From a virus (taxonomy: Duplodnaviria > Caudoviricetes), in IMG/VR virus record IMGVR_UViG_3300032116_022045: a stretch of DNA of 64,000 nt. One strand, given 5' to 3'. Numbering within the stretch: the stretch's first letter is position 1; each line of letters starts with the position of its first letter. The position numbers and the translations under genes are program-made. A model generated the notes under the pieces. That model was not told the DNA's origin. It worked only from the letters and a program-made list of their open reading frames with translations, and made no database searches. Positions 1-64,000 of the stretch are shown here, piece by piece.

Positions 1-345
1 ATTAATAATGATGCTGGGTCTGCTGGTATACAAGGTGAATTCATAAATGATGATTGGACTAATAACATATTAAATGAAGTATTTTCAATATCAATTGAAG
101 AACTAGTTGATAAATTAGGTAAAATAGATTATTTAAAAATAGATTGTGAAACTTCTGAATATCCATTTTTATTCGAAAAAGACTTAAATAATTTTAAATA
201 TATTGCTATTGAATTACATCATCAAATGGGTATTGTTAGATACAATAATTTAATTGATTGGATTAAAAAAACACATAATTTAATTCATGGTGATGATACA
301 TATAAATTTGATACGAACAAAGAAGTTTTATATATGTTAAAATAA
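1..345 (+). CDS. FkbM-family SAM methyltransferase, 5'-truncated by window edge
   Basis: Frame 1 is open from base 1 to TAA at 343-345 and contains IDYLKIDCETSEY...IAIELH, typical of the FkbM C-terminus. Not in the ORF track. Confidence 0.6.
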   Translation: MNNDAGSAGIQGEFINDDWTNNILNEVFSISIEELVDKLGKIDYLKIDCETSEYPFLFEKDLNNFKYIAIELHHQMGIVRYNNLIDWIKKTHNLIHGDDTYKFDTNKEVLYMLK

Positions 346-404
346 TTTAAAATTAATTTTTGTTTATTGCAAAAAAAAAGATATTTATGTAATAAAGAGA
401 TTAC

Positions 405-1235
405 ATGGCAAAAAAAACGCAAACAACCAGAAGCAAAAAACAAACAACAACTTATGCTGATTTTAACCAAGACTTAGAAACAAAATCAAAACCTAATTTT
501 AAATTAGATATAAAATATAAAAACGAAACACAAAAAAGATTAACAGAATCAATACATAAAAATGACTTAACAATATGTAGTGGCCCTCCTGGTTCTGGAA
601 AAACATTCTTAGCTTGTTACCAAGCTTTACATGAATTAAAACATAATAAATTTATTGATAAAATAGTACTGGTTAAATCAGTAACAACCTTAAAAGATGA
701 AGAAATCGGATTCTTAAAAGGTACAATGGAAGAGAAAATGGAACCATTTATCTATTCATTCGTAAAAAACTTTGAAAAAATTATAGGTAGAGATATAACA
801 AATTATCTTATGGAAGATAAAATAATAGAAGTTATACCAATAGCCTATATGAGAGGTATTAATATTGATAACGCTGTTGTTATTATTGATGAATGTCAAA
901 ATATAACAATAGAAAACATTAGAACAATCCTATCAAGAATAGGTGAAAATAGTAAAATGGTTTTACTTGGTGATTTAAAACAAATAGACCAAAAAAATAA
1001 ATCAAATACAGCACTTAAATTCTTAGTAGAAAATTTTTATGCGGTTGATTATGTAGGTGTAATAGAATTTACATTAGATGATATCGTTAGACATCCATTA
1101 ATTAAAGTTATTGAACCAATATTCGATATGGAAATGGAAAGACAAAACGAAGTTAGAAAAACAAAACCAGTAAAAATAAACCCAATAAAAGAAGAAAAAT
1201 CTTTTTTTAGTAAAATATTTAATTTCTTTAATTAA
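405..1235 (+). CDS. phoH: PhoH-family ATPase
   Basis: GPPGSGKT Walker A; YMRGINIDNAVVIIDECQN; LLGDLKQID; DIVRHPLI. Confidence 0.92.
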   Translation: MAKKTQTTRSKKQTTTYADFNQDLETKSKPNFKLDIKYKNETQKRLTESIHKNDLTICSGPPGSGKTFLACYQALHELKHNKFIDKIVLVKSVTTLKDEEIGFLKGTMEEKMEPFIYSFVKNFEKIIGRDITNYLMEDKIIEVIPIAYMRGINIDNAVVIIDECQNITIENIRTILSRIGENSKMVLLGDLKQIDQKNKSNTALKFLVENFYAVDYVGVIEFTLDDIVRHPLIKVIEPIFDMEMERQNEVRKTKPVKINPIKEEKSFFSKIFNFFN

Positions 1236-1300
1236 TATTATTTTTTTCATTTACTTAATAATATAAATAATTAAAATTGTTTATATAATTAATGTATTAA

Positions 1301-1912
1301 ATGGCTAAAATTAATATTAGTTTAAATGAAGTCTTAAGAGATTTTATCGGTCAATTCAACTATACTTATGATAAGTATATTGAAAAAAAAGAATTAAAAG
1401 AAAATGAAATAACAAGCTTTAATTTGTTAGACCATTATAAATTTAAATCAATAGATGATTTAAATAGTTTTTTATATTCTGAAGCATCATTAGAAATTTT
1501 TGGACATGCTGACCAAAAAATAGATGGACTTATCGGAAAATTTAACACTTTTTTAATGGATATTGAAGATGATGAAGAACATCAAATAAAATTAGTTAGT
1601 AAAGAATTTAATAAATCAATCCCAGCAACTTTTTTCTTTTTATCCAAAACTGGTTGTAGAGCTAAAAATATAGAATTTGTTAATAATGATAATGATGAAT
1701 GGTTAAATGCTGATGTTCTAATAACAGCTAACCCAAACGCATTATTAAATAAACCAGAAAATAAAATCAGTGTAAAAGTTAAAACATCATATAATACAGA
1801 TGTTTCAGCCGATTATGAAATTGATTCTATTCTAGATTTTATGAATAATCCAGAGTTAAGAAATAAAATTTTAACAATTATAACAACAATAACATACGAA
1901 GAAATTAACTAA
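1301..1912 (+). CDS. 5'(3')-deoxyribonucleotidase-like (HAD fold), catalytic motif degenerate
   Basis: N-terminal INISLNEVLRDF aligns with IxxDxDGVLxDF of NT5C-like proteins but lacks the DxD aspartates. Confidence 0.4.
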   Translation: MAKINISLNEVLRDFIGQFNYTYDKYIEKKELKENEITSFNLLDHYKFKSIDDLNSFLYSEASLEIFGHADQKIDGLIGKFNTFLMDIEDDEEHQIKLVSKEFNKSIPATFFFLSKTGCRAKNIEFVNNDNDEWLNADVLITANPNALLNKPENKISVKVKTSYNTDVSADYEIDSILDFMNNPELRNKILTIITTITYEEIN

Positions 1913-1917
1913 AAATT

Positions 1918-2277
1918 ATGATACAATTCGGAGAAACAATTTTTTACATTGATGTTGAAGCTTTTAGAAACTGTATTTTATCAGAAGACTCTAAAAATAT
2001 TGGCAAAAACACGTCAACTGAAATAACAAAGCATCATGACCACAATGGTGGATTATTATCTTGGGATGAAAGAATTATTCAAACAGAAAAAGATGTTGAA
2101 TTAGATTCTTCTAAATATGATTTAATGTCAAGAATGATTGACGTTGTTTTAACATATGACTCAGAAGATTTAGACACAAGTTTAGGTTATGAAAGAGCTT
2201 TAGATAAAGCGTCATTACCATTTAAAATCGCCTTTAACACATTGTTAAATTATGGTATAATCAAAGAAAAAGAATAA
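1918..2277 (+). CDS. hypothetical protein
   Basis: 119-aa ORF, in operon with tight spacing. Confidence 0.7.
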   Translation: MIQFGETIFYIDVEAFRNCILSEDSKNIGKNTSTEITKHHDHNGGLLSWDERIIQTEKDVELDSSKYDLMSRMIDVVLTYDSEDLDTSLGYERALDKASLPFKIAFNTLLNYGIIKEKE

Positions 2278-2307
2278 CAAAAAATAAATTATTTTCAATA
2301 AAAAAAT

Positions 2308-3474
2308 ATGGAAACAATCAAACAATTAGAAAATCAAATAACACAAGCAAATGAAGTTATTGATAGATTAAATAACAAAGACTTCAATTTTTATTTCTTT
2401 ACCTTAGATACAAAAGGTACACCAACAGCAGGTATTGCAAATATCTATGAACATGTTAAACTTCTTAATAACTTAGGTATTAAAGCACATATCTTACATG
2501 AAAAAAATGATTATAAATTAATTGGAGATGAAAACGGTATGGGTATTTCAGATTGGCTTGGTGAAGAATATGCTAAATTATCACATATTTCAATCGAAAG
2601 CCAACAATTAAACATCACACCAGCTGATTTTATTGTTATTCCTGAAATATTTTCAAATATTATGGAACAAGTTAAAACATTCCCATGTAAGAAAATTGTT
2701 CTATGCCAAAATTATGATTATTTGTTAGAATTACTACCAATTGCAAAAAGATGGAATACTGATTATAATTTTAATGATGTTATCACCACTACAACTAAAC
2801 AAGCAATTTACGTTAGTAATTTGTTCCCTTCTATTAGAACACATGTAGTACCAGTTTCAATCCCTAAATACTTCCAACCAAATGAAAAACCAAAAATTCC
2901 TATGGTTGCTATGTTAACTAGAAATCAAACTGATGCTATTAAAATTGCAAAATCATTCTATCTACAATACCCAATGTATAAATGGATTACATTTAAAGAT
3001 ATGAGAGGATTGTCTAGAGAAATGTTTGCTAAAGAATTGGCTAAATGTTGTTTGGCTGTATGGATTGATGACCCATCTGGATTTGGTACTTTCCCATTAG
3101 AAGCATTTGAATGTAATACACCTGTTATCGGCAAAATACCAAATATGGTGCCAGAATGGATGGAAAAAACAGATGAAGAAAATAATACATTCATTAGAAA
3201 TAATGGTGTTTGGACAAACACTACATTAAATATCCCTGAATTAATTGCAACGTATATTAAAGTATGGTTGGAAGATTCAGTACCATCAGATTTGTTAAAT
3301 GGTATGGAAGAATCAAAAGGACAATATACCGAAGAAAAACAAGCAAATGCTTTATCTGAAGTATATGATGGAATCATTAAAAATAGAGTAATTGAGTTAT
3401 CTGCACTTAGAGATAAGTTAGCTTCTGACTTAGTTAATGTTAACACAGAATTACAAAACGTTAATAAACAATAA
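2308..3474 (+). CDS. GT-B fold glycosyltransferase (GT4-like)
   Basis: GIANIYEHVKLLN N-terminus; DDPSGFGTFPLEAFECNTPVIG resembles the GT4 E-x7-E donor motif. Confidence 0.65.
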   Translation: METIKQLENQITQANEVIDRLNNKDFNFYFFTLDTKGTPTAGIANIYEHVKLLNNLGIKAHILHEKNDYKLIGDENGMGISDWLGEEYAKLSHISIESQQLNITPADFIVIPEIFSNIMEQVKTFPCKKIVLCQNYDYLLELLPIAKRWNTDYNFNDVITTTTKQAIYVSNLFPSIRTHVVPVSIPKYFQPNEKPKIPMVAMLTRNQTDAIKIAKSFYLQYPMYKWITFKDMRGLSREMFAKELAKCCLAVWIDDPSGFGTFPLEAFECNTPVIGKIPNMVPEWMEKTDEENNTFIRNNGVWTNTTLNIPELIATYIKVWLEDSVPSDLLNGMEESKGQYTEEKQANALSEVYDGIIKNRVIELSALRDKLASDLVNVNTELQNVNKQ

Positions 3475-3497
3475 CAATTATTTAAACATAAAAAAAT

Positions 3498-4283
3498 ATG
3501 AATAATATCACAGTAATATTACCTGTACACGAACTAAATGATGAAACAAAACAATTGTTTAGCATTTCAGTAGAAAGTGTAAAACAACAAATAGTTAGAC
3601 CTGATTATCTTCTAATCGTAACACCAAAAGGAACAGAAACATCAAAATATTTAAAATCATTTGATTATGGTGATTTTAAAGATTCAGTAACAGTTTTAGA
3701 AAATGATGGTGAAACAGACTTCTCAAGTCAAATTAACTTTGCAGTTAAAAATGCTAAAACAGATTGGGTTAGTTTTCTAGAATTTGATGATGAATACTCA
3801 AACATTTGGTTTAAAAATGTAATTGAATACAGAGAAAAACATTCTGATGTTGAAATCTTTATGCCAATTGTAATTGATGTTAATTCAAATGGTGAATTTA
3901 TTGGCTTTACTAACGAAGCTGTTTGGGCACAAAGCTTTTCTGATGAGTTAGGTATCTTAGATAATAATGCACTTTTAGCATATCAAAATTTTAATATTGA
4001 TGGTGTTGTAATGAAAAAATCTTTGTTTGATTCATTTGGTGGTTTTAAATCAAATATTAAATTGACGTTTATCTATGAATTCTTGCTCAGGATGACGTTT
4101 AAAGCTGTTAAGACTATGGTAATACCAAAATTTGGTTACAAGCACGTAAATCAAAGAGAAGGGTCTTTATTCGCATCCTATAAAGAAACTATCGACCCAG
4201 TTGAAGCAAGATGGTGGTTGGCACAAGCGAAAAAAGAATATTACTTTACAAAAGACAGAGAAATAACATATCAAGAAAAATAA
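3498..4283 (+). CDS. GT-A fold glycosyltransferase (GT2)
   Basis: ITVILPVHE start; INFAVKNAKTDWVSFLEFDDEY corresponds to the DxDD region; YEFLLR. Confidence 0.75.
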   Translation: MNNITVILPVHELNDETKQLFSISVESVKQQIVRPDYLLIVTPKGTETSKYLKSFDYGDFKDSVTVLENDGETDFSSQINFAVKNAKTDWVSFLEFDDEYSNIWFKNVIEYREKHSDVEIFMPIVIDVNSNGEFIGFTNEAVWAQSFSDELGILDNNALLAYQNFNIDGVVMKKSLFDSFGGFKSNIKLTFIYEFLLRMTFKAVKTMVIPKFGYKHVNQREGSLFASYKETIDPVEARWWLAQAKKEYYFTKDREITYQEK

Positions 4284-4290
4284 TGAAATA

Positions 4291-5022
4291 ATGGCAAATA
4301 AAAGAGGACGCAAAAGAAATAATGATATCTATTTTGGTCCAAATGAAGAACAGGCCGTTATTAAATTTCTTGAATCAACAGACGAAACAGAAAGGAATCT
4401 AATTTTTAATGAGTGGTTGAATAAACCACTCAATAAAATGATAGAATCGATAATTAGAAGGTACAAATTATACAGAAAAAATGAAACATTCGAAGAATTA
4501 CATAATGACACGGTTTCATTTTTAATGACAAAAGTACATAAGTTCGAAAGTGGAAGGGGTAAAAAAGCTTATTCTTACTTTGGTACAATTAGTAAAAATT
4601 ATATTTTAGGTTTATTAATCAAAGATGAAAAAAACCTTAAACAAACATATTCATATGAAGACATATCTGATGCCGATGAAATAGAAGAAAGGCAAACGTT
4701 AACTTATGAAATGGATATAGATAATTATTCAATGGATGATTTTATTAATTCTATAGTAGATAAACTAAAAGAAGAATTAAAAAATCCTAAAACAGGTAAA
4801 AAAAATCTAAATGAAAATGAAAAAAAAGTCTGTATCGCATTAATTGATATGCTTGAAAATTGGGAAACAGCATTTCAAACATTAGATGGTGGGTCAAAAT
4901 ATAATAAAAACTCAGTTCTAGAAACAATGAGAAATTATACAAACCTATCAACAAAAGACATAAGATTAGCAATGAAAAGATTTAAAAAAATTTATGATGT
5001 GTTAAAACAAAAATCTTTATAG
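4291..5022 (+). CDS. sigma70-like factor, probable late-transcription sigma (gp55-like role)
   Basis: ELHNDTVSFLMTKVHKFESGRGKKAYSYFGTISKNYIL resembles sigma region 2; lies just before the structural genes. Confidence 0.6.
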   Translation: MANKRGRKRNNDIYFGPNEEQAVIKFLESTDETERNLIFNEWLNKPLNKMIESIIRRYKLYRKNETFEELHNDTVSFLMTKVHKFESGRGKKAYSYFGTISKNYILGLLIKDEKNLKQTYSYEDISDADEIEERQTLTYEMDIDNYSMDDFINSIVDKLKEELKNPKTGKKNLNENEKKVCIALIDMLENWETAFQTLDGGSKYNKNSVLETMRNYTNLSTKDIRLAMKRFKKIYDVLKQKSL

Positions 5023-5070
5023 TTTTTTTTAATAAAAATAGATATTTATATATTTATAAAAAAAAAGATT

Positions 5071-5460
5071 ATGTCAAGAAAAAAAGGTACCGATGTAAAA
5101 GTTAATAATAATGATTCTCTTGAAGGTTTGATGCAAGAAACATATAATGACGCTTGCTTACAAATAAATGAGGCTCAAAGAACCATTAACGAATTAGTTG
5201 TTTCTTTAGTACCAACTGATATAGATGATGCTACAAAAATAGCAAAAGAAAAAGCTGGTTTATTAAAAGTTAAAGACTCTGCAATAAGGATTAAATTAGA
5301 ATTAGCTAAACTACAAGCTGATATAATTAAACATCGTAGTGATGAAACTGAAAATAATTCAGAAAAAACAAGTGCATCAGCTTCTCTAAAGGACTTTAAG
5401 AAAATTAGAGATATGCTTAAGAACGATAAAAAAGAAGAAGAAATTGATAACGAAGATTAA
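5071..5460 (+). CDS. hypothetical helical late protein
   Basis: 129-aa ORF preceded by two ATATTTAT motifs. Confidence 0.7.
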   Translation: MSRKKGTDVKVNNNDSLEGLMQETYNDACLQINEAQRTINELVVSLVPTDIDDATKIAKEKAGLLKVKDSAIRIKLELAKLQADIIKHRSDETENNSEKTSASASLKDFKKIRDMLKNDKKEEEIDNED

Positions 5461-6881
5461 TGTCATTAATAGACAAAAAGAAAAAAGTTTTTGGTAAGAT
5501 AGCCGCTGCTAGAACTTTAACAGAAGGATTACCTAAGTTAAAGCTAACATCTTCTATGCCATCTATAAATAATAGAACAAATTCTATAGAGTTTCTTAGT
5601 GACTTAACAAAATCATTAGTAGGTTATGAAGCATTAGTAAGTAATGTTGTAGATACAATAACCTATTCTATGGATAAAATAGAAAATGAGCTAAAAAAGG
5701 CCTTAAAAGATGAATTAAAATCTATCGTTAATTGTGGAACAAACCCAAGTTCACCATCATGGTTAAAATCAAATGGTAATGGTATAATTATTGAGGTTAG
5801 AAAATTAGATTTTTTTGAAGTTCTTAAAATAGACCCAGCATCTCAAGCTGGTAGATTAATTTATACTGATGTTACACCAAATTATACTAATAGTACAGAC
5901 TTTAATACTTTCTTATACGGTGTTATACAAAATGATGGTACTACATATACATGGCAAAACCTTTATGATATAACATTTAATTCATTGGGTTCTGGTAATA
6001 GACCAAATAACGCATTAACAATAAAATTAAATCAAGCTTCAGATAATAAACCTATCACAGAAGTAAATAACTCGTTTATAGACTCATCAAATATAGTTAA
6101 GGGTGATATAGTATTAAATCAAACAATGGACATACTATACGGCTCTATTTCATCAAATGTTAGCAAAAGTATTAAGCAGTTAGAAAGAGAAGAAAAGATT
6201 AATTCAATCGTTGATAAACTTATTAATAATGAATATGAAAATGTTATAAGTGATGATTATTTTGTTTTTTCAAATGATGAAATTAACCAACAACAATCAG
6301 CATCAACTAATAGAAGAAAAGGAATTAGATATATTCAAACATCTAATCAAGAACAAGCATCAGTTTCAATAGATGCTTTAACAACTTTTAGTCAAGAATA
6401 CTCTGGTGCAACAAGTACTGAACAAAGAAAAAACGCTATTACTGTTAATCTTAATAGAATGGCTGACGAAACAACAATTAATAACACAAATGAAACAGAT
6501 AAACAAACAATAAAATTAAATTTTATTCAGTTAATTATTAATACACTGATAAAATCAATTGTTAATATTTTTTTAACACCTAAAAATATATTTTTATTTA
6601 TTATTAATTTTAGTATAATATACGGACAAACTAATAATAGTTTTAATGATAGCGTTGATTTTATGAAAAAAAATAAAAATCTTTTTAGTGTTATCATAAA
6701 AAAAATATCTGGTATTATTATAGGCTTATTATTAGCACTTGTACTTAAAAGAATAAGTCAACTTGTTGCTGAATCAATAGCAAAAAAACAAAAGGAAAAA
6801 GCAACATTAAAATTGGCTCAATTACAATCTTTAGTTGGAATACCAATTAGTAAAATAAAAAATTTAATAGATACATTATAA
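5460..6881 (+). CDS. hypothetical protein, probably virion/baseplate
   Basis: 473-aa ORF translationally coupled in the operon leading to the spike gene. Confidence 0.6.
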   Translation: MSLIDKKKKVFGKIAAARTLTEGLPKLKLTSSMPSINNRTNSIEFLSDLTKSLVGYEALVSNVVDTITYSMDKIENELKKALKDELKSIVNCGTNPSSPSWLKSNGNGIIIEVRKLDFFEVLKIDPASQAGRLIYTDVTPNYTNSTDFNTFLYGVIQNDGTTYTWQNLYDITFNSLGSGNRPNNALTIKLNQASDNKPITEVNNSFIDSSNIVKGDIVLNQTMDILYGSISSNVSKSIKQLEREEKINSIVDKLINNEYENVISDDYFVFSNDEINQQQSASTNRRKGIRYIQTSNQEQASVSIDALTTFSQEYSGATSTEQRKNAITVNLNRMADETTINNTNETDKQTIKLNFIQLIINTLIKSIVNIFLTPKNIFLFIINFSIIYGQTNNSFNDSVDFMKKNKNLFSVIIKKISGIIIGLLLALVLKRISQLVAESIAKKQKEKATLKLAQLQSLVGIPISKIKNLIDTL

Positions 6882-7315
6882 TGGCAAACGAAAAACCAAT
6901 ACCAGATTCAGGTATCAATTTAAATTCTATTAATGGTATAATAAATGTTATATCAGCAGCATTTTCAGTGCCTGAACCACCAATAGAACCATTACCACCA
7001 CAATTAGTTATGGTAGGTGCTAAACTAAGACCTGGATTGTCAGCACAAGGTATTGCTGCTGATATTATAAGTAAACAATCAAACGCTGGTAGACCTGTTG
7101 GTGATGTTTTTGCTGATGGCCCTAATGTTGAAGAAGCAATGGAATTAATAAGAGTTCAAGAAATTGTTAATTATTTATTGACAAATGCTAAAATAGAAGT
7201 TGTTTTACCACCAGGAATACAAGTTGTTTCAGTTGGTGTTGGTAATTTAGGTGCGCCAGTTATATCTTTCGGTTCAACAACAACTATGGGTATAGCAGAT
7301 GGCGTTATAAGATAA
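6881..7315 (+). CDS. hypothetical protein, probably baseplate/spike associated
   Basis: Pro/Gly-rich 144-aa ORF, TAATG-coupled. Confidence 0.55.
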   Translation: MANEKPIPDSGINLNSINGIINVISAAFSVPEPPIEPLPPQLVMVGAKLRPGLSAQGIAADIISKQSNAGRPVGDVFADGPNVEEAMELIRVQEIVNYLLTNAKIEVVLPPGIQVVSVGVGNLGAPVISFGSTTTMGIADGVIR

Positions 7316-7333
7316 TACTAATATAATATTTTT

Positions 7334-7513
7334 ATGGAAAATTTAGAAGATTTAACAAATAACGAGATATTGTTCAAAATTAAACAGATGGAAGCCGATT
7401 ATGAGGCAGTAAAATTAAAAATGCTTCAAGATTATGATAAAATGGTTGATATTGAAAAACAATATGAAAAAGCAAATCTTATCTTATTAAAAAGATTGAA
7501 GGGAGATAAATAA
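7334..7513 (+). CDS. small coiled-coil hypothetical protein (59 aa)
   Basis: ATG 7334 MENLEDLTNNEILFKIKQMEADY...KGDK; its TAA overlaps the next ATG; below the ORF-track cutoff. Confidence 0.65.
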   Translation: MENLEDLTNNEILFKIKQMEADYEAVKLKMLQDYDKMVDIEKQYEKANLILLKRLKGDK

Positions 7514-8493
7514 TGAAAATAATTAATGCACATAATAGAACCGTTACTGGTAAAGATTCAAATCTTGATAAAGTAACAAAACAAAATTATATAAGAATAG
7601 GTCAAGTTATTTCAATTGATGACCCTTCTGGTGTTGGTAGAATTAAAGTTAGAATACAAGGTGATAAAGTTAACGGTGGTGATGATGGTGTTAATAATAA
7701 TGACTTACCATGGTGCCATGCATTATTACCAAAACATTTACAGATTACACCAAAAGTAAATGAAGCAGTATTTGTGTTTATCCTTAATGATAAATCTAAA
7801 AACATAGATAGATTATACATGGGTCCAATTATCTCACAAGAACAAAATCTATCTCAAGACCCATTATATTTTTCAGCCCTTGCTGGATTTTCTTTTAGTA
7901 CAACACAACCACAACAAAATGTTAAAAATATACCACAAATAAGAGGTGTTTTCCCAAATAAACAAGATATAACTATACAAGGTAGAAATAATACTGATAT
8001 AATACAAAAAAATAATGAAATAGTTATAAGAGCTGGTAAGTTTCAACCAAATACACAAGTTGGTAATAACCCATTCAGTTTTGAATTTAATTCTAAAACA
8101 CAAGCATATATTCAATTAAAAAATAATATAACTATACCTAACGAAGAAAATGGTACAGTAGCAAATATTGTTGCAAATAAAATAAATCTAATAACACATA
8201 AAAATGGTAGCCCTAGATTTGATGTATTGAATCAAACAGATAATGTTGATTTAATATCAGATGAAGAAATGAATAATATATTGACAACAGCACATCAAGT
8301 ACCATTTGGTGATGTGTTATTGGAATATCTAAAACTATTAAAAGAAGCACTTTTTGCACATGTGCATAATGGTAGCGGAAACCCACCAACTGATTTAACA
8401 ATATCAGGTAATAAACAATCATTAGCTATATTTAAATCAAAAGCTGATGAACTTGAAAGAAATATGTTATCCAAAAATATTAGAATTAATTAA
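7513..8493 (+). CDS. baseplate central spike (gp5/gpV-like OB-fold)
   Basis: IGQVISIDDPSGVGRIKVRI...LPWC...PKVNEAVFV OB-fold; C-terminal HVH metal-binding tip motif. Confidence 0.78.
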   Translation: MKIINAHNRTVTGKDSNLDKVTKQNYIRIGQVISIDDPSGVGRIKVRIQGDKVNGGDDGVNNNDLPWCHALLPKHLQITPKVNEAVFVFILNDKSKNIDRLYMGPIISQEQNLSQDPLYFSALAGFSFSTTQPQQNVKNIPQIRGVFPNKQDITIQGRNNTDIIQKNNEIVIRAGKFQPNTQVGNNPFSFEFNSKTQAYIQLKNNITIPNEENGTVANIVANKINLITHKNGSPRFDVLNQTDNVDLISDEEMNNILTTAHQVPFGDVLLEYLKLLKEALFAHVHNGSGNPPTDLTISGNKQSLAIFKSKADELERNMLSKNIRIN

Positions 8494-8529
8494 TGTTTTT
8501 TAGATATTTATTATAAAATATAAATACAT

Positions 8530-9936
8530 ATGGTCATTAAAACATATTTCGATAAAAATAATACTATAGTAAATAATCTTAACGTTAATACTGGTCTTAA
8601 CCCTGTATCAGAGCTTTTCTATGGTGGTCCTTTGGGTGAACAAAGTTACAGTAGATTATTATTTCATTTTGATGAGACAAAATTAAAATCATTATATACT
8701 GGTGGAACATTTACAGATTTAACAAAATTAACACACACATTAAAATTAACTAATACAGCATCATTTGATACTGATTTGTTAAATGGTAATATGGGTGCTA
8801 AAGAAAGAGCTTCATCTTTTGATTTAATATTATTTAAAATTAATCAAGATTGGGATAATGGTGTTGGATATGATTACACTGTATGTGATGAGTTAATAAC
8901 AGGTGATTGTGCTTATTCTAATGGCCCATCAAACTGGATTGAAGCACAAACTGGTATATTTTGGTCTGGTGGCTCTGGTGTTTATTCTGGTTCTCCATCA
9001 GGTATAACAATAACAACACAACATTTTGATAAAGGTAATGAAAATATCGAAATGGATATTACAGATTTTGTTAATGGTTTATTAACTGGTGATACAAATT
9101 ATGGTTTAGGTATAGCATATGCTAGAAATTTTGAACAGTTATACACCACTAGATTACAATATGTAGGTTTTTTTACAAATAATACACAAACTTTTTATGA
9201 ACCATATGTAGAAACAATATACAGTAATCACATAAAAGACGATAGAAATAATTTTTATTTAGATAAACCTAATAAACTATATTTATATGTTAATTTAGGT
9301 GGAAACCCAACAAATTTAGATGCTAACCCAACATGTATCGTATATGATAATAATAATAGTGTTTTATCAAGTTATACACAAAATAATGTTACACATGTTA
9401 CATTAGGTGTTTATTCAATAGATGTACTCGTTAACACAAATAATAGTAATATAGAGACAATGTATAATGATGTTTGGAGCAATATAGTTATAAACAATAT
9501 AACAAGACCAGACGCTTCATTAAACTTTGTTACAAAAAGCTCATTAGATTACTATAATATTGGTGATAATAGTATGTTACCTAAAAAAGTAGGTGTTAAT
9601 GTTAGTGGTATACAAAATAAAGAAAAAATTAAACGTGGTGATATAAGAAAAGTAATTGTAACAGCTAGAATACCATACACAGTTGAGCAAACACAAACGG
9701 TAAAAGAACTTAAATATAGAATTTATGTTAAAGAAGGTAATAGTGAATTAACAACAATAGACTTCCAAACAGTTGAATTGGCTAGTAACTATTATTACTT
9801 CTTACTAGATACTAATAGCTTATTACCAAATACTTATTATTTAGATGTATTAGCATATTCAGATTTAGAAGTAACAACACTTAAACAGGTATTACAATTT
9901 GAAATAGTAAATCAAGTTGAATTAAGAAAAAATTAA
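8530..9936 (+). CDS. beta-rich virion structural protein (hypothetical)
   Basis: 468 aa, Asn/Thr-rich, preceded by the late motif at 8504-8511. Confidence 0.55.
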   Translation: MVIKTYFDKNNTIVNNLNVNTGLNPVSELFYGGPLGEQSYSRLLFHFDETKLKSLYTGGTFTDLTKLTHTLKLTNTASFDTDLLNGNMGAKERASSFDLILFKINQDWDNGVGYDYTVCDELITGDCAYSNGPSNWIEAQTGIFWSGGSGVYSGSPSGITITTQHFDKGNENIEMDITDFVNGLLTGDTNYGLGIAYARNFEQLYTTRLQYVGFFTNNTQTFYEPYVETIYSNHIKDDRNNFYLDKPNKLYLYVNLGGNPTNLDANPTCIVYDNNNSVLSSYTQNNVTHVTLGVYSIDVLVNTNNSNIETMYNDVWSNIVINNITRPDASLNFVTKSSLDYYNIGDNSMLPKKVGVNVSGIQNKEKIKRGDIRKVIVTARIPYTVEQTQTVKELKYRIYVKEGNSELTTIDFQTVELASNYYYFLLDTNSLLPNTYYLDVLAYSDLEVTTLKQVLQFEIVNQVELRKN

Positions 9937-10021
9937 AAGAATAATTATAAAATTACTTCGAGAACAATTTATTCATATTCAAAATATGAATAATTATATG
10001 GAAATAATTTCTATAAAATTT

Positions 10022-10852
10022 TTATTTCATATTTTTGCCAAGCAACCCTTCTCTTGCCATTCTTATTTTTAAATTTCTAACCCAATTAACTCTATAGTTA
10101 TAATTTAACATATCATACACAGTGTTTAATGCTGGTATACTAGCAAGTAAATCATCAAAACTTAAATTATCCCAATAATATTTACTTTCATTTCTTTTAA
10201 CCCATTCATAATATTGTTTTATATTATGAATTTGACCCTGTATTTCAATATAACTAGCGTTATCAGGTTTTTTACCAAATCTAAATATCCCTTTTCGTTC
10301 TCTTTCTTCTTTTTCATCATCCGATAATTTACTCCATTTACCCATTTTTGTACCCAAATGTCTATTATTGATAGTGTCGTCAATCCAATGAGCTAATTCA
10401 TGATGTATAGTACCTTTTATTTTTTTTTCACTAAATTCAGTAATAAAATTATTAGCTGTTTTTTGACCATGATAAGAAAGTAAATCCTCTTTAGCTAATT
10501 TAATATTACCATCATAACCTTCTAAAAAAGAAATAGCACCCTTATGTACAAGCAATGAAATTATATTAACATCAGAATTATAAAAATTACTTCCAAAGTC
10601 ACCAAAATTGTTTATAAAAATTTTACAAGGGTTAATCTTATTAGCTTTAATTGCTAATTCAGTCTTTAATATACTAGTGTCTGTTTCTTTAAATTTAAAC
10701 ATATTCTTAGTAAGAATACCAGTTCTGTTTAATTCATCAATGTCTTTTTTGAAATAATTGTTATACAATAAATCAACATCTTCATCAACCGCTGTCAATC
10801 TTTCTAATAACAAATTTTCCCTTAATAATTGTTTAATAGTTTCTTTTAACAT
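10022..10852 (-). CDS. HExxH zincin-like protein with putative head-targeting N-terminus
   Basis: TIHHELAHWID. Start is moved to ATG 10852 (MLKETIKQLLRENLLLE) because the late motif lies at 10869-10876. Confidence 0.6.
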   Translation of the reverse strand: MLKETIKQLLRENLLLERLTAVDEDVDLLYNNYFKKDIDELNRTGILTKNMFKFKETDTSILKTELAIKANKINPCKIFINNFGDFGSNFYNSDVNIISLLVHKGAISFLEGYDGNIKLAKEDLLSYHGQKTANNFITEFSEKKIKGTIHHELAHWIDDTINNRHLGTKMGKWSKLSDDEKEERERKGIFRFGKKPDNASYIEIQGQIHNIKQYYEWVKRNESKYYWDNLSFDDLLASIPALNTVYDMLNYNYRVNWVRNLKIRMAREGLLGKNMK

Positions 10853-11012
10853 AATATTAATTTTATTAATAAATATTGACAAAATAATAAAAATGACTTA
10901 TATTTATTAATGAGTTAACTACACATCGGTTCAGAGAATTTAAAGTCTTTGGAATTGATATATGTCAATAAATGAATCGGTGTAATAATAACAATAAAAT
11001 TAAAAGTTAATT

Positions 11013-11750
11013 ATGAAAAAAATGAATTATTCTATTGGTGAAAACCCAACAGTAAACATTACTGTAAAAAAATCAAGGTTGAAAAATTATTATGTTAATA
11101 ATAAAAAAACCTATTACCTAAATGATGGTACAGAATTTGAAATTGAATTGTTTAACCCAACAAATCAAAACATTCTGGCTGAAATTAAATTAAATGACAA
11201 AATAATTTCAAATGCTGGACTTGTATTAAAACCAGGTCAAAGAATTTATCTAGAAAGATACCTAGATTCACAACAAAAATTTTTATTTGAAACATATGAT
11301 GTTGAAAATACAAATGAAGCCTTGTCAGCTATAGAAAATAATGGTGATTTATCAGTATCTTTCTATAAAGAAAGAGAATATCTTAAAACACCTTACTTCT
11401 ATCCAGATTATAATTATATTACTCTTACTACAAATAGTAATAATAACTATTTGACTAGTAACATTAGTTATGATAATTTATCTGGTATTATATATTGTTC
11501 AGTCAATAATACTAATAATTATGTTGAAACAGGTAGAATAGAAAAAGGCTCGTATTCAAATCAAAAATTTACTAATGTTGATATTGAATTTAGTGATTAT
11601 TATTTTTATAGATATAATTGTAAATTATTACCATTATCCCAAAAAATAACTACAGATTCAGATTTAAAAGTAAGAAATTACTGCAAAAATTGTGGTCACA
11701 AATTAGGTAAAACTGATAATTATTGTGGTCAATGCGGAACTAAAATTTAA
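11013..11750 (+). CDS. hypothetical protein with C-terminal zinc ribbon
   Basis: Ends CKNCGHKLGKTDNYCGQCG. Confidence 0.7.
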   Translation: MKKMNYSIGENPTVNITVKKSRLKNYYVNNKKTYYLNDGTEFEIELFNPTNQNILAEIKLNDKIISNAGLVLKPGQRIYLERYLDSQQKFLFETYDVENTNEALSAIENNGDLSVSFYKEREYLKTPYFYPDYNYITLTTNSNNNYLTSNISYDNLSGIIYCSVNNTNNYVETGRIEKGSYSNQKFTNVDIEFSDYYFYRYNCKLLPLSQKITTDSDLKVRNYCKNCGHKLGKTDNYCGQCGTKI

Positions 11751-11783
11751 AAAAATATAATAAATAAAAAAGTTAACTCAAAT

Positions 11784-11816
11784 AACCCAAAGAATTTTTA
11801 TCTTTGGGTTTTTTTA
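11784..11816 (+). terminator. rho-independent terminator
   Basis: AACCCAAAGA/TCTTTGGGTT stem followed by a T-tract. Confidence 0.8.
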
Positions 11817-11851
11817 TTGTTTGTTAGTAATAAACATAACCTAATATAAAC

Positions 11852-11878
11852 AAAAAAGGCTGGAAAAACCAGCCTTTT
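11852..11878 (-). terminator. rho-independent terminator of the major capsid gene
   Basis: AAAAGGCTGG-AAAA-CCAGCCTTTT stem with a minus-strand T-tract. Confidence 0.85.
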
Positions 11879-11901
11879 AAGTTTATTGTTTTTAGAAATG
11901 A

Positions 11902-13800
11902 TTATCTCAATTCAGCAACATTGAATGTAGGTATACCATCTACACGTACATGGCCATAGAACCTATTGTTCACAACCTTCTTAGCGTAACGTGTCATGAT
12001 TCCTTTAACAGGAGCAAAGTTAAATGGATTGTACATAGTTGGGGTTAACTGAAGAGGTACGTATGGAGCGTAGATGTAACCAGTATCCAACAATGATTTA
12101 CCTTTATGACCGATAATCACAGAGTAAGCTGGGGAGTATGGGTCACGATAAACTTGGTAACGACCACTTAAAGAACCGATTCTCTCAATACCCATGTTAT
12201 ATTGGTCTTGCTCTGGATTTGCATCAGATACGTGGAAGTATTCTAAGTCATCGAATACAGCTGAAATTTCAGAAGATACAACGATAAAGTTAGCACCACC
12301 ACGAAGAGTAGATTTATGGATTTGAGCAGAGATTTGGTTAATTCTTGTGATAAGAGTTTGATTCCAGTCTTTCTGAGTATAAGGTGCAGCAGCAGAAGAT
12401 GCTTTTCTCCAACCATTATAGTCCCAACGCAATTGCCATGCAGCAGCTTTACGAAGGTCTCTTAAGATTTCACGGTCAATCTCAGCAGCTACTTGTTCAG
12501 ACAACATAGCAGTTAATTCAGCTTCAGCATCAATGTTGTGGAATGCACTAACGTCTTGTGCTAATTCTGGAGACCAAGTTGCACGTAATTTTCTTTCTTC
12601 AACAGAAACAACAACTTCATCAAGTTTAAAGGAAACTTCACCAAGTTCAGTTTCAAGTTCTAAAGAAGCGTATTCAGCCCAAGCGAAAACGTATGCAGGG
12701 TTAGTAGTTAAACCAGATACGGAGTTTGCAATACCAGTAGCTGGAGAAGTAGTACCAGTTGCACCAACGTAACCATCATAAGTAGAAGTACCAGCTTTAG
12801 CAGTACCAGAAGCGGTAGTACCTACAGGGTGACGAAGGTCAAGCTCGATATACATTACACCAGCAGGAGATACTAAAGTACCTTTATTTTGAACGATAGC
12901 TTTACCATACTGTTGAGTTACAAGTCTAAATGGAACTTCACCACCAGCAGCTACAACAACGTTACCATCTGGGTCAGTAATAGCGTTACTAGTAACACAA
13001 ATTAAAGAAGCTAAGAAAGATTCAGTATCAATGTTGTTACCATCTGGGCCAGTTAATACTTCAGCACCATTAGCAGCACCAGCACCACCTGAGAAACCAG
13101 AAAGACCAACGATAACGCTTCTTACAGTACCATCTTGTGCAGTAGGAAGAATGTTACCACCAGTAGTTGCACTAAAGGAACCATCATTAGTAAATACATA
13201 TGCTTGAAGAGCAGACATATTAATACTCTTAATAGTAAGGGTACCTTTAGAGTTATCAAACATACCGTCATTGTAGAAAATGTCGTATAAGTTTTTAGCC
13301 ATAAACTGAGTTAAAGGCTGAGAAGCTTTAGTTACAGCAACTGGAAGTGCAGCAGCAGTAGCAACACCGTTGTGTTCACCATTAAGACCAGTGTGAGCAG
13401 AATAAGTTGTACCATAAGGTAAAGTTGCATAATCATTACCAGCAACACCATTACCGTCAACACGGCTAGAAGTTTGTGGTACGAAGTAGAACAATTTACC
13501 GATTGGCATGTTCATTGCTTGTACAGATACGATATCATTAGCAAGCAATTTAGAGAAAACACGTCTTACGATAGGAAACACTACAGTTTCAAAAGAACCA
13601 GAACTGGTTGCTGTAGTAGATTCAGTCAATAAGTTAGAAGCTTGATTTTCGTACAACTGTGCGATGTTTTCTTTAACGTGGCCTTTAAGACCTTCGAGGA
13701 AGCCTAAGCTATCCCATTTTTCTTGGGTTTCTTTACGGATTGCTTTCATATGGTTTAATCCGATATTTCCCACTTGTCCAGAAGTTAATAAATGTGACAT
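11902..13800 (-). CDS. gp23: major capsid protein (T4 gp23-like)
   Basis: FPIVRRVFSKLLANDIVSVQAM; RKLRATWSPELAQD; EIDREI; YAPYVPL; KGIMTRYA; strong high-expression codon bias. Confidence 0.96.
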   Translation of the reverse strand: MSHLLTSGQVGNIGLNHMKAIRKETQEKWDSLGFLEGLKGHVKENIAQLYENQASNLLTESTTATSSGSFETVVFPIVRRVFSKLLANDIVSVQAMNMPIGKLFYFVPQTSSRVDGNGVAGNDYATLPYGTTYSAHTGLNGEHNGVATAAALPVAVTKASQPLTQFMAKNLYDIFYNDGMFDNSKGTLTIKSINMSALQAYVFTNDGSFSATTGGNILPTAQDGTVRSVIVGLSGFSGGAGAANGAEVLTGPDGNNIDTESFLASLICVTSNAITDPDGNVVVAAGGEVPFRLVTQQYGKAIVQNKGTLVSPAGVMYIELDLRHPVGTTASGTAKAGTSTYDGYVGATGTTSPATGIANSVSGLTTNPAYVFAWAEYASLELETELGEVSFKLDEVVVSVEERKLRATWSPELAQDVSAFHNIDAEAELTAMLSEQVAAEIDREILRDLRKAAAWQLRWDYNGWRKASSAAAPYTQKDWNQTLITRINQISAQIHKSTLRGGANFIVVSSEISAVFDDLEYFHVSDANPEQDQYNMGIERIGSLSGRYQVYRDPYSPAYSVIIGHKGKSLLDTGYIYAPYVPLQLTPTMYNPFNFAPVKGIMTRYAKKVVNNRFYGHVRVDGIPTFNVAELR

Positions 13801-13828
13801 AATTTTTTTTTATTGTTTTGTTATTTTG

Positions 13829-15052
13829 TTATTTTTTTTCGACTCTGTTAATCAAATCAAGGATTCTCTTTGTCGATGGGTCAACATAAGCAGTGTTTTC
13901 TGTTAATTGTTTTGACGTGCCTGTGGTAACCTCTTTTATTATTTTATTTTCGACAGACTCATTAATTGGTTTTCTATTATCCAATTCATTAAGTATTGCC
14001 TTATAAAGTTTTTTAGACTCTTTAAGATTTGTAACTTCGTTATCAAATCTTTTGATGATGTTTTCTTTTTCAGATTTAGTAGTAGAGTGTTCAGTAAATA
14101 ATTTTGTTACATAAGTTAGATTACTATTAAACACAACTGTCTCAACTAGTTTTGTTCTAAATTCTTTAAGAGCTACTCTGAATTGTTCATTCTCAGCTTT
14201 TAATTTTCTAGACTCATCCAATAAAGCATTGTATTTCTTAGCAGTCTCAGTAACAATTTTTTTAGCGATTACAGATTCTTTTTGAAATTTAGCACCTTGT
14301 TTAGCTCCTGGTCCTTTAGTATCAGTTAAATCACCACCAGCTCTGTTTTGGGCAACTCTATTTGTAGAAATATATTCTTCAATAGTTTCCTCTTCTTCAT
14401 CTTCCTCAGACTCTTCTTCTTCATCTTCATCTTCTTCTTCATCATCCCCCATTTCAATTTCATACTCAGGTTCTTCTTCTACTTCAGTTTCATCTTCCAT
14501 GTCTTCCATTTCAGAGTCATCTTCCATATCTTCCATGTCTTCCATGTCTTCCATTTCAGAGTCATCTTCCATATCTTCCATGTCATCCATGTCTTCCATT
14601 TCAGATTCATCATCAAGACCATCAATTTGTGATGTTTTAATAATGTATTCACCTGGTTCAGATACGCTAATGTGAATATCACCATCCACGATTTCAATTT
14701 CATCATCACCTGTTAATTTTTTGTAAACAGAGATAATGTCATCATCACTAGCTGAAGTTAAATCAATTTCATTTAATGAGTCATACTCATTCATTTCTTC
14801 TTCGTGAATTTCTTCACCTTCGTTTGACATTTCATCTTCTTCAGTAAGTTCTTCGGAATGCATAGATTCATCAATAACTTCTTCTTCGTACATCTCTTCT
14901 TCCATTTTTTTAGAGAGAGATTCTTTTACAACAGTGTCAATTTCTTCTTTAGCAACGCTACGAAGTATTTCTTTTGTGTTGTTGTTTAAAGCCTTTTCAA
15001 TATTTTTAATATCTAATAACGCTTCTTCTAAGATTGATTTTTTTTCGCTCAT
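13829..15052 (-). CDS. prohead core/scaffold protein (gp22-like)
   Basis: Extremely acidic, with a C-terminal coiled coil, positioned between the protease and the major capsid gene. Confidence 0.8.
   Translation of the reverse strand: MSEKKSILEEALLDIKNIEKALNNNTKEILRSVAKEEIDTVVKESLSKKMEEEMYEEEVIDESMHSEELTEEDEMSNEGEEIHEEEMNEYDSLNEIDLTSASDDDIISVYKKLTGDDEIEIVDGDIHISVSEPGEYIIKTSQIDGLDDESEMEDMDDMEDMEDDSEMEDMEDMEDMEDDSEMEDMEDETEVEEEPEYEIEMGDDEEEDEDEEEESEEDEEEETIEEYISTNRVAQNRAGGDLTDTKGPGAKQGAKFQKESVIAKKIVTETAKKYNALLDESRKLKAENEQFRVALKEFRTKLVETVVFNSNLTYVTKLFTEHSTTKSEKENIIKRFDNEVTNLKESKKLYKAILNELDNRKPINESVENKIIKEVTTGTSKQLTENTAYVDPSTKRILDLINRVEKK
14493..14605. repeat. 45-bp coding tandem repeat (about 2.5 copies; SEMEDMxDMEDMEDD)
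   Basis: TCTTCCATGTCTTCCATTTCAGAGTCATCTTCCATATCTTCCATG at 14493, 14538 and partially at 14583. Confidence 0.9.
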
Positions 15053-15147
15053 TTTGTTTTTATATAAAAATTTTATATTCTTATTTGTTTATAAATATGT
15101 ATGGTTTTTAAAAAGCACAAAAAAATAATAAAAAAAAGTAAATTTAA

Positions 15148-15861
15148 TTATGATAATAAGAAATTATCTAAATTATTTTTAATATTTTCGTTTATTATAT
15201 TATTTTTTTGTTTAAAGTTTTCTACAAATGGTTGTGCTTCTTCTATGTTATTAAACATCCATGCATCTGGTGTTGATGGTGCTGTTACAACGTCCCAACA
15301 AATTATTTCAAAATCATCTTGTACAATTTGTTCACCGTTTTTACCTTCTTTTAAGCTACCAACACCTCTTGATGAAACACCTATTTTAATTCTATTTCTT
15401 AATAAGTTTGCGACTTCATCACCTTTTGTTGATACTATACCATAATTAATGAAACCTGGTGTCATTAATATTTCCATTTTACCCATAAGGGTTTTACCTT
15501 CCCACCATGTTTCTAATATGTTATGAGATATTCTATCAGCAGCTATTATTGAAGTATCTGGATGGTCCAATTCACCTACAGCACTTCTTTCCTTTATCAT
15601 TTTTTGATAAAGTTCATTTTGTTTTCTTAAAACTTCTTCAGGATAAATTCTACCGTTTCTGTTTAATACACCATATTTTTGCAATATAACGTAAACAACA
15701 AGTGGGTCTTCAATTATTAGTTTACCAGTTTCTAATTTTTTTATTTCATTTATAAACGGTAAATTTCTTGGTTCATTAGGACTAATGTAACCAGCATCAT
15801 ATTCAATTAATATACCCCTACCACTTTGTCCTCTTTTAAGTATTTTTAATTCGTTATCCAT
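15148..15861 (-). CDS. gp21: prohead protease (T4 gp21-like)
   Basis: NRNGRIYP; GELDHP; GVSSRGVGS; WDVVTAPSTPDA. Confidence 0.93.
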   Translation of the reverse strand: MDNELKILKRGQSGRGILIEYDAGYISPNEPRNLPFINEIKKLETGKLIIEDPLVVYVILQKYGVLNRNGRIYPEEVLRKQNELYQKMIKERSAVGELDHPDTSIIAADRISHNILETWWEGKTLMGKMEILMTPGFINYGIVSTKGDEVANLLRNRIKIGVSSRGVGSLKEGKNGEQIVQDDFEIICWDVVTAPSTPDAWMFNNIEEAQPFVENFKQKNNIINENIKNNLDNFLLS

Positions 15862-15916
15862 TTATTCACGTGATTATTCTAATTAATAAATATATCACAT
15901 GAATAAAAAGAATATT

Positions 15917-16432
15917 TTATTTTTTAGTTTTACTAAAAAGCAAATGTTTGTTGTTATTAAATACTTCGCCAATAATGATATTGGTAATCATTGTAAGTTC
16001 ATCAATTGTTGATTCTTTATTTATTGGTAAATCGATATTTGAAAATAGAGTTATTTCACAAGACATAAAACTTTTTTTACCAAATTTTATACCAGATTCT
16101 CTAATATCTAAATCTATAATTGTTCTATCTTTAATAAAGAAATTTTTTTTATTATAAGCTAAATAATTATATATTTTTTGTTTTATTTCTTTATTTAACT
16201 CTCTTAAATGTCTTTGATATTGAGTATCATTTTCATCAGTTGGTGTTGCCCATGATGAGATATTAATATAGAGTGATTTTGGGTTATTGTTATCAACACA
16301 ACCAAAAAAAACTTTATGGTTTAAGTTGTTAGTTAATTTAATTTTTTTACCTTTTTTCTTTGTTGTCGTATTCATGTATATTACCTGGTTTTTTATATAC
16401 AAGTAATATACTAAATAATTTAAATTAGTCAA
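15917..16432 (-). CDS. hypothetical protein (true start possibly ATG 16375)
   Basis: Basic 150-170-aa ORF in the head operon. Confidence 0.65.
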   Translation of the reverse strand: MTNLNYLVYYLYIKNQVIYMNTTTKKKGKKIKLTNNLNHKVFFGCVDNNNPKSLYINISSWATPTDENDTQYQRHLRELNKEIKQKIYNYLAYNKKNFFIKDRTIIDLDIRESGIKFGKKSFMSCEITLFSNIDLPINKESTIDELTMITNIIIGEVFNNNKHLLFSKTKK

Positions 16433-16434
16433 AT

Positions 16435-16770
16435 TTAGAATTTACCCCAAACAGCGATAAAGATACCCATCATTGTTTGTATAAAAGCTAATATAGCAAT
16501 AGCTGCGACCCATTTATTTTTCTGTGCATATATTTCATCTTTAGCAGATTTCATTTGTGATGGAGACCAAACATCATTAACTTTTTCAACCCATTTTACG
16601 TGTTCATCTACTTTGGATTCAATATTTTTTAAATCACTAAGTTTTTGTGTTAATTGAGAAAAACGAGTATCAATATCTGACCTCATTCGTTCATGATTTT
16701 CATTTAATCTTTCTAACTCTTTTAACACTAATCTACTATATTCTGCCCATGTATCTTTTTCGTCTGACAT
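16435..16770 (-). CDS. coiled-coil protein with C-terminal transmembrane helix (holin-like topology possible)
   Basis: WVAAIAILAFIQTMMGIFIAVW at the C-terminus. Confidence 0.55.
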   Translation of the reverse strand: MSDEKDTWAEYSRLVLKELERLNENHERMRSDIDTRFSQLTQKLSDLKNIESKVDEHVKWVEKVNDVWSPSQMKSAKDEIYAQKNKWVAAIAILAFIQTMMGIFIAVWGKF

Positions 16771-16772
16771 AA

Positions 16773-16994
16773 TTAACCTAATTTTGTTTTATTAAGAATG
16801 TTTTTTATTTTATTATGCAGTTTTTCGTAACAAGATAATTTATTTTTTTGTGTTTGGTCAGTTTTTAATTCGTTTTCAAATTGCAATATATTTTCTTTTA
16901 TTTCTTTAATACTGTTGTAATATACATCGCTTTCATCAAACCCACACATTTTTTCAGTTAACTCTTTTAGTTTTATTAAATTATCAGATTGCAT
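16773..16994 (-). CDS. hypothetical protein
   Basis: 73-aa ORF in operon. Confidence 0.65.
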   Translation of the reverse strand: MQSDNLIKLKELTEKMCGFDESDVYYNSIKEIKENILQFENELKTDQTQKNKLSCYEKLHNKIKNILNKTKLG

Positions 16995-17018
16995 AATTAA
17001 TTATGTTATATAATATTG

Positions 17019-17801
17019 TTATTTAAGGGTATTTCTTAAATTAATGAGTTTAGTTATTTCTTTTGAATAAGATTCATTAGTTATTGTCTTTTCATTTAAT
17101 AACTTATCTTTAACTTTAAGTAGTTTATCTTTTAACTCAATATCACTATCAACAAACTTTGCATCAATAAGAGTTATACACTCACGAATTAAATTGTTGT
17201 GTAACTCTTTTTTTTCTTCTTCGGTTGATTCTAATAAAGTTTTTAATACTTGTCTTTCAGATTCATCTAAATCTGAATATCGTTCATTAAATTTATCAAC
17301 AAATAAAGATGTAACTATGCTATTAGGCAAACCAAAGTTTTCATTTATTTCTTTTGGTTTATTATTAACAATATAATCAGCTACTTTATTTTTAATTTCT
17401 ATAATTTCATCTATTGTATTAAAGTTTTTTTCAGTAAAAATTAATTTTGAAATGTTATTATGTAAATCTAGTTTATCATATGTAATATCATGTTCAAAAA
17501 TAATATCTTTAACTAATTTATTATTAGCTTCAAAAATTTCTTTTTTATTATGATTAGATATTAATGATAATGTCTCATTAATAAATTCCATAGCTTTAAC
17601 CCTATCAGGTTCAACTTTACTTTCAATACTTGTATAGATTAAAAATTGTTTTTTTAAAACTTCATTAGATTTAAGATGTTTTAAATAAGAACCGAATAAA
17701 CCTTTACCAGATTTATTTTCTTTTACAATACCTTCAGTTAATGCGTTATTATAAACTTCTTTTATCTTACCAAAATTTTTAATGTTATCATTAATATTCA
17801 T
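17019..17801 (-). CDS. hypothetical helical head-module protein
   Basis: 260-aa ORF downstream of the portal; late motif at 17818-17825. Confidence 0.7.
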   Translation of the reverse strand: MNINDNIKNFGKIKEVYNNALTEGIVKENKSGKGLFGSYLKHLKSNEVLKKQFLIYTSIESKVEPDRVKAMEFINETLSLISNHNKKEIFEANNKLVKDIIFEHDITYDKLDLHNNISKLIFTEKNFNTIDEIIEIKNKVADYIVNNKPKEINENFGLPNSIVTSLFVDKFNERYSDLDESERQVLKTLLESTEEEKKELHNNLIRECITLIDAKFVDSDIELKDKLLKVKDKLLNEKTITNESYSKEITKLINLRNTLK

Positions 17802-17847
17802 AATAGTTTTTTAATTAATAAATATCATATGTTTTAATAAAAAAACA

Positions 17848-20800
17848 TTATTCATCTAACATTTTATCAATTTCATTTATTATCTGATTGATATCGTTAT
17901 TTATCTTGACATTTTTATCAATAATTTTAATATTATCCATTTTTTTATTTACGTCCAGACCATCAACAGATTCAATAAGGTCAACAAACCTATTTTTATA
18001 TTTATTGGTTCTATTAACTAATTTATTAGTCAATAATTTTTTTTCCTCTGTTATTAATTTTAACCCTTCTGTTAATGTTTCACTAGCCTCACCACCTGCT
18101 GGCGCTTCTGGTGCAGCAGCTTCACCACCTTCTGGTGTCTCACCACCTGTCTCACCACCTAATTCTGGTGTTTCGCCACCTTCTGGCGTTTCTGGTGTTG
18201 TACCACCTAATCCACCACCTAGACCTCCACCGCCTCCGCCACCAAATGATGGTGTTGCAGTTTCAGTGCTAGCAGCAGCTTCACCACCGCCTTTTAAAGC
18301 AGCTTCATAATCACCATATATTTTATCAACATCATCAAACATACCAGTATGCTTAATAACATTAGCTGTATTAGCTATTTCACCAGATGCGGCTTTTTCC
18401 ATTCTTTGTTCTAATAAATCTTTTTTAATTTCATCATTAGACCAACCTAAAATTTCTCTATGCGCCCTTGTCCAAGACATAGTACCAAAACCATTACCAA
18501 TATCTGAAACAGCGTCTTTAAGTAATGTTATTTTTTGTTGTAGATGTTCAATTTTAAGCATTTCAGCTTGTGTTGATGGATTGTTTAATGTTAATGAAAA
18601 ATTATCCAAATCATCTTCAAAACCTAATAAATATAAATGTATAATAGCAATCTTATTAAGTTCTTGTAACATTGATTGTTGTACTCTATTTACAGTTCTT
18701 GAAAAACGTATATCTTGTAATGCTAAATTTTTACCTTCACCAGATGTTTCATCAAAACCTAAAAATGGTTTAGGTATTCTTAACGCAGTAAATAAATTAT
18801 TTCTAAGGTATTCTATATCTGCTATTTGGTCCAAATTAGACGCACCTGGTAAAGTATCTATAGGATTTGGTGCATCTTCTGAACGAACTGGAATAAAGAA
18901 ATCTTGGTCGTTTGATAATTGATTAAATCTTAAATCCATTTGACCAGTTTGAGAATCAATTATTGGTGTTCTTTTAAATCTATCAGCAATTTCATTAACA
19001 TAAGCTGGTACATCAGCATCATCAATATTACCAACATAAATTTTATAAACTCTTCTTTCTGGTGCTCTAGTCACACGATATACTAACATTGAATCTTCAG
19101 CTAAAATAAGCTGTTTCCATATACGTCTAGCCTTTTCTAAAATAGATGTTCCGTAAGGTAATCTTCTATCATCACCTAATAATCTAAAGTGAGCCATTTG
19201 CCATGAATTAAATTCAACATCACGACCTCTCCAATAAAATTTAACTTTGTCTGAATTTGGAACATTATTATTAACACTATGACTTCCAGAAATCATATCA
19301 AATAATCCGCTTTCTCTTCTCTCCATTTCATAATTAGGCATTTGTTTAGCGCCAATTATACCATGTTTATCATTAACATTAAGAAAAACGAAATTATCAC
19401 CATATTTACAATTTGACAAAAACACACCAGAAGTTCTTGAATATGAACTATTTGAATCAAACCCACAGACTGGAAAATTGTGTCTATCATGTTCACCATT
19501 TGGCCCGACAGCTTCTAAACAATAAACATCAGCTGTTTCATTTAATTTAATAACAGAAATTACTTTATGATTAATAACTTTAGTTTTTGTTTTACCCTCA
19601 AAAATAGCTTTGCATTTTAAATATTCTTTATCTAAAATTATTTCTGGTTTAATACTAAAAACAAATTCAAAATAATTTTTATTTGTTTTTCTAAAAATTA
19701 ATTTATTTAAAGTTGTCGTGTTAATTGATTTAGTTATATCTTTTCTAAGTGTGTAGGTCTCTTTTAATAAATTGATAAATTCTTGGTCTGTTTTTAATAA
19801 TTTAGCTAATTTATTAATACCTATATAATTTTGGTTATTTATAATAATATTAGAAATATAATTTAAACACGCATGACTAATTTCAATAGTCATACCTTTT
19901 TTAGTTTTTTTAATAAAATCTTTGTTTGACCAATTAACTAACATTTTATTTGAGCGTATTTCATTATGTTCTGTGTGTAAATCACTATTATTATACAACT
20001 CAAAAAATTTTGGGTAAACACCAGACATTTCTTCAGATAAACGTTTTTTTCTCTTATCTGACCTTAAATATTTATCAATACCTTCTAATCTTTTCTTTAT
20101 AACTTCTGGTTTTTTACGATACTCGTTTAAATTTTTAGATAATTTTTCATGCAAATTAGAATGTTCATTAAAACTCATTCTTTTTAAATTATTTGGGTTA
20201 TTATCTCTTTTTTTAAAATTAATATGGTGTGTTAACCATTTTTCACCGCTAATTTTTTCTTTTTCAGAATCAATTAGACAATTTTTAGCGATTATTCTAT
20301 GAGTATATTCATATTTATCACTACTAGGGTTATAAATTTTTTCATAACCATTTAATTTACCATAGTTTTCTACACTAGTTTTTGTGTAAAACGGCATTAA
20401 AGACTGACCTTCAGTTAATTCATCAGCTCGTTTAAAAGAACCGTCTCTAAGCATATATTCATGGTCTGGTGTTGTATCAATATAAGTACCATCATCTAAT
20501 GTTACCCTATATAATTCACTATTTCGTCTGGTTAAATCACACCAAACTATTTTACTTGGAACAATAGCCTTAGTAACATCTTGAATAGCATATGACCAAA
20601 CTTCTTCACCATTTTTAACTCTATTAGATAATTCTTTAATTGTTATTTCTGTACCATCTAATAATGGGATAATACTATTTTCTCTAATAGGTGTATTTCT
20701 TGTCCACATAGGTAATGATGTATGTATATCTAATCTATTAAAAAATAAATCTTGTAATATTGTTTTAACACGATTACTTTCAGAATAAACATTTAATACT

Positions 20801-21153
20801 TTTCCTTTATCATTAACTGTTGTTGCTTCTTCCATAATAATATCAAGAGCAGCAGCAATGATTGGATAAAATTCCATAGCTTCAAAATCAGCATAAGAAC
20901 CTATACGAGTTGTTTCATAATTAATTGATTGTTGATAAAGTCCGTTTTCGACTTTTTTCCACATTTGAGACAAATATTTATTTTGTTGTGCTTGTAATTT
21001 CGCCAACTCATATTCTCTCTTATCTGTGGTTTTTAATAATTCTTTACCTATATTAAATCTTTGTGGTTGATTATATACATTCTTTAATTTAGCAGAATCT
21101 GGGCCAATTACTTGACCTAATCTTTGAAATATTGTTAATTTTTTATCAGACAT
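17848..21153 (-). CDS. gp20: portal protein (T4 gp20-like) with an HNH-containing intein
   Basis: Exteins WTRNT|CKYGDNF; LILAEDSMLVYRVTRAPERRVYKIYVGN; DTLPGASNLDQIADIEYL; ALRIPKPFL. Confidence 0.93.
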   Translation of the reverse strand: MSDKKLTIFQRLGQVIGPDSAKLKNVYNQPQRFNIGKELLKTTDKREYELAKLQAQQNKYLSQMWKKVENGLYQQSINYETTRIGSYADFEAMEFYPIIAAALDIIMEEATTVNDKGKVLNVYSESNRVKTILQDLFFNRLDIHTSLPMWTRNTPIRENSIIPLLDGTEITIKELSNRVKNGEEVWSYAIQDVTKAIVPSKIVWCDLTRRNSELYRVTLDDGTYIDTTPDHEYMLRDGSFKRADELTEGQSLMPFYTKTSVENYGKLNGYEKIYNPSSDKYEYTHRIIAKNCLIDSEKEKISGEKWLTHHINFKKRDNNPNNLKRMSFNEHSNLHEKLSKNLNEYRKKPEVIKKRLEGIDKYLRSDKRKKRLSEEMSGVYPKFFELYNNSDLHTEHNEIRSNKMLVNWSNKDFIKKTKKGMTIEISHACLNYISNIIINNQNYIGINKLAKLLKTDQEFINLLKETYTLRKDITKSINTTTLNKLIFRKTNKNYFEFVFSIKPEIILDKEYLKCKAIFEGKTKTKVINHKVISVIKLNETADVYCLEAVGPNGEHDRHNFPVCGFDSNSSYSRTSGVFLSNCKYGDNFVFLNVNDKHGIIGAKQMPNYEMERRESGLFDMISGSHSVNNNVPNSDKVKFYWRGRDVEFNSWQMAHFRLLGDDRRLPYGTSILEKARRIWKQLILAEDSMLVYRVTRAPERRVYKIYVGNIDDADVPAYVNEIADRFKRTPIIDSQTGQMDLRFNQLSNDQDFFIPVRSEDAPNPIDTLPGASNLDQIADIEYLRNNLFTALRIPKPFLGFDETSGEGKNLALQDIRFSRTVNRVQQSMLQELNKIAIIHLYLLGFEDDLDNFSLTLNNPSTQAEMLKIEHLQQKITLLKDAVSDIGNGFGTMSWTRAHREILGWSNDEIKKDLLEQRMEKAASGEIANTANVIKHTGMFDDVDKIYGDYEAALKGGGEAAASTETATPSFGGGGGGGLGGGLGGTTPETPEGGETPELGGETGGETPEGGEAAAPEAPAGGEASETLTEGLKLITEEKKLLTNKLVNRTNKYKNRFVDLIESVDGLDVNKKMDNIKIIDKNVKINNDINQIINEIDKMLDE
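19411..20691 (-). mobile_element. 427-aa intein with HNH endonuclease; atypical (Pro1, block-F Cys, Ser-Asn end)
   Basis: PIRENSIIPLLDG (block A), TTPDHEY (block B), HHINFKKRDNNPNNL (HNH), VYCLEAV (block F), GVFLSN/C (block G). Confidence 0.88.
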
Positions 21154-21203
21154 TTTAATTTTATTTATTATAATAAATATACTAATAATTAAATTAAAGT
21201 AAA

Positions 21204-22976
21204 TTATCTAAACAACCATGAATAATCACCATGTGGGTCTTGAATCCCTCTAGAATTATATGGGTTAAATTTTGGTCTAGGGTGACTTGTTTTAACACCA
21301 TTTTGATTACTTACAAAACCATTTCTATTATCAGTTGTATTTGTGTTATTAGATGACCCACCAAGCCAAGCACTTAACATCGCTTTATTTTGTTTTTCCA
21401 ATCTTTCAAGATTTTTAAATGAATGTTCAGCAACCCATAATGCCATTGCAAGAGCCATTATACAATCATCATTATAACCATCCATATGGTCAGGTCTACC
21501 GTTTTTATATATAAATGTTTTAAGTTCTGATAATAACCTTGTTGACCTTATTTTAACAGCATTTGTTCTTATTTTATATTCTAAATTTGAAATCATTGGT
21601 AATCTAACAGACGTTGCATGAAAACCTGGTATCTTATTATCTTTTGAAAAATTTGCAACTTCTCTTTGTCTAGAAGATAATATTTTACCATTTTGCGTAT
21701 CATAGTGTAAATGTTTGTACCCAAATTCTAATAATTTAAGTACTGTTGAAACACCCATACCACCAGTTATATCTACAACAGTATATGCTTTATATTTTTC
21801 ACCATATTCCTCTATTATTTGAGCCAATAAATCTGGTTGTATTTTACCTTGATACTCCATTACTTGTTCCATTGTGGTAAAATCAATAATAACAATTGTT
21901 GATGAATCTTCTCCATCTCCACGACTAACATCGGACGACAAAATGTACTGATGACCTTCTTTTGGTTCTTCCCAAATCCAAATATTTTTTTCGGCACCTA
22001 AAGTCCATTTAGGGTCTTGCATATTATTTTTATATTGTGCTTCAATATATTGCTCTTCAATAACATTACCACCAGAACCTATAAATGATACATCTAATTC
22101 TTGAGCAATCATTCTAGCGTCATTATTCATCGCTAGACACATTTCTTCATACCATGGTGAAGTAGGTTTCCAACCTTCACTTATTCTTTTATTATATGAT
22201 TCAAAAGTAAATTCAACTTCTTTTTCAATTAATTCATCTTTAAACCATCTTAATTCTCTATTATATCTTAAATCTTCATACCATTTCATTTCAATGATAT
22301 TAAAATTATTTTTCTTTTGTTTTGCTAAATCATATGTTTTATAATATAATTCATCAAGACCTTTTGGTGTTGATATAAGAATTGCTTTACCACCGCTACC
22401 AAGGGCCGTAAGAGCCGCACCAAAGACTTCTGCACCATTATCTATATACGCAGCTTCATCCATTACAAGATACGTTGGTGTAAAGCCTCTTAATGCGTCT
22501 TTTGATGTTGCTACTGCTTTTATACGACTACCATTTGGTAATTTTATTTCTTTTTTAGAATCAGTTAAAAAAATTGTTTTTTCTTCATTCTTTTTATTAC
22601 CATAATATTCTGAACCCCAAACCCATCTTGGTAATTGATTAACAAAATCTTTAATTTTAGCTAAAAATTCAAACGCTAATTCTTGTTTATTGGCAATGAT
22701 TAGAATATTTTCAGGGTTTTCTTCATCTGCAAAACCTGCTTTTATTGATAGATAAGCAGCTGTTGTTGTTGACACCCCAGCTTGTCTTGGCTTTGTAACT
22801 AAATTATGTCTATGGTTTTCATAAGCATATATTATTTCCTTTTGTCTTGGAAACAATTTAAATGGTACATATCCTTCTTGAGTCTTATCAAAAGTTTCCA
22901 AATAAGTTTCAATAGCATATGTAGGATTAGTTAAACATAAAGCATATTCCTTTAATATTTCTTGTACTGTTAACAT
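21204..22976 (-). CDS. gp17: terminase large subunit (T4 gp17-like)
   Basis: KPRQAGVST; VMDEAAYI; LISTPKG; DVSRGDGEDSS; DDCIMALA. Confidence 0.93.
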   Translation of the reverse strand: MLTVQEILKEYALCLTNPTYAIETYLETFDKTQEGYVPFKLFPRQKEIIYAYENHRHNLVTKPRQAGVSTTTAAYLSIKAGFADEENPENILIIANKQELAFEFLAKIKDFVNQLPRWVWGSEYYGNKKNEEKTIFLTDSKKEIKLPNGSRIKAVATSKDALRGFTPTYLVMDEAAYIDNGAEVFGAALTALGSGGKAILISTPKGLDELYYKTYDLAKQKKNNFNIIEMKWYEDLRYNRELRWFKDELIEKEVEFTFESYNKRISEGWKPTSPWYEEMCLAMNNDARMIAQELDVSFIGSGGNVIEEQYIEAQYKNNMQDPKWTLGAEKNIWIWEEPKEGHQYILSSDVSRGDGEDSSTIVIIDFTTMEQVMEYQGKIQPDLLAQIIEEYGEKYKAYTVVDITGGMGVSTVLKLLEFGYKHLHYDTQNGKILSSRQREVANFSKDNKIPGFHATSVRLPMISNLEYKIRTNAVKIRSTRLLSELKTFIYKNGRPDHMDGYNDDCIMALAMALWVAEHSFKNLERLEKQNKAMLSAWLGGSSNNTNTTDNRNGFVSNQNGVKTSHPRPKFNPYNSRGIQDPHGDYSWLFR

Positions 22977-22986
22977 GTTTATATAA

Positions 22987-23370
22987 TTAAAATGTTGGGT
23001 AAGCAGTTAATTCATATCTACCGCTAGGCATTCTATAAATAGAAATAGCTATATTTCTGTTAAGTTCTTTACCTCTTTTATTCAATATTGGTTCACCATC
23101 TTTTAATAAAGATATTGTCGCACTTTTAGTTGTTTCATATGGAATACCACCAGTGCCAAAATGAGTAAACAATTCATCTTCATTTAATTCATAACCAAGT
23201 GCATTAGCCATATCTCTAACCGAATCTAATGCTTCAGACAATGTTTCATAATAATCATTATTACGTGTGTCAATTTTATTAAAGTTTTTCTTAAAACTTT
23301 CTATAATAATTCTTTCTTTTTCAGCTAAAATAGCCTTTCTTTCTGTTTCTGTTAATATTAGTTTTTTCAT
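22987..23370 (-). CDS. hypothetical protein with putative head-targeting N-terminus
   Basis: MKKLILTETERKAILAEKERIIIES. Confidence 0.65.
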   Translation of the reverse strand: MKKLILTETERKAILAEKERIIIESFKKNFNKIDTRNNDYYETLSEALDSVRDMANALGYELNEDELFTHFGTGGIPYETTKSATISLLKDGEPILNKRGKELNRNIAISIYRMPSGRYELTAYPTF

Positions 23371-23375
23371 AAAAA

Positions 23376-24545
23376 TTAATTATTTAAAAATAATTCTTCA
23401 TAAGAATAACCTAAAGATGAACTATTATTTTTGTTAGCTTCATTCATAGCTTCATTAAAATCATCTTCTTGTAATTCTGTTTTTATTTTTTTAGATAACT
23501 CTTCAATTATCTTTTTACCTTTTTTTGTATGTGCCATTATTTCACGCATATTAGAATTAAATTCTTCTGTTGGCATACAAACCAAATCAGTATATATTTG
23601 GTGTTTTAAATTAAAATCTTCTGGTTTAATAAGTTTTGTAAATCTATTCCATATAGCTGGTCCTAACCTAATATCCCATGGTTCAGCAGCAGTAAAATCT
23701 GCTTTATTAATAACATACTCACCAAGTTTTTTATCTTTAGGTAATCCATGTGCAGAGATTAATTCCATAACACCTTTAACAAGTTCATGTATTAAAACTG
23801 GGAAAACCATTCCTTGTGCATATATAACAGCTTTTGGGTTTTTTTTGGTTGGAAATTGAACTCTAACAACACCACTATTTATTGTGTTATCCATTTCAGG
23901 TACCACAAAATAAGTATAATCTGATGCTGACATTAATTTATTATATTTATTTGGTAATCTTGGGTCTAAATCAGATATATCATCATCAGCCATATGATAC
24001 ATATGATTACATTTTCTTGATGCACCTTCAACCATTGAATTTATAAATCTTCTTTTATAAACTTCTTTTTTTGCTTTTGCCATATCATCATGACTTTCAA
24101 ACTCTAATTGAACAGCCACAGGTTTTTTATTTTTTTTAGGTGCTTCTAATGTGATATTTGGTGTTAATTTAGCGTGTATTTCTACCACATTACTATCCAT
24201 ATTAAATTCTTCTCTAATCATTTTCTCAGCTAATTTCTCAAGAGATTTTCTATGTTTAGATTCTAATTTCATAGTTTCAGTTAATAATGGTGTAATACTT
24301 GACATAATTAACTTATCATCAATTTCTGTCATATCATGTGCTTTTTTACATCTATTAACAACTTCTTTAAAGCGTTCACCAATTATTTTTTCCTCAAATA
24401 ATGATTCATCAGTTTCTGGAAAAATTTCATTTAACCCTAATGAATGTTTTCTGCCAACCAATTCTTCTTCAAGTTTTGGATGCATTCTTTCTTTTAAACT
24501 TTCAGGATAAACAACATTTTCATTTAATATTCTTTTATTCATCAT
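23376..24545 (-). CDS. hypothetical late protein
   Basis: 389-aa ORF; PVLIHELVKG motif. Confidence 0.7.
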   Translation of the reverse strand: MMNKRILNENVVYPESLKERMHPKLEEELVGRKHSLGLNEIFPETDESLFEEKIIGERFKEVVNRCKKAHDMTEIDDKLIMSSITPLLTETMKLESKHRKSLEKLAEKMIREEFNMDSNVVEIHAKLTPNITLEAPKKNKKPVAVQLEFESHDDMAKAKKEVYKRRFINSMVEGASRKCNHMYHMADDDISDLDPRLPNKYNKLMSASDYTYFVVPEMDNTINSGVVRVQFPTKKNPKAVIYAQGMVFPVLIHELVKGVMELISAHGLPKDKKLGEYVINKADFTAAEPWDIRLGPAIWNRFTKLIKPEDFNLKHQIYTDLVCMPTEEFNSNMREIMAHTKKGKKIIEELSKKIKTELQEDDFNEAMNEANKNNSSSLGYSYEELFLNN

Positions 24546-25176
24546 TTAAATCTTTAACTTTAATTATTTTATTTTCTTTTTTAGGTTTTTGACCAAATAA
24601 TCTTTCGTAAACATATTTTTTAAATTCACTAAGACCCATATATTTTTCATTTTCTTTCATATTAGCTTTAGCTAATTCTTCAACAGTTCTAAATTTTCTT
24701 ATTTTACCATTTTCATTTACAATGAAATGTTTAAATTCATTTAGATTTAATGAATCAGAACCAGTTTGTTTTTCTTCTTGTTTAATTAATTCACCTTCAA
24801 TTAAGTCTTTGGCTGGTTTAGCGACATTTTCTTCAAAATATTGTACTGGGTATATTTTATTATCACCAGAGTCATCATACTCATCATGACAATAGACACC
24901 CATAACAACTTCTTGATTAGGTGTTACACCTCTAACCATTTGATATTGTTTACCAGATATGTTAAATGGTTTAGATATCTCACCAGTACGACTGTCAATG
25001 ACATTCGATAAATATTTAATAGTTTCTGGGTCTTTAGGTTCTATTACAGCATCAACTTCATTAATTTTATCAGTAACTACAATATTTACATTATGGTTAT
25101 CACCAATATCTTGTATGGTCTTTTTTAAACCATCTGACGTTGTTATAACTGTAGGTTTTTTTTCATTATTCTCCAT
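24535..25176 (-). CDS. hypothetical protein
   Basis: Overlap-coupled ORF in operon. Confidence 0.7.
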   Translation of the reverse strand: MENNEKKPTVITTSDGLKKTIQDIGDNHNVNIVVTDKINEVDAVIEPKDPETIKYLSNVIDSRTGEISKPFNISGKQYQMVRGVTPNQEVVMGVYCHDEYDDSGDNKIYPVQYFEENVAKPAKDLIEGELIKQEEKQTGSDSLNLNEFKHFIVNENGKIRKFRTVEELAKANMKENEKYMGLSEFKKYVYERLFGQKPKKENKIIKVKDLNDE

Positions 25177-25573
25177 GGTATTGCTTTTTATAATTAAGTA
25201 TTAGGTCTTTTTCATAAAGTTTATTTTCAACATCAATATTTTTTTCACCAAAACTAAATGATAGTCTTTTATCTGGATATGACTCATAAGCATTTATATT
25301 TTCCCATGCCATTGCGATTACACCATCAACAGCATCCCATATAGCAAATGTATCACTATCTTGTATTAAATCAAGTTTAAGTTCTGATTCAAGTTTACCC
25401 ACTTTTTTTATTAAATTTTCATGTGGTGGTTCTGGTCTACCAGATGCTGGATACATATCCCAATCTGGACCATCAATATTATCTAATGAATCAGAAAATA
25501 AAAATTCATAAAGGTATTGACCTTTATAATTTTTACCGACTTTATTAATATAAATCAAATATAAATTTTCCAT
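25166..25573 (-). CDS. hypothetical protein
   Basis: Overlap-coupled ORF in operon. Confidence 0.7.
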   Translation of the reverse strand: MENLYLIYINKVGKNYKGQYLYEFLFSDSLDNIDGPDWDMYPASGRPEPPHENLIKKVGKLESELKLDLIQDSDTFAIWDAVDGVIAMAWENINAYESYPDKRLSFSFGEKNIDVENKLYEKDLILNYKKQYHGE

Positions 25574-28512
25574 TATTCAATATCTGCCATTGGTAAAAAA
25601 GGTTTATTTTCTCTTTTAATATTTAATGGTTTTTCAATATTATGTTTTTTACTTTTTTTATCTTTAGAATCCTTATCGTTAGTTTGTTTTGGTCTTTCAT
25701 CATCGTCATCATCACCAAAGGTTTCATTTAATTGTCTTTGAATATAATGTTTATCAAAACCATGCATATCTATTTTATTTTTTAAGAAATGATATACTTC
25801 TTCGATGTCATCTTTTGATGTTGCGATATGGTCTAATGCCCAACCATGACCATCTGATAAGACATTATCAACATTTTCAAAATCCATACCTTTCATTTCT
25901 GAAACTGCATTATAGATAGTTTTTAAATTTTGCCAAAACATATAATTATTTGACATTTCATCTTTATTTGACATAATTTCTTCTAATTTTTGTTTAAAAT
26001 TTTCCATATTTTCTTTAATACTTTTTTTACCCCATGATTTACCTTTACCTTTTGTTTTACATGCACTAGGATATGGTCTACATGCTGGATATTTAGCTCT
26101 TTTTTCACCTTCTTCTCTACCACAAGGTTTACATTTTAATCTACCAGTTTCTTTATTTTTTCTACATGTATTACAATCAACCCAGCCTTGTGAACCTTCA
26201 CCACCTTTTCTAGAAAACCAACCATGAAGACCTTGTGATTTCTCTTTTGAGAAGTTAGTTTTTTTAGATTCATCTACTTTAATCTTATTTGTTTTGATAT
26301 AATCATCAATCCATGCTTGTAATTCATGTACATCTGGTGCGTATTCTTTACCCTTTTTTCTTGTAATCGAATCATGAGCTTTTTTAATCATTTCTCGACT
26401 CAACTTTTCTCTATCTATCTCTTTAGTTTTATTAATAGTTTTTTTACCTTCAGTAAATAATCTAGGCATTGTTAAGTATTTAATTATATTTTTATAATAA
26501 ATATTAACATTACTACGCTTATCTTTAATTAATTCACCGTTATCGTTTTTTGGTGTTAGATAACCATTAACATAACCAGTTTCAAAATTAAACTTTTTCA
26601 TTTCAAATTTAACTAATTTAGATGACAAAACATCGTTTCTATAAGATTCACTTTTATCTTCAAACTTATCTTTTAAACTATTTATTGTTTCTAGCATATC
26701 TAAATTAAAATCAACATCATTATTAGCAAAATAAATTTCTAAAAGGTTAATCGCTTCAAAATGTTTAGCGATTTGAATTATTTTTTCTATTTCATCTAAG
26801 TCTTTAATGTCAACTTGTTTCATAATATCATCTATGTTATCTTCATTAAAACCACCAATATGATGTATAAACATAATTGCATCATAGTTTTCATCATCAT
26901 ATCTATTTTCTAAACTTGCTTCAAGACCATACAAAAAATCACGTCTAAAATCTTTAGCCATATCTGGATAATCAATGTAATTTAAAGCCATAGAAACTGT
27001 ATAATAACCATCTGAATTTCCATCACCTTCAAAAGCAGCTCTTACTAAGCTTTCTTTCTGTTCATCTGTAAATTTATTACTATAAAAATTTTCAAAAGTT
27101 TCAGTATCACCATTTTCTAATGATGCTTCACAGATATTAAAATCAAGGTCGTTACCATAAATTTTATTAAAAAATTCATAAACATCATCATTTTCATTCA
27201 TAAATTCACCAAGTCTTATTGGATAATCTTTAGCGTCCATAAATTGAGAATCCTCAAAATGAAATTGATATTTTTCAGAAGGGTCTTGTTTATTTATTAA
27301 TATGTATAAAGACCCTCTATTATTATAACGGTCAAACATGTTATTATAACCAGTTGCTGCTGTACACCATTTTGTACCTTTACCATAATAACAAGAAGCT
27401 TCTTCTGTTTTTGGAACAATAATTGTCCAGTTAGTTAAATTATATTTATCAACGTCTTTTTTAATTTCTTTTTCTATATCTGTTTTTGATTTTAACTCTT
27501 CACTATCTGATTTTGATTCTAAATCAAAAATAAAATCTAATAAAGTTTTTATATTAAATTTATTAATATCTTTTTTATCAGTAGGTAATAGATTTTTAAT
27601 CTTACTAGTATTAAAAAATTCTAAATCGTTTTTTATTTTATATAAATCTTCATCTTTAGCTTTTTTCAATAATTCAACATTATCTTTTCTGAATAACCAT
27701 CTAGTATATTCACCTAATTTATTTTTATCTTTATTATATGTTGGGTCTAAATCAATTATTTTATTAAATTTTTCTTTATCTGATTTTTCATCATCTTTAT
27801 TAAATAAGTTTTTATAGAATTTATTATAAGCTTCTTCAGAACTTATTTCATTTATTATGTTCATATTTTCTTCCATTATTTTTTTAATAAATTTTTTTTG
27901 CCTTAATTTAATTGTATCTAATGATTCTTTAATCTTTTTTCTACCTTGACAATGTGCTTTTTGGCTAAACCCTTTTGGGTTACTACAATCAATACTCTTT
28001 TTGTATTTCTCTGACCATTTCTCATTAATTTGGTCATCAATATTTTCATCAGTTTTATTTCCCCAATTAGCAGCACCAACTTTACGACATTTTACGAGGG
28101 CACCTGAACCGTAGGCACTTGGCCAGACAGAATATCTACTTTTTACTTTATAATAACAAGCATCTCTTTTTGTTTTTTTCTTTTTCTTTTTACCCTCTTG
28201 AATAATTTCAAATATAGCATATTCACCATCTTCAAAATCAGTTTCAATAACTTCAACCATTAAATCACCAGAACCTTTAATTACCCTATGAAATGTGTTT
28301 TTAGGTATAAAAATTTCTTCATTAACATTAAGTTTTTTTGGCAATTCATTATCAAATTGAATCATCCAATCATTGTTTTCTAAAACAATAACAACTCTAT
28401 CTTTTTTATCTCTATGCCAAGATAATTCATTTTCATTAACGTCTTTTGAAAATGAACGTCTAATTATATTATTATTTATAGTTTCCTTATAAGGTTTCAT
28501 ATTATTTTTCAT
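25573..28512 (-). CDS. large modular late protein (cupin-like N-terminus plus several Cys/basic modules); possible polyprotein
   Basis: The ORF-track start at 28560 lies inside the upstream gene, so ATG 28512 or 28500 is more likely. Modules include WHRD...PKNTFHRV (cupin-like), DACYYKVKSRYSVWPSAYGSGALVKCRK and ASCYYGKGTKWCT. Confidence 0.75.
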   Translation of the reverse strand: MKNNMKPYKETINNNIIRRSFSKDVNENELSWHRDKKDRVVIVLENNDWMIQFDNELPKKLNVNEEIFIPKNTFHRVIKGSGDLMVEVIETDFEDGEYAIFEIIQEGKKKKKKTKRDACYYKVKSRYSVWPSAYGSGALVKCRKVGAANWGNKTDENIDDQINEKWSEKYKKSIDCSNPKGFSQKAHCQGRKKIKESLDTIKLRQKKFIKKIMEENMNIINEISSEEAYNKFYKNLFNKDDEKSDKEKFNKIIDLDPTYNKDKNKLGEYTRWLFRKDNVELLKKAKDEDLYKIKNDLEFFNTSKIKNLLPTDKKDINKFNIKTLLDFIFDLESKSDSEELKSKTDIEKEIKKDVDKYNLTNWTIIVPKTEEASCYYGKGTKWCTAATGYNNMFDRYNNRGSLYILINKQDPSEKYQFHFEDSQFMDAKDYPIRLGEFMNENDDVYEFFNKIYGNDLDFNICEASLENGDTETFENFYSNKFTDEQKESLVRAAFEGDGNSDGYYTVSMALNYIDYPDMAKDFRRDFLYGLEASLENRYDDENYDAIMFIHHIGGFNEDNIDDIMKQVDIKDLDEIEKIIQIAKHFEAINLLEIYFANNDVDFNLDMLETINSLKDKFEDKSESYRNDVLSSKLVKFEMKKFNFETGYVNGYLTPKNDNGELIKDKRSNVNIYYKNIIKYLTMPRLFTEGKKTINKTKEIDREKLSREMIKKAHDSITRKKGKEYAPDVHELQAWIDDYIKTNKIKVDESKKTNFSKEKSQGLHGWFSRKGGEGSQGWVDCNTCRKNKETGRLKCKPCGREEGEKRAKYPACRPYPSACKTKGKGKSWGKKSIKENMENFKQKLEEIMSNKDEMSNNYMFWQNLKTIYNAVSEMKGMDFENVDNVLSDGHGWALDHIATSKDDIEEVYHFLKNKIDMHGFDKHYIQRQLNETFGDDDDDERPKQTNDKDSKDKKSKKHNIEKPLNIKRENKPFLPMADIE

Positions 28513-28954
28513 TTTTTTCTTGCCATTTATATGAGATTGAATCATCTTCGATAGGACCACCTTTGGCCCATGTTCTACAACTTCTAGCTGAATGACATTT
28601 AAAATGATGCATCCAACAATAACCTAATCTACCATCTTCATCAGATACTGGACCTGGCATACAATCATCCATTCTTTTAGAGATATCAAAAGCAACACAA
28701 TTACCACATCTAGATTCCATAGCAGCTTCAACACTAGTATCCCAATGGTCAGCTATATTTTCCCAAAAATCAGCTGGTTCATCAACATTTAACGGACCAT
28801 ATTTAATGTGTGGTTCATTTATTGCAGCATCTCTATTTTTAGTGTTTAATTCTAAATCTTGTGTTGCTTTTGGACAATCCATTTCTGGTTTACCTAAAAC
28901 TTGTCTGTTTTTTCTTTCAATTAATATTTTTTTGTTTTTTTCTATTCTTCCCAT
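28502..28954 (-). CDS. Cys/His-rich putative metal-binding protein
   Basis: CGNCVAFD...GYCWMHHFKCHSARSC. Confidence 0.7.
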   Translation of the reverse strand: MGRIEKNKKILIERKNRQVLGKPEMDCPKATQDLELNTKNRDAAINEPHIKYGPLNVDEPADFWENIADHWDTSVEAAMESRCGNCVAFDISKRMDDCMPGPVSDEDGRLGYCWMHHFKCHSARSCRTWAKGGPIEDDSISYKWQEKNEK

Positions 28955-28975
28955 AATTAATCTTTTTAATAAGTA

Positions 28976-30334
28976 TTACCAGTTTAATCTATCATTTAAT
29001 ATTTCATTAAAATTATCATTATCTATGTTACCATCAAAACCATATCTAGGGTAATTAAAATCAATTTTACCGTATTTTTCTGAGTAACCAGTAATAAATG
29101 ATGATGTGTCCATACCATATAATAAAATTGGTTCAGGACAAGTTATCTTTAATTTTATCTTATCACCATACTCAACATTTGTACCACCAAAATGATTAAT
29201 TATATGTTTTGTTATTTGGTCGTAAGCTTCTTTTTCATCAGCTTGACGTTTAGCGTCAGATAACGCACCATCTATTTCACCAATAAATTCATCAAGTATA
29301 GCTTCTTCAAGTTCATCATCATCCATTTCATTTAAATCATAACCATTTTCTTTAAGTTTTTCCTTAATTAAAGACATATTTTTGTCATTAATATCATCTA
29401 AATAATATAACTTGATATCACTTCTACTATAATCATAATCAGTATAATTATCATCTAAATCTCTTAAAAACATTGCTGGATTAATGTAGTTTCTATCTTC
29501 TTCAAAAGCGTCTTCAAAATCACCCCAATCATTAACAACAATGTAACAAGAATCGTTAGCAACTTCTAAATCACTAAATTTAAGTGATTTAACTCTATCT
29601 TTTAAAAAATTATTATAAAAATTTCTTAAACCAGCGTTTTGTTTATTATCGATAAATTCAAATAATTCTATTTCATTATCATCAATATCCATAAATTGAC
29701 TTGTTTCAAAATGAAACTGATATCTATCTTCATAATCACTTTTATTTATATTAATAAATAAAGGACCTGTTTTATCATAATAATCAAATCTATTTGTTTT
29801 AGATTTATGTCTATCATCAAAAGATTTTTCACCCCATGTTGTGCACCATTCAGTACCTCTACCATAATAACATGAGGCATATTCTGTTTCTGGTATAATA
29901 ACACACCATTTTTCATCCTCATATACTTTTTTAGCACCATCAATAACAGAACACAAATCAACTTGTTTACCTGATTCATAACTAGAATAATCTAATTTGT
30001 TTTTTACGATATTACCGAGTTCACCAAGAGTTTTAAATTTGTCGTAATCTATGTTTTTAAATTCAGATTGTTTAAATTTATCAAATGTTTGTATGTATTC
30101 TGTTGCTCTTTCTAAGTCTTCTAGTTTTAATTGTTTATTCTTATAAATTTTTAATAACCACTTAGCATAAGGACTTAAAAATTTTGGTTTTGAAAATGGG
30201 TCAGCATTAATAATTAAGTCATATTCCTCTTTTGGAATGTCTTTATAAAACTTAATATAAGCGTCATCGACAGTTATTTCTATCAATAAAGACTTAAGTT
30301 TTTTTAATTGTGTTTCCGTTATTTTTATTTTCAT
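28976..30334 (-). CDS. paralog of the central module of the 25573 protein, with head-targeting-like N-terminus
   Basis: ASCYYGRGTEWCT...RYQFHFETSQFMD versus ASCYYGKGTKWCT...KYQFHFEDSQFMD; MKIKITETQLKKLKSLLIE. Confidence 0.75.
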   Translation of the reverse strand: MKIKITETQLKKLKSLLIEITVDDAYIKFYKDIPKEEYDLIINADPFSKPKFLSPYAKWLLKIYKNKQLKLEDLERATEYIQTFDKFKQSEFKNIDYDKFKTLGELGNIVKNKLDYSSYESGKQVDLCSVIDGAKKVYEDEKWCVIIPETEYASCYYGRGTEWCTTWGEKSFDDRHKSKTNRFDYYDKTGPLFININKSDYEDRYQFHFETSQFMDIDDNEIELFEFIDNKQNAGLRNFYNNFLKDRVKSLKFSDLEVANDSCYIVVNDWGDFEDAFEEDRNYINPAMFLRDLDDNYTDYDYSRSDIKLYYLDDINDKNMSLIKEKLKENGYDLNEMDDDELEEAILDEFIGEIDGALSDAKRQADEKEAYDQITKHIINHFGGTNVEYGDKIKLKITCPEPILLYGMDTSSFITGYSEKYGKIDFNYPRYGFDGNIDNDNFNEILNDRLNW

Positions 30335-30366
30335 TTTTTTATCTAATTAATAAATATTGTTTTGTA

Positions 30367-31797
30367 TCACCAAAAAGTACCGCCCCCACTCAAACCAAGC
30401 AATTTAGAATATCTTGGAAGTCGGCAGCTCCAGTAACCTGGTGTTGTCTTATCATTTTTACTTTTACAATTATGTCTATCAGCAAATCTTTTTCTAGCTT
30501 TTGGGTCTCTTAATTTAACAGCTAAATTACCACCACCAGATTTAGCACCAAAAGATACTTTTTTAATATTACCTGATTTTGGGTCTTTAACATAAACATA
30601 GAATTTTTTAGAACCACCTCTTTTTGGTTTGTTTAATTGTACCTTTTTACCTTTATATTCAGCTTCCTTTAATGATTCTTTATTAACTTCTTCAAATATA
30701 AAATTCATTTTTAATTTCTGGTTATTGTATTCGACATACATATTATCAAAATCATTTATAATAAAAGAATCGTTTTCATTTAAAGCAAGTAAATTATTTT
30801 TATATAATTTTTTTACTTCAGTCATTAAATTCATGAATTTTTCTGAACCATATCTAAATACTGATTCACCTAATGCAATACCATTATCTAAATGATATTG
30901 TAATTCAGGTGATACTTGAACATTTTTTGTTAATTGCATTGGTTTTGACCATTCACTATAATCATCATTAATATTACTATCTAAAAAATGATATACTTCT
31001 TCAACATCATCAGCAGAAGTTGCGATATGGTCTAATGCCCAACCATGACCATCTGATAAAATAGAATCAACTTTATCACAGTCCATAGATAATATTTCTT
31101 CTACAGCGTCACATATTGTTTTTAAGTTAGCCCAAAACATATAGTTATTAGTCTCAATTTCATCGTCATGGTTAACGTTTTGATAATCGTTTGATGGATT
31201 ATATTCATTACTACCTTTTGGTGCGAATATGCTTAGCTTTTTGGGGTTAGATAATAAAAAGTTTTCACTAGATTCATCCACAGTTTCTTCATCACCTTTA
31301 TTATCAACATTTTCATCAGAATCAATATTGCTGTTATCATCAATATTATCATTGCCATCATCGCTAGTATTAGACTGATTAGTGTTTTCATCATTTTTTC
31401 CAGATTTTTTTACTTTTTTAATTATATCTTTTTGGTCATCAGCATCCATTTCACCAGTATGTGTTGCTGACAATAATGAATTAATAGCAAATTTTTCTAA
31501 TTCAAAATCTGGTTGACCTTGTTCATCTGTGTATTGTCTAAGTGATTGACCTAATTTACCAGTTAATTGTTGTATAAATTTCTTTGGGTCTTCTTCTTCA
31601 TCAGCTTCAACACCAGCGTCAAATGGTTCTTTTTCAAAAGGCATTTCACCAGAATCAGCATCTGTAGGTTCTGTTGTATTATCTACTGCTTGATTGTCCA
31701 CTGGTTGATTATCCATTGGTTCGTCCATTGGTTGTTCCATTGGTTCATCAGCAGGGATATCAGTAGGTTCACCCATTGGCTGTTCCATTGGTGCCAT
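30367..31797 (-). CDS. modular late protein, probably the C-terminal part of a -1 frameshift fusion with 31869-32771
   Basis: The frame is open upstream to the A10 run; the annotated ATG lacks the AT-rich leader; C-terminal KFYVYVKDP...FADRHNC...YWSC module. Confidence 0.7.
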   Translation of the reverse strand: MAPMEQPMGEPTDIPADEPMEQPMDEPMDNQPVDNQAVDNTTEPTDADSGEMPFEKEPFDAGVEADEEEDPKKFIQQLTGKLGQSLRQYTDEQGQPDFELEKFAINSLLSATHTGEMDADDQKDIIKKVKKSGKNDENTNQSNTSDDGNDNIDDNSNIDSDENVDNKGDEETVDESSENFLLSNPKKLSIFAPKGSNEYNPSNDYQNVNHDDEIETNNYMFWANLKTICDAVEEILSMDCDKVDSILSDGHGWALDHIATSADDVEEVYHFLDSNINDDYSEWSKPMQLTKNVQVSPELQYHLDNGIALGESVFRYGSEKFMNLMTEVKKLYKNNLLALNENDSFIINDFDNMYVEYNNQKLKMNFIFEEVNKESLKEAEYKGKKVQLNKPKRGGSKKFYVYVKDPKSGNIKKVSFGAKSGGGNLAVKLRDPKARKRFADRHNCKSKNDKTTPGYWSCRLPRYSKLLGLSGGGTFW

Positions 31798-31868
31798 AGG
31801 TGCTGGTTGTGCTGGTTTAGGTGAAGATATCTTTAATTTATATTTAACTTCTTCAGTTAACTTATCAA

Positions 31869-32771
31869 TTAAACTTTTTTTTTTAATTTAACACCTCTAC
31901 CTTTTAATATATCAGCTCTAGTAACTTTACCATCACCAGTTAAATCAGGAAAACTTTTTTTACGTTCATCAATATTTTTAGATGGTTTAATGTATATTCT
32001 ATATACATTGCTACCTAATGAATCAATATCATTATACTTTTTAAAACCTAAGTCATCTTTACCATCTATATCACCTAACATAAAATTAGCATTACCATGT
32101 TCATTTGAAACATCTTGAATAAAAGAATCCAATTTTTCAATATCTTCATCAGATAAACCACTATCGTCACCATTTATTAAGGATGACATAGCCCATTCAG
32201 GTACTTCATAAGCAATTAAATCATCATCTTCACTATCATCATCAATCATGTCATCAATAGCTTGTTCATATTCAGTTAATTCAACTTCATCTATATCATA
32301 TTCCATCATTGGCATATCTTCTTCAAGATTACCATGACCGCTAAAACCATTACTTTTCATTTCTGCAAAACCAGCTGCCATAGGTGTTTCTGATAATAAA
32401 TTATCATTTTCAAACACATTTATTTCACCATCAAAATTATACGCTTCAGCCAAACTTTTGAATTTTAGGTTTAAATGTTTAATTGCCTTTGCGTAAGAAG
32501 GATAAGCTTCTTGTTTTTTATTTTGCAATCCACCAATATATTTAAAATCTTCAGCAATTAAATTATTTAACTTATTTGCTTTTTTAATATACCATTCATG
32601 ATTTTCTCTGATAACAGCATAGGCATTACCATCAGGTCCTACTTTGGTTAATTCAACAGCATAATTTTTTTTATCTTCATTTATAGAAGAAATACCCATT
32701 AATTGTTTTTGACGTTCAAGTATTTCGTTACCTTTTAAACCAACTGGACTTATGATTAATTGTTTTTTCAT
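31869..32771 (-). CDS. late protein ending in an EF-hand-like DLTGDGKVTRAD motif followed by KKKV-stop
   Basis: 300-aa ORF whose stop immediately follows the A10 run. Confidence 0.75.
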   Translation of the reverse strand: MKKQLIISPVGLKGNEILERQKQLMGISSINEDKKNYAVELTKVGPDGNAYAVIRENHEWYIKKANKLNNLIAEDFKYIGGLQNKKQEAYPSYAKAIKHLNLKFKSLAEAYNFDGEINVFENDNLLSETPMAAGFAEMKSNGFSGHGNLEEDMPMMEYDIDEVELTEYEQAIDDMIDDDSEDDDLIAYEVPEWAMSSLINGDDSGLSDEDIEKLDSFIQDVSNEHGNANFMLGDIDGKDDLGFKKYNDIDSLGSNVYRIYIKPSKNIDERKKSFPDLTGDGKVTRADILKGRGVKLKKKV

Positions 32772-32798
32772 ATTTTTTTTTATTTAATTATATTATTT

Positions 32799-33053
32799 TT
32801 AATAAACACCACCAATTATATTAGTACCTTGATATACATTTTGTTTTTCACCAAGTAAGAAACAACCAGTTCCACCACTAACAGAATTAATCCAAATACT
32901 TATATTTGAGGACATACCAACATTTATTGTTTGACCATTTATGTTTATTGTACATCCACTATTACCACCATATACTTCACTATATGTATGTGCGGTTAAA
33001 TTAGCATTTTGTGCTGGTACTATTATACTATGTATATCATTTATTTTAGGCAT
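32799..33053 (-). CDS. small hypothetical late protein
   Basis: 84 aa; late motif at 33071-33078. Confidence 0.65.
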   Translation of the reverse strand: MPKINDIHSIIVPAQNANLTAHTYSEVYGGNSGCTININGQTINVGMSSNISIWINSVSGGTGCFLLGEKQNVYQGTNIIGGVY

Positions 33054-33148
33054 ATAGAAAATATTTTATAATAAATATATTGATATAAATAAAAAAGCAC
33101 CAAATATTTGGTGCTTTTTAAAATTTAATTTTAATTATATCTTTTATT

Positions 33149-33796
33149 TTACAAATTAAATGCTTTGATTGTTAATTCAAAAGGTTTATTTTCTATGTTT
33201 TTAACTAAATCTAACATTTTTTGTGCTAATTCTCTAACTTCAAGTTGAGCATGTTCACTATTCCTTAATTTTTGGAAATGATAAAACGACCTCCAATTAA
33301 ACATAACATCCATTGTTATTTGAGAATTCATTGTTTTAAAAAATCTTGCACTTTCTTTAGCTCTTTTTCTCCCTAAAATTGGTGTCAATTCTTCTAAACA
33401 TTTGTGATATAACTCATTACTTTCTTGAGTAAATTCTTCAAGTCTTTTTAACCAAGTATATGATGTTGTATTCATTTCAGTTTTCCAACCATCATCTTTT
33501 GGTAAATATAGGTTATCTTCTTTTAATTCTTTATATCTGGCTGATTCACCATTAATACTAACACCAATTCTATGTTTTAATAGATGGATATGTGTTGCTT
33601 GGTCAACCGTAACCAAAAAATGTAATGATGATTTTTCAAATGGTGTGTGATGACCTTCATTAGCCAACATACTTAATAATTTACCAACTCTATTTAACTT
33701 TTCTTCAGTTAAATCTCTTGATGTTGATGTCCATGCTGATTGGGCGTGAATAACATCAGACCCATAATAACCTAATAATTCTACTTTATTCTCCAT
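33149..33796 (-). CDS. thyX: FAD-dependent thymidylate synthase
   Basis: GHHTPFE; KHRIGVSINGESARY (RHRx7SxR variant); NWRSFYHFQKLR...AQLEVR. Confidence 0.92.
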   Translation of the reverse strand: MENKVELLGYYGSDVIHAQSAWTSTSRDLTEEKLNRVGKLLSMLANEGHHTPFEKSSLHFLVTVDQATHIHLLKHRIGVSINGESARYKELKEDNLYLPKDDGWKTEMNTTSYTWLKRLEEFTQESNELYHKCLEELTPILGRKRAKESARFFKTMNSQITMDVMFNWRSFYHFQKLRNSEHAQLEVRELAQKMLDLVKNIENKPFELTIKAFNL

Positions 33797-33894
33797 AATT
33801 TATTAATTTTCTATTGTTTTTAATCGTTTAAAAATATCTCAATAATTTTTTTCATTGCATTTCGGTTGTTTTTATGTAATAAATTATTTTTATA

Positions 33895-34188
33895 CTATTT
33901 TTGTCGTAAAATCATTCTTGCGAGCGATTCACCAATTACCCCCCAATTGCTTTTGAAAAATTCTTCGCCTTCTGGTGAGTTGTTCCAAAACATAAACCCA
34001 TCTGTCTTTTCAATATCTTTCATTTTATTAACAGAATTTTCAACAGTAATTTCATCAGTTCGAAATTCCAAAAAAACAGCTTTACCAAACTGAATAACTC
34101 CGTTATTATCTTTATATGTATATTGAACCATACCCATTGGCAACTCCGAAAAAAATAAGTTCTTAAAATAAATCTCTCTTGTTGTCAT
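33895..34188 (-). CDS. hypothetical protein
   Basis: 97-aa ORF downstream of a host-type promoter. Confidence 0.65.
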   Translation of the reverse strand: MTTREIYFKNLFFSELPMGMVQYTYKDNNGVIQFGKAVFLEFRTDEITVENSVNKMKDIEKTDGFMFWNNSPEGEEFFKSNWGVIGESLARMILRQK

Positions 34189-34197
34189 AATATTTTT

Positions 34198-34353
34198 TCA
34201 TTGCATTTTCTTAAGTTCTTCTTTAATTCTTCGAATTTCGGTAATTACATCATCACCAAGTTCAATTTTAGACATCAGAATTAAGTCCATAATTTGTGAT
34301 TCGTAAAGTGCAATTAGCTCTTGTTGTGATTGTATTACTTTTTCGTTATTCAT
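34198..34353 (-). CDS. small hypothetical protein (51 aa)
   Basis: MNNEKVIQSQQELIALYESQIMDL...KKMQ; directly follows the promoter at 34387-34418. Confidence 0.55.
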   Translation of the reverse strand: MNNEKVIQSQQELIALYESQIMDLILMSKIELGDDVITEIRRIKEELKKMQ

Positions 34354-34386
34354 GATTTTTTATTTTTTTATATTTAAGAATATTAA

Positions 34387-34418
34387 CAAATATACTATTA
34401 ATAATCGAATTAAACAAA
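34387..34418 (-). promoter_or_regulatory. Bacteroidota-type sigma70 promoter
   Basis: TTTG-N20-TATATTTG. Confidence 0.75.
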
Positions 34419-34429
34419 AAAATGTTTTA

Positions 34430-34525
34430 GTTGCGTGATATTTTTATCCTAAAATATTGTGGTAATTAAATATACATCAATTAGTTATAAAGATGTATTG
34501 CGTATATTCTGTTGTTATAGGTAAT
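34430..34525 (+). repeat. conserved non-palindromic leader site L1 (attI-like)
   Basis: TTAGTTATAAAGATGTATTGCGTATAttCTGTT-GTTATAGGTAAT; near-identical copies at 39907 and 41023. Confidence 0.65.
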
Positions 34526-34535
34526 AAAACAAAAA

Positions 34536-34766
34536 TTACGAGTTTTTTATTTCTTCAAACCCATAGTAATGTAAGAACATCAGTGTATGTTCGTCATCAT
34601 CTAGCATCCTTTCTGTTATTGTTATTATTTTACCGTTATGTTCGTTTTTCAAATTACCAATAAACTTCTGCCCTACTTGTAAATAATTAGGTGTAATTTT
34701 TGTTTTACTACCTATAACAAATAATTGGCGTAATGCCTTTAGTTTTTCAATCAAATATTTTCTCAT
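34536..34766 (-). CDS. cassette A ORF (hypothetical); starts inside the palindrome loop
   Basis: Reads through the core as VIGS (GTT ATA GGT AGT). Confidence 0.6.
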   Translation of the reverse strand: MRKYLIEKLKALRQLFVIGSKTKITPNYLQVGQKFIGNLKNEHNGKIITITERMLDDDEHTLMFLHYYGFEEIKNS

Positions 34767-34837
34767 AATATCAACTTTTGTTTTTCAAATTAACTTTTCG
34801 TTTGGCACTACGCCAATTATCAACCGTTATACACAAT
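34707..34837 (+). repeat. attC-like palindrome C1
   Basis: ACCTATAAC-AA-ATAATTGGCGTAATGCC ... GGCACTACGCCAATTAT-CAACC-GTTATACACAAT. Confidence 0.8.
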
Positions 34838-34881
34838 ACTACATTAGTGTTTAAATTATAGTTCCGTGTAAAACTTTAAAA

Positions 34882-35223
34882 TTAATTTTGTGAAATAAAA
34901 TCTTGACACAATAGATAATCTTGGTTATACTCAGATAAGTTATATTTAATATTAATATTATTTTCACAAAATCTTATAAAATTATGAATTATAGGTGTTC
35001 CTAATAACTGATTATGTTTTTTTGTGTAAAAAACAATTATAGGATATAAAACACCCTCAACATCATCGTAAAATTTTTGATTATATTTATTTAACACCAA
35101 AAAACAATTTAATAAATTTTTCCCTAACACAAGATTATTAGTCAGTTCCAGTTGTTTTTCTGGGGTTAAATTGTCATTAATGAAACCTCTAGTTTTCCAC
35201 AATTCAATATGTGTGTAATTCAT
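34882..35223 (-). CDS. cassette B ORF (hypothetical)
   Basis: 113 aa between GTTATACACA and TGTGTATAAC. Confidence 0.65.
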   Translation of the reverse strand: MNYTHIELWKTRGFINDNLTPEKQLELTNNLVLGKNLLNCFLVLNKYNQKFYDDVEGVLYPIIVFYTKKHNQLLGTPIIHNFIRFCENNINIKYNLSEYNQDYLLCQDFISQN

Positions 35224-35283
35224 AATTTTATATTTTAAAGTTAATATTTGTTTTTCAATTAAAGTTTCTACTTAATAAACCGT

Positions 35284-35388
35284 ACTGTGTATAACAAGGT
35301 GTATATGTAATTCTTTTTACAAAGATACGAATAAATTTTCAGATTTCCAAATAAAAAACTACATATACACCCAACCGTTAGCGGCAAT
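35284..35388 (+). repeat. attC-like palindrome C2, with a promoter in its loop
   Basis: TGTGTATAAC-AA-GGTGTATATGT ... ACATATACACC-CAACC-GTTAGCGGCAAT. Confidence 0.8.
35320..35351 (-). promoter_or_regulatory. Bacteroidota-type sigma70 promoter within the C2 loop
   Basis: TTTG-N20-TATCTTTG pointing at the cassette B ORF. Confidence 0.7.
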
Positions 35389-35589
35389 TTAATACCGTAT
35401 TTTATCATTAACTATACTAACAATCCAAAAGAACCCAACCAAGCTGAAAGCTGTAAACAGGTAACACATAAACATATTCATTTCGCTTTCAAACATTAAA
35501 ACAAATCCAACTAATTGAAGGATAAAAACTGCCGCTAACATCGCATATACGGCAATAGCGGCTACTGTGCTAATTTTAAACTTTTTCAT
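35389..35589 (-). CDS. cassette C ORF, small two-TM membrane protein; starts in the palindrome loop
   Basis: Two hydrophobic stretches in 66 aa. Confidence 0.6.
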   Translation of the reverse strand: MKKFKISTVAAIAVYAMLAAVFILQLVGFVLMFESEMNMFMCYLFTAFSLVGFFWIVSIVNDKIRY

Positions 35590-35669
35590 TATATTTTAGT
35601 TTTTGTTGTTAATTAAACTTCTGTGTTTCAAATCCGCTACTGCGTATATGCCCAACCGTTATGAATAAT
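35528..35669 (+). repeat. attC-like palindrome C3
   Basis: TGCCGCTAAC-ATC-GCATATACGGCAATAGCGG ... CCGCTACTGCGTATATGC-CCAACC-GTTATGAATAAT. Confidence 0.8.
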
Positions 35670-35674
35670 AAATT

Positions 35675-35887
35675 TTAAACCCATTCAATCGGTATCAACT
35701 TATCACATTTACTATCTTTCACTTCTTTACAATCATTGTAGTATTCTACGGTAGGAACTACTTTAACAGAACCATCTTCAAATGTGATAATCACTGCTTT
35801 GTCCCAATTAGGATGTTTTTCTTTTTTTAAGATTTTCATATATTTATGTTTAAAATTTACATACTTATAACAAATGATAAACAACAT
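35675..35887 (-). CDS. cassette D ORF (hypothetical; start 35887 or 35839)
   Basis: ORF between palindromes C3 and C4. Confidence 0.55.
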   Translation of the reverse strand: MLFIICYKYVNFKHKYMKILKKEKHPNWDKAVIITFEDGSVKVVPTVEYYNDCKEVKDSKCDKLIPIEWV

Positions 35888-35923
35888 TAAAACGATTGTT
35901 TATCATCGGACGTTATATGAAAT
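35863..35923 (+). repeat. attC-like palindrome C4
   Basis: ACTTATAAC-AA-ATGATAAACAA-loop-TTGTTTATCAT-CGGAC-GTTATATGAAAT. Confidence 0.8.
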
Positions 35924-35924
35924 G

Positions 35925-36320
35925 TTATTTTTGTTCTGAGTTAATTAAAATTAAATACCCAATAAAATAACCCATTTTATCAGAAGATATGACATCATCA
36001 ATTTTATTTTCCAATTCATTATCTTTCATGTAAAATGTTTCAGTGTCCTTGAAATAAAATACAGATAATGATACATTACCATTCATATCCAATAAACATA
36101 TTTCAAATATTTTACATGAAAGATTTTCACCCACTTCTTCATTCCCAATTCGTCCATATTTTATTTCATAATCATAGATAATCTTACCTTCTGATATTCT
36201 ATTATTAATCACACCAGATAAAACACCATTAGTATCTTCTGATAATGATTTTGAGTAATTAGTTAATAATTTACCAATATCAAATTTGGTATCCAAGTTT
36301 TTAATTTTAAATTTATTCAT
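35925..36320 (-). CDS. cassette E ORF (hypothetical)
   Basis: 131 aa between GTTATATGAA and TTCATATAAC. Confidence 0.65.
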   Translation of the reverse strand: MNKFKIKNLDTKFDIGKLLTNYSKSLSEDTNGVLSGVINNRISEGKIIYDYEIKYGRIGNEEVGENLSCKIFEICLLDMNGNVSLSVFYFKDTETFYMKDNELENKIDDVISSDKMGYFIGYLILINSEQK

Positions 36321-36356
36321 AATTTATATTTTTAATAGGTAAAACAAAAATAACAC

Positions 36357-36419
36357 ATTCATATAACAGATGATAAACAACATTAAAACGATTGTTTATC
36401 ATCGGACGTTATTCATAAC
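36357..36419 (+). repeat. attC-like palindrome C5 (near-identical to C4)
   Basis: TTCATATAAC-AG-ATGATAAACAACATTAAAACGATTGTTTATCAT-CGGAC-GTTAT. Confidence 0.8.
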
Positions 36420-36435
36420 TTTCTATTTTTTATAT

Positions 36436-36867
36436 TTAAGAATATAATAATACACAATATGTTACGTTTAAGTATAATTTAATAATAAGTGGTTCTGTAG
36501 TCCCCCAATCCAAAACACCAAAATCAACTTTATTGATTGTACCTTTAATTAACCATTCTTCAACTTTATCACCGATAGGAGATAATATAGAAAGATTAAC
36601 TTCTATTGTTTGGTCATCTAATTTTCTTAATTCTCTTAGTCCCGTCATCAATGATTGACTCGTTGATGGTACAATTGGGTCGTACATTGAGAAAACCATT
36701 TCATCCCATTTATGTCCGCCATTTGTTATAATAAAGGTTGGTCTAGTTGTACTTTTTACAACAAATTTTGGAATATTAAATGGTGGTTTAAATTCAACCA
36801 TAAATCTACTTACAGATTTAGGTTCAAATGGCACAAATACTTCTTGATTGGTCTCGTCTTTACTCAT
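36436..36867 (-). CDS. diverged tail-tube-like protein (gp19-like)
   Basis: FEPKSVSRF...WDEMVFSMYDPIVPS...LSPIGDKVEEWLIKG...FGVLDW...YCVL matches the tail tube pattern. Confidence 0.6.
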   Translation of the reverse strand: MSKDETNQEVFVPFEPKSVSRFMVEFKPPFNIPKFVVKSTTRPTFIITNGGHKWDEMVFSMYDPIVPSTSQSLMTGLRELRKLDDQTIEVNLSILSPIGDKVEEWLIKGTINKVDFGVLDWGTTEPLIIKLYLNVTYCVLLYS

Positions 36868-37138
36868 AACTTTCTATTGTTTTGTAACTATCAAAACATA
36901 AATGTACTGTATCTTCATTTATACTTAATATCGGGTAACAATGATGTAAAATACCTGATTCACATATTGTTTTGTATTCAATATTTTCTATGTAACTTTC
37001 CTTTGATACACCAGACTTACTACGTTTTTGCCATTTATAAAAGAAGATTACATCTTGTTCTTCGAATAGTCGTATAATAAATTTCATTTCATCATTATAT
37101 CTTCCTTCAAACCATTTTTCATTAATTTTAACTTTCAT
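36860..37138 (-). CDS. hypothetical protein ending IESYE
   Basis: 8-nt overlap coupling with its neighbour. Confidence 0.65.
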   Translation of the reverse strand: MKVKINEKWFEGRYNDEMKFIIRLFEEQDVIFFYKWQKRSKSGVSKESYIENIEYKTICESGILHHCYPILSINEDTVHLCFDSYKTIESYE

Positions 37139-37709
37139 AAACTTCTATTTTTTCGTTGTTGTATGTTATTGTAATTAGTCGGGTTGGCACATTCCATTCA
37201 TTATTCATTCGGTATTCAATATCCGATGGTAATAAGATTTCACTATCATCAGTATCATTTAATTTTTCTCTACATAAATTCATTCTTTCCTTCAAACTCA
37301 ACTCTCTTTCCTCAATCTTTAATCCCCATTTTTTTGAGAACTCTGAATCGGTTTTGCATTTGTTGATGAACTCTTCTTGTGAATACGGTTTCCATCTACT
37401 TTCAATTTCAGGATTCTTCTTAATCCAATAATTATCTACTTCATCGTTATGTTTTAGATAGTTCTTATACGCTTCGTCAATAGTCATATCGGCTAACAAA
37501 GATTTTATTTTTCTAGCGCACTCAGTTACTCTACCATCTACATCAAGTACGGTTGAAGATTCTAACGACCAAAGAAAATCATGTACCGTGGCATATGTTA
37601 TCTCTCTTTTAATTTGTTTTAACCCATCATATAAATGCTCTGCTGGGTCGATATAACTAGATGTACCTAATATAGTAATTACTTCTTTAATTATTTCTTC
37701 TTTACTCAT
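37128..37709 (-). CDS. paralog family member 1 (WGLKIEERELS...ITITYNNEKIE)
   Basis: C-terminal domain shared with 37702-38100 and 38364-38735. Confidence 0.75.
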   Translation of the reverse strand: MSKEEIIKEVITILGTSSYIDPAEHLYDGLKQIKREITYATVHDFLWSLESSTVLDVDGRVTECARKIKSLLADMTIDEAYKNYLKHNDEVDNYWIKKNPEIESRWKPYSQEEFINKCKTDSEFSKKWGLKIEERELSLKERMNLCREKLNDTDDSEILLPSDIEYRMNNEWNVPTRLITITYNNEKIEVYES

Positions 37710-38100
37710 AAATTTCTATCGTTTCATTATTGTATGTTATTGTGATTAGTCGGGTAGGGGTCGGCTCGTAATAATCATTTTCAAAATCAGGAAGATTATT
37801 TTCATTGTATTCCATACCAGTTTCAAAATTATTCTTAAACCAAATCTTATATCTTTCTTCCGAACTCAACTCTCTTTCCTCAATCCGCAATCCCCATATT
37901 TGAGAGAACTCTGGGTCGGCTTTGCACTTTGATAAAAAACCATTTTTATTGTATTGTCTTGCACCTATAGACTTCTCACCAGTTTTCATGTCCATCACTG
38001 GAACAGGTTCGAGAAATTTAGGATTGCTATCAAACATGGTTTGTTGAAGATACTTACGCCAAGACTCATCAATCATCTGATTCATTTTTTCGTTACTCAT
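37702..38100 (-). CDS. paralog family member 2
   Basis: WGLRIEERELS...ITITYNNETIEIYE. Confidence 0.75.
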   Translation of the reverse strand: MSNEKMNQMIDESWRKYLQQTMFDSNPKFLEPVPVMDMKTGEKSIGARQYNKNGFLSKCKADPEFSQIWGLRIEERELSSEERYKIWFKNNFETGMEYNENNLPDFENDYYEPTPTRLITITYNNETIEIYE

Positions 38101-38371
38101 AACTTTCTATTTTTTGATTTTCCCATTCAGTACCACTATAACCGATTGTTTCCATTTTATCAGTATCTACAAAAACACCCCAACCCCATTCAGATTGATA
38201 AAAAACCTCATTATCTTTGAGTTTTTCGGTCATTAACCAATTTTCATCTAAATCTTCAATTAAACACGTACCATTTTTTGGTACATATTTTATTTCTCGT
38301 TTATTAGTTAAAATAAATTTAACTTCCTCCCCATAACCTTTTAACTTTATTGTATCTGGTAAGTTACTCAT
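38093..38371 (-). CDS. hypothetical protein ending KIESYE
   Basis: Overlap-coupled ORF. Confidence 0.65.
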   Translation of the reverse strand: MSNLPDTIKLKGYGEEVKFILTNKREIKYVPKNGTCLIEDLDENWLMTEKLKDNEVFYQSEWGWGVFVDTDKMETIGYSGTEWENQKIESYE

Positions 38372-38735
38372 AACTTTCTATTTTTTCGTTGTTGTACGTT
38401 ATTGTGATTAGTTTTGCTGGGATGTTAGATGCATCGAGAACTGATTTTTCTTCTATAATTAACTTATGGTTTCTATCATAAAAATCTCTCTTATTATCAC
38501 TTTGACTAACCAGAATTTTTGTTCTTTCTTCTAAACTCAACTCTCGTTCCTCAATCTTTAATCCCCACTTTTCAGAGAACTCAGGGTCTGTTTTAGACCT
38601 ATAAATGAATGTTCCTTTAGTTTCTTTTGCCATCCATAAAAGACCTGTACCTTCTAAATGTTTACCCATTTCATATGATTTTTCATAATTCTCATACGCC
38701 TCATCAATAATCTGATTCATTTTTTTGTTATTCAT
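38364..38735 (-). CDS. paralog family member 3
   Basis: WGLKIEERELS...ITITYNNEKIESYE. Confidence 0.75.
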   Translation of the reverse strand: MNNKKMNQIIDEAYENYEKSYEMGKHLEGTGLLWMAKETKGTFIYRSKTDPEFSEKWGLKIEERELSLEERTKILVSQSDNKRDFYDRNHKLIIEEKSVLDASNIPAKLITITYNNEKIESYE

Positions 38736-39027
38736 ATGTAATTTTAGTTACTTGAAATACTTGTTCTAAACCATCGTCTTCACATATATATCCGTTGTAC
38801 TCGCCTGCATCCCAAACGTTAAATTTAAAATATAACCCATCTGATTTTCTTTGTACAATGTAATCCCATGAAGGGCCATCTGAATATTCTGAAGTGTTTA
38901 TCTTGGTTATGTGAGTGTAAGTGTCTCCATCAATCTCATAACTACTGCCTTGAAAGTAAATACCATCCCACAACTCTAGTTGTTGCTCGGAGTTCATTTC
39001 AATTAAAATTCTATCTTTTTTATTCAT
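38728..39027 (-). CDS. hypothetical protein
   Basis: Overlap-coupled ORF. Confidence 0.65.
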   Translation of the reverse strand: MNKKDRILIEMNSEQQLELWDGIYFQGSSYEIDGDTYTHITKINTSEYSDGPSWDYIVQRKSDGLYFKFNVWDAGEYNGYICEDDGLEQVFQVTKITYE

Positions 39028-39349
39028 CTTTTTTATTAAATAATTCTTTAAAATTAACTGTTTCTTCTAAAATAATAATATCAATATTCATTTCTTCTTT
39101 AGCTTTTTCAATCATGTTGTTTAATATTCCTCTAGTCCAAAGGCTACACCCATAACTGTTCTTATGGCATTTATAAACAGAATTAGAATACCCTTTAAAA
39201 TAATAGAAATCTTCATCGTCTTCAACAGATACGATTCCACTATTCATTCTCCATACATCTGAAGAAATGTAACCACCATACCAAGTGGCAAAAACTTTAT
39301 ATAAATCTTCGGATATTTTTAATACCACCCATTTATCAGGACTATGCAT
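39020..39349 (-). CDS. phage hypothetical protein
   Basis: PDKWVVLKI...YKVFATWYGGY...WRMNSGI pattern recalled from other myophage small proteins. Confidence 0.65.
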   Translation of the reverse strand: MHSPDKWVVLKISEDLYKVFATWYGGYISSDVWRMNSGIVSVEDDEDFYYFKGYSNSVYKCHKNSYGCSLWTRGILNNMIEKAKEEMNIDIIILEETVNFKELFNKKDE

Positions 39350-39352
39350 AAT

Positions 39353-39595
39353 TTATTTTTGTAAGGAAATTGAGACTTTGTACTTCAAACGAGAAGAGTT
39401 TATATCTGTTTCAATTAACCCAAACACGATACTTAAATCTTCTGGATTAATCATTGTTGGGGTAACCATAAATTCTTCTCCTATGTTATCAAGAGAATTT
39501 TTAATATTTTCCACTATTGATATTGGTATCAATGTTTCAATTTCCATTTCTTCAAAGGTTTCTGGGTTAATGTGTTTTGATTTGTAATTTTTCAT
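39353..39595 (-). CDS. hypothetical protein
   Basis: 80-aa ORF in operon. Confidence 0.6.
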   Translation of the reverse strand: MKNYKSKHINPETFEEMEIETLIPISIVENIKNSLDNIGEEFMVTPTMINPEDLSIVFGLIETDINSSRLKYKVSISLQK

Positions 39596-39607
39596 ATTTG
39601 TATAAAT

Positions 39608-39763
39608 TTATTTTTGTTTTGAATATATTTCATATGTTTTATTAACAGCATCTTGAACACTTTCCATCCAAGTTTTCAATATTGGCCTAAAATTGAAAAT
39701 GGACATTTCTGCGTCCCAAATAACTTTGGGGATTTCGATTTTAATAATTTTTCGGTTTTTCAT
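39608..39763 (-). CDS. small hypothetical protein (51 aa)
   Basis: MKNRKIIKIEIPKVIWDAEM...YSKQK; fills an operon gap. Confidence 0.5.
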   Translation of the reverse strand: MKNRKIIKIEIPKVIWDAEMSIFNFRPILKTWMESVQDAVNKTYEIYSKQK

Positions 39764-39820
39764 AATTATTTTATTAGTTTTTGCATAATTCAGTTATTTT
39801 ATTTTCATTTTCCATAGTAT

Positions 39821-39906
39821 TTAAGTTTTGTGTTTCAATTTAAAGTAAACGGAATAACCCATCTTTCACAATCTTGTGTCAATCTATTGATGTGTTTATA
39901 ATTATT
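39821..39906. repeat. 86-bp direct repeat of 40196-40281 (3' end of the receiver-like gene)
   Basis: Identical except one T/G mismatch. Confidence 0.9.
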
Positions 39907-39954
39907 CATTTAGTTATAAAGATGTATTGCGTATAGCCTGTTGTTATAAAACAT
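39907..39954 (+). repeat. leader site L2 (attI-like, truncated)
   Basis: 45 nt (39906-39950) identical to 41023-41067. Confidence 0.65.
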
Positions 39955-40138
39955 TTTTCGATACACCAAGTTCCTTTGATTTTACCAAAAATTCATTTTC
40001 ATCTTCCAAAGAAATAGTTGAAAATAAATGATGTTCCACCAAATATAATGGTGCGTTTGATGTAACTAAATCATTTAATTTAGCTTTATCCCAGAATTTT
40101 TCAACTCTTTCTTCTTGTGCTTTTGTTAATTTTTCCAT
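39944..40138 (-). CDS. cassette G ORF (hypothetical); stop codon inside the core
   Basis: Flanked by GTTATAAAAC and GTTTTATAAC. Confidence 0.6.
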   Translation of the reverse strand: MEKLTKAQEERVEKFWDKAKLNDLVTSNAPLYLVEHHLFSTISLEDENEFLVKSKELGVSKNVL

Positions 40139-40143
40139 ATAAA

Positions 40144-40195
40144 ACGTTTTATAACAAGGTATATGTGAAATACCTCATAAGGTTTCTACTAATTT
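40144..40195 (+). repeat. half attC-like site C6 (left arm identical to C8)
   Basis: TTTTATAACAAGGTATATGTGAAATACCTCATAAGGTTTCTACTAAT also occurs at 41588. Confidence 0.75.
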
Positions 40196-40209
40196 TTAAG
40201 TTTTGTGTT

Positions 40210-40617
40210 TCAATTTAAAGTAAACGGAATAACCCATCTTTCACAATCTTGTGGCAATCTATTGATGTGTTTATAATTATTAATATACCCCATCATATTA
40301 GCTGAACCAATAGCGTTGGCAGAATGAACCATAACCCTTGTTACTGGAGACCCATCCATCCATTTTTCAACTAACCATTTTGTGCAGTCCATACCAGTTT
40401 TTTCGGTTATGTTATTGTAATCAATGGTGTAGTTATTAACCACATTATTATGCCACTCAATCATAGCAGAATCACCTAAATCATGGTCCAAAGATATTAA
40501 TTCTATATTTTCAAGACCTATTTCAGTTATTTTTGAAACAAATTCATCGTAGTTTCTAACCACAATCCAATCAGAACCCAATGGAGTTCTAACATCATCT
40601 AAATATATTTTTGTCAT
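40210..40617 (-). CDS. cyclic-phosphate-processing receiver-like domain protein
   Basis: IYLDDVRTP; ISLDHDLG; TGMDCTKWL; VHSANAIG. Confidence 0.7.
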   Translation of the reverse strand: MTKIYLDDVRTPLGSDWIVVRNYDEFVSKITEIGLENIELISLDHDLGDSAMIEWHNNVVNNYTIDYNNITEKTGMDCTKWLVEKWMDGSPVTRVMVHSANAIGSANMMGYINNYKHINRLPQDCERWVIPFTLN

Positions 40618-40910
40618 TTTGTTTTTAATGTTTCAATTTCTACTAATAATTCTTTAACATCAAATTTATCCATTTTTTGAAAGTTTTTATATTTTGTTTT
40701 AATTGTTGAATTAAAAACAGAACCATTACTTTCAGCCAATTCAAAACTATTGTAATCAATAGAATCAACATTATGATATTTGTATTGACCACCATTTTTA
40801 AAAATTATTGTTAAATCAAAATTATTTCTGTCGTACACTGATGCACAAATGTTTGATGAATCATAAATAGCTTTTATAATTCCCTTTTGTTCTTCTTTTT
40901 TTAATACCAT
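40614..40910 (-). CDS. KTSC domain protein
   Basis: SSNICASVYD...LTIIFKNGGQYKYHNV...AESNGSVFN. Confidence 0.8.
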   Translation of the reverse strand: MVLKKEEQKGIIKAIYDSSNICASVYDRNNFDLTIIFKNGGQYKYHNVDSIDYNSFELAESNGSVFNSTIKTKYKNFQKMDKFDVKELLVEIETLKTK

Positions 40911-40926
40911 TTTTATTTATTTATTA

Positions 40927-40958
40927 CAAATATACTAATAATATTTTATTTACACAAA
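40927..40958 (-). promoter_or_regulatory. Bacteroidota-type sigma70 promoter
   Basis: TTTG-N20-TATATTTG. Confidence 0.75.
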
Positions 40959-40976
40959 AAAATATTTAAATAATAG

Positions 40977-41071
40977 TTGCGTAATATTTTTATCATAAAA
41001 CCGTGATATAATTACCTATATATCATTTAGTTATAAAGATGTATTGCGTATAGCCTGTTGTTATAAACAAT
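40977..41071 (+). repeat. leader site L3 (attI-like)
   Basis: GTTGCGTAATATTTTTATC...TTAGTTATAAAGATGTATTGCGTATAGCCTGTT-GTTATAAACAAT; parallels 34430-34525. Confidence 0.65.
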
Positions 41072-41079
41072 AAAAAACC

Positions 41080-41478
41080 TTAAAGTGGTGGTTCTAAATT
41101 ATCTTTTATCTTATCATAAGAATCTTTAATCGCATCTGAAAGTATTTGTTCAATAGGTTTTTTACTATTTATAACAACGGATATATGAAATAAAAAATTA
41201 ATAGATTCTACAAACTTTCTAATTTCTTCCTCCGATTTACATTCTCGTTGAACAACACAAAATTCACCTCTTACCACTTTACAAGTTTGGGTTTCTATGT
41301 TGTAATAAAGTATTGGTAATCTACAAGAGTTTCCACATATTTCAGTATCTTCTTCACCTAAAACCCAAACTTGTTTTCCAGAGAATACATCAACTATCTC
41401 TTTGAATCCTAAATCTGTTAAATTTTGTGTTGTTATCATCGTTCTAATTATTAATTTTTTACATTCATATATCCGCAA
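41080..41478 (-). CDS. cassette H ORF, mostly encoded in the loop of palindrome C7 (start 41478 or a downstream ATG)
   Basis: Reads through the arm and core as FHISVVINS. Confidence 0.6.
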   Translation of the reverse strand: MRIYECKKLIIRTMITTQNLTDLGFKEIVDVFSGKQVWVLGEEDTEICGNSCRLPILYYNIETQTCKVVRGEFCVVQRECKSEEEIRKFVESINFLFHISVVINSKKPIEQILSDAIKDSYDKIKDNLEPPL

Positions 41479-41492
41479 CCGTTATAAAACAT
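41164..41492 (+). repeat. attC-like palindrome C7 with an approx. 250-nt loop
   Basis: TTTATAAC-AAC-GGATATATGAAATAAAAAATTAAT ... ATTAATTTTTTACATTCATATATCC-GCAACC-GTTATAAAACAT. Confidence 0.75.
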
Positions 41493-41496
41493 AAAA

Positions 41497-41577
41497 TTAT
41501 AATAACATCAGTAAACAAATTAATGTACATACCGTTATTATCATAAGTGCGATTTTTTCAGTCTTATCTATTTTCAT
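41497..41577 (-). CDS. cassette I micro-ORF, 26-aa hydrophobic peptide
   Basis: MKIDKTEKIALMIITVCTLICLLMLL; fills the cassette body between C7 and C8. Confidence 0.35.
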   Translation of the reverse strand: MKIDKTEKIALMIITVCTLICLLMLL

Positions 41578-41583
41578 AATTTT

Positions 41584-41687
41584 ACGATTTTATAACAAGG
41601 TATATGTGAAATACCTCATAAGGTTTCTACTAATTATTTAAGTTTCGCGGTTAGGTACTTCACATATACCCAACCGTTAGTGGCAAT
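41584..41687 (+). repeat. attC-like palindrome C8
   Basis: TTTTATAAC-AA-GGTATATGTGAAATACC ... GGTACTTCACATATACC-CAACC-GTTAGTGGCAAT. Confidence 0.8.
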
Positions 41688-41886
41688 TTTGACGATGTAT
41701 CTCATCACCGATAGCTTGTAATCTTTTGACATCTTCTGCATCCCATAAGTAAATTCGGCAGTTAGTTTCTTTTCCATCTTTAATAATTGGTGCAAATCTA
41801 TCTTTACCCATATCACCGATAGAAAAACTGCCACTAACATCGGTTTTGCAAAAAAGCCGTTTTAGTGCTAATTTTAATCTTTTCAT
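41677..41886 (-). CDS. cassette J ORF; probable start in the C9 loop, stop in the core
   Basis: MKRLKLALKRLFCKTDVSGSF...RQNCH. The ORF-track start at 42021 lies in the neighbouring cassette. Confidence 0.55.
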   Translation of the reverse strand: MKRLKLALKRLFCKTDVSGSFSIGDMGKDRFAPIIKDGKETNCRIYLWDAEDVKRLQAIGDEIHRQNCH

Positions 41887-41967
41887 TTCTATTGAACTTT
41901 TGTTGTTAATTGAACATTTGTTTTTCAAAATCGGCTTCTTCGCAAAGCCGTAAACGTTAGTGGCAAT
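41827..41967 (+). repeat. attC-like palindrome C9
   Basis: TGCCACTAAC-ATC-GGTTTTGCAAAAAAGCCGTTTT ... AAAATCGGCTTCTTCGCAAAGCC-GTAAAC-GTTAGTGGCAAT. Confidence 0.8.
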
Positions 41968-42220
41968 TTTGCTCACCACGCTTATAAACCATCTCTTTGT
42001 TTTCGTCAAAATGTAAGTCATATTCTTTACAAAAAGACCTAACCATTTTTCTAAATTCGTGATATTCCCAAGTTGTTAAGTCGTGCTTATCAAACAACAA
42101 CCTCATTTTATACAATAATCCATTAGGTCTTCTTGTAAATTCATCTTGATAAAAACTGCCACTAACAGCACCTAAATCGCTATTGGCGGTTTCTTCTGTA
42201 TTCAAATTTTCGTGTTCCAT
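41957..42220 (-). CDS. cassette K ORF; probable start in the C10 loop, stop in the core
   Basis: MEHENLNTEETANSDLGAVSGSF...EQNCH. Confidence 0.6.
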   Translation of the reverse strand: MEHENLNTEETANSDLGAVSGSFYQDEFTRRPNGLLYKMRLLFDKHDLTTWEYHEFRKMVRSFCKEYDLHFDENKEMVYKRGEQNCH

Positions 42221-42296
42221 ATTATGTTTATTTAAAATTGATAATTTAGTGTTCCAAATCGCCAACAGCGTTTAGCTGCGGCACGTTATAAGTAAT
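42155..42296 (+). repeat. attC-like palindrome C10
   Basis: TGCCACTAAC-A-GCACCTAAATCGCTATTGGCGGTTT ... AAATCGCCAACAGCGTTTAGCTGC-GGCAC-GTTATAAGTAAT. Confidence 0.8.
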
Positions 42297-42298
42297 TT

Positions 42299-42550
42299 TT
42301 AGTTACTCCTTATCATATTATCTTCTTCAAGAAAAAACATTTCCAATGCCGTGTCATATCCTTTACCCTCTTCCACTATCATAATATACTTACCTTCGCC
42401 ATAAGCTACAGTAGCATTTTTATCAACAATGAATTTAATCTTCTTACCTTCATACTTATTATGATAATGTAAGAAAAAACTACTTATAACATCAGATATA
42501 CCCAATTCGGGGTTATGTGTTTCATTTGAGTTTTGTTCTTTATCAACCAT
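42299..42550 (-). CDS. cassette L ORF
   Basis: MVDKEQNSNETHNPELGISDVISS reads through the half site at 42479. Confidence 0.6.
   Translation of the reverse strand: MVDKEQNSNETHNPELGISDVISSFFLHYHNKYEGKKIKFIVDKNATVAYGEGKYIMIVEEGKGYDTALEMFFLEEDNMIRSN
42479..42510 (+). repeat. half attC-like site C11 (right arm not found)
   Basis: ACTACTTATAAC is complementary to GTTATAAGTA at 42285. Confidence 0.55.
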
Positions 42551-42580
42551 TTTATTTATTATTTCTTCTTCTCGTTTATT

Positions 42581-42763
42581 TTACGTTTTTATTTTTTTTA
42601 TTTTTGGTATGTCGTGAAATATGGTTTCTTTTCGTATATTATCGGTTATTATCAATGAATTATAATGTAAACTTATATGAACATTATTATATGTAACTGA
42701 CCTACATTCAAAATCAACTGTTATAGTTTCATATGACTTGTTAAAAATAGTTTTATCTTCCAT
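42581..42763 (-). CDS. small hypothetical protein
   Basis: 60 aa; TATTTTTG element just upstream. Confidence 0.55.
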   Translation of the reverse strand: MEDKTIFNKSYETITVDFECRSVTYNNVHISLHYNSLIITDNIRKETIFHDIPKIKKIKT

Positions 42764-42798
42764 ATAACAAAAATACTACTATTTATTATAAAAAACAA

Positions 42799-42830
42799 TT
42801 GTTAAGATAAAAAAAAATATTGTATATTTG
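42799..42830 (+). promoter_or_regulatory. Bacteroidota-type sigma70 promoter for the Clp ATPase
   Basis: TTG-N21-TATATTTG, ATG 5 nt later. Confidence 0.7.
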
Positions 42831-42835
42831 TAACT

Positions 42836-45328
42836 ATGAATAGAGAAGTTGAACCAAAAGTTAAAATAATTATCACAAATGCCAGTAAAGAGGCTCTTAA
42901 TCTTGATGATAATAAGTTAAGGCCAGAACATATATTGTTATCTATGTTAAACGATAATAATAATGGATGTACAACAATATTAAAAAAATTAAAAATAGAT
43001 GTTGATGAATTATATGATAGAATAATTGATTTTATCAAAAGAAATGATGTCTTACCTAAAATAAAAATTACTAGGCGTACACCACCATTTTCAGATGAAA
43101 CAAAAAAATTAATTGTTTTATTGGATAAAGAATGTGAAAAATTAAATGATAATATAATTGATACAACACATATAATGTTAGTATATTTGTCAATGAAATC
43201 ACCAATAAATGATTTATTAAATGTGCACTACTCGCTAGACTATAATAAATTTAAAAACGAAATTATGAGTAATATGAATAATGAAAAAAACAATGTATTT
43301 AGTGACGATAATGATAACGACATTGAATATCTTAAAAAGAGAAAAGTTGATGATAAATCTAAAACACCTGTTTTAGATAATTTCTGTAAAGATTTATCTA
43401 AATCAGCAGAAAAAAATGAACTTGACCCAGTTATTGGTAGAGAAAAAGAAATTAAAAGAATTTCTCAAGTTTTAAGTAGAAGAAAAAAAAATAACCCAAT
43501 TTTAATCGGTGAAGCTGGAACTGGTAAAACAGCAATAGTTGAAGGGTTAGCTCAATTAATAAAAAATAATAACGCACCAAGAACCCTACAAAATAAAAGA
43601 ATATATAGTTTGGATATGGGGTTGGTTGTGGCTGGTACTAAATACCGTGGACAATTTGAAGAAAGAATGAAAGCCATTCTTGAGGAATGTAAAGCAAATA
43701 AACATATTATATTGTTTATTGATGAATTACATACAATAGTTGGTGCTGGAAATACATCTGGGTCATTAGACGCTTCTAATATATTTAAACCAGCGTTAGC
43801 TAGAGGTGAAATACAAGTTATTGGGGCAACAACATTAGATGAATATCGTGAAAATATAGAAAAAGATAGTGCTTTAACAAGAAGATTTCAACAAATTATG
43901 GTTGAAGAACCTACTTTGGAAGAAACAAAAAATATTTTATTTAATATAAAAGAAAAATACGAAAAACATCACAAAGTAATTTATACTAATGAAGCTATTA
44001 ATGAATGTGTTAAATTAGCCGATAGATATATTACCGATAGAGCAATGCCAGATAAAGCTATTGATATCATGGATGAAGCTGGTGCCTCAACCAATATTAC
44101 CATAGAAAAACCAGAAAATATTAAACTATTAGAAAAAAGAAAACAAGAATTGATGGTGATTAAAAAAGAAGTAGTGTTAAAACAAAAGTATGAAGAAGCA
44201 GCTAAACTAAGAGATGAAGAAAAAAATATTATTGAAGAGTTAAATAAAGCTAACGCTATATGGAATGAAACATTAAGTAATGATGCAACTGAAATAACTG
44301 TAGATATAATCGCTGAAGTTGTTTCTAGTATGACTGGAATACCACTAACTAAAATATCAACAAAAGAAGCTGAAAAACTAATAAACTTAGATAAAGAATT
44401 ATCTAGTAAAGTTATTGGTCAAGATAGTGCTGTAACTAAAGTAGTTAAAGCAATAAAAAGAAGTCGTGTTGGTATTAAAAATAAAAATAAACCTGTCGCT
44501 AGTTTCATTTTTTTAGGAAATAGCGGAACGGGAAAAACTTTTTTAGCTAAATTATTGGCTGAAAAAGTTTATGGTGATGAAGATGCGTTGATAAGATTAG
44601 ATATGTCTGAATATATGGAAAAACATAATGTATCTAGACTTATTGGTTCACCTCCAGGATATGTTGGTCATGAACAAGGTGGTCAATTAACAGAAAAAGT
44701 TAGAAGAAAACCACATTGCGTTATTTTATTTGATGAAATAGAAAAAGCTCACGAAGATATTTTTAATTTACTCCTACAAGTATTAGATGAAGGACAGTTA
44801 ACTGATGGATTGGGTAGAAAAATTAATTTTAAAAACGCATTAATAATCCTAACTTCTAATATCGGTGTTAAAGAAGTAAACTCATTTGGTAAAACTATGG
44901 GGTTTGAAACATCTAAATCAATAATTAATGAAGAAAATAAAGTACGTTCAATTATTGATAAAGCATTAAAGAAAAAATTTAAACCAGAATTTTTGAATAG
45001 AATTGATGAAGCAATTACATTTAATAGATTAACAAAAGAAGATATTCAAAAAATAGTCTATTTAGAAATAAATAAACTTGAAGAAAGATTAAAAGAACTA
45101 AACTTTAAACTTGAAATAACAAAAGAAGCAGTAGAATTTTTGGGTGATGAAGGTTATGATGAAAACTATGGTGCCAGACCATTAAATAGAACAATACAAT
45201 ATCATATCGAAGACCAAATCTCAGATGAAATATTAAATGGTAATATTAAAGATGGTGACACAATACTAATATCTTTTAATAAACAAAAAAAATTAATACA
45301 AATAAAAAGTAAAAAAACAAAAAAATGA
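42836..45328 (+). CDS. clpC: ClpC/ClpB-family AAA+ chaperone
   Basis: Clp N-domain; GEAGTGKT; LFIDELH; UVR-like middle domain; GNSGTGKT; RLIGSPPGYVG; MGF loop; YGARPL. Confidence 0.9.
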   Translation: MNREVEPKVKIIITNASKEALNLDDNKLRPEHILLSMLNDNNNGCTTILKKLKIDVDELYDRIIDFIKRNDVLPKIKITRRTPPFSDETKKLIVLLDKECEKLNDNIIDTTHIMLVYLSMKSPINDLLNVHYSLDYNKFKNEIMSNMNNEKNNVFSDDNDNDIEYLKKRKVDDKSKTPVLDNFCKDLSKSAEKNELDPVIGREKEIKRISQVLSRRKKNNPILIGEAGTGKTAIVEGLAQLIKNNNAPRTLQNKRIYSLDMGLVVAGTKYRGQFEERMKAILEECKANKHIILFIDELHTIVGAGNTSGSLDASNIFKPALARGEIQVIGATTLDEYRENIEKDSALTRRFQQIMVEEPTLEETKNILFNIKEKYEKHHKVIYTNEAINECVKLADRYITDRAMPDKAIDIMDEAGASTNITIEKPENIKLLEKRKQELMVIKKEVVLKQKYEEAAKLRDEEKNIIEELNKANAIWNETLSNDATEITVDIIAEVVSSMTGIPLTKISTKEAEKLINLDKELSSKVIGQDSAVTKVVKAIKRSRVGIKNKNKPVASFIFLGNSGTGKTFLAKLLAEKVYGDEDALIRLDMSEYMEKHNVSRLIGSPPGYVGHEQGGQLTEKVRRKPHCVILFDEIEKAHEDIFNLLLQVLDEGQLTDGLGRKINFKNALIILTSNIGVKEVNSFGKTMGFETSKSIINEENKVRSIIDKALKKKFKPEFLNRIDEAITFNRLTKEDIQKIVYLEINKLEERLKELNFKLEITKEAVEFLGDEGYDENYGARPLNRTIQYHIEDQISDEILNGNIKDGDTILISFNKQKKLIQIKSKKTKK

Positions 45329-45334
45329 TAAAAT

Positions 45335-45362
45335 AAACCCAGATTATTTCTGGGTTTTTTTT
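45335..45362 (+). terminator. rho-independent terminator
   Basis: AAACCCAGA-TTATT-TCTGGGTTT followed by a T-tract. Confidence 0.85.
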
Positions 45363-45383
45363 ATTATAACAATATTTATATGT

Positions 45384-46124
45384 ATGATTGAAAACACCTT
45401 AATAAATAAATATGAAGATTATTTGGATGGTTTAGATATATATGAAAACAAAAATAGTTTAAGATTATCTAAAATAGTAATAAAACCAGAGTATAGAAAT
45501 AAAGGTATTGGTAAAGATATTATGCAAGATTTAATAAATTATGCTGATACAAACAAACAAATAATTAGTTTAACACCATCTTCAGATTTTGGTGGTAATA
45601 AAAATAAATTAACACAATTTTATAAAAAGTTTGGTTTTAAACTTAATAAAGGTTATCACAAAAATTATGAATTTAATGATGCGATGATTAGATACCCTAA
45701 ATTAAACGAAACAACTAAAAGTAATATTAAAACATTATTACGTGAAGCTCTTATTAGAAAAGAAGAATTAGATATTAGAACAATAGCTGATTTTACTAAT
45801 TTTGCTAAAGAGTTTTTAGGGATAACTGATGATGTAAAAGTAAAATTAGCCTTTGAAAGAACACCAGAGTTAGCAACTACTGCTTATTATAACACTAATG
45901 GTTTTTTGGTTGTATATGCTAAAGATAGATTGTTGGCTGATATAAAAAAATCGATAGCACACGAACTTACCCACCATTTACAAAATCTTCAAGGAAGATT
46001 AAATAACCCTATTAAAGACGGTGAAGATGGTAGTCCAATAGAAAATGAAGCTAACGCAAAAGCTGGTGAAATAATTAGAAAATGGGGCAAATTGCACCCA
46101 GAGATTTATTATAAAACTCTTTAA
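45384..46124 (+). CDS. GNAT acetyltransferase fused to an HExxH zincin-like domain
   Basis: PEYRNKGIGK...FYKKFGF; IAHELTHHLQ...ENEANAKAG; LNE/LRE linker. Confidence 0.75.
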   Translation: MIENTLINKYEDYLDGLDIYENKNSLRLSKIVIKPEYRNKGIGKDIMQDLINYADTNKQIISLTPSSDFGGNKNKLTQFYKKFGFKLNKGYHKNYEFNDAMIRYPKLNETTKSNIKTLLREALIRKEELDIRTIADFTNFAKEFLGITDDVKVKLAFERTPELATTAYYNTNGFLVVYAKDRLLADIKKSIAHELTHHLQNLQGRLNNPIKDGEDGSPIENEANAKAGEIIRKWGKLHPEIYYKTL

Positions 46125-46128
46125 ATAT

Positions 46129-47149
46129 ATGCCATATAAATATAAAAAAGTTGGTAGTGAATATTGTGTCTATAAAAAAGAAGACAATACTAAAGTAGGT
46201 TGTACAAAAAAATCTATTAAAAAATATCTTTCCGCTTTACACGCCAATGTTGATGAATCAAATCAAATTAAAGGAGGTAAAGCAGATAACTTATCAATAA
46301 AAGATATTGCAAAAAAAATTTAATATATCTGTAGATGATATAAAAAAACAATTGGAAAAAGGTATAAGTGTTGAAAAAGAACACACACCTAATGAAGATA
46401 AAGCTAAAGAAATTGCTAAAGACCATTTATCTGAAATTCCAGATTATTATGATAGATTAGTTAAAATGGAAAAAACAGCTAAAAAAAAACATAATTTAAA
46501 TGAGATTGTTAAAAACAAATTAATAAAAAATTTAAAAAAAAGAACATTATTTATAAACGAATCTAAATTAAACGGTAAAACAATTATAAATGTTGATATA
46601 CAACCAGAATATGAAAATTGGGTAAGTTTTAATCTGAATGAATGGGTTGGTTTTATAAATCAAAATGCTGACGTTAATGATATAGTTTTTCTTTATAACG
46701 GTGCGGATACATTAGGGATGATTAACGAATATTCTTATAAAGAGTGGTTAATAAATTTAGGTATTGATGAAGATGTTATTTATAATGCTACATTTTATGA
46801 CAAAGGATACGCTTTTTTTAGATATTGTTTAGATAATTCAATTGATGAAGATAACATTGTTGATTTAATAAAATATATGGTTAAACACAATATTAATGAT
46901 AGTAGAGACATTGATGAAGACATGTGGAATAATTATATGGAAGAAACAAATCATGACCAAGAAGATGTTAGAGAATTATTAGAAAACGCTGGTGATATGA
47001 TAAATATACCAGATTTAATGGATTTCATTAAAAAGTATTCAAACATTGTTTTAACTGGTGGTGGGATAAATGAATGTTTAAAAGAAGTAGAAATAGCACT
47101 ATTAGCTTTAAATAAAGAATTTACTATTTTAAATAAATATACTTATTAA
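46129..47149 (+). CDS. single gene apparently split at an A8 run (ORFs 46129-46323 and 46307-47149); contains a DUF5661-like module
   Basis: KGGKAD...DIAKK | FNIS...QLEKGISVEKEHT...EIAKDHLSE.PDYY is one continuous motif across the frame break. Confidence 0.6.
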
Positions 47150-47150
47150 T

Positions 47151-48404
47151 ATGAGGTTAATAGAAGAGATTAAAGAAAAATTAAATTTTTATTTAACTGA
47201 AAAATTATCAGATATAGGTGAATTACATCCAAATGTAAAAAAAAATGAAATACCACCAATATTATTAACTTGGAATGAATATTATAAGTTAGTAAACGAA
47301 AATGATAAATCACATCCAAGTTCAGCATACAATAGAAGCTATAATAAAAATGATGTTTTTAATTGTGGTAATGGTGAATGTAAAACCATAAAAAATAAAA
47401 CTGTTGGTAATTTACTATTAAAATTTATATTAAAAAAAGAAAAAGCACAATACGCTAAATGGGATGGAGAAAAATACCTTGGAACGTATAGTGAAGATGA
47501 ATTAATAAAAATAGGTAAAAAACCATATATCTATTCAATATATTGTACACATAATAATATTGTTGTTGGTGAAGCGATTGATGAATGGGGTTGTGTTTTA
47601 ATTTCAGTGGTAAATGAATTTAGAAGTCTTGGGATTGGTGAAGAATTAATTAAAATGTATAGGAAAATATATCCATATAAACCAAGTGGGGGGTTAACAC
47701 CATCTGGTTATACACAACTAAGAAAATATTATAACCACATGGTAAAAGAAGCTCAATCAAATGGTGTTTATAGTGATTTAATTAAACGTGGTGAGTTAGA
47801 TAAAAAAAGATATTATGATATAATTAACTCAGTTTCAAAAGAAAAATTTTCAGATATAAAAACAAATAAATTAAAAGATGTTTATGGTAATAATAACGAA
47901 CCAATATACATTATAGATAATAATATAGTTATAATATTTGATTCTAAAATAAAGGATTTAAATGATGAATCATTCTCAGATTTTGATGATGATTTTTTAA
48001 AAGACTTAATTTATTGTTATATATACGTTAATGAATTTAATGATTACCCACAAGTTTTTAACTGTTATGGTAATGATAAATACATTAAACAAGGTATTGA
48101 AATATTAGCATCTCTAAACAAAGATTATGGCGGTTTAGGTGATTATTATTTTAGAAATTTTACTGGTAATGTTAAAACTACATTAGAAGACATTTGGAAT
48201 GACAATAATAAATACACTATAGAGGTAATTAAAGATGGTGGTTATATTAGTAGCATACCATTAACGTTAATTAAACCAAAAAAACCTATAAATAATGTGG
48301 TTAAACAACTACAATCTATTTCTAAGTTATGGTTTAAGAAAAACGATAAATATGATGAATTATATGATAGAATCCATGAATTTGCTTATGGTTTATTAGA
48401 TTAA
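47151..48404 (+). CDS. GNAT-like domain protein with head-targeting-like N-terminus
   Basis: VVNEFRSLGIGEELI acetyl-CoA motif A; MRLIEEIKEKLNFYLTE. Confidence 0.55.
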   Translation: MRLIEEIKEKLNFYLTEKLSDIGELHPNVKKNEIPPILLTWNEYYKLVNENDKSHPSSAYNRSYNKNDVFNCGNGECKTIKNKTVGNLLLKFILKKEKAQYAKWDGEKYLGTYSEDELIKIGKKPYIYSIYCTHNNIVVGEAIDEWGCVLISVVNEFRSLGIGEELIKMYRKIYPYKPSGGLTPSGYTQLRKYYNHMVKEAQSNGVYSDLIKRGELDKKRYYDIINSVSKEKFSDIKTNKLKDVYGNNNEPIYIIDNNIVIIFDSKIKDLNDESFSDFDDDFLKDLIYCYIYVNEFNDYPQVFNCYGNDKYIKQGIEILASLNKDYGGLGDYYFRNFTGNVKTTLEDIWNDNNKYTIEVIKDGGYISSIPLTLIKPKKPINNVVKQLQSISKLWFKKNDKYDELYDRIHEFAYGLLD

Positions 48405-48817
48405 TTAAAACCAATATATTCAAAACTACCGCATAAACGTTTATTATCGGCATAGTGGTTATTATACACTTTTGTGTGAGTGATATCTACACGAATTTTA
48501 CGATGTTTACTAGTAGTTTTCCATAATAGAGAATTTTCTCTATAGTATATCATTTTAGGATGACTTGTTCTTGAAAAATATCTATGCCCTTGTTCAATGT
48601 GTATTTGACCTATAGCGTCAGAAAATCTAACACCTATACCTAATCCTTGGTATTGTGGTAATACGACTGTCCTATGGCCTCTCCAAGCGTTTTTAAGGTA
48701 TCCATTAGGTAAAGTTAGTGTAGCACCAAATGCAACTATATTATCTTCCCAAACACCTATATAACATCTTGAAGCTTTGTTTAAATCACCACTTAAATAA
48801 TGATGGTCTTTAAACAT
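48401..48817 (-). CDS. GNAT acetyltransferase, probably the C-terminal part of a -1 fusion with the ABC ATPase
   Basis: HRTVVLPQYQGLGIG; frame open upstream to the T9 run. Confidence 0.8.
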   Translation of the reverse strand: MFKDHHYLSGDLNKASRCYIGVWEDNIVAFGATLTLPNGYLKNAWRGHRTVVLPQYQGLGIGVRFSDAIGQIHIEQGHRYFSRTSHPKMIYYRENSLLWKTTSKHRKIRVDITHTKVYNNHYADNKRLCGSFEYIGFN

Positions 48818-49473
48818 ATCCCAAGCTCTATAGGTTGTGCTGTATATTTGTAATTTAATTTCTGGTCGGGCAAAAAAAAACCGTCTAAAAATTCACCAGT
48901 ATCTGTATTAATAACCCAATCTGGTTGTAACCAATCAATAATATCAAAATGACATGTTGATATTACTACATTAGTTATATCACTATTGTTTATATATCTA
49001 TTTAAAGCCACACTAGCTGCTTTAGCTACGTTTCTATCAACAACGCTAGTGTATTCATCAATAACAGTATTTGATTTAAGTTTTCTTGCTAAATCAGCTC
49101 TAAACTTTTCACCATTTGATAAAACATTATATGGTTTATACCAACTTGGTATTGTATTTAAACCAACAGACATAAGTTTATTTATTGCTTCATCTGGGTT
49201 TTCAAAATGTGATATTATTGCTTTTTCGTTATTCCATTCTGGTATTTCTTCTGAACCAAAATGTTTAAGTAATGTGCTTTTGCCTGTACCTGAACCACCA
49301 ACAATAACACCAATTTTAAAATTATCTGGTATTATTGGTTTTTCCCATGGATAAAATTTAGATGTACCATCAAATATACAATCAAATGATTTTTCACTTG
49401 CTAAAATAAATTCATCTATAGTAACAGTTGATATTAATGGTGTTAATGATTTATTTAATTTTGTAACAATCAT
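48793..49473 (-). CDS. soluble ABC-type ATPase
   Basis: GGSGTGKST; LSNGEKFRADLAR; IDEYTSVVDR; STCH. Confidence 0.88.
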   Translation of the reverse strand: MIVTKLNKSLTPLISTVTIDEFILASEKSFDCIFDGTSKFYPWEKPIIPDNFKIGVIVGGSGTGKSTLLKHFGSEEIPEWNNEKAIISHFENPDEAINKLMSVGLNTIPSWYKPYNVLSNGEKFRADLARKLKSNTVIDEYTSVVDRNVAKAASVALNRYINNSDITNVVISTCHFDIIDWLQPDWVINTDTGEFLDGFFLPDQKLNYKYTAQPIELGICLKTIII

Positions 49474-49512
49474 ATTATTTAATATAATTGTTATAAAATT
49501 ATTTGTAAATGT

Positions 49513-50373
49513 TTAAGATTTAGCTAAATTGAATTTTTTCTTTAATGTTATAACAACAGGTATTAAAATATCATGAACAATTTTAATTATGTCAGTAGCG
49601 ACAAAAGCATAACCAACAAATTCAATACCAGTACCGAAACCAATTAATTTTTCTATTATAAACTTAATGTTGTCATTACTAATAAGTGATTGTAAATTTG
49701 TTGATAGATTATTAAGCATGGTTTCAATACCCTTAATGTTTTTTATTTGCTCTATTAACTTATCTACAGTTAAGTCAAATATCTTAGTTAGTATTTTATC
49801 TGATATCCAAGTTAGGGCAACAGCAAAAAAAAGTTTTGAAATAAAACCAAACCAACCAACATTTTTATTTATTTTTGAAAAAAAATTATTGACTTTATTT
49901 AAAATATTTGTAAAAACTTCTTGAAAATCAAAATTATTAATTACCGTTTTTACTTTAGTTAAAATTTTATTAACACCATCTTTAATAAATTTTAATTTAT
50001 CATTTATTCTATCATCAACTTTTTTTATTGCTTCCTCCATCAAAGATGGTTCTAAAATTAAATTCTTAAAAAAAATTGCTAAATCTTTTGTGTCCTTTAT
50101 AGTATCAATAAACGTTAAATAAACTTGTTTTGCTTTTTGAACAGTTTTACCAACAAAAGATTCAATAGATTTTAATAAATCTTCAATTATTAATTGTCTT
50201 TCTATAATTAACTTATTATATGTTCTATTATTATTTTCATATAATAAAACATCAATACCTAAAACAGTTTTAATATAAGAATCATCTTTGATTAATTTCA
50301 AAGATGATTCCGATAGTTTTTGTTTTTCATTAATTATATACAACTCTTCTGTTAAGAGTTTTTTAATAACCAT
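49513..50373 (-). CDS. hypothetical protein (LTE/INE N-terminus, amphipathic C-terminus)
   Basis: 286-aa ORF. Confidence 0.65.
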   Translation of the reverse strand: MVIKKLLTEELYIINEKQKLSESSLKLIKDDSYIKTVLGIDVLLYENNNRTYNKLIIERQLIIEDLLKSIESFVGKTVQKAKQVYLTFIDTIKDTKDLAIFFKNLILEPSLMEEAIKKVDDRINDKLKFIKDGVNKILTKVKTVINNFDFQEVFTNILNKVNNFFSKINKNVGWFGFISKLFFAVALTWISDKILTKIFDLTVDKLIEQIKNIKGIETMLNNLSTNLQSLISNDNIKFIIEKLIGFGTGIEFVGYAFVATDIIKIVHDILIPVVITLKKKFNLAKS

Positions 50374-50417
50374 ATTTTTTGTTAGATAATATTATTAAAA
50401 ATTTTAATTTAAGTAGT

Positions 50418-50750
50418 TTATGCAGTAGGAGTATTTCTGTTAATTGCTGTTGTAATCTTTGTCTTAAGTTTCATAAACGTTTCATCAGTAAGTCCAATTT
50501 GAGACATAATATAACCTATTGCTTTAGCTTTTTTAGTGTCATCTAACATTGCGATTTGTTCTATAAATGGTTCTGCCTTATTTAAAAACGCTTGCCCACC
50601 TAAGTCAGATGTTGATATACCTTTTGCCTTATCAAGGCCTGTATTAGCAGTTTGTGTACCTGCATTAACACTAGGTTGAGCATTTTCTTTAATCAGTCTA
50701 TCAATTAGATTAACTAATTCACTTTCTTTAATTTTTACAACTTTTTTCAT
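50418..50750 (-). CDS. hypothetical late protein with head-targeting-like N-terminus
   Basis: MKKVVKIKESELVNLIDRLIKE; late motif at 50783. Confidence 0.65.
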   Translation of the reverse strand: MKKVVKIKESELVNLIDRLIKENAQPSVNAGTQTANTGLDKAKGISTSDLGGQAFLNKAEPFIEQIAMLDDTKKAKAIGYIMSQIGLTDETFMKLKTKITTAINRNTPTA

Positions 50751-50807
50751 ATTTTTTTTGTTTTAATTTTATTATTATAACAATAAATATATTAAAGAAA
50801 AAAAAAG

Positions 50808-51314
50808 TTATATTATTTTATCTGCACAACTTGAGCTAGCTATTGCATCTGGTTTAATTTTAAAATTATAACCCATTCCTAATATATAACCAACAGATTG
50901 CTGTAATGCTTTATTCGATTCAAACATTGGATTTGGATTAATATCTGCATGTATTTCTAATTTAACTTCATACAAATCTAATAATGTTGATAAATGATAA
51001 GCAACTTCTATTGATTTAGAAACTTCAAAAACCATTCTTTCATTTATTATTTCTTTATCAGATGCTTTAAATTCATGGTTATATGTAGCATAAACCATCA
51101 TACCACCACGACCAACATTAATCCCACCTAGTTCTTCATAAGTTGTTATTAATATAACCGTTGCAAATTTATATTTAAATGGAGATATCTTTTGTGAATC
51201 AGTACCTATTGAAACTTTAAACTTATGATTTTTATTTAAAATATCATCAAAAAGGTTTTCAAGATAATCAACAATTGATTCTTTAATTTCTATGTTATTT
51301 CTAAACCATTTCAT
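50808..51314 (-). CDS. YkuK-family RNase H-like protein
   Basis: SIGTDSQ; EVSKSIEVA; LEIHADIN; ASSCAD. Confidence 0.82.
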   Translation of the reverse strand: MKWFRNNIEIKESIVDYLENLFDDILNKNHKFKVSIGTDSQKISPFKYKFATVILITTYEELGGINVGRGGMMVYATYNHEFKASDKEIINERMVFEVSKSIEVAYHLSTLLDLYEVKLEIHADINPNPMFESNKALQQSVGYILGMGYNFKIKPDAIASSSCADKII

Positions 51315-51324
51315 TAAACCAAAT

Positions 51325-51630
51325 TTAAATCAAAAATTTTGAAAATAAATCGTTTTCAGAATATTCAATTAACTTATCTTTTAATTGCCAAATAAATGTA
51401 TCTACGTTTTCTTCTTCCCTATCAATAAAATCAATTAAAATATCATTTATATTTTCATTTAACTGTAATCTATTGTTTAACTCACTAAGATACTTTCTAT
51501 TGTGTTTTAACATTAAATTTTTTATTATTATTGAATACGTTTCATGTCTTTCTTGCTGGTATTCTTCTTGATGATTTAAAAAAGAAAATTTGTCTTCTCT
51601 TTCACTTTTAAACAGATAATCATTAGCCAT
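51325..51630 (-). CDS. hypothetical protein
   Basis: 101 aa; late motif at 51650. Confidence 0.65.
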   Translation of the reverse strand: MANDYLFKSEREDKFSFLNHQEEYQQERHETYSIIIKNLMLKHNRKYLSELNNRLQLNENINDILIDFIDREEENVDTFIWQLKDKLIEYSENDLFSKFLI

Positions 51631-51734
51631 AGTAATTACTTAGTTTATTATAAATATTATTCTAAACTAAGTTAAAACTAATGTTATATGAATTTTATTT
51701 CAGTGATTTTGATTATCAAGCGAATAAATTAATT

Positions 51735-52082
51735 TTAATTAAAATTTTTTATTTTGTCATATAACCTATCAAGTTCATTAGTTTTGTTATCTATTTTCTC
51801 GATAAAAAACAAAATAGCTTCATTAGAAATATTATCATCCGTTATTAAATATAAAAACTCTTTTAATAATAAATCATTATTTAATTTTACTTTTAACTCG
51901 ATAACAACTTGATTATAAGTTGCCCAAATTTTTTTATCTAAAATAAAATCTGAAGATAATTTTTCAGTTAATTTTTCCTCATATATTTTTTCTAAATATG
52001 AAGAAAATTCACCATAATTATCATTTAAAACAGCCTTTATTTTATTTTTAATATCCATCGTCTCATCAACAATAAATATCAA
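51735..52082 (-). CDS. hypothetical protein
   Basis: 115-aa ORF in operon. Confidence 0.6.
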   Translation of the reverse strand: MIFIVDETMDIKNKIKAVLNDNYGEFSSYLEKIYEEKLTEKLSSDFILDKKIWATYNQVVIELKVKLNNDLLLKEFLYLITDDNISNEAILFFIEKIDNKTNELDRLYDKIKNFN

Positions 52083-52097
52083 AAAAAATGTGGTTAA

Positions 52098-52427
52098 TTA
52101 ACTTAAATAATAATTAATTTTATCAATTAAGAAGCTCTCTGGTTTAAAGCCAGTTACAGATTCAACAACCTCTTTATTTTTTATAAAAAGTATTGTTGGA
52201 ATGCCTCTAACACTATATTGTACCGCTGTCTTAGAATCTTCATCAACATTTATCTTACAAATAAATACCTTTTCATTATCCTTAAAAACTTCTGATACCT
52301 TATCTAAAACAGGACTAATCATTTTACATGGACCACACCATGGTGCAAAAAAATCTAATACAATTAAATCTTTTTCTTTAAAAATCTCATCAAATTGAGA
52401 ATCACTAATTATTGTTGTCATATACAT
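52098..52427 (-). CDS. trxA: thioredoxin
   Basis: DFFAPWCGPCK; VRGIPT. Confidence 0.95.
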   Translation of the reverse strand: MYMTTIISDSQFDEIFKEKDLIVLDFFAPWCGPCKMISPVLDKVSEVFKDNEKVFICKINVDEDSKTAVQYSVRGIPTILFIKNKEVVESVTGFKPESFLIDKINYYLS

Positions 52428-52448
52428 TTTTTTATGTTATAATAAATA

Positions 52449-52835
52449 TTATTCTTTATTCAAATCTTTCAAAACATCCGAAATTAATTTATCAAATTTA
52501 ACAACAGTGTCATAATCAAAACCTCTTGTGTTTGATAAACTACGTAAATCATTAAGGTCAATCATTGTGTTTTTGTTTTTTGATTTAGGTTCCTTATTTT
52601 GAATAACAATCGGACCACTAGGCTTCTTAATAACTTCACCACTTAATTTCTCATATAATTCTTTAATACCTATATCAAAACCACCACTTTTTAAACCTTT
52701 TAATTTTAAAAATATCTTTTGGTCTGATGTTAATGTTATCTGTATTTCTCTATCACCAATTAAAACACTCGTTTCACGTGTTACGTCTTTATCTAAACTT
52801 GTTGCCATTTTTTTATCTTTTAAACAAAAATACAT
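52449..52835 (-). CDS. hypothetical protein (likely start ATG 52808)
   Basis: Follows the promoter at 52825-52856. Confidence 0.65.
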   Translation of the reverse strand: MYFCLKDKKMATSLDKDVTRETSVLIGDREIQITLTSDQKIFLKLKGLKSGGFDIGIKELYEKLSGEVIKKPSGPIVIQNKEPKSKNKNTMIDLNDLRSLSNTRGFDYDTVVKFDKLISDVLKDLNKE

Positions 52836-52856
52836 AAATTATTTCAATAAAACAAA
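52825..52856 (-). promoter_or_regulatory. Bacteroidota-type sigma70 promoter
   Basis: TTTG-N20-TATTTTTG. Confidence 0.7.
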
Positions 52857-52880
52857 ATATTTATAATAAAATTAAAATTT

Positions 52881-54443
52881 ATGAAATTTTTACTTGATAT
52901 AATAAAAGAAACTGTAAATAAAACTACTAATATAGATGAATTTGAATCATTAGTTAATGAAATTAATTCAGAATTTAGTAAAAACATTAAAATACCTAAA
53001 GATGTCTTAACAAGCTTTAAACTTAAAAAGAAATTTAATGATGATATATGGGAAAAAGATAATATAAAAGAAAATATTAGACTTAAATTACTGAAAATAG
53101 CTAAAGACTTTATTAAAGACTTAGAATTGCAAAGCGATGTTAAAATAATTGATGTGCTATTTACAGGGTCTCTAGCAAATTTTAATTGGTCCAAATTTTC
53201 AGATATTGATTTACATGTAGTCATAGATTTTAAAAAAGTTAATACTGATGAAAAAATAGTTAAAAAATTATTTGATGCTAAAAAAAATCTATGGAATAAA
53301 GAACATGATATAACTGTTTTTGATTACCCAATAGAAATATATATACAAGATAAAAACGAAAGTTTAGCAGCAACAGCTGTATTCTCTTTACTTAAAAATA
53401 AATGGTTAAAAAAACCAACAAGAGAAGATTTTAAAATACCTAAAAAACCATTACAAGATAAAGTAAATATCTTTATAGAAAAATTAAAAGACATTAATAA
53501 TGAATATAAAGATAAAAATTATCAAACAGTAATAGATAAAGCAGATACATTAAAAAATAAAATTAGAAGAATGAGAAAAGCTGGTTTAGATGAAACTGGT
53601 GAATATTCATTAGAAAATATAGTTTTTAAAGTTTTAAGAAGAACTAATTTTATTGAAGAATTAAATAACCTTAAATCTAAAGCATATGATAACTTAATGA
53701 CAATTAATGAAGTTAAAGAATTACCATATGACCCAAGACCAGAAATGAGATTACACTCACAAAAAAGATTAAGTGATTACGCTAATAAAGATTTATCTAA
53801 AAGAATAAAAGAAAAAATAACTAAAGCTAAAATAAACGCTAAAAATAGTGGTGATGAACTATATTTCAATAACCCAGAAGATGGTAATGGATTCTATCAA
53901 GTAGAATTTAAATTTGATGGTAAGATAACAACAAAACACATTAGAGCTAGTGGTGATATGGAACAAAGAGATATTAACTTCCAACCAACAGATGTTGGAA
54001 CAACAAAACAATTCCAAAATATAGCTTTATATTGTTTTGTTAAAGCAGGTAAAGAAGTTAATGACAAATATAGTTATCTTACTAGCCCAGCTGAAGATGC
54101 CGCAAATAAAGCTATGATAATATTTGAAGACGATATCCTATTATTTTATGGCGAAGATAGATATGTAGATGATTTAGCACCAAAAATATCCGCTGAAAAA
54201 ATGACAGATAAAGAAGCACTAAAAAAACAACGTAAAGACTTAGAAATAGAACTTGGTAGAAGATTAAAACCATCCGAATGGGAAGAATTTAAAGTTACTG
54301 GACAAAAGCCAGAAAAAGAATTTAAACCACTTATCTATAATAAAGAAAAATTAAATAGAGATGAACTATCAGCTAAAATTGGTAGACAAGTAACACCAAA
54401 AGAATTTGATGAATATAAAAAATATGGTCAATTACCTAAATAG
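52881..54443 (+). CDS. Pol-beta-superfamily nucleotidyltransferase with a C-terminal extension
   Basis: FTGSLANFNWSKFSDIDLHVV and PIEIYIQD (GS...DxD...E triad). Confidence 0.78.
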   Translation: MKFLLDIIKETVNKTTNIDEFESLVNEINSEFSKNIKIPKDVLTSFKLKKKFNDDIWEKDNIKENIRLKLLKIAKDFIKDLELQSDVKIIDVLFTGSLANFNWSKFSDIDLHVVIDFKKVNTDEKIVKKLFDAKKNLWNKEHDITVFDYPIEIYIQDKNESLAATAVFSLLKNKWLKKPTREDFKIPKKPLQDKVNIFIEKLKDINNEYKDKNYQTVIDKADTLKNKIRRMRKAGLDETGEYSLENIVFKVLRRTNFIEELNNLKSKAYDNLMTINEVKELPYDPRPEMRLHSQKRLSDYANKDLSKRIKEKITKAKINAKNSGDELYFNNPEDGNGFYQVEFKFDGKITTKHIRASGDMEQRDINFQPTDVGTTKQFQNIALYCFVKAGKEVNDKYSYLTSPAEDAANKAMIIFEDDILLFYGEDRYVDDLAPKISAEKMTDKEALKKQRKDLEIELGRRLKPSEWEEFKVTGQKPEKEFKPLIYNKEKLNRDELSAKIGRQVTPKEFDEYKKYGQLPK

Positions 54444-54699
54444 TCGCTAATACACCTTTAGTAAAATATATTATCTCTATCTTTGAAGATATATTAATTA
54501 TATCATTTAATATCTTATCTTTAGATATATTATGATTATATGAGTAATATATTATCCTCTTTAATACACTAACTGCTGATTTGATATTATTAGAATATAT
54601 TAAATCAACATAACTTTTAATGTTATTATTATAATCTTCTTCACTAAAAGGTTTTTCTACAAAAAAATCTTCCCAAAAATAGTTTTTTTCAACATCCAT
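54436..54699 (-). CDS. hypothetical protein
   Basis: 87-aa ORF. Confidence 0.55.
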   Translation of the reverse strand: MDVEKNYFWEDFFVEKPFSEEDYNNNIKSYVDLIYSNNIKSAVSVLKRIIYYSYNHNISKDKILNDIINISSKIEIIYFTKGVLATI

Positions 54700-54701
54700 G
54701 T

Positions 54702-55922
54702 TTAAAATAATCCCTCAAAAATTGATTCAAAAGCGTTTTCTACATTATTTAAAATGTTTTTATCATCTTTTTTATGTTCTTTATTAAATTCTGATAACTT
54801 TTTAGTTACCTCATCCGTTAACTCTTTAGGTGATTGAGCATTAAAACGACCTTTAAATTGAACCATATATAAGTCATTACCATAATAACTTAATTCTAAC
54901 GTATGACCTTCTATATGGTAGATACCTGAGTGACCATCATTAACTTTATTTATATAGGTACCAACACAATGTTTCATAATCATACCCTCTTGTAATAATT
55001 CTAAATTTGTAGTCAATAAACGATATCCACTATATTCACTAAATTGAGTGAAAATTTTATTAACATTTAACTTTTGCTCTTTCTCAGATGATAATAAAAT
55101 ATTACTGATTTCTTTAGACCATTGGTTGTGTTCATTAATTAATCTCTTTTCACTCCATTTACAATTTACTTTACGACCTAATATCTTAGCCATATTACAT
55201 GTGTCACTAAAATATTCATTGTCTAAAAATTCTTTAGTTAAACTAGTTATGTTTTCTAAATATCTTAATCTATCTTTAATAAACGTAAAACCAGAATTAC
55301 CATAAGAATTTAACTTAAAAAATTCACTGCTTATTAACTGATTAATAACAGGTAGTGGATATTTAAAATAATGTTTCTTAATATCAGTTAATGTATATAA
55401 AGAATTATTTTTAATCGTGTTAAAACTTAAATTTTGCGTCCATGTGTTCTCACCTAATGTCCTAATCCATGGATACTTTTCAATTAATTTATTTAAAATA
55501 ACCCCATTATTGGAAAATTGTTTAAGAAATGTATAGGTTAAATTACGATAAACATTAATGTTGTTATAATAAAACTTACCATTCTTGTACCCAATTGATG
55601 ATGTTTTAGTCTCTCTAAAATACATTTTGTTTGTTACCGAGATACCACATTTAACCCTAAAAAAAGCATATTCAAAATTACCACACTCAAACTCAAAATA
55701 AACTAATCTATTCTTATAGAATTCTGATGGAGTATTGAAATATTTTACCCTAGCCTTATGTTTGTCTTCATTATATAAATCAACTAACTGGTTAACTTTA
55801 AACGAATTAAACTCATCTAAAACCTCAAATTTAACACATTTGGTTTGTTTTTGACCAACCTTGGTTGTGCTAGTTTCCTTTGGATTGACAGTTTCTTTTA
55901 GTTTTTTTGATTTCTTATCCAT
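54702..55922 (-). CDS. PcfJ-domain protein
   Basis: LLQEGMIMKHCVGTY...TLEL...VQFKGRFN. Confidence 0.75.
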   Translation of the reverse strand: MDKKSKKLKETVNPKETSTTKVGQKQTKCVKFEVLDEFNSFKVNQLVDLYNEDKHKARVKYFNTPSEFYKNRLVYFEFECGNFEYAFFRVKCGISVTNKMYFRETKTSSIGYKNGKFYYNNINVYRNLTYTFLKQFSNNGVILNKLIEKYPWIRTLGENTWTQNLSFNTIKNNSLYTLTDIKKHYFKYPLPVINQLISSEFFKLNSYGNSGFTFIKDRLRYLENITSLTKEFLDNEYFSDTCNMAKILGRKVNCKWSEKRLINEHNQWSKEISNILLSSEKEQKLNVNKIFTQFSEYSGYRLLTTNLELLQEGMIMKHCVGTYINKVNDGHSGIYHIEGHTLELSYYGNDLYMVQFKGRFNAQSPKELTDEVTKKLSEFNKEHKKDDKNILNNVENAFESIFEGLF

Positions 55923-55945
55923 ACGTTATTTTATAATCTATAATA

Positions 55946-55976
55946 CAAAGTTACTACAAAAACATGAATTAACAAA
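55946..55976 (-). promoter_or_regulatory. Bacteroidota-type sigma70 promoter
   Basis: TTTG-N19-TAACTTTG. Confidence 0.7.
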
Positions 55977-55982
55977 AAAAAA

Positions 55983-56435
55983 TTAAACGTTAGAGTAATA
56001 ATTTATATACGACATTAAACATTCATACTTTAAATTATTCCATTTGTCTTTATTTATTCTTATGCCCAACTCATTACCTAATTGATACCCAAAATCCCAA
56101 GCCTTGAACTCTTCTTCAACACATGATACCAAATAATTAATTGTTTTTTTCATTTTTTTATCGTTATAATACTCAACATCAGCCAAATAAGGTAAATTCT
56201 CAGTGAAAATATCCCAATTCGCCCTTAACTTACAATGACCTAACTCATGTAATAACAAATATACTTTAATTTCGTAACTTTTACCACTCTCAATCATTAT
56301 TTTATTAGGCTTACCAATGTCATCAAATTTTATATATGAAAAATCGTTATAGTTAATATCTATTTTTTTAACCCCATTGTCTTTCGCATATGTGATTAAC
56401 TTATGTAACGCACCTTTATAACTATATCTTCCCAT
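55983..56435 (-). CDS. HExxH metallopeptidase-like protein
   Basis: LLHELGHC...EEEFKAWDFG. Confidence 0.7.
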   Translation of the reverse strand: MGRYSYKGALHKLITYAKDNGVKKIDINYNDFSYIKFDDIGKPNKIMIESGKSYEIKVYLLLHELGHCKLRANWDIFTENLPYLADVEYYNDKKMKKTINYLVSCVEEEFKAWDFGYQLGNELGIRINKDKWNNLKYECLMSYINYYSNV

Positions 56436-56457
56436 ATAGTTATAAATATCAAAATAT

Positions 56458-56838
56458 TTAAAATTTGTATATTATTGATATCGTATTAATATACCTTCTA
56501 TTGTTAAACCCACTAATAAAAAAACGATTCGTTAAACTTAATCTATTGCTAAAATAAACTTTAAACCGAATATCATATGAAGCAATATCATATATGTTGC
56601 CAATTAAAATATCATTTATAACATTATTATTAATCCTCGTACTAGCAGTCAATTTTAAAAATTCTGATGGTTTCCACATTAAACTTCTATTACCCCTATT
56701 ACCAATAACATTGTATTTTAAATTAATTTTTTTGTGATTTAATCTATGATAAAAATAATAATCTTTACCTTGGTGTTTCCACTGACCAAAAACTAAATTA
56801 ATTAAAATAAAAACTATAATACAAATTTTATTAAACAT
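56458..56838 (-). CDS. hypothetical protein, possible N-terminal signal peptide
   Basis: MFNKICIIVFILINLVFG. Confidence 0.55.
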   Translation of the reverse strand: MFNKICIIVFILINLVFGQWKHQGKDYYFYHRLNHKKINLKYNVIGNRGNRSLMWKPSEFLKLTASTRINNNVINDILIGNIYDIASYDIRFKVYFSNRLSLTNRFFISGFNNRRYINTISIIYKF

Positions 56839-56896
56839 TATTTACATCTTTTTATTTTAAAATTATATTTATTTTAAAATAAATATAATTTTAAAT

Positions 56897-57298
56897 ATGA
56901 ATATTAACGAAACAATTAAAAAAGCAACAAGTAAATCAGATTTCACAAATATGATTTCTAAAATTAAACATTCTCAATTACAAGCACAAACTTTTCATAG
57001 ACAAACTAAATTATTCCCAGAACATATCGCTTTAGGTGAATATTATGAAACTATTGTAGATATTACTGATGAATTAGTAGAAACTTATCAAGGTAAAAAC
57101 GGTATCTTAACAAATTATGAATCCTATGAACTTGAAAATTACGAAAATTCTCAACAAGTTATTAAATATTTTGAAGAATTAGTGTCAATTGTTTCTAAAC
57201 TTAGAAAAAATATTACAGAATCGTATATACAAAATCAAATAGATAATGTTGAACAACTAATTTATAAAACACTCTATAAATTAAAATATCTTAAATAA
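56897..57298 (+). CDS. ferritin-like four-helix protein (DUF5856-like)
   Basis: FHRQT...EHIALGEYYE...DELVETYQGKNG...LYKLKYL. Confidence 0.75.
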   Translation: MNINETIKKATSKSDFTNMISKIKHSQLQAQTFHRQTKLFPEHIALGEYYETIVDITDELVETYQGKNGILTNYESYELENYENSQQVIKYFEELVSIVSKLRKNITESYIQNQIDNVEQLIYKTLYKLKYLK

Positions 57299-57319
57299 TT
57301 AATTTAATTATATTACCTT

Positions 57320-57658
57320 TTATTTATTGGTATTATGTTTTATAATTAATTCACCAAGAACCTCTAAACGACCAACCTCACGCTGAAAGTCAGTTTGACT
57401 CATATCAAAACCTATTTTATCATAAGTCTCCTTAAACTCTTTCTTAGCCTTATCGATATCAAATTTACCTTCAGAAGCTTTCTTATAATATGGTAACTTA
57501 ACCTTGAAATGATGCCATGTTAATAATGAATAACCACCCTTCTCCTTCGCTGTGTTTGCTATCTTCTCAGCACCACCCTCCCTAGTATTAGCAAAATCCT
57601 TAAATGACTCGCTATCATCAAATGTCTCCCTTAATATTTTTTTTATGTCTATTGTCAT
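57320..57658 (-). CDS. hypothetical late protein
   Basis: MTIDIKKILRE; late motif at 57663. Confidence 0.65.
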   Translation of the reverse strand: MTIDIKKILRETFDDSESFKDFANTREGGAEKIANTAKEKGGYSLLTWHHFKVKLPYYKKASEGKFDIDKAKKEFKETYDKIGFDMSQTDFQREVGRLEVLGELIIKHNTNK

Positions 57659-57738
57659 ATATATAAATATTGGGTTTAATACAAAAAAATAGTATCTTTG
57701 AAATTCAAATAAATATTTATCTAATATACTTTATACAT

Positions 57739-57981
57739 ATGAGAAAAAATACCTTAATACATGGTAAACAAAAAATAAATTATAAAAGAACTAAAGATGA
57801 CTATGGTGATGATATATTATTGGTAAATCACTATACTAAAAAATATATATTAGATAATAATATAGAAGGTTTAACTGAAATTAATTTCACACACCCAGAT
57901 AAAAATGTTGACCCAGATGAATATAATTGGGTTCTATCAATAAAAATAGATAAAGTAGTAGAAAAATTAAAAAATATTTGA
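57739..57981 (+). CDS. hypothetical protein (start likely ATG 57739)
   Basis: Late motif upstream at about 57713. Confidence 0.55.
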   Translation: MRKNTLIHGKQKINYKRTKDDYGDDILLVNHYTKKYILDNNIEGLTEINFTHPDKNVDPDEYNWVLSIKIDKVVEKLKNI

Positions 57982-58008
57982 CTTCTTATAATAAACTTAG
58001 TATATTTG
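57977..58008 (+). promoter_or_regulatory. Bacteroidota-type sigma70 promoter for tRNA-Pro
   Basis: TTTG-N20-TATATTTG, 6 nt before the tRNA. Confidence 0.8.
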
Positions 58009-58014
58009 TATTAT

Positions 58015-58087
58015 AAGGTAGTAGTTCAGTTGGTAGAATGCTAGTTTTGGGAACTAGTGGTCGCAAGTTCGAGCCTTGCTTACCTTA
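58015..58087 (+). tRNA. tRNA-Pro(TGG)
   Basis: AAGGTAG/TTACCTT acceptor; CTAGT-TTTGGGA-ACTAG; GCAAG-TTCGAGC-CTTGC; no encoded CCA. Confidence 0.9.
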
Positions 58088-58208
58088 CTTTTGAATTAAA
58101 AAATGGATTCAGCAAATTTTAAAAAATTACATTGGACGTAAAAAAAACCATTTTGTTTCAAAAAAAAAAAAATAACTTTTTAATAAAGATAACATATTTA
58201 TTTGTAAA

Positions 58209-58292
58209 ATGAAAAACTATTCTAACATATTTGACTTCGCATTTTTTGCTGGTGAGGAAGATTTAAACCTCATAATGGTCAAGTTTTGTTAA
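58209..58292 (+). CDS. 27-aa Phe-rich leader peptide (putative)
   Basis: MKNYSNIFDFAFFAGEEDLNLIMVKFC overlaps the antiterminator strand. Confidence 0.55.
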   Translation: MKNYSNIFDFAFFAGEEDLNLIMVKFC

Positions 58293-58349
58293 TTTTTATT
58301 AAATAATCATATAAAAAACCTTGACCATTAAAAAGTCAAGGTTTTTTTA
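58273..58349 (+). promoter_or_regulatory. attenuator-like antiterminator/terminator
   Basis: TAATGGTCAAG (58273-83) pairs with CTTGACCATTA (58320-30); the alternative is AAAAAACCTTGAC/GTCAAGGTTTTTT plus a T-tract. Confidence 0.7.
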
Positions 58350-58352
58350 TTT

Positions 58353-58425
58353 GGTATGATAGCTCCAATGGTAGAGCGCAAGTTTGAAGAACTTGGCGTT
58401 GGTGGTTCGAATCCACCTCATACCA
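58353..58425 (+). tRNA. tRNA-Phe(GAA)
   Basis: GGTATGA/TCATACC; CAAGT-TTGAAGA-ACTTG; GGTGG-TTCGAAT-CCACC. Confidence 0.92.
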
Positions 58426-58430
58426 CAAAA

Positions 58431-58502
58431 GGACTCATGGTCTAAAGGTTATGATACTTGACTGTCTATCAAGTGATTGGGGTTCGATTCCCCATGGGTT
58501 CG
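58431..58502 (+). tRNA. tRNA-Asp(GTC)
   Basis: CTTGA-CTGTCTA-TCAAG; TGGGG-TTCGATT-CCCCA; G73. Confidence 0.9.
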
Positions 58503-58520
58503 CAAAAAAAAAAATAATAT

Positions 58521-58593
58521 CGCACATTCGTCTAGTGGACTAGGACATCTCCCTTTCACGGAGAAGACACGGTTTCGAATACCGTATGTGTGA
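58521..58593 (+). tRNA. tRNA-Glu(TTC)
   Basis: TCTCC-CTTTCAC-GGAGA; ACGGT-TTCGAAT-ACCGT. Confidence 0.9.
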
Positions 58594-58598
58594 CAAAT

Positions 58599-58672
58599 GG
58601 GGGCACATGTTCCAAGGCTGGCGAAAATGATTTGCAATCAATTTGTGAAGAGTTCAATTCTCTTTGTCTCCA
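58599..58672 (+). tRNA. tRNA-Ala(TGC)
   Basis: GGGGGCA/TGTCTCC acceptor with G3:U70 and A73; loop TTTGCAA. Confidence 0.8.
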
Positions 58673-58677
58673 CTTTT

Positions 58678-58710
58678 TTTGTTTAGTTGTTTTATTTTAT
58701 AGTATATTTG
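58678..58710 (+). promoter_or_regulatory. Bacteroidota-type sigma70 promoter
   Basis: TTTG-N21-TATATTTG. Confidence 0.75.
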
Positions 58711-58736
58711 TAATATAATTAAAACAGAATGTTAAT

Positions 58737-59399
58737 ATGGGATATAGAACATATATAGCGTCAATGCCGAAAAGAGAATATAATAAAATAAAATCAATGT
58801 CTGAAGAAGAATTGATTGAATTTTATAATATAGAAAAAGAAGAAAATGGTTTTTGGTATAAAGGTGTATATGAATTTGGTGAAGAACTTTATGAATTTGG
58901 TAAATTTACTGATTTTAATATACCAAAAAAATTTATTAAACCTTTTTTTAAAAATGAAAAGTTAATGTTAAAATATAACGAGTATGACTTTTTTACAATT
59001 AAAAAAGAAGTTCTTGAATTGATAATAAACCATTATCAAGAAAAAATAAAAAAATATTATAATGAAATGGTTAACCCAATTTTTGGCCTAGATAATTCTG
59101 GTAACCAAATAGAATCAAATTTATTAGATTCAATTAAAATTAAATATACTCACCCAGATAATGATTATCTGTTTGATTTATCAAACATAACCCAAAAAAA
59201 ACAAAATGCTTTATATAATATGATTAACCATGTTAAACGTATGCAAATAGAATGGGTAGATTTAACACCGTTTGATTTAAATGATGGTAAACAAATAATC
59301 ACAAATTCTTGGAAATATGAATATGGTATATTTGAACTAGTTAGAATATACAAATCTTTTGATTGGAAAAAAAATTTAATGTTCTACTATGGATACTAA
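58737..59399 (+). CDS. hypothetical protein
   Basis: 220-aa ORF after a host-type promoter. Confidence 0.7.
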   Translation: MGYRTYIASMPKREYNKIKSMSEEELIEFYNIEKEENGFWYKGVYEFGEELYEFGKFTDFNIPKKFIKPFFKNEKLMLKYNEYDFFTIKKEVLELIINHYQEKIKKYYNEMVNPIFGLDNSGNQIESNLLDSIKIKYTHPDNDYLFDLSNITQKKQNALYNMINHVKRMQIEWVDLTPFDLNDGKQIITNSWKYEYGIFELVRIYKSFDWKKNLMFYYGY

Positions 59400-59457
59400 T
59401 ATATAACTTATTTAATCAATAAAACTATATATTTATATATGAAATCTTAATTTAATT

Positions 59458-59961
59458 ATGAATAAACAAATAATATTAGAAACCATTCGTAAAGAATTTT
59501 TAATTAAAGAAAATTCAAAATACGATAACTATAAAAAAAATTGGAACTACGCTGGAAATTCTTATACTGACTTAACTATCGAAGAACCACTGAAAATTAA
59601 AACATGGACCTTCCCAAATCAAAATGGCTTCTATTTAGAATTTTTTTTTAATAATACCTTAATAGGTCATTATCACTCATTTTATGACCAAGATGATGGT
59701 TTTATGAATGATATGGAAATAAAAGATGATTACCAAAATAAAGGTTTCGGCAAAATATTACTTTTGTCAGCAATAGATGTTGGTAATAATTATATGGGCT
59801 TCTTCTCATCTGATACTAGATGGTTAGCACCAAATCAATCTAAAATCTATATCTACCTAAAAAAAGAAAATATAATATCTGATAATGACGAAATTATTGA
59901 TTATGATAAAGCTAATAAACTAATCTCAATAATAACTGAAAAAAACTTGACTTCTAAATAA
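59458..59961 (+). CDS. GNAT-like protein with head-targeting-like N-terminus
   Basis: MEIKDDYQNKGFGKILL motif A; late motif at 59429. Confidence 0.6.
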   Translation: MNKQIILETIRKEFLIKENSKYDNYKKNWNYAGNSYTDLTIEEPLKIKTWTFPNQNGFYLEFFFNNTLIGHYHSFYDQDDGFMNDMEIKDDYQNKGFGKILLLSAIDVGNNYMGFFSSDTRWLAPNQSKIYIYLKKENIISDNDEIIDYDKANKLISIITEKNLTSK

Positions 59962-59977
59962 TTATTTAGTATATTTG
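59947..59977 (+). promoter_or_regulatory. Bacteroidota-type sigma70 promoter for the interrupted tRNA
   Basis: TTG-N20-TATATTTG. Confidence 0.75.
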
Positions 59978-59985
59978 TATTATAT

Positions 59986-60802
59986 TGCGGAAGAGTGAAA
60001 CGGATAATCATTCAAGGCTCATACAGTTTTAAAATACTGAGAAATATTCGAACCAATAATAAAATTTAACTATTAGGTTCGTTTTTATTATTTTCACATA
60101 TTTATTAATATGGGAAAGTATAATAAAGAAGAATTAGAAAAATTAATTTTAGAAGAGAATAAGAGTTATTCCGCTATAGGTAGATTGTACAATGTTTCTG
60201 GTGGTGCAATTAAAAAAGTTGCTAAGAAATATGGTATTCCATTACCAAGACGAAGAAAAGTTAATGAAAATGAAGTGTTTAGTCGTAAAGGCTATCGAAG
60301 TAACAGTTTAGTTAATAAAGTTAACGACACTGAATTCATTTCAATAATAAAAGAGTCTAAACAATGGGTTGATGTGGCAGATAAATTAGGATATAAAAAC
60401 TATTTATCTAATAACATCAAAGATTCAATTAGAAATAGGTGCTCGATGTTAGGTATAGAGCTAAATTTAGTCCAAAGACTAGGTATTTCTGATTTAACAA
60501 AAGGTGAACTTTTTAATCATCGTAAGAATTGGCAATCAGCAAGGTCGGCAATTCAAAAAGATGCTAGAAAGGTTTATTTCGAATCTAATACAACACCAAG
60601 TTGTGCAATCTGTGGTTATTCAAACCATGTTGAAGTGGCTCACATTAAATCTGTGTCAGAGTTTAATGTAAGTACACCGATAGTAGTAATAAATTTGTTA
60701 TCAAATCTCATAGGATTATGCCCTAACCATCATTGGGAATATGATAACGGATTCTTGGAATTATAACCTTAGAGATAGTGGGTTCAACTCCCACATCCGC
60801 TA
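59986..60802 (+). tRNA. tRNA(CAT), Met/fMet-like, interrupted by a 742-nt insertion (exons 59986-60023 and 60766-60802)
   Basis: 5' half TGCGGAA...CAAGGCTCATA; 3' half ACCTTAGAGATAGTGGG-TTCAACT-CCCACATCCGCTA. Confidence 0.8.
60110..60766 (+). CDS. HNH endonuclease with N-terminal HTH-like segments, inside the tRNA insertion
   Basis: CAICG...VEVAHIK...NLIGLCPNHHWEYD; its TAA overlaps the 3' junction. Confidence 0.88.
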   Translation: MGKYNKEELEKLILEENKSYSAIGRLYNVSGGAIKKVAKKYGIPLPRRRKVNENEVFSRKGYRSNSLVNKVNDTEFISIIKESKQWVDVADKLGYKNYLSNNIKDSIRNRCSMLGIELNLVQRLGISDLTKGELFNHRKNWQSARSAIQKDARKVYFESNTTPSCAICGYSNHVEVAHIKSVSEFNVSTPIVVINLLSNLIGLCPNHHWEYDNGFLEL

Positions 60803-61795
60803 CTTTTTTAATATCCCCTTAATTACATCAACTTCATTATCACTTACCTCGTAAACACTACTGTTTATATCATCCTCACTTAGTAAGTTGTATTCCCTAA
60901 TATAATAGTCTTGACCTTTAGATAATAACATATCTTCACAACTAGTATACCTATCAAAATCACCACTAATGTTATCTAATACCCTTAAATAACCATCCTT
61001 ACCATCCAACTTAACGCAATCAATTATTACACCATCGTTATTTAATATTATTTTATATATAACACATAAATGTAAAATAATGTCAGAAACATCATTATCA
61101 CCAATATAATTAATATTACTTATATTACGATAACCAAACTTATTAAAACTATCATATAACTCTTTAATGTGTCTCTCTAAACTATAATATTTAGGACTTA
61201 TCTTATTATTTAATAAATAATCTAATTGATAACTATCATAATTTATGGCAATACAACTAAGTAATCTACCAGATGTTTTATATTCATTAATATTACTAAA
61301 TTTAATGTAATAACTATCTTTAATCTTAATTAAATCATCCCAAATATTAACCATATCTTCTATTTTATCATGACTTTTTTCACCTAATTCATCTTCCTCT
61401 TTTAAATATAATACTAATACTGGTATCTTAGCTTGACCTAAATTACTAGCCGCTATAACCCTATGACGACCCTCTTGCGTCTTCTCAACATAATTTAAAT
61501 AAGGTATGTCATACTTAATGCCTCTAGACATATTATACTCAATCTTGTTAATGTTACCAATCAATAAAGGTTCCTTCTGACTATAAACATCAGTACCTGC
61601 TATCTTGGCACACTCCCTGAAATATTCCTCACCACTCATAAACTTAATCTCACCAACCCAATTATCATACTTCTTAGGTAATCTATTATTTAAACCAAAT
61701 AATATTGCATCGTAATCTGGTATATTACTCCTATCCTTAAAATATCCGTAATCTATACTCTCCCTTAATAACTCTTCGTAAATATTACCTATCAT
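60800..61795 (-). CDS. hypothetical protein with a ParB/Srx-like motif
   Basis: QEGRHRVIAA...IPVLV; IYEELLRES N-terminus. Confidence 0.5.
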   Translation of the reverse strand: MIGNIYEELLRESIDYGYFKDRSNIPDYDAILFGLNNRLPKKYDNWVGEIKFMSGEEYFRECAKIAGTDVYSQKEPLLIGNINKIEYNMSRGIKYDIPYLNYVEKTQEGRHRVIAASNLGQAKIPVLVLYLKEEDELGEKSHDKIEDMVNIWDDLIKIKDSYYIKFSNINEYKTSGRLLSCIAINYDSYQLDYLLNNKISPKYYSLERHIKELYDSFNKFGYRNISNINYIGDNDVSDIILHLCVIYKIILNNDGVIIDCVKLDGKDGYLRVLDNISGDFDRYTSCEDMLLSKGQDYYIREYNLLSEDDINSSVYEVSDNEVDVIKGILKK

Positions 61796-62334
61796 TATAC
61801 TATCTTCTCAATATTTCTTATAACACCATCACCCCATATACAACCACTAGCAACATCCCATGTGTAATACCACTCAATGGTCCTCCTAGCTTCATAAATA
61901 TATGGCGCAATCTCAATCCCACCATAATCATTAGCAACCTTACCCCAATCTATTTTAGTATATGTATCATAACCAAACTTATATGGTACACCATATTCTT
62001 TATCAAATTCCGTTATTTCTTCATAATTACGTATTATCAAAATATTTGATTCATTAATATCAATCTTAAATACATTATCAGTTTCCCAATCTGGCATTTC
62101 ACTTTTTACCCAATCAACCCATGAACTACCTATACCATACCATAAACCCCTTGGTTTAAACCTAATCTCTTGCGAACTATTAGGTGTTGGCCTGAATTTA
62201 ATCTCATCCTCATGTGACATTATTATCCTAGTATCAGAATATTCAGTAGTTAATTTATTATATACGTCAGAACTAACTTCAGTCATAACCTTATTATATA
62301 TCTTTCCTATCTTCATATCTCTTTTAAATATCAA
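61795..62334 (-). CDS. hypothetical protein (KPRGLWY...WDVASGCIW); ADP-ribosyltransferase-like fold is a guess
   Basis: Trp-rich motifs; late motif at 62337. Confidence 0.5.
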   Translation of the reverse strand: MIFKRDMKIGKIYNKVMTEVSSDVYNKLTTEYSDTRIIMSHEDEIKFRPTPNSSQEIRFKPRGLWYGIGSSWVDWVKSEMPDWETDNVFKIDINESNILIIRNYEEITEFDKEYGVPYKFGYDTYTKIDWGKVANDYGGIEIAPYIYEARRTIEWYYTWDVASGCIWGDGVIRNIEKIV

Positions 62335-62369
62335 TTATAAATATACAATATTTTTTAAATAACAACACC

Positions 62370-62500
62370 ACCCTAATATTTAAACCCAAAAAATTCTGGA
62401 AATTTTTTTTTAAAAAAAGGGACCCTAATATTTAAATCCAAAAAATTCTGGAAATTTTTTTTTAAAAAAAGGGACCCTAATATTTAAACCCAAAAAATTC
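62370..62500. repeat. 52-bp tandem repeat, about 2.5 copies
   Basis: ACCCTAATATTTAAAYCCAAAAAATTC starts at 62370, 62422 and 62474. Confidence 0.9.
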
Positions 62501-62550
62501 CCCAGAAAAATTTTGCGAATCCTATTGTACCCCACTTTTAACCTGCACCA

Positions 62551-62603
62551 GGGGGGTATATGTAAGGGGGGTAACGGGAGGGGGGGTATATAGGGGGTAC
62601 CCC
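62551..62603 (+). other. G-tract cluster (G6, G6, G3, G7, G5) with G-quadruplex potential
   Basis: GGGGGGTATATGTAAGGGGGGTAACGGGAGGGGGGGTATATAGGGGGTACCCC. Confidence 0.75.
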
Positions 62604-62723
62604 TTATTTATAGCCCCTACATTGCATTATCTTTATAGTAGTGGTATCTTCCTATCAAAACTATATCAAAGTCGTTTATATCGCTTTATTTTAAGATATT
62701 AATTAATTATCATATGATAGGGT

Positions 62724-62754
62724 AAAAAAAAGGTACTGAATATTCAGTACCTTT
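62724..62754 (-). terminator. rho-independent terminator
   Basis: Perfect palindrome AAAGGTACTGAATATTCAGTACCTTT with a minus-strand T-tract. Confidence 0.8.
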
Positions 62755-62773
62755 ATTTCGGTTATCGGAATTT

Positions 62774-63334
62774 TTACAATTCCAAAGTTTCACCATTGGT
62801 GCGAACTTCGCCTATTGAGGAAATTACGTATTGGGTATATTTCCCTGTACGTAATAATTTTCTCAATTCATTTTTAGCAATTGTAATAGGTTTTGAATTT
62901 ACAATAGGATAATTCCCCTCTTGTAAAATTGTCTTATTTTCCCGATACCCGAAAATGTAAATATCCCCTGTTTGATTGTGTACTTTAACGCCCTTAATGA
63001 TATTAGTATAGGCGTTTATTTGACCTTCACTTCGATTAAAATCAGGTTTCTCAAAGGATTCAATTAAGGTTTGTTTAGCCTCAATTAATAGAGCCTTAGC
63101 CGACTTAAATTCAAATTCATTTGAATCCAAATCCAAATTTTTAAGAAACTCAATATCTCGTTCCTTAGCCTTAGAATAGGATGCACCAACATTAATTAGG
63201 TGATTGGCAATTTCTCCGTACTTATTAGTGTAAGAACGGATTGAAACGAATGTTACATTTGTTTTACTTGTTGCTTTTTTCAAAGCAATAACCACATCTA
63301 ATGCGGTTGATTTTGTTGATACTTGCTGTTCCAT
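62774..63334 (-). CDS. hypothetical protein (probably early)
   Basis: 186 aa; codon usage differs from the late genes. Confidence 0.7.
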   Translation of the reverse strand: MEQQVSTKSTALDVVIALKKATSKTNVTFVSIRSYTNKYGEIANHLINVGASYSKAKERDIEFLKNLDLDSNEFEFKSAKALLIEAKQTLIESFEKPDFNRSEGQINAYTNIIKGVKVHNQTGDIYIFGYRENKTILQEGNYPIVNSKPITIAKNELRKLLRTGKYTQYVISSIGEVRTNGETLEL

Positions 63335-63589
63335 TACTAAAATGTTTAAAAGGTTAAATTAAATTGAACACTACAAAAGTATAGGAAATATCAATACCAA
63401 TAACATACATAACCACATTTTTATCCACATATTTTAATTATTAATTGTGGATAAATAGGGTTAAAAAAATTAGGTATTGTCAATTAATTCCCTTAATATT
63501 GCAGTGTAATTCAGTTACTGAATTAAGGGTCGCTGGGAAGCGAGAGAGTGTACTCCATCCTGGCTTTTATTTTATATATAAAATAAAAT

Positions 63590-63647
63590 TAATACGAGAA
63601 ATGAAATATATAATACAAGAAATGAACTATATAATACGAGAAATGAA
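63590..63647. repeat. 21-bp tandem repeat x3
   Basis: TAATACRAGAAATGAA at 63590, 63611 and 63632. Confidence 0.85.
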
Positions 63648-63725
63648 TAATAAGGTTGATAGAATATACCAACCTTATTATATTTCATAAAGTGAATTAT
63701 TTAAAAATTGGATTATTTAAGTTTC

Positions 63726-63890
63726 TTATTCTTTTTTATATGCGAAATAACCAATAACAATACAGGCTATTGCTTCAAAAAATCCGACCATAATGATTGA
63801 AGGTATTTTACCAACACTAATAACATAGTGAATGGATAAACCAATAACAATTGAGCCGACAAGGATTAAAAGGACACCAATTATTTTCAT
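63726..63890 (-). CDS. small two-TM membrane protein (54 aa)
   Basis: MKIIGVLLILVGSIVIGLSIHYV...IACIVIGYFAYKKE; promoter at 63922-63951. Confidence 0.6.
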   Translation of the reverse strand: MKIIGVLLILVGSIVIGLSIHYVISVGKIPSIIMVGFFEAIACIVIGYFAYKKE

Positions 63891-63921
63891 GATTACAAAA
63901 TTAAATTGTGAATTGAATATG

Positions 63922-63951
63922 CAAATATACTAATTAATTTAATACGTGCAA
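63922..63951 (-). promoter_or_regulatory. Bacteroidota-type sigma70 promoter
   Basis: TTG-N19-TATATTTG. Confidence 0.65.
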
Positions 63952-64000
63952 CAATTATTTAAAATAAATGTACACATTTGTGTATGCAATTAAATTCATA

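Follow-up and report, generated by a model that had tools for sequence, protein, structure and literature searches.

A putative multivalent, ribosome-mediated attenuator in front of a phage tRNA operon

To address why a phage would place a short, Phe-rich open reading frame (ORF) and a hairpin directly in front of a tRNA-Phe gene, we analyzed this locus in the window, that is, the whole 64,000-nucleotide stretch of DNA under study, and compared it with related loci from viral contigs. An earlier note on this DNA had interpreted the ORF as the leader of an attenuator responding to charged tRNA-Phe. Our analysis makes it probable, though not certain, that the element is a multivalent ribosome-mediated transcription attenuator that precedes a phage tRNA operon and senses tRNA supply.

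Organization of the leader and the tRNA genes

The window DNA is AT-rich (about 25-26% G+C) and phage-like, and its source has been called a lake-water giant phage. The locus contains the following features.

57978..58006, plus strand: promoter-like site TTGACT-17-TATATT (10/12 match in a promoter scan; function inferred)
58001-58008, plus strand: TATATTTG, a Bacteroidota-type -7 box overlapping the preceding site; the whole site spans 57978..58008
58015..58088, plus strand: tRNA-Pro(TGG), Rfam 63.8 bits, upstream of the putative attenuator
58209..58292, plus strand: leader ORF of 27 codons, MKNYSNIFDFAFFAGEEDLNLIMVKFC, with its ATG at 58209 and TAA at 58290-58292
58230..58262, plus strand: putative control codons, FDFAFFAGEED (TTT GAC TTC GCA TTT TTT GCT GGT GAG GAA GAT)
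58353..58426, plus strand: tRNA-Phe(GAA), first gene of the block thought to be controlled
58431..58503, plus strand: tRNA-Asp(GTC), found by tRNA scan and Rfam
58521..58594, plus strand: tRNA-Glu(TTC), found by tRNA scan and Rfam
58601..58672, plus strand: tRNA-Ala(TGC), Rfam 29.4 bits with a gathering score of 29, missed by ARAGORN

The 27-codon ORF with four Phe in six codons (58230-58247, F D F A F F) that the earlier note had described is indeed present in the sequence. These codons begin a longer run, FDFAFFAGEED, in which 10 of the 11 codons specify Phe, Asp, Ala, or Glu, exactly the amino acids of the four tRNAs downstream. The run draws on both codons of Phe, Asp, and Glu and on two codons of Ala. 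When the window and 116 related loci were read in six frames, 11-residue windows with at least 10 residues from the set F, D, E, and A were found at a frequency of 2.7e-5 per position. The proposal of a Phe sensor was thus correct as to the Phe codons and undercounted the codon match; the predicted sensor is multivalent (Phe, Asp, Ala, and Glu) and not Phe-only. The 5' flank of the ORF is A-rich, with no Shine-Dalgarno sequence. Among the downstream genes, tRNA-Ala(TGC) is atypical, as it has a G3:U70 pair and an A-A mismatch in the anticodon stem; comparison by eye with the relative L119, described below, revealed compensatory changes in its acceptor and T stems.

Between the site at 57978-58008 and tRNA-Phe no further promoter-like site was found, and no promoter box is dedicated to the leader in the window. 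Most likely, the 57978-58008 site drives tRNA-Pro, the leader, and the tRNA block together, its promoter function being inferred. A second TATATTTG box is located at 58703-58710, ahead of the next gene. A 120-nt spacer separates tRNA-Pro from the leader ORF, and tRNA-Pro would be outside the control of the attenuator because it is located upstream of it. By sharing the promoter before tRNA-Pro, the operon is probably arranged so that tRNA-Pro is constitutive and the four later tRNAs are conditional.

Two other elements in this region were considered and rejected. A TTGACT within the ORF (58231-58236) was rejected as a -35 box, as no -10 or -7 box follows it. The word nearest to a TAnnTTTG box, TTTATTTG at 58346-58353, has one mismatch, and a start directed by it would fall inside the tRNA. 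A cmscan of 57600-59000, followed up to E = 1, returned no T-box or other Rfam regulatory RNA, only the tRNAs and chance-level small RNA matches.

Conservation of the leader and its match to the downstream tRNAs

Relatives of the locus were sought by several routes. In GenBank phages, blastn with 57300-59500 matched only the tRNAs, and tblastn with a 29-residue leader gave no match; an exact tRNA-Phe 45-mer was absent from IMG/VR, and a search for a 21-mer of the leader in genome_contigs was also negative. Near-identical copies of the window locus occur in many lake metagenomes (including L001 and L002), none of the public runs listed with it was an RNA run, and the leader had no internal differences in DNA contigs of four lake runs; such near-identical copies are uninformative about selection. 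The 220-residue protein encoded downstream has hundreds of homologues in large viral contigs, and about 120 loci were collected through it. Synteny between this protein and the tRNA block is lacking: apart from the near-identical copies, the block was kept beside the protein only in L119. There the neighboring protein is 74% identical and the order is the same as in the window, with tRNA-Pro, a 27-codon ORF, a hairpin, and tRNA-Phe-Asp-Glu-Ala. The L119 leader, MKTYLNIFDFAFFANEDDSSIIMVKFC, keeps the frame, the start, and the stop. Within FDFAFFA it differs from the window at four positions, all synonymous (GAC/GAT, TTC/TTT, GCA/GCC, and GCT/GCG), and the one later change, E to D, stays within the cognate set.

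More distant versions were collected with a degenerate DNA pattern for IFDFAFFA, which gave 29 matches in 2.9 million viral contigs. Of these, 20 lay in ORFs of 29 codons with tRNA-Phe behind them, and nine lay in unrelated contexts without a tRNA. Two relaxed patterns added variants (FERAFFAAE, FDNAFFAAE, FDFAFEFAAE, and FDFAAFAFFAEED), bringing the Phe class to 34 loci with 27 distinct versions, all from uncultured viral contigs in IMG/VR. Every ORF in the class has 27 to 32 codons, and the insertions and deletions inside the ORF are in frame. In the core of the leader, variation is found mostly at the third codon position, with nucleotide entropies of 0.10, 0.21, and 0.76 at positions 1, 2, and 3, and in the tail the corresponding values are 1.04, 1.11, and 1.16. 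On the evidence of these alignments, evolution is therefore codon-like in the core and RNA-like in the tail. The search patterns partly fixed the core of the Phe class, which biases the low values at positions 1 and 2; the third-position variation, the comparison between the window and L119, and the other leader classes are free of this bias.

The match between codons and tRNAs extends to the whole class. Behind all 27 Phe-class leaders the array begins with tRNA-Phe, and where enough downstream sequence was present, Glu, Asp, and Ala come next in most arrays, frequently in duplicate; upstream of these leaders, the arrays carry Leu, Val, Cys, or Pro. The earlier note had named the lack of a cognate-codon correlation in homologs as a refutation, and the correlation is present. 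It had also proposed checking whether leaders before other phage tRNAs are enriched for the cognate codon, and the outcome favors its reading, as the other classes in related phages each match their own tRNAs. These classes emerged from a motif-free scan of the loci collected around the leader, in which an ORF of 12 to 45 codons had to be followed 8 to 50 nt later by a hairpin with a T-run and within 700 nt by a tRNA. Only three classes of element were found. Class FDAE precedes Phe/Glu/Asp/Ala tRNAs; class LVC, for example MRTTSVILVLLLCLLVVDRVGYAC, precedes Cys, Val, and several Leu tRNAs; and class TYKQPG, for example MKTTTTYKTQYQPKGGKPQRKTG..., precedes Pro/Gln/Tyr/Thr/Gly/Lys tRNAs. On long contigs the LVC leader and a Cys-Val-Leu block come first, followed by the FDAE leader and a Phe-Glu-Asp-Ala block and, further on, by the TYKQPG leader and its block. 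The design of terminator and antiterminator recurs in the LVC and TYKQPG classes, which share no peptide motif with the Phe class, and most of them have a TAnnTTTG promoter box of their own.

To quantify the match, the best 11-residue window of each leader was scored: it reached 9 to 11 against the leader's own tRNA set and 0 to 5 against the other two sets, and windows scoring at least 10 were found at 2-6e-5 per position in six-frame control DNA. The correspondence can extend to isoacceptors. By our own reading of the sequence, the leader of L132 uses TTA, CTT, TTG, and CTA, and its array contains Leu tRNAs with the anticodons taa, aag, caa, and tag. Two further classes are likely and were seen in loci fetched only via the neighboring protein: NIIEKIK... 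before Glu/Ile/Phe/Lys tRNAs in L040, and VIIKHIKHVIAK before Lys/Ile/Val tRNAs in L087. A match in L077 from the scan of these same loci is probably a false positive.

The predicted terminator and its competing antiterminator

The RNA elements that would form the switch in the window are as follows.

58229..58236, plus strand: region 1 (ATTTGACT), the partner of region 2 predicted in minimum free energy (MFE) folds without a ribosome
58273..58287, plus strand: region 2 (TAATGGTCAAGTTTT), putative 5' strand of the antiterminator; 3 nt separate its end from the stop codon
58296..58306, plus strand: apical hairpin of the predicted antiterminator (58296-58299 with 58303-58306), immediately past the stop codon
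58313..58352, plus strand: predicted intrinsic terminator with arms 58313-58325 and 58335-58347 (13 bp), a 9-nt loop, and the tail TTTTTTTATTT; -14.3 kcal/mol
58315..58330, plus strand: region 3, putative 3' strand of the antiterminator, overlapping the 5' arm of the terminator and the first five loop bases

The terminator had been said to end 3 nt before tRNA-Phe, and this holds approximately: the T7 run (58342-58348) ends 4 nt before the tRNA, and the T-rich tail continues through ATTT until it abuts the gene at 58353. Folding of 58200-58352 gave z = -3.7 relative to 200 shuffles. A simple terminator scan of 57300-59000 listed no terminator; its rule permits only loops of 3 to 8 nt, and the hairpin was missed because its loop is 9 nt. 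In all 27 versions, the stop codon is followed after 26 to 31 nt by a hairpin with a T-run of at least five (5-10 T directly after the stem). The terminator stems themselves differ in sequence, and seven of nine consensus pairs have compensatory changes.

The antiterminator rests on an 11-nt strand near the end of the ORF, which the earlier note had described as pairing perfectly with the 5' side of the terminator. This is confirmed exactly, as TAATGGTCAAG (58273-58283) is the reverse complement of CTTGACCATTA (58320-58330), a segment spanning the 3' half of the terminator 5' arm and five loop bases. The outer helix of the antiterminator, GGTCA with TGACC, extends into the loop of the terminator. 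The two structures are iso-energetic in the window, with -14.4 kcal/mol for the antiterminator (58270-58334) and -14.3 kcal/mol for the terminator. In the 29-codon relatives there is a second antiterminator helix, TTGTCA with TGATAA, and the apical hairpin holds the stop codon.

We then considered how the position of a ribosome would affect folding. Without a ribosome, the RNA folded into helix 1:2 plus the terminator, where helix 1:2 pairs the Ile-Phe-Asp-Phe codons with a GGTCAA segment close to where the ORF ends. Masking of the window mRNA under a ribosome at the Phe codons gave the antiterminator fold, and the long antiterminator was also obtained when the first 18 codons were masked and the terminator 3' arm was absent. 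When the footprint, whose size was assumed, was masked at the stop codon, the terminator alone formed. From the usual ribosome footprint it can be inferred that region 2 would be covered once a ribosome has reached the stop codon (58290).

The pairing between leader and terminator is specific to each version. The 3' part of a leader pairs better with its cognate terminator 5' arm and loop than with the terminators of other versions (p about 0.001 for the Phe class), and with 36 distinct elements from the three classes, the stability of the cognate duplexes was reached in 0/20000 permutations. In a MAFFT alignment that was not fitted to structure, 66% of cells were paired in the antiterminator versus 27-41% with slid partners, and its covariation score exceeded those of all 500 shuffles. 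Co-changes in the outer helix can be read directly: TAATGGTCAAG with CTTGACCATTA in the window, AGGTCA with TGACCT in L124 and L131, TGGTCGG with CCGACCA in L125, TGGTCGA with TCGACCA in L136, and AGGGTCG with TGACCCT in L137. As a point against the switch, L119 has two uncompensated loop changes that cut the contiguous antiterminator helix from 11 to 8 bp. Nearly all members have helix 1:2 in their predicted MFE folds, and its pairing potential is conserved (87% of cells pair versus 34-67% with slid partners), but it shows no covariation beyond shuffles. The MAFFT alignments misaligned the terminators, so that RNAalifold found hardly any structure in them, whether the whole leader was aligned or just the part from region 2 to the loop; alignment-free duplex permutations and the named structure were used in place of RNAalifold.

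With these results, the warning in the earlier note that the match may be chance can be answered. A Phe-rich ORF in an AT-rich spacer beside an ordinary terminator is conceivable given how common TTT is at 25% G+C; it is already refuted by the 27 distinct versions of the element, with their synonymous variation and in-frame indels, by the covariation, and by the parallel classes, so that we give it practically no weight. The observation itself is real and far beyond chance.

How the tRNAs can be reached past the terminator bears on a second alternative, in which the ORF is a gene for a small functional peptide, has a terminator of its own, is adjacent to tRNA-Phe only through conserved gene order, and leaves the tRNAs to be expressed independently. 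In the window, a promoter between the terminator and tRNA-Phe was rejected, as only 4 nt are available, and in 15 of the 27 versions (the window included) the distance is at most 16 nt; because there is no room for a promoter, the tRNAs of these 15 versions would be made only by read-through. The remaining versions are of two kinds. In eight, the terminator and tRNA-Phe are separated by 69-126 nt with a TAnnTTTG box in between, which in six cases precedes the tRNA by 12 nt, and in four others an ORF is inserted there, which in L122 looks like an HNH endonuclease from motifs read by eye; the hairpin can be up to 893 nt from tRNA-Phe in relatives. Because of these boxes or inserted ORFs, attenuation would not be the sole route to tRNA expression in those phages, and, as far as such boxes can be read, it is supplemented or bypassed there. 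The promoter-like boxes in these eight relatives and the strong conservation of the peptide core are what a free-standing peptide gene has in its favor. Against it is the lack of promoter room in the window and 14 other versions, and it does not account for an ORF tail that evolves like RNA, not protein, and pairs cognate-specifically with the terminator. Nor would it explain why up to five classes of unrelated peptides match their own downstream tRNAs, and we hold it to be extremely unlikely.

A third alternative keeps the leader and the switch but gives them another output than termination: the processing of the tRNA precursor or its stability, for example through access of RNase P, RNase E, or RNase III to the hairpin, or else ribosome arrest by the nascent peptide. 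In its favor, the hairpin ends 4 nt before the mature 5' end of tRNA-Phe, and NIFDFAFFA, the core, varies less than a pure codon-set sensor would need. This constancy may reflect the 1:2 pairing or a nascent-peptide effect. Closeness of the hairpin to the processing site is not conserved, given the distances seen in relatives, and the T-run directly after the stem in every member is a hallmark of intrinsic termination. The LVC and TYKQPG classes keep this architecture without sharing a peptide motif with the Phe class. We regard this alternative as unlikely, and transcription attenuation remains the reading that we pursue below.

A model for tRNA synthesis on demand, and its relation to known attenuators

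The case for attenuation, which the earlier note had put forward, has gained support, as the frame is conserved and the terminator/antiterminator pair is conserved with covariation. What can be taken from comparison of the sequences is a conserved reading frame, a codon-to-tRNA match, a conserved terminator, and a covarying antiterminator that excludes it. Translation of the leader, termination at the hairpin, coupling of ribosome and polymerase in a host that is unknown, and the response to tRNA supply are inferred, with no RNA, ribosome, or experimental data.

We hypothesize that transcription starts, most likely, at the promoter before tRNA-Pro and continues through the 27-codon leader. If no ribosome is on the leader, region 1 would pair with region 2 and the terminator would form. 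If the leader is translated smoothly to the stop at 58290, the ribosome would cover region 2, the terminator would form, and RNA polymerase would stop before tRNA-Phe. If the matching aminoacyl-tRNAs are short, a ribosome slowed at the Phe/Asp/Ala/Glu codons (58230-58262) would occupy region 1 and leave region 2 free to pair with region 3 while region 4 has yet to be made. Formation of the terminator would then be prevented, and the polymerase would read into tRNA-Phe, Asp, Glu, and Ala. The new tRNAs would relieve the stall and close the gate, a demand-driven negative feedback on tRNA supply. The circuit would amount to negative feedback on decoding capacity because its products are the very tRNAs that the leader tests.

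What would make these tRNAs scarce is a separate matter. The earlier suggestions of cleavage by anticodon nucleases as the trigger, and of transcription only when charged tRNA is scarce, are possible, and they are inference for which there are no data; the data would be fitted just as well by a codon-usage mismatch between phage and host or by plain autoregulation of tRNA dosage. A broader idea is inducible tRNA replacement and counter-defense, in which the tRNA genes are arranged in blocks, each turned on only when ribosomes slow at the codons of that block, so that the phage detects which host tRNAs are missing (through codon-usage mismatch, host shut-off, or anticodon-nuclease cleavage) and resupplies just those. 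We offer this idea tentatively and consider it doubtful.

The attenuator could also be real and report something else, namely amino-acid starvation or the general state of host translation, timing tRNA synthesis to a phase of infection. Classical leader attenuators, such as those of the trp and his operons, respond to charged tRNA, which depends on both the amino acid and the tRNA, and nothing in the present data separates the two signals. A point against our own reading is that extra tRNA is of no help if the amino acid itself, not the tRNA, is limiting. With tRNA as the operon product, the feedback closes only if tRNA is limiting. In addition, leaders that sample the codons of individual isoacceptors, as in L132, fit the sensing of tRNA species. 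Amino-acid starvation or the general translation state as the signal is very unlikely in our judgment, and we retain the supply of tRNA as what the leader senses.

If this is true, synthesis of these tRNAs would appear to follow demand, the ribosome serving as sensor and the leader peptide probing decoding capacity one codon at a time. We could find no earlier example of tRNA genes under attenuation control; this one would read out directly the decoding shortages that these phages expect and would account for why the tRNA genes of the arrays are grouped and ordered in a fixed way. The elements would also provide compact natural parts, about 140 nt long, that report the supply of chosen tRNAs.

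The reasons why phages carry tRNA genes are debated and include matching of codon usage, replacement of degraded host tRNAs, and escape from tRNA-cleaving defenses. To our knowledge, the regulation of phage tRNA genes has been described only at the level of promoters and processing. Full-text searches of the literature returned classical attenuators and nothing on attenuation of tRNA genes or phage tRNA clusters.

T-boxes bind uncharged tRNA directly, without a leader peptide, and control synthetase, biosynthesis, and transporter genes. Like them, the phage element would sense the supply of specific tRNAs and switch between terminator and antiterminator upstream of translation-related genes; unlike them, it has a predicted leader peptide, and the locus has no match to the T-box family (RF00230).

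Leaders that sample several amino acids are also known, such as ilvL before ilvGMEDA (Ile, Leu, and Val) and thrL (Thr and Ile), where each amino acid contributes to read-through. The phage leader resembles these in that one leader samples several amino acids. The set in ilvL and thrL is that of a shared biosynthetic pathway, whereas the phage set mirrors the tRNA genes of the operon, in relatives even the anticodons of isoacceptors, and there are up to five codon-matched sets among related phages.

The closest likeness is to pheL/pheA and pheM/pheST of E. coli, with a short leader ORF, clustered Phe codons, an intrinsic terminator, and an overlapping antiterminator; the pheL attenuator and its Phe codons have been described (PMC3082878), and the kinetics of attenuation have been treated (PMC1183508). 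As in pheL and pheM, the position of the stop codon is such that the antiterminator would be blocked by a ribosome terminating there, and a stall would lead to read-through. The phage element differs from both in mixing four amino acids, in belonging to a phage with Bacteroidota-like promoters, and in having no sequence similarity to pheL or pheM. Ordinary leader-peptide attenuators control genes for amino-acid biosynthesis or aminoacyl-tRNA synthetases, whereas the genes behind the phage leader, which it is predicted to control, are four tRNAs and neither a biosynthetic enzyme nor a synthetase. As far as we can tell, the mechanism, leader-peptide attenuation, is known, and what is new is the tRNA product, the codon-matched multivalent leaders, and the phage setting.

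Genes and tRNAs of the Phe block

On the 3' side of the tRNA block in the window we identified a protein-coding gene, and at the end of the block itself an atypical alanine tRNA gene:

58601-58672: tRNA-Ala(TGC), atypical (Rfam 29.4 bits; gathering score 29)
58737-59399: gene for a 220-aa protein, 3' of the tRNA block

ARAGORN did not call the tRNA-Ala(TGC), which carries a G3:U70 pair and an unusual D region and whose anticodon stem is interrupted by an A-A mismatch. As far as can be judged from sequence, it is probably functional, since compensatory changes in the acceptor and T stems are seen by eye in L119, a relative with the same layout. The 220-aa protein matched no Pfam family; its 394 homologues share an invariant MGYR.Y motif at the N-terminus and a FELVRIYK..FDW motif at the C-terminus, and the uncultured viral contigs that encode them are large, reaching 630 kb.

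In four related loci (L131, L142, L149, and L144), the Phe/Glu/Asp/Ala block contains, after tRNA-Phe and before tRNA-Glu, a tRNA gene with a TCA anticodon, labeled SeC by ARAGORN. This tRNA may be an opal suppressor or else a reader of TGA as a sense codon. A tRNA with a CTA anticodon (ARAGORN label, Pyl) was also observed in L087, a locus fetched only through a homologue of the 220-aa protein.

Sequences flanking the leaders

The 12-mer ATATTTGACTTC is present twice in the window. The copy at 57974-57985 forms the -35 region of the predicted tRNA-Pro promoter, and that at 58227-58238 lies within the leader, spanning the Ile-Phe-Asp-Phe codons of region 1 (the segment proposed to pair with region 2); no -10 or -7 box was found downstream of the second copy. 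Two A runs vary in length among near-identical strains: that at 58167-58179 is A13 in the window versus A11 in the near-identical L001, with one additional A in one lake run, and that at 58504-58514 is one A shorter in L001, the likewise near-identical L002, and two lake runs.

Several relatives (L122/L126, L128, L134, and L165/L167) have an inserted ORF, 67-170 codons long, separating the terminator from tRNA-Phe; judging from motifs read by eye, the one in L122 resembles an HNH homing endonuclease. A small hairpin 15-25 nt 5' of the leader ATG was observed in L122, L123, L132, L134, L136, L146, and L168 and is absent from the window's leader. Both of its sides vary from phage to phage (GGGGTAACCC, GGATGAAAATCC, GGAACACGAAGTTCC, GGGTTAAAACCC), and in L132 an identical hairpin stands ahead of two leader classes.

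Further leader classes in related loci

A second leader class (e.g., MRTTSVILVLLLCLLVVDRVGYAC), which has a terminator and an antiterminator of its own, lies 5' of Cys, Val, and several Leu tRNAs, and a third (MKTTTTYKTQYQPKGGKPQ...) precedes Pro, Gln, Tyr, Thr, Gly, and Lys tRNAs. Two leaders in more distant relatives (L040 and L087) likely represent two additional classes. The loci are as follows:

Second class: L132:5673; L144 (minus strand); L168:8035; L146:10726; L125:5510; and others
Third class: L123:7097; L124:10670; L163 (minus strand, oriented 4898)
L040:1836: NIIEKIK... leader, 5' of Glu, Ile, Phe, and Lys tRNAs
L087:3763: VIIKHIKHVIAK leader, 5' of Lys, Lys, Ile, Val, and Ile tRNAs

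When read by eye, the Leu codons of the second-class leader in L132 match the four Leu anticodons of its array. The geometry of the third class is unlike that of the Phe class because region 2, the proposed partner of regions 1 and 3, sits 23-32 nt 5' of the stop codon.

Follow-up and report, generated by a model that had tools for sequence, protein, structure and literature searches.

A phage tRNA(CAT) gene split within its anticodon by an HNH homing-endonuclease element with a conserved RNA fold: a candidate new class of tRNA intron

The window, by which we mean the whole 64,000-nucleotide stretch of IMG/VR record IMGVR_UViG_3300032116_022045 that was analyzed, is AT-rich (about 26% GC), encodes a portal, a terminase and a major head protein, and carries a tRNA cluster. 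It contains a methionine-type tRNA gene with anticodon CAT that is split into two halves by a 742-nt insert located inside the anticodon, where the target sequence in the anticodon loop reads GGCTC^ATAACC. Most of the insert is an open reading frame for an HNH protein, and, as the initial annotation of this DNA had recognized, the stop codon of this frame overlaps the 3' junction, its TAA being U36 A37 A38 of the tRNA. The genes and their immediate surroundings are as follows:

59947 to 59975, plus strand: sigma-70-like promoter match TTGACT-17-TATATT (10/12 matches), directly 5' of the tRNA
59987 to 60020, plus strand: tRNA(CAT) exon 1, with the acceptor 5' strand, D arm, anticodon-stem 5' strand and C32 U33 C34; uninterrupted homologue in L030/L031
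60021 to 60762, plus strand: intervening element of 742 nt between C34 and A35, made up of an 89-nt leader and the HNH ORF
60110 to 60766, plus strand: HNH_2 homing-endonuclease gene, 218 aa, with a C-terminal HNH domain and an N-terminal part resembling phage HNH proteins
60763 to 60801, plus strand: tRNA(CAT) exon 2, with A35 U36 A37 A38, the anticodon-stem 3' strand, variable loop, T arm, acceptor 3' strand and discriminator

The proposal that the tRNA keeps a host promoter holds insofar as the TTGACT-17-TATATT site exists, but sigma-70-like sites are no commoner in this region than in shuffled sequences. This site, together with the phage genes seen, suggests a probable bacterial host.

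The joined halves failed the default threshold of ARAGORN and were called as tRNA-Met(cat) at a relaxed threshold only; they show an A6.A67 mismatch and a single nucleotide separating the acceptor and D stems. In the X11 strain variant, a near-identical copy of the phage, position 60795 is T and not A, which restores an A6-U67 pair. A cmscan search with RF00005 recovered the T arm and acceptor only at the locus (16.6 bits), using the real exon 2, and the intron mode of ARAGORN returned nothing there apart from a spurious tRNA-Tyr call. Relaxed-threshold joining of halves as a scan for split tRNAs was noisy unless limited to CAT loops. In the two IMG/VR sequences L030 and L031 the same unusual 5' half runs straight into AACCTT.GAGATA and forms an uninterrupted tRNA-Met that in L031 passes ARAGORN at default, and a related uninterrupted allele is also present on a contig of the DNA run X11. 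Both halves are thus matched by uninterrupted tRNAs on other phage contigs, and the uninterrupted alleles that the initial annotation had suggested seeking among relatives do exist; the exact pattern of the 3' half was not found in IMG/VR. As the interrupted form was present in 17 DNA runs (0.93-1.00 of sampled words), it is not an assembly artefact. The locus occurs in freshwater, lake-water and 'fungus metagenome' runs. We take the split tRNA(CAT) to be real, with both halves intact and more than a chance match.

The junction had been assigned to position 37/38, with an ambiguity of 3 nt arising from an ATA repeat. This ambiguity is present in the window and in most other alleles, but it is resolved by the relatives, in which the insert begins with TTAC (L045, L122, L132) or ACAC (L032), while exon 2 begins with ATAA in all. 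Because the start of the insert varies and exon 2 is constant, the ATA 'repeat' is intron sequence. These comparisons place the junction at C34|A35, the sole position yielding a CAT anticodon in every allele, and with it the leader, earlier given as 86 nt, becomes 89 nt long. A transposon with a 3-bp ATA duplication was also considered and rejected: four alleles have TTA or ACA in place of the 'repeat', and there is no transposase.

The product of the ORF matches PF13391 (HNH_2) in Pfam at 30.1 bits (cut-off 21, E 4e-7) as well as a PHROG of HNH endonucleases; in profile comparison it also resembles, weakly, the TagI restriction endonuclease (E 0.011). Residues C165, C168, H178, C204, N206, H207 and H208 are invariant across 21 sequences, and the N-terminal part looks like a putative helix-turn-helix by eye. 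The insert is thus an HNH homing-endonuclease element with an intact ORF, as first described. In a metagenome protein collection we obtained 653 relatives (protein clusters) at E<=0.001; the best 120 of the 653 share 55-80% identity, and nearly all of them have 213-241 aa. Their carrier contigs come from lakes, rumen, pig gut and human gut, and display the same tRNA(CAT) site and a conserved leader. We count no fewer than 20 distinct phage tRNA(CAT) genes interrupted at this site, or about 24 including those recognized by eye. Among 99 distinct family loci, 20 are split, 26 adjoin an intact tRNA(CAT) and 41 lie near another tRNA call. More distant relatives are free-standing, directly upstream or downstream of an intact tRNA(CAT), and many of them are devoid of the N-terminal domain.

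A cultured carrier was not found, in that the locus had no blastn match among 50,697 phage records; tblastn of the HNH protein against phage records recovered partial, distant matches only. When the leader pattern was searched in bacterial genome contigs, 120 chance matches were obtained, none with an HNH gene beside it. A neighboring protein of 331 aa has one marginal IMG/VR match (15 residues, E 5e-4), which was not used as a relative. A full-text literature search, itself of incomplete coverage, recovered no description of a ribozyme-less HNH gene inside the anticodon of a phage tRNA.

In the closest relative, L335 (80% amino-acid identity and a closely similar leader), the interrupted gene is a quite different tRNA(CAT) of the canonical, initiator-like kind, which implies that the element moves by homing. 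More generally, related introns occupy differing anticodon stems, the same element being found at the same site in otherwise unrelated alleles of which uninterrupted forms exist. We infer that uninterrupted tRNA(CAT) alleles are invaded by the element at the DNA level, through homing that its endonuclease would drive by cleaving them. The family pattern is that expected of homing endonucleases recognizing, and putatively cleaving, the anticodon region of tRNA(CAU) genes. The element belongs to a large family of mobile, tRNA(CAU)-targeting HNH elements, directed at initiator-like and other CAU tRNAs, of which we found no description.

This distribution bears on the question of whether the insert is removed from the transcript at all. 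As the wider HNH family is mostly free-standing beside tRNA(CAT) genes, a free-standing tRNA(CAT)-specific HNH gene might have landed in its own recognition site and never be spliced out, inactivating a dispensable phage tRNA and persisting by super-Mendelian homing; the exons would then look intact because the invasions are recent or recurrent. The initial annotation had raised a similar alternative, an intronless homing insertion that killed the tRNA. We regard an unspliced insertion as a possible, though not a probable, account of the locus.

Evidence on whether the tRNA is restored comes from the exons. In about 24 of about 28 distinct alleles both halves can still make a cloverleaf, whereas identity among the HNH proteins falls to about 50%. 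In every allele the anticodon stem is paired; its strands are 740 nt apart and come to within 9 nt of the junctions. This stem occurs in more than 8 sequence variants, with 4/5 pairs changed on both sides. An unspliced insertion leaves unexplained why these strands near the junctions are never mismatched although related introns occupy differing stems. Equally unexplained by it are the perfect exons that surround an HNH copy with a TGA nonsense codon (L044/L123). The constancy of ATAA in exon 2 against a variable intron start, and the restored acceptor pair of the X11 variant, also favor a tRNA that is put back together. Repeated homing into fresh alleles could mimic exon conservation. The complete 387-kb phage G003 has no initiator-type tRNA besides the split gene; two other CAT tRNAs, both intact, are present. 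This carrier encodes an RtcB, the gene whose search the initial annotation had recommended, together with three RNA_ligase matches, and G001 and G004 have T4 Rnl1-type matches; no RNA ligase was found among the 20 window ORFs scanned (18 of >=250 aa). Large tRNA-rich phages commonly encode RNA ligases. No bacterial or phage pathway is known to cut at C34|A35.

Other observations sit more easily with an insertion that stays in place. Decayed tRNA halves accompany an intact HNH gene in L125 and L144, and probably in L135 and L143, so that the HNH gene can persist without a working tRNA. The joined tRNA of the window itself scores poorly. An RNA-library contig from X18 (59995-60277) contains exon 1 and intron together and crosses the unspliced 5' junction; the RNA-library contigs show the unspliced junction and no exon-exon joint, but they span no more than 59995-60450 and derive from metatranscriptomes, in which tRNAs would be missed and DNA may be present. 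They are uninformative as to splicing.

We next consider the known classes of intron. Group I, group II and small ribozymes gave no Rfam match at E<=10 in the window, including the hammerhead, twister, pistol, hatchet and HDV-like models, and the same classes gave none at the junctions of 14 relatives at E<=1, which bears out the earlier claim that a group I/II core is absent. A sub-threshold HDV-like match in L046 lies downstream of the tRNA, off the junction. With respect to group II, the intron starts with (A/T)(T/C)AC and no GUGYG is present. The case for group I merits closer attention, since the known bacterial and phage tRNA introns are of this type, some of them with endonuclease genes (review PMC3984707). 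An atypical or degenerate member, with a catalytic core that overlaps the ORF and goes undetected by the Rfam model, would agree with the way in which the closing helices loop out the ORF, an arrangement shared with group I introns. The leader motif TTCGAACTAAAAT also resembles, by eye, the group I 'R' element. Against this stand the want of any RF00028 match (E<=10 in the window, E<=1 in the 14 relatives), a 5' exon that ends in C34 and not in U, an intron that ends in T or A and never in G, and the space of about 25 nt before the R-like motif, which is too little for P3-P6. We consider a group I intron very improbable. A possible IGS-like pairing of TATGA with the 5' junction was examined and rejected, as it shows no co-variation.

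An intron of the archaeal or eukaryal type, spliced by protein from a bulge-helix-bulge at 37/38, was suggested by the ATA ambiguity at the window junction and by a TGAG in the window that can pair with CTCA of the anticodon loop. The relaxed bulge-helix-bulge proposed on this basis does not survive comparison: the relatives set the junction at 34/35, TGAG is absent from most of them and kept in few members, and no 3-4-3 motif could be drawn by hand in either the 34/35 or the 37/38 register, the former requiring the anticodon stem to be unwound. The EndA-type splicing endonuclease (PF01974), sought on the advice of the same annotation, had no match in the records of four related phages, of which one is complete, in a search that detected the archaeal controls. 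Likewise, the predicted 20-nt mini-intron alleles failed to appear, as the pattern GGCTCATACRGT...ATAACC gave 22 chance matches, none in a tRNA context. With a promoter-like site and phage genes that suggest a probable bacterial host, we hold this explanation to be very improbable, more so than a group I intron. Finally, the insert is not tRNA-shaped because its ends do not pair together, the ATAC... start and the variable 3' ends of the intron not being complementary. That no ribozyme, bulge-helix-bulge or splicing-endonuclease homologue was found is in keeping with an insertion that is never spliced.

The RNA of the element is predicted to adopt an elaborate fold, whose parts in the window are:

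60024 to 60039, plus strand: hairpin H1 (CAGT / ACTG, with an A-rich loop), 3 nt past the 5' junction
60045 to 60066, plus strand: LR1 5' strand in the leader, TATTC-GAA-C..., consensus ATATTC GAA CTAAAAT
60049 to 60086, plus strand: hairpin H2 (CGAACC / GGTTCG) followed by a T run, competing with LR1; a C-to-T change keeps a G.U pair
60097 to 60112, plus strand: hairpin CATATT/AATATG including the ATG start codon, drawn from the sequence, with a co-varying leader by start-region signal in a global scan
60143 to 60163, plus strand: LR1 3' strand in ORF codons 12-18, consensus ATTTTAG AGCA GAATA, with the unusual conserved GAG CAG
60165 to 60182, plus strand: LR3 5' strand, ORF codons 19-24
60441 to 60461, plus strand: hairpin (c), GCTC ... 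GAGC, in ORF codons 111-117, changing from GCTC/GAGC to GTTC/GAAC at synonymous sites
60671 to 60691, plus strand: LR3 3' strand, ORF codons about 188-194
60689 to 60754, plus strand: hairpin P-b, codons 194-198 with 212-216, enclosing the CPNHHW codons

Proceeding from the 5' junction, 3 nt lead to H1, followed by a short A-rich linker and by LR1, which encloses H2 and the start codon; after a few nt comes LR3, enclosing most of the ORF, and after a few more P-b, enclosing the catalytic motif, whose 3' strand ends 8 nt before the 3' junction. As these helices close the leader, nearly all of the ORF and the catalytic region, the whole insert hangs in this fold from a five-way junction on the anticodon loop, to which the anticodon stem contributes; its 742 nt are arranged as closed domains, leaving both tRNA halves free for cloverleaf formation. 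H1 shows compensatory changes from CAG/CTG to CGG/CCG and also to CGGTG/CACCG, and LR1 co-varies in L045, L122, L130, L133 and L137. LR3 comprises 10-14 bp between codons 19-24 and 189-193, about 510 nt apart, and is maintained across coordinated amino-acid changes (TCC GTT/AGC GGA, TCC TTT/AAA GGA, TCT CTT/AAG AGA). P-b similarly displays non-synonymous co-changes, TCC ATT/AAT GGA versus TTT ATT/AAT AAA. Several codons are unusual for an AT-rich gene, yet conserved, namely GAG CAG at 15-16, TTA GGT at 114-115 and CTC ATA ... TGC CCT AAC at 200-206; at the last of these sites the non-split relatives mostly have TGT CCN AAT.

The folding energies are consistent with this picture. The pre-tRNA of the window has an MFE z-score of -6.7 against shuffles, and 17/17 split introns fall below their shuffles (z -2.8 to -9.4, mean -5.4). 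For comparison, eight ORF-based stretches of the window have a mean z of -1.7, and 11 HNH genes that do not lie in an intact split tRNA, nine of them free-standing and two flanked by decayed halves, a mean of -2.0. The rank-sum AUC of split introns versus controls is about 0.91 by hand count, a value that is not equivalent to a clean p-value as the sequences are related. The last 109 nt of the insert taken alone have unremarkable local MFE z-scores.

In a column-wise co-variation scan the anticodon stem and hairpin (c) alone exceeded the parallel-orientation control, and RNAalifold recovered local helices only, the two methods together yielding the anticodon stem, H1, H2 and the hairpin of codons 111-117. 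Both miss the long-range helices because the register shifts between members. We therefore used a register-robust self-versus-cross duplex test, in which the pairing of a segment with its own partner is compared with its pairing to the partners of other members. H1, LR1, hairpin (c) and P-b each gave p=0.0002, as against p 0.11-0.85 for six control pairs; these p-values overstate independence because the sequences are related. LR2 (GTTAGG/CCTAAC) showed a small effect in the same test (p=0.0014) and is not relied on, and the result for H2 is invalid owing to a gap row. In a global scan of all 9,223 pairs of segments, P-b and LR3 lay about 9 sd out. The helices are strong in the split members with both leader types, and weak in the free-standing L049, L145 and L155 and in L144 and L135 with decayed halves. 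L125, which has decayed exons and lies near the split clade, keeps most helices and has lost several signature codons.

This conserved RNA architecture argues for a role at the RNA level. If the insert is never spliced, the helices could serve to throttle translation or to stabilize the mRNA of a toxic nuclease, and parts of the fold suit such a role. LR1 and the start-codon hairpin sequester the start region, an arrangement known from phage intron endonuclease genes (T4 I-TevI), and H2 with its T run is terminator-like and stands between exon 1 and the ORF, although it was not called by a terminator scan and is missing in the deletion variant L126. What an unspliced insertion does not explain is the maintenance of LR3 and P-b across amino-acid changes, or the fading of the helices in free-standing and decayed-exon copies. 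The intronless alternative put forward in the initial annotation hence stays a live rival, but one that must account for a co-varying fold tied to intact exons.

Based on these observations we favor, by a slight preponderance of probability, a true intron that is excised from the pre-tRNA by a route other than those of group I and group II. The intervening sequence would arrive by HNH-driven homing at GGCTC^ATAACC of an uninterrupted tRNA(CAT). Its transcript could then be cut at both junctions and sealed by a tRNA-repair RNA ligase of the Rnl1 or RtcB type, or be removed through a catalytic activity of the RNA fold itself; the junction of the spliced tRNA would read CAAGGCUC-AUAACCUUA (GGCUC-AUAACC). 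We consider it evenly poised whether the element is the first member of a new tRNA intron class of bacterial viruses, in which a structured RNA with an endonuclease gene set inside it is excised at C34|A35 by a mechanism that bacteria are not known to use. Excision in such a class would be achieved either by a so far unrecognized ribozyme built on the five-way junction or by structure-guided protein cutting and subsequent RNA-ligase sealing.

Several described systems share features with this element. The nearest appears to be the cyanobacterial tRNA-fMet group I intron that encodes I-Ssp6803I (Bonocora and Shub 2001, as cited in PMC3984707). Going by the account in that review, it too is mobile, encodes its own homing endonuclease and occupies the anticodon loop of an initiator-type tRNA(CAU), but it is a self-splicing group I intron with a non-HNH enzyme, whereas here the enzyme is of the HNH_2 type and the site is C34|A35. 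Furthermore, unlike that intron, the present element displays no group I core, U.G or terminal G. SegB of T4 is a free-standing GIY-YIG homing endonuclease in a phage tRNA cluster that promotes its own inheritance (PMC2330249). Here too an endonuclease gene lies in a phage tRNA region, and the distant HNH relatives are likewise free-standing; the difference is that SegB lies between genes, whereas the present gene is inside a tRNA and associated with a conserved RNA fold. The tRNAs of Lak megaphages contain 'enigmatic' anticodon-loop introns without a recognized ribozyme (Devoto et al. 2019, PMC6784885). These are also ribozyme-less inserts in a phage tRNA anticodon loop, some of them reported at 34/35, but they are short and tRNA-shaped or have a tRNA-shaped shell, suggesting excision by RNase P/Z, in contrast to the multi-helix junction around an ORF seen here. 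Like archaeal bulge-helix-bulge introns, some of which encode homing endonucleases, the element would be an intron of a stable RNA that has no ribozyme and carries an endonuclease gene; unlike them, it has no bulge-helix-bulge motif, no EndA homologue and a bacterial-type phage context.

Protein-catalyzed tRNA splicing is considered a trait of archaea and eukaryotes. If the insert is spliced, it would reveal a catalytic RNA of a new kind or else a bacterial splicing route by cutting and ligation, and the Rnl1 and RtcB ligases of phages would gain a housekeeping substrate. If it is not, the element would be a clear case of a selfish endonuclease that owes its survival to the destruction of a tRNA gene, and its fold an unusually extensive device for silencing a nuclease gene. 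As tRNA finders miss such split genes, the tRNA inventories of phages, and those of initiator tRNAs in particular, are under-counted.

The HNH family that splits the tRNA(CAT) of the window may also occur in a tRNA of another specificity: in locus L069 (approximately positions 2960-3480) the split tRNA harbors a short-form HNH of 155 aa, which is devoid of the N-terminal domain and is preceded by an AT-rich leader of only 28 nt. The 5' exon of this tRNA ends in CTG, and hence the joined anticodon would be GAT (Ile), not CAT.

Matches to structured RNAs were also recovered in contigs bearing split tRNAs, with L339 and L032 being phage contigs:

L046, 3678-3741, HDV-like ribozyme match (RF02682), sub-threshold with 37 bits versus 44, E 0.003
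L339, 2262-2701, partial GOLLD RNA match, 57 bits, under the gathering score of 150
L032, 63-426, tmRNA, 58 bits, over the gathering score

In L046 a few bases at most separate the start of the HDV-like match from the point where another split tRNA(CAT) ends on its 3' side; this position would suit a cut in the 3' trailer of that tRNA.

Further tRNAs were detected in the window and in the complete 387-kb phage G003, which likewise carries a split tRNA(CAT):

Window, 58601-58672, plus strand, fifth tRNA of the window, Rfam match of 29.4 bits, barely at the gathering score
G003 (loci L353-L354), 260842-260930, phage tRNA-Glu(ttc), 89 nt

ARAGORN makes no call for the fifth tRNA of the window, and the tRNA-Glu(ttc) of G003 has a variable arm that is both long and paired, an uncommon feature for tRNA-Glu.

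Among the protein-coding genes of the window are the following:

17848-21153, minus strand, portal ORF, 1,100 aa, with PHROG matches
11902-13800, minus strand, major head protein ORF, 631 aa, with a head-protein match
42836-45328, plus strand, ATP-dependent (Lon-like) protease gene, 830 aa, phrog_4871, E 6e-256

In the portal ORF, PHROG HNH endonuclease matches occupy residues 258-343 and the portal domain lies C-terminal to them (residues 661-921); this HNH part may stem from the in-frame insertion of an endonuclease, an intein or an intron. The match in the major head protein ORF is limited to residues 370-608, and the GC content at 12-14 kb is 38.5%, versus about 26% elsewhere in the window.

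Some free-standing relatives of the HNH lie close to tRNA genes or tRNA fragments. At five loci (L062, L092, L094, L095 and L108) short tRNA 5' fragments, comprising the acceptor and D arm, occur 5' of the free-standing HNH gene, and each such fragment is followed by a different, complete tRNA(CAT). These fragments resemble scars left when the target recombined in the past. The intact tRNA(CAT) genes adjoining free-standing relatives in L061, L062 and L068 possess a long extra arm (e.g. GACAGTATATGCTTGTG), which may shield the carrier's own tRNA gene against cleavage.
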